Assembly (NCBI GenBank): GCA_030704615.1
Contig: JAKLZA010000019.1
Span: forward strand, 1 to 8,000
DNA from: Takakia lepidozioides
Lineage: Eukaryota > Plantae > Bryophyta
Direction: 5' to 3'
DNA length: 8,000 nucleotides
Shown here: piece after piece, positions 1-8,000 of the stretch
Layout: each line of letters begins with the position of its first letter
Position numbering within the stretch: position 1 is the first letter of the stretch
Translations under genes and position numbers: made by a program
The notes under the pieces: generated by a model
Databases searched by the model: none
What the model was told of the DNA's origin: nothing
What the model saw: only the letters and a program-made list of their open reading frames with translations

Positions 1-1
1 T

Positions 2-196
2 GTTGATGGCAGAGTTGACCCAAACTTGGCAGTGGTACCTGCAGGTTTGAGGTGCATGCTCTGTGGGTCTGCCAAAAGGGGCAGCCACCATGCTGGTGTG
101 TGATTGATGCTCAAAGGGTTGGCATGGGGATGCTTGACACCACCTCTTGAGAAGGTTCCTGACGGAGATTGGTTGTGTCCACACTGCTTGGGATAG
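2..196 (+). pseudogene. Degenerate PHD finger (C4HC3), probably the C-terminus of an LTR retrotransposon (Ty3/Gypsy-like) polyprotein
   Basis: Manual translation across two frameshifts and one in-frame stop gives VDGRVDPNLAVVPAGLRCMLCGSAK/GAATMLVCD*CSKGWH/GCLTPPLEKVPDGDWLCPHCLG* (TAG 194-196). The CxxC...CDxC...H.C...P.GDW.CPxC pattern is a canonical PHD finger. The retroelement assignment is inferred from the lack of introns and the downstream PPT-TG. Confidence 0.8.
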
Positions 197-740
197 TGGC
201 AGTGGACATGACTGGAGGCAGCTAACAAGACATGGAGGCCAAGCTCATAGGAGTCAATACATGAGATCCCAAGCTTAAGTTCATAGGTTGTAAGACGGCG
301 ACTAACGATGGGGCAACTCCTGCACCCGGCCTCTTGATCTATCGAGTTTGAGTGTAGTAGGGATAGTGGTGGAGGACTTAGTGAGCTATGGTCACTATCA
401 CATCTTGTGGCTACTTGGACTTAGAGGGACCTAAGCACCAGCTAGGGGGCAATTGTGTGGACTAGTGACTACCATAGTGGGCAGCATAGTGGCAGCCTAG
501 TGACTGACTAGTTGTAGCCTAGTGGTTGGACTAGTGGTGGACTAGTGATATACTAGTGTGTGGTGTGCATATGTGTTGTGTGGTTTTTGGACAGCGATGT
601 AGTTGTGTAGCGATATGTATGCGCACGACAGCTGTCAAGTTATTTTACCACTAGTGTGAAACTAGCTAGGAAATAGCTAGCTTTTACATATTGACATTTG
701 GGATTGGCCCAAGTGTCAATCCAGGGGTCAAGACAGATTT

Positions 741-749
741 AGGGGGGAA
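741..749 (+). other. Putative polypurine tract (PPT)
   Basis: AGGGGGGAA immediately 5' of TG, downstream of the retroelement-like ORF end. Confidence 0.5.
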
Positions 750-824
750 TGCTTGCGCGTGAGCCTGGCCTGTGAGCCTGTGAGCCTGTGAGCCTGGCTA
801 GGCTCACGCCACGTCAGCAAGCAT
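749..824. repeat. Imperfect inverted repeat enclosing GTGAGCCT 8-mer tandem copies
   Basis: ATGCTTGC (749-756) pairs with GCAAGCAT (817-824). GCGTGAGCCT (757-766) pairs with AGGCTCACGC (800-809). GTGAGCCT occurs at 759, 772, 780 and 788. Confidence 0.8.
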
Positions 825-835
825 CCACGTGTTCA

Positions 836-960
836 GGCCCTAATTCCGTGCTCCCCCCCCCCCCCCCCCTATTACCGCGGTTCCGTGCTCTCACCCTATT
901 ACCGTGACCCCCCCTTTTACCTATGTCCGTGCTCCCCCCCCCCCCCCCCCTATGTCCTAA
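836..960. repeat. Subterminal-like repeat block with two C17 tracts (possible DNA transposon end)
   Basis: TCCGTGCTC at 845, 882 and 926. C17 runs at 853-869 and 934-950. CCCTATTACCG at 867 and 894. The role as an element end is inferred. Confidence 0.65.
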
Positions 961-1034
961 TTTTCTATCCCTCTTACTGCCCCCACATGAATATTCCTTG
1001 TGGCCGAGAACAATGGCAGGTTTGCGGATGAATT

Positions 1035-1245
1035 TTGTGGGAGATCCTGACTTTGGAATGAGGAGATCCCCACTGAATCTGAAAAGAAAAAATGTTTTTT
1101 GGGCAAAGCAGTACATTCACTCCAACACACAAACATTGTGGGAGATCCTGACTTTGGAATGAGGAGATCGCCCACTACAGAACTGAATCTGAAAAGAAAA
1201 AATGTTTTTTTGGCAAAGCAGTACATTCACTCCAACACACAAACA
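1035..1245. repeat. Direct tandem duplication, 2 units (101 and 110 bp)
   Basis: TTGTGGGAGATCCTGACTTTGGAATGAGGAGATC...CAGTACATTCACTCCAACACACAAACA at 1035-1135 and 1136-1245. The second copy has a small insertion. Confidence 0.95.
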
Positions 1246-1858
1246 TTTTTCAATTCCGCACTCCGAGAAATACCGTAGGCAATCCCTAACTGTACTTACG
1301 GGAACGCGCAGAGAACTTGAAAACAGTATGGGATGGAAGCAAAGCCAAAACACAATTTATTCAGCCTCAGTACTTGAACCGTCAAGAAATATTGGAGGTT
1401 TCAGAGGAACCACTGCCAGAGTTAATAGCAATATCATCTATGAATACAACAGCACATACATGACGTTTTTTTTTTTCCACGACCTTTATGGAGATGCGAA
1501 TACAGTGTTTGTTCGGATAACACCGTGCGCAAGCTTCCGCGTAAACCGGCAAGCGGTTGGATCTAGGGGGACTCGGGGACATTAGTATCCTTGGAATCCG
1601 AAAGGTGTCTGCTGATTCAATGACTGGTGCAGAACTCTGGAAAGGAACAAGAGAAATGGTGGCAGATGTTAACATCCAGATATAGACAATGTTACGCAAT
1701 TTTTTCGAACGGGAACGACACAAGGAAATGCCACATATTTTGAACGACTACAGAAGAACTTACTCACACTCAAAATCGGAGTCCACGTCCAGATCCTCGT
1801 CAGGCGCTTCGGGCTCCTCCAGAAGTCCCTCTTTGGATGGGTAGAAGTAGTGTCCGAC

Positions 1859-2757
1859 TCAAAGCTGACGAAGCTCGCTCGAGAAGAGCTCCGTATCAGC
1901 TTCCATGCCGAAGAAGTGCCTTCCGGCGCTCTTGCAAGCATGAAAACATGCTCCTGCAAATCCAAGAAGAACGAGAAATAAAACAGGGTTTCCCTAAGGT
2001 TACTGCCCATATGTCAATCACAATGTAAAGTGCCCCACCTGTGCCCATAGACAAGTCGACCACTCGTCCACCATGACGGCTGCATGTCTCCACCAAAGTC
2101 TGCATGAAAGCTGGAGATTTCTCCCGTGCACCTCTCCAAGGGACACCAATCGACCTTTTCATAGTTCGACCCGAGTCCACGTAATTGAAGAGAACATCAT
2201 CCTCCATAGGCTCGCAGGTGGGTCAATATGAGCTGCAAGGTCCCTCATCTGGAACTCAGCAACACCAGGAGGAAGAGTGTCCTTCCGCCTCACCACCAGG
2301 CACAAAGCTTCGAACACCCGTGTCTGTCAACAATGAGGAAGAGAGCATGAGACAGAAGGCATAACCCAGCATTTTTATTTACCGAAAAAACAACGAAACA
2401 TGAATTGAAAGAACCAACTCACTTTCTGCCCCGGGAACTCGCCCTTCGTAAGAGGCAGAGTATTGATGCATGTCCAAGTTTTGATGACACGAAACCCGGA
2501 GGCTTTCATGTAGCTGAAAAGAGTTCTTCGGCCGACATGTCCTTTGACTGCATGAGAAGAAGCCCCCGAGTCCGAAAGGAATTTGTTGCTGAACGAGAAA
2601 GCCCACTGCCAATAACGAGAATCCGATTTGTTCCAAGTCGGGGTCGAATTGGAAGGGAACACATCAGGGACAGATAACCGTCAGGAATGTCCAGCACCAC
2701 AAGGTCAGTCGCGTATGCCTGCTGAACTCCATTCACCCATTCCGGTTTTTTTGTCAC
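1859..2757 (-). CDS. Beta-class amino-methyltransferase-like domain (last three exons)
   Basis: Motif order is catalytic-first: DLVVLDIPDG (motif IV-like, DIPD at 2691-2680), then FLSDSG (LkpgG-like), then PWRGAREKSPAFMQTLVETCSRHGGRVVDLSMGTG spliced to ACFHACKSAGRHFFGMEAD. This parallels the HPTxKP...VLDPFxGSGTT..AA...GR.FIG.E consensus of beta-class MTases. Confidence 0.8.
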
Positions 2758-5700
2758 CTACAGGGAAAAACAGGAGACAGTGTAAGAAGCCCAATCCAAA
2801 TCGAGCAGGAGATCAATCCCCTGGAAAAGCCACAACAAGATGCCAAAACACAATTATTCATACAACAGTTTAGACACAAGTGTTTACCTGAGTGAGGAAC
2901 GAAACAAGCATGTCCCATGATTTCGAGGGCACCCCTTTGAATGTGGACTTCCTGGACTCCATCATTGCAAGAAAACTTTCATTCAGCACCCTACGATTGA
3001 ACTGGCCCAAAACCCTGGAGGGATGTTCTCTCGCCTCGTAAGGCTGCTCCCTCGACTTTGATGTTTCTCCTATCCCTCCTTGCGGGAGAAGGCTCTCTGA
3101 CAGGAACCTCTGACGGTCCCTGTCCTTGCGGAGCTGCACTTTTCCCCTTCCCCTTAGGATCCCCGACAGTCTTCCCCTTTCGTTTTGGAGTGGCAGTTCT
3201 CTCGGCTCTTTTGCAGCCAGAGTAGAAATGATTCTGTCCTGAATGTCTTTGTCTGCCAATGGGGCAATCGCTGCGGCATTGTCGTTCAGGTTTCTCAAAA
3301 CAACTTCATCAAATGGTGTGTCCTGTTTTGGCAGGTCGAGGTACCACCCACAGTCTCTGAAGTGCGCCCTGCTCCAGTCTCTGGCAATACCAGCCGTGTA
3401 CATTGTCTTCTCATTGGAGGGGTCAGCCCATGAATAGATGAAGTCTGGGTCATCGCTAAGGTACTTTCCCGGTATGAGGATATGATACATATACCTGAAT
3501 CAAACACCAAAAACCCAGACAGTCAGTCAATCGGAAAATGGAAAAGAACAGACATTCAGAAGAAGATATTGAAATAAAGGAAGGGAACACCTGGTAATCA
3601 ACTTTTGCTGTCCAGAATCAACCTTGCGTTGACGCAATGTTGATTCGAGCAGAATGGGAAACACCTAGTGGTTACGTTGTATTGATAGAGACAACGACTG
3701 ACAAGTGCAATACAACATTGCGTCAACGCAATGTTGTTTTCACTAGATGAAATGGGAACAATGCCTGAAAACCACCATCTGACTATGTACTGCTATGGAT
3801 ATTCAACATTGCGTTGGCGCAATGTTGAATTCCTTTGTTGAAACAAACATCGATAATATATCTGATAATCGAAAGTCTCCTACAATTGCATGGAAGTTGG
3901 GGGATGCACAGGGACATTTCCATCAATCCATACCGCCAAACAACCTTGCGTCAACGCAAGTCTGTTTGTTGGCATAGTGAAAGCTGAAAATAGCATTTGA
4001 AATAGACTCCAAACATTGTTATGTTCAAGTTGGCAGAATTGGATCTGGATTTGAACTGCCCCAAACCAGAGGAAAAGGTACATAGTCTGCGTCTCATCAA
4101 CATTGCGTTGACGCAAGGCTGATTTTCCTGTCCATTCACCCCCATTCACATGCAATAAAACGCCAGTATGGGATACCCAGATATAGGTAAGTGAAACCAG
4201 GACCATGGGAAACAACTTTGCGTCAACGCAATGTTGCTGGACAGCACATTCAGAGCCCCCAGAGATCCCTCAAAGCCATGCAAATTCGCAAATCTGAAAG
4301 TATGACAGAAGATTGCAGATGCATGCCCTTCAAGTACCACAATTGAGTAAGGAGATCACACCTGTACAACACTCGTTTCATTGCTTGCTCGCTGTTCAGC
4401 TGGTTTTTGAACTCGTACGATCTGGAGATTCCTTTGTCTTTTTCAAACTCCCTGAAGAAGCAATTGTTCCAGACAGCGAGCTTCCACCTCCTGATATAGG
4501 CCTCCAGTGTGATCCGGGGGCAAGCCATCTGGATTTTGTAGTCTGCCATCGACTCAGCAAGTGCAGCCACTGCACGTTTTTCTAACTGCAACAAGAAAGC
4601 TTGTAAGAATTTTGGAGAGGTTGGGAGCGGAATTACGGAGCAACACACATGTCTGAAAATGGTTTGGTGGTATCCTTACCTGGCTCCAAAATGTGGCTTT
4701 GTGTAGCCACTGGTCGAATGTCTGGTCGCTTACAACTTTTATTGCTTGTGTCTTCGGGTCTCTCTCTGGAGTTGGAAACATATTCGTGTCTCTCACAAGA
4801 GGATCCGAGTTCCATATCTCCAACCACCTGATTTTCGTTGCATTGTCCACCATTGAAATGGAAAGGCGATGTAGTTTCTCCTGAGTCATTTCTGGCTTGG
4901 AGCCAAACTTGTCATAGTGCACTTTCACCTGCTCCAGAAATTCTGTGCCAAGCCCTGGATCTGCTATCCTGATTTGTTTGTCGAATGCACTCATGAGGTT
5001 CTTCCTTTGATTATTCATCTCGAACTTCATCGTGTCCTCAAGCCCAGATGCAGACCGCTGCTCTTCAGTGTGGGAATCATAGTACTCAGCTTTCGCCTTC
5101 AAGCCAGTTTCTGCTATTTCTTGCTGCATACATTGCAGGTAAAAAGAATGAAACACTGTCATTACTTGTGAGAAAATAGTAACAACAGGTAGTGTCAAGA
5201 AGCTTGCAGTGTCAAAAAGCAAGCAGTGTCAAGAAGCTTACAGTGTACATGTAGTCAAGGAAAGCCTCCCTTGTCAAGCTATACCATGTGCTTGTCTTCT
5301 TCTTCTCAGCACACCTCTTCATCTGCTGTGGACTAAGCACGTTCGTGAATGACTCCAGTGGCATCAGCCCTACCTTCTGGATGCGGAATAGAGTGTGGCA
5401 CAGATTGGTGGTCACATGAGATGTTTCGTTGGACCTGGAAAAACCGTCAACTCATAAGATGATTTCTAATTGTCGAAACGAGGAACAGACACAAAGATGG
5501 AGACTTACTTGTTTATGTCGTGCATGGCTGTCAAGAGCTGCGTGACATGCCCTTTGTGATCCAGAACCATGGAAACCACGCTCCAGTGCCATTCGATGTC
5601 GTCAGAGTGCATGCTTGAAATGTAATCCATCCAGGCAAGCAGTCTGTGGTTCCCATCCCAGACAAAAAACATCTTCCCCATGAATGCTTTTGTGGAGGTC

Positions 5701-6929
5701 TTCTTCGACAGCTTGAACTCGAACTCCCTGTTCACATCCCGCCAGCATTCATCCCAACTTTGCTCAATGTCCTCTGTTACAAGACACTCCTCTCCTTTTG
5801 TGTTCATAGTGGATACGTAGAACACTGCTGATCCCTTCACATAGCCGTGAACAAAGTCGTTCTTCACTTTGTTATCGTTCCTCAATGCCGGTCGAACAGC
5901 GGGCATGGATATCATCCTGCAAAGCGGAATGACCAGGTTTCCGCCGGAACCTCCATCGACAGAATCACCTTCGACGAGTTCACTTTTTGCCCACCCATTA
6001 TCTCCTCGGCCTTGTCTTCATAGTGTCCCTCCAGTGACTCTTCATCACCTTCACCTTCTGAAGCGGCCAAATCTTCCCCCTCGGCTTTCCTTTTTCTTTT
6101 CCTCTGCACAGAATTAATAATCTGTGAGTGTGAGATTGAGCTCCCATGCATCAACCTTGCTTTGACGCAAGGTTGATTGATGGGGAAGTAACTTAGACTG
6201 AAAGGCATACAGGAAATACGTTTGGACCCAAATTATGTTTTGCGTTGACGCAGGGTTGTTTTGGGAGCCTCGAAGAATGAACTTTCCCTACCTTACAGTG
6301 AGGAGAGTGGGATATCGGACGCATCCATTGTGCAAAGATATCATGAAAACCAGCCTTGCGTCAACGCAAGGTTGATTCCTGTGCAGCCTCTGTTGGTTTC
6401 ACTACAAGCTCTAAACATACAATATGCAGGTTGGGATCAACCTTGCGTTGACGCAAGGTTGATTGAGCTGTCTTATCGGGGTTCAGCGAAGCAAAATGTA
6501 CAGTAAATGGAGACTCCTGTCTCTGCTTCCTCTTTGAAATCCATGATGCGTCGGAAGCATCCATGTCTCTCTACCTTGATTGTAGTGCAGTTTCTACACT
6601 GTTTTATGCCCAGCAAAAAAGCATTGAGGTCGACTTCAACCTTGCGTTGACGCAAGGTTGATGTCCACCTCAATGCTTAGCATGAAACCGTACAGATTGT
6701 GGTGCAGTTTCTGCACTGTTTTGAGCCCAGCAAATACACTTTGGAGGTCGACTTCAACCTTGCGTTGACGCAAGGTTGATGTCGTCCTCAATGCTTAGCA
6801 TGAAACAGAGAGAGAAAAAGACAGAAACAGGGAGAGAAAAAGAAAGTTCGTAGCTACCTGGGGTTTCTGCTTTGCACTTGATGATGCTCCTGTCGCGTTC
6901 AATTTTTCCATGCGGTCTTCAGGTAGCAT
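1859..6929 (-). CDS. Multi-exon ParB/Srx-domain plus beta-class N6A/N4C DNA methyltransferase-like fusion protein (~950 aa), frameshifted as given (pseudogene or assembly indels)
   Basis: Phase-compatible GT-AG exon chain read by hand: 6929-6858 (tentative first exon), 6103-5509, 5434-5242, 5123-4680, 4585-4338 (alternative donor after 4362), 3494-2888, 2757-2423, 2323-2039, 1953-1859. The same frame resumes after TGA 1861-1859 with an acidic tail ending at TAA 1762-1760. Short introns are 74-130 nt with pyrimidine-rich acceptors. Frameshifts are needed at ~5943, ~2677, ~2221 and probably ~2563/2523. Confidence 0.8.
3615..4236. repeat. Intronic cluster 1: six copies of a 24-bp palindrome with unique spacers
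   Basis: Cores start at 3619, 3713, 3804, 3941, 4098 and 4213. Consensus CAACMTTGCGT(TG/CA)ACGCAAKGTTG. Gaps between cores are 70, 67, 113, 133 and 91 bp. Confidence 0.95.
5191..5246. repeat. 17-bp tandem repeat x3 at an intron 5' end
   Basis: AGTGTCAAGAAGCTTGC / AGTGTCAAAAAGCAAGC / AGTGTCAAGAAGCTTAC at 5191, 5208 and 5225. Confidence 0.85.
5509..5945 (-). CDS. ParB/Sulfiredoxin-like N-terminal domain (within exon 2)
   Basis: LVIPLCRMISMPAVRPAL...GYVKGSAVFYVS...MFFVWDGNHRLLAW. The hydrophobic-DGxHR-hydrophobic motif matches the ParB/Srx-fold nucleotide-binding signature. It is preceded by RKRKRK (NLS-like, 6103-6086) and an acidic stretch. Confidence 0.75.
6152..6778. repeat. Intronic cluster 2: six copies of the same 24-bp palindrome
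   Basis: Cores start at 6152, 6235 (degenerate left arm), 6351, 6438, 6637 and 6755. Gaps are 59, 92, 63, 175 and 94 bp. Confidence 0.95.
6577..6807. repeat. 118-bp-period tandem duplication containing the last two palindromes
   Basis: GATTGTRGTGCAGTTTCTRCACTGTTTT...GAGGTCGACTTCAACCTTGCGTTGACGCAAGGTTGATGTC...CCTCAATGCTTAGCATGAAAC occurs twice, offset by 118 bp. Confidence 0.9.
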
Positions 6930-7307
6930 GCTTCCAAGGAGGTCGCGATGGTGCGAAACAGGGGGCAGACGGCCGCGTTCCTACGTCCGTTTGTTCTCCC
7001 TGGTCTTTGAAGGCCAGGTTCTGTACACTCACTGCTTCCTCCCGAGCCCAGCTTACTTCCTCCTCATCCCCTCCTTCGATTGCAGGTTGCTCGTCTGTCG
7101 CCTCCTGGATCACTTCAAGACCTTCCTCTCCACACTGCGGTTGCTGTATCCTCTTTTGCCCTGCCTCTTCCTCATCTCGCGGGGTTTCTTCTCCCATTCT
7201 AAGCTCCCGTCTCGCCTTTCTCATCCTCTCCTTAGCGCGTGCCCTTTCCTTGTTTGACGTGAAATACAGTGTTCTTCGACGCCTGCTTCTCCCTCGAAGT
7301 AGGGTCT
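6919..7307 (-). CDS. Basic-then-acidic low-complexity ORF; separate small gene or frameshifted 5' exon of the ParB-MTase gene
   Basis: Open frame RGRSRRRRTLYFTSNKERARAKERMRKARRELRMGEETPRDEEE... with strong purine (GA) bias on the minus strand and a candidate acceptor TTCCGCAG ending at 7308. No recognisable domain. Confidence 0.45.
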
Positions 7308-7488
7308 CTGCGGAATCCAGGGTTGCAAAGAAAATGAGTTACTCAGGCAAAAACACTATCTGAGGTTCATCGCGGGGCCTTCAACGCCAAGATGTTCGCT
7401 CGGACCGTTCAGTGCGCCACCGACTCAATCCACATGCATGGCGAACACGTGTCTATGTAGTCGTTATGTAAAACGGCCGGAATTATTG

Positions 7489-7646
7489 AAACATCATCCT
7501 TCCAAAAATGTAATCGGGTATCTCTACCCCTATGTTTAACGGCGGAGATCAATGAATCATCATCCTTACAAAATTCGTTGGGGTCTAACCCTATGTTTAA
7601 CGACAGATATCATTCAAACATCATCCATCCAAAAATCGTTAGGGTG
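7489..7646. repeat. Imperfect ~61-66-bp tandem repeat (about 2.5 units) in the intergenic/putative promoter region
   Basis: CATCATCC at 7492, 7558 and 7619. CCCTATGTTTAACG at 7528 and 7589. Confidence 0.75.
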
Positions 7647-7747
7647 TAATCGACTCTCATCTGAAAAAATTCATTGTTGGGTAATTTAGGGTGGAATGTT
7701 CCAGAGGAATGAGAATTATATTCAGTTGTGCAGCGGTGCAGTCGCCG

Positions 7748-8000
7748 TCAAAATTGAATGGAAATGGGCATCTCTTCTGGCCTCCCTGACATGACAACGA
7801 CATTGGCGGCTCTGTCAGTGAATCTGTCAGCTATTGCACTGGTGGTGCAATTCTGAGAGAACAATTGTGTATGAGGACGCCAAAACTCCACTCTCACACA
7901 ACCTGCATTCAGAAGCACCATCGGACTTTGAACTGTACTTTCTGTAGCAACATCGACATATGGCTTCCCAGGTTGTGGGCTCCCTTGACGCGGACTTCTT
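7748..8000 (-). CDS. Partial ORF with CxxC-x13-CxxC zinc ribbon, resembling the RPA70 C-terminal OB fold (truncated by window edge, one frameshift near 7850)
   Basis: KKSASREPTTWEAICRCCYRKYSSKSDGASECRLCESGVLASSYTIVLSE then, in the adjacent frame, CTTSAIADRFTDRAANVV. This resembles the Y.AC..C.KK...C..C...Y.l.l.lsD.Tg...F.d.A pattern. Recognised by eye only. Confidence 0.4.
   Translation of the reverse strand, partial: RSPRQGSPQPGKPYVDVATESTVQSPMVLLNAGCVRVEFWRPHTQLFSQNCTTSAIADRFTDRAANVVVMSGRPEEMPISIQF

Follow-up and report, generated by a model that had tools for sequence, protein, structure and literature searches.

Intronic palindrome arrays in a ParB/Srx and methyltransferase-like gene of Takakia lepidozioides as putative binding sites for a transposon accessory protein

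Results

Within a window of 8,000 nucleotides from Takakia lepidozioides (the whole stretch of DNA analysed here), a 24-bp palindrome occurs twelve times, six times in each of two long introns of a single gene and nowhere else, and we lean towards reading these copies as putative double-stranded DNA binding sites for the accessory protein of the surrounding element, used in the manner of VANDAL/VANC. Since some related plant genes carry intronic palindromes of their own, the repeats are likely landing sites for a protein of the transposon.

The gene was modelled as follows.

6858..7330, minus strand: exon 1, low complexity, with a basic LYF[ST]S.K stretch as in locus L006; 5' end uncertain
6104..6857, minus strand: intron 1, 754 bp, GT-AG, predicted; carries array 1
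5509..6103, minus strand: exon 2, ParB/Srx-fold domain (IPLCR, VRP, DGNHR); frameshift near 5945-5990
5242..5434, minus strand: exon 3, helical region
4680..5123, minus strand: exon 4, long helix and helical region
4362..4585, minus strand: exon 5
3495..4361, minus strand: intron 5, 867 bp, GT-AG, predicted from homology spanning the junction; carries array 2
2888..3494, minus strand: exon 6, conserved block, then low-complexity linker
2423..2757, minus strand: exon 7, methyltransferase motif-IV-like strand (VVLDIPD ... PTWN); frameshifted
2039..2323, minus strand: exon 8, SAM-binding-motif-like stretch (VVDLSMGTG); frameshift near 2225
1760..1953, minus strand: exon 9, end of the methyltransferase fold; a TGA near 1860 is possibly premature

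All modelled introns are GT-AG (8/8), the six that lack arrays measure 74-130 bp, and one contig from a sequencing run that we guess to be RNA lacks the 85-bp intron 5' of exon 9. The bounds that an earlier note on this DNA had given for the first array intron (6857-6104) hold, whereas the second, placed there at 4337-3495, has its donor set at 4361 by homology (KRVLYR followed across the junction by YMYHIL, compared with NRLIYRYWKHIL). Exon 1 also shows one apparent frameshift near 6975, and the window gene is a frameshifted copy from a multi-copy family, which agrees with its proposed place within a eukaryotic element.

Palindromes in the window

The copies of the motif, TTGCGTYRACGCAA, lie at the following positions, found by pattern scan unless stated otherwise.

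3619..3642: copy 1, centre TG
3713..3736: copy 2, centre CA
3804..3827: copy 3, centre TG
3941..3964: copy 4, centre CA
4098..4121: copy 5, centre TG
4213..4236: copy 6, centre CA
6152..6175: copy 7, centre TG
6235..6258: copy 8, centre TG, left arm decayed; repeat family and half-site scan
6351..6374: copy 9, centre CA
6438..6461: copy 10, centre TG
6637..6660: copy 11, within unit 1 of a 118-bp tandem duplication
6755..6778: copy 12, within unit 2 of the same duplication

The pattern given in the earlier note, scanned with at most 3 mismatches, yields 11 matches in the window, against a mean of 0.00 and a maximum of 0 in 200 shuffles. The twelfth of the tally is the more decayed copy at 6235-6258, recovered through a 12-copy repeat family (D2) and through half-site and core scans. 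Neither half-sites (2 mismatches) nor cores (3 mismatches) were found outside the two introns in the 8 kb, and the tally that the note had reported, with its confinement to the introns, is upheld by the pattern, repeat-family, half-site and core scans. On the plus strand the centre reads TG in 8/12 copies, CA in 4/12 and CG in 0/12, and the presence of both orientations fits a double-stranded site. CpGs in the palindrome arms are intact in 23 of 24 cases, and the observed/expected CpG ratio of the spacers is 0.34 and 0.46.

When the window copies are compared, the palindrome columns are conserved and the flanks are not. The spacers (59-175 bp) had been described as mostly unrelated, and indeed 4/90 spacer comparisons score better than all 200 shuffles, the sole strong similarity being the 118-bp tandem duplication at 6578-6806. 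Some contigs of related copies skip the stretch 6687-6818, which includes copy 12. The motif has 0 exact matches in prokaryote genomes and viral contigs. A CRISPR-like or integron-like array was considered and rejected: the spacer lengths spread threefold, the arrays at related loci are simple tandem repeats, and neither a nuclease nor an integrase was seen.

Palindromes may also persist as structures (hairpins in the intron RNA or cruciforms in the DNA), or as by-products of tandem duplication and gene conversion with no protein reader, an explanation that we regard as quite unlikely. Every copy can fold, with energies of -3 to -13.9 kcal/mol per copy as DNA, and positions 5/20, mostly C-G in intron 1 and A-T in two copies of intron 5, form a pattern that resembles homogenisation within introns. 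Yet 4/6 copies of intron 5 are not A-T at these positions, three of them being mismatched (C-T, A-G, T-T), the loop measures merely 2-4 bases, and an Rfam search returned 0 matches. Moreover, sequence beyond what pairing would explain has been kept across introns 1.9 kb apart, between which spacer similarity is gone.

The encoded protein

The domain at the N-terminus of homolog P0006, whose identity to the window exon is 51%, is predicted to adopt a ParB/Srx fold (model of residues 205-610, pLDDT mostly at least 90 across the domain); for the window exon itself, a structure modelled from the single sequence had a pLDDT of 35 and was discarded. The six best structural matches of the P0006 model are all ParB/Srx proteins (Z 6.5-7.7), with KorB at Z 7.7 and an rmsd of 2.7 over 94 residues, and the top Foldseek matches are Noc, Srx and KorB, every E being > 0.001. 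In the alignment, VRP and DGNHR are conserved across homologs. Past the ParB domain, neither an HTH nor any other known DNA-binding fold turned up in a comparison whose list was filled by one domain and a coiled helix, and which barely covered the P0006 model past residue 190; a homodimer prediction returned no verdict, with a score of 0.00. That SerK, SbnI and Srx stand among the top structural matches, and that every Foldseek E-value exceeds 0.001, speaks against an accessory protein that reads the palindromes.

The ParB/Srx fold is also that of kinases and of sulfiredoxin, which do not read DNA, a point on the same side.

The C-terminal domain is PF01555 in P0006 (E 4.9e-7, profile 2-217) and P0028 (E 1.9e-8), and window exons align to both homologs. 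Pfam searches gave no match with the window exons alone and PF01555 or nothing with full-length homologs, DUF1985 and DUF287 being absent, and PDB sequence searches gave weak beta-class methylase matches only (E 0.05). The family resembles beta-class N6/N4 methyltransferases in this fold and in having a catalytic-type strand ahead of the SAM-binding stretch. The beta-class catalytic motif follows a [DS]PP[YF]-type consensus. Motif IV takes the form D-x-P-Y/F in three proteins only (P0006, DTPF; P0028, DQPY; P0052, DQPF), and reads DIPD in the window and DVPE, DAPE, DYPE, DIPE, DMPD, DIPT or DMPS elsewhere; the aromatic residue is missing in the window and in the other members seen, which counts against the accessory-protein reading. 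Downstream of motif IV, P-x-W-N is conserved. The earlier description of a ParB-methyltransferase gene is borne out by the ParB/Srx model and by PF01555 in homologs, but the motif is mostly non-canonical and the window copy is broken; its frameshifts, too, weigh against the accessory-protein reading.

The element and its transposase

The window gene belongs to a multi-copy element, likely a Mutator-like transposon, of which one end only falls within the window.

744..960, no strand: likely element end; a repeat of far higher depth stops at 743, followed by short internal direct repeats and C-runs

No convincing pair of terminal inverted repeats was found in the long loci compared; non-TIR MULEs have none, and MULEs in general make target-site duplications of 8-11 bp. 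A likely divergent Mutator-like transposase lies upstream of the gene in 9 of the 16 loci that have at least 6 kb of upstream DNA; none lies inside the window, which on that side extends 2.3 kb beyond the DGNH codon. The transposase matches Atlas MULE clusters (best 0.93, 153/256 features) and has no Pfam match. We take its residue order to be D, D, CxxH-like, E, and its Cys/His-rich N-terminal region to be akin to a GCM-type DNA-binding domain. The earlier note had envisaged a self-contained system, a picture that loses ground here, relatives often carrying in this transposase a second candidate binder.

The main rival explanation follows from this linkage: a zinc-binding N-terminal domain of the transposase would read the palindromes, which would act from inside the element to enhance transposition or the activation driven by the transposase. 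We consider it unlikely, although the linkage, the Cys/His-rich region and the position of array 1 close to the shared promoter region all speak for it. For AtMu1, the transposase alone activates cognate copies, but its peaks fall on the terminal repeats (10.64898/2026.08.24.746577). The Takakia arrays, on the other hand, are internal, in the introns of an accessory gene and up to 3 kb into it, and palindromes are absent from the modelled end at 744-960 and from the transposase zone.

Homologous loci and their palindromes

Homologs of the gene occur in moss, liverwort and lycophyte, with annotated family genes in Ceratodon purpureus, Riccia sorocarpa and Selaginella moellendorffii; no homologous locus was found within viral contigs. 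The window motif is absent from 50 non-redundant homologous loci, and its core has one degenerate match only across 80. Whether homologs bear intronic palindrome arrays of their own had been raised as a check, and some do: at least seven further palindrome types occur at homologous loci (those of L006, L012, L026 and L041, motifs A and B, and a GGATCC-centred type), the L006 palindrome in 16-17 copies and the GGATCC-centred one in 1-2 copies per short contig only. We take the L041 motif to resemble parS. A true parS was rejected for it; some copies point to CpG decay of another core, and the likeness is taken as chance.

Among the loci inspected, L006, L015, L031 and L055 have intronic arrays, and the downstream array occupies a different intron depending on lineage, which indicates that the arrays track the accessory gene rather than the ends of the element or the gene for the transposase. 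Motifs A and B, which were picked after they had been sighted near genes, have 52/54 matches in the zone from -2 to +3 kb around the DGNH codon, which makes up 177 of ~428 kb, against 7/21 for two unrelated palindromic repeats (motifs X and Y) in the same zone. De novo families of at least three copies were found in 12/43 near-gene zones versus 4/87 control zones (Fisher p 3e-4), in a set of related loci. The other 31 of the 43 near-gene zones have no array under this rule, and two of the twelve positive zones (L058 and L077) resemble simple repeats, both of which weigh against the accessory-protein reading. Palindrome type tracks the clades of the ParB tree (44 rows; 10/51 representative loci excluded for fewer than 100 aligned residues; row L028 labelled partly from weak matches; kin share labels), but L026 and L041, although sisters in the tree, carry dissimilar palindromes, and the GGATCC type occurs in two clades that are not each other's closest kin. 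Because motifs A and B were chosen post hoc, the loci are kin and kin have the same labels, neither the p-value nor the tree demonstrates co-evolution.

The same loci show how such arrays may arise. In L006, 89/105 same-strand spacer pairs are homologous, and the arrays of L012 and L031 have periods of 64 and 51 bp; the 51-bp arrays were considered as a coding 17-residue repeat, which was rejected as they sit between the donor and the motif-IV exon. From these sequences, tandem amplification appears to generate the arrays, contrary to the earlier note, which held that simple tandem amplification does not account for a conserved motif amid unlike surroundings, and the window array looks like an older stage in which the motif alone survives. 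The tandem origin evident in L006, L012 and L031 also speaks for a by-product without a reader, but the same position recurs across lineages with unrelated sequences. In the last alternative, the palindromes would attract a transcription factor of the host, or be what is left of an unrelated small repeat inserted in long introns. The plant contigs examined often contain palindromic repeats that have nothing to do with the gene (motifs X and Y; the 4 control zones), but unrelated repeats have no positional bias, the window copies have no common repeat body around them, and between lineages the motif is wholly replaced while the position is retained; we find this alternative quite unlikely, too.

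Discussion

Binding sites for the accessory protein, the reading that we prefer, have their closest likeness in VANDAL/VANC, where anti-silencing, with sequence-specific loss of 5mC, is shown for VANC in Arabidopsis and VANC21 motifs occur in VANC21 introns (PMC5735166). Both systems join a Mutator-like element, likely so in the present case, to an accessory gene, with dense family-specific motifs in non-coding parts that include the introns of the known or putative binder; motifs are gained via tandem repeats, and protein and motif diverge between families. They differ in that VANC has DUF1985/DUF287 and a 9-bp directional motif, whereas the Takakia family has ParB/Srx and PF01555 domains and 16-26-bp palindromes, and in that anti-silencing is demonstrated for the former and putative for the latter.

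The concept itself has a precedent in the red-algal Plavaka elements of Bostrychia, whose accessory gene PAG3, ParB plus oxygenase, stands beside inverted-repeat tandem arrays and is proposed to belong to a system that binds and modifies the element's own DNA; the same cassette holds PAG2, a PF01555 methylase gene, and homologs are reported from Chondrus Mutator elements as well (10.1101/2025.02.11.637652). The likeness lies in a DNA transposon with a ParB-domain accessory gene, inverted-repeat arrays at the gene and a PF01555 methylase, but there ParB is fused to a 2OG oxygenase and the methylase to SET, in separate genes of EnSpm/Plavaka elements, whereas the Takakia family has ParB and methylase-like domains in one protein, arrays in its own introns, a Mutator-like transposase and seedless land plants as hosts. 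We liken PAG3 to the land-plant ParB domain by description, not as shown homologs.

With bacterial ParB-parS, KorB and Noc the family shares a predicted ParB/Srx-fold N-domain and clustered palindromes near the gene (10.1101/2021.05.05.442573). It departs from ParB-parS in that no HTH was matched past the ParB domain, in a barely covered tail, in having no ParA in the window, and in its fused methylase-like domain; moreover, the sites exceed 16 bp and are unrelated in sequence, and it is not obvious what segregation would mean for a transposon within a chromosome. No ParA ATPase appears among 12 window ORFs or among 27 ORFs (25 from loci, 2 from the window). The best language-model neighbours of the ParB-like domain are DUF3723 (PF12520) proteins (0.96, 184/256 features), and Pfam matched PF12520 in none of 97 family members; we treat this kinship as a lead only. 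DUF3723 proteins of Starships are products of accessory genes of large eukaryotic transposons, with unknown function, like ours in that role but fungal and in tyrosine-recombinase elements (10.1101/2025.02.28.640899).

Among eukaryotic methylases, rotifer N4CMT is reportedly a beta-class DNA methyltransferase. Marchantia DN4MT1 has a TSPPY motif and belongs to a two-gene host system, whereas the Takakia family is multi-copy and ParB-fused, with the aromatic residue of the motif mostly missing. The ParB-HTH-fused Dam family is a different methylase group of chlorophytes and chytrids (PMC4738411).

If the palindromes are sites for the accessory protein, intact copies would supply it to elements such as the broken window copy; the protein may bind as a dimer across the two half-sites, accumulate where sites lie close together, and tag the element as its own or protect it, with escape from host 5mC silencing or regulation of its own transcription as the most likely purpose. 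The arrays would be born by tandem duplication within introns, where no coding sequence is lost; spacers would then drift while selection retains the motif, and each protein clade would acquire its own. A bolder version, which we think improbable, would have a ParB clamp load at the intronic palindromes and spread in a nucleotide-dependent way, and the fused methylase fold write 4mC/6mA or flip and shield cytosines, defeating host 5mC silencing in Mutator-like transposons of moss, liverwort and lycophyte; Starship DUF3723 in fungi and PAG3 in red algae would then be further branches of a single ParB-based family for anti-silencing.

In the literature searched, no description of this land-plant ParB-methylase fusion was found; Repbase, subscription journals and preprint supplements lay outside this scope and may list it. 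The Plavaka source names VANDAL as the sole transposon for which binding and modification of its own sequence are known (10.1101/2025.02.11.637652), and the red-algal ParB case is a proposal. Across seedless land plants, the present family supplies protein clades matched with palindromes. If our reading is true, a ParB-type domain would act on eukaryotic chromatin, plants would have a second independent anti-silencing design, and bryophyte genomes a possible source of 4mC/6mA; it would also give a way into the unknown DUF3723 gene of Starships, and may yield sequence-specific epigenome tools.

Palindrome arrays in the window

The window carries a palindrome, CAACMTTGCGT-YR-ACGCAAKGTTG, in 11 copies with at most three mismatches, against none in 200 shuffles, and a decayed twelfth copy at 6235 was found by family and half-site scans. 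The copies form two arrays of six, within 3619-4236 and 6152-6778, and a scan of the 8-kb window revealed no half-site outside them, which bears out the earlier note's claim that the palindromes are confined to introns, six in each. Indeed, eight introns were modelled for the gene (minus strand, nine exons, all introns GT-AG), and the arrays are limited to the two long introns, 6857-6104 and 4361-3495; the donor of the second, previously put at 4337, is moved to 4361 by homology. Spacers of 59-175 bp are, as had been described, mostly without similarity (4 of 90 comparisons exceed all shuffles), the sole strong case being a 118-bp duplication at 6578-6806.

The centre reads TG in eight copies, CA in four and CG in none; 23 of 24 CpGs in the arms are intact, and spacer CpG observed/expected ratios in the two array introns are 0.34 and 0.46. 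Related families retain a CG centre in some copies (7 of 49 for motif A, a palindrome family of homologous loci). On the simplest reading the motif would be a once-perfect ancestral palindrome that lost an unread central CpG and kept its arms. Some copies in the metagenomic locus L026 (about 7416-8589) also have the CG centre; the core of this array (TGCGT-CG-ACGCA-like after CpG decay) is similar to that of the window, and the proteins are distant. Single host contigs link one palindrome region to another (3645-6635 and 6391-6734); other members of the family may have lost the DNA between motif copies, or these may be short chance matches.

Arrays in homologous loci

Our scan of JGI metagenomes gave 126 stretches encoding a relative, of which 80 were kept, in 50 clusters. 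The window motif is not present in these 80 loci, apart from one degenerate match to its core. The palindromes found are GAGGTGCC-n6-GGCACCTC in L006 (16-17 copies), TATTGGCGG-YR-CCGCCAATA in L012, CATATG-based in L026, GTTTCAC-based in L041, AACTTTYGGYRCCRAAAGTT (motif A), CCAAGCT-nn-AGCTTGG (motif B) and a GGATCC-centred type with one or two copies each on short contigs. To the question whether homologs carry intronic palindrome arrays of their own, the answer is that some do: where inspected, L006 has arrays in its first intron and behind its counterpart of exon 4, and L015, L031 and L055 have theirs before the exon of motif IV, the catalytic-type methyltransferase motif, so that the downstream array sits in a different intron by lineage.

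Motifs A and B, selected after inspection and in related loci, have 52 of their 54 matches between -2 and +3 kb of the DGNH codon, our anchor in the ParB-like exon (177 of about 428 kb); two unrelated palindromic repeats have 7 of 21 in the same zone. By a de novo rule (a palindrome family of at least three copies per 2-kb zone, window excluded), 12 of 43 near-gene zones were positive versus 4 of 87 control zones (p 3e-4, the loci being related); the other 31 near-gene zones held no such family, and two of the 12 positives resemble simple repeats. Motif type tracks the clades of the ParB tree; kinship alone predicts the same, and the pattern is no proof that protein and motif co-evolved.

The earlier note held that simple tandem amplification does not explain the array. 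This does not hold for the relatives: 89 of 105 same-strand spacer pairs in L006 are homologous, and L012 and L031 have plain periods of 64 and 51 bp. Because these three arrays are plain tandem repeats, the arrays seem to have been built by tandem duplication, and that of the window appears to show a later stage, with the motif alone left. In L012 (2-1560), L025, L029, L044 and L068, two palindrome types are interleaved within one array, which could reflect two readers, e.g. accessory protein (the product of the gene) and transposase.

The element and its probable end

Of 16 loci that extend 6 kb or more upstream, 9 carry there a divergent, decayed gene matching the transposase-like protein P0178; of 16 with 6 kb downstream, only 1 has a match on that side. 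A Pfam search of P0178 gave no match; in the Atlas it neighbours MULE clusters (best 0.93). The upstream genes encode a Cys/His-rich N-terminal region, then D, D, CxxH-like and E motifs, which we take to be the Mutator order. P0178, P0188, P0193 and L071 (about 4000-5700) present a Mutator-like transposase with an N-terminal zinc domain, presumably GCM-like, altogether missed by Pfam. In most relatives the transposase gene lies 3.5-8.7 kb upstream of the DGNH codon and the window ends at 2.3 kb, short of this position, so we infer a transposase for the window copy. Judged from sequence, the element is likely a Mutator-like transposon; no convincing terminal repeats were found in the long homologous loci compared.

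Position 743, where a far higher-depth repeat stops in all four host read runs, is likely one element end. The very high-depth stretch, 1-743, is probably the terminal part of an LTR retrotransposon, with the ParB-methylase element apparently inserted at 743; it includes a decayed PHD finger (about 50-196; weak Pfam PHD match, E 0.014) and short tandem repeats (473-563).

Further features of the window
744-960: putative terminus of the element, carrying 8-bp GCCTGTGA repeats
788-807: 20-bp hairpin in the candidate terminus
within 744-960: repeated TCCGTGCTC plus C-run units
1035-1247: direct repeats of 37 bp and of 66 bp, almost perfect and interleaved, on the downstream side of the stop of the gene
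7457-7649: three tandem units of 61-66 bp, where the promoter region probably lies, with the gene on one side and the predicted transposase on the other

The protein and the window copy

An AlphaFold2 model of residues 205-610 of the homolog P0006, built from 97 sequences, is confident in its first domain, where VRP and DGNHR are conserved. Among 48,161 chains, its six best structural matches are KorB (Z 7.7, rmsd 2.7, 94 aligned), free serine kinase, PadC, Pnob8-like ParB, SbnI and sulfiredoxin, over a background of coiled coils at Z 5.8; Foldseek ranked the ParB/Srx superfamily first, with weak E-values. Since all Z values are below 8, it is the concordance of the six matches, together with Foldseek's first rank, that carries the case for the fold. 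No HTH was among the matches, the region after the first domain being barely sampled. Language-model neighbours of the ParB-like domain are DUF3723 clusters (0.96), and P0006 215-460 shows this similarity to an uncharacterised Starship accessory family, of unknown function in the available part of 10.1101/2025.02.28.640899. DUF3723 may be a ParB/Srx-fold protein; the DUF3723 literature consulted makes no mention of ParB.

The C-terminal domain of homologs is PF01555, with a conserved P-x-W-N downstream of the catalytic-type motif. This motif reads D-x-P-Y/F in three proteins; the window has DIPD, and the others seen have D-x-P-E/D/T/S, and because of these departures the predicted methyltransferase activity is uncertain.

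Named homologs occur in Ceratodon purpureus, Riccia sorocarpa (many paralogs) and Selaginella moellendorffii, and P0006 matches 856 representative proteins, largely fragments, at E 0.001 or better; these relatives make a seedless land plant the likely host. Host reads give many divergent contigs across the entire gene, which is thus multi-copy. At 5945, 3064, 2672 and 2530, positions that coincide with frame changes of the window copy or lie close to them, other host copies have single-base indels; the window copy is therefore most likely a pseudogene, although the frame changes may be assembly error. The last intron is missing from one contig, of a run whose RNA origin is a guess, in which 1768-1952 continues into 2038-2281 with 17 other letters; this hints weakly that a relative may be transcribed and spliced. 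The otherwise unalignable first exons of the window (6919-7338) and L006 (1123-1548) have one short basic stretch in common, an R/K-rich part followed by LYF[ST]S.K.

Possible function and comparison with known systems

The palindromes are candidate double-stranded sites for a dimer of the accessory protein, which, once bound, would mark or shield the element carrying its gene. We lean towards this reading because the arrays track the gene's introns rather than element ends, because the motifs vary by protein clade and their arms withstand CpG decay, and because ParB-family proteins read palindromes, according to the excerpts consulted. That the transposase reads them is unlikely: AtMu1 offers a precedent, but its binding sits at terminal repeats (10.64898/2026.08.24.746577, available section). 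Structure or neutral homogenisation seems more improbable still, and host-factor sites or an unrelated repeat a shade more so.

In the accessible part of PMC5735166, the family-specific motifs of VANDAL/VANC accumulate through tandem repeats in non-coding sequence, the introns of VANC21 included. The window family resembles this system in its presumed way of working, with family-specific motif arrays in the introns of the putative binder's gene; its different protein domains and its palindromic motifs nevertheless place it outside VANDAL/VANC. In anatomy the closest precedent is the red algal Plavaka cassette, where the ParB-oxygenase PAG3 lies beside tandem inverted repeats, with a separate PF01555-SET gene, and for which binding and modification of the element itself have been proposed (10.1101/2025.02.11.637652, as far as available); the earlier note's idea has therefore been published already, for another lineage and another fusion. 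The window family is probably no strict-sense ParABS system. Related work, seen in excerpt, includes PMC4738411, 10.1101/2021.02.12.428880, PMC6446971, PMC6431247 and 10.1101/2025.11.25.690456. The literature searched, with supplements and Repbase outside that search, yielded no description of this land-plant ParB-methylase family.

That the protein is a ParB clamp whose methylase fold serves anti-silencing, as predicted kin of DUF3723 and PAG3, is a doubtful prospect. The palindrome array itself is real and looks selected, and it belongs to what is likely a Mutator-like transposon family in seedless land plants.
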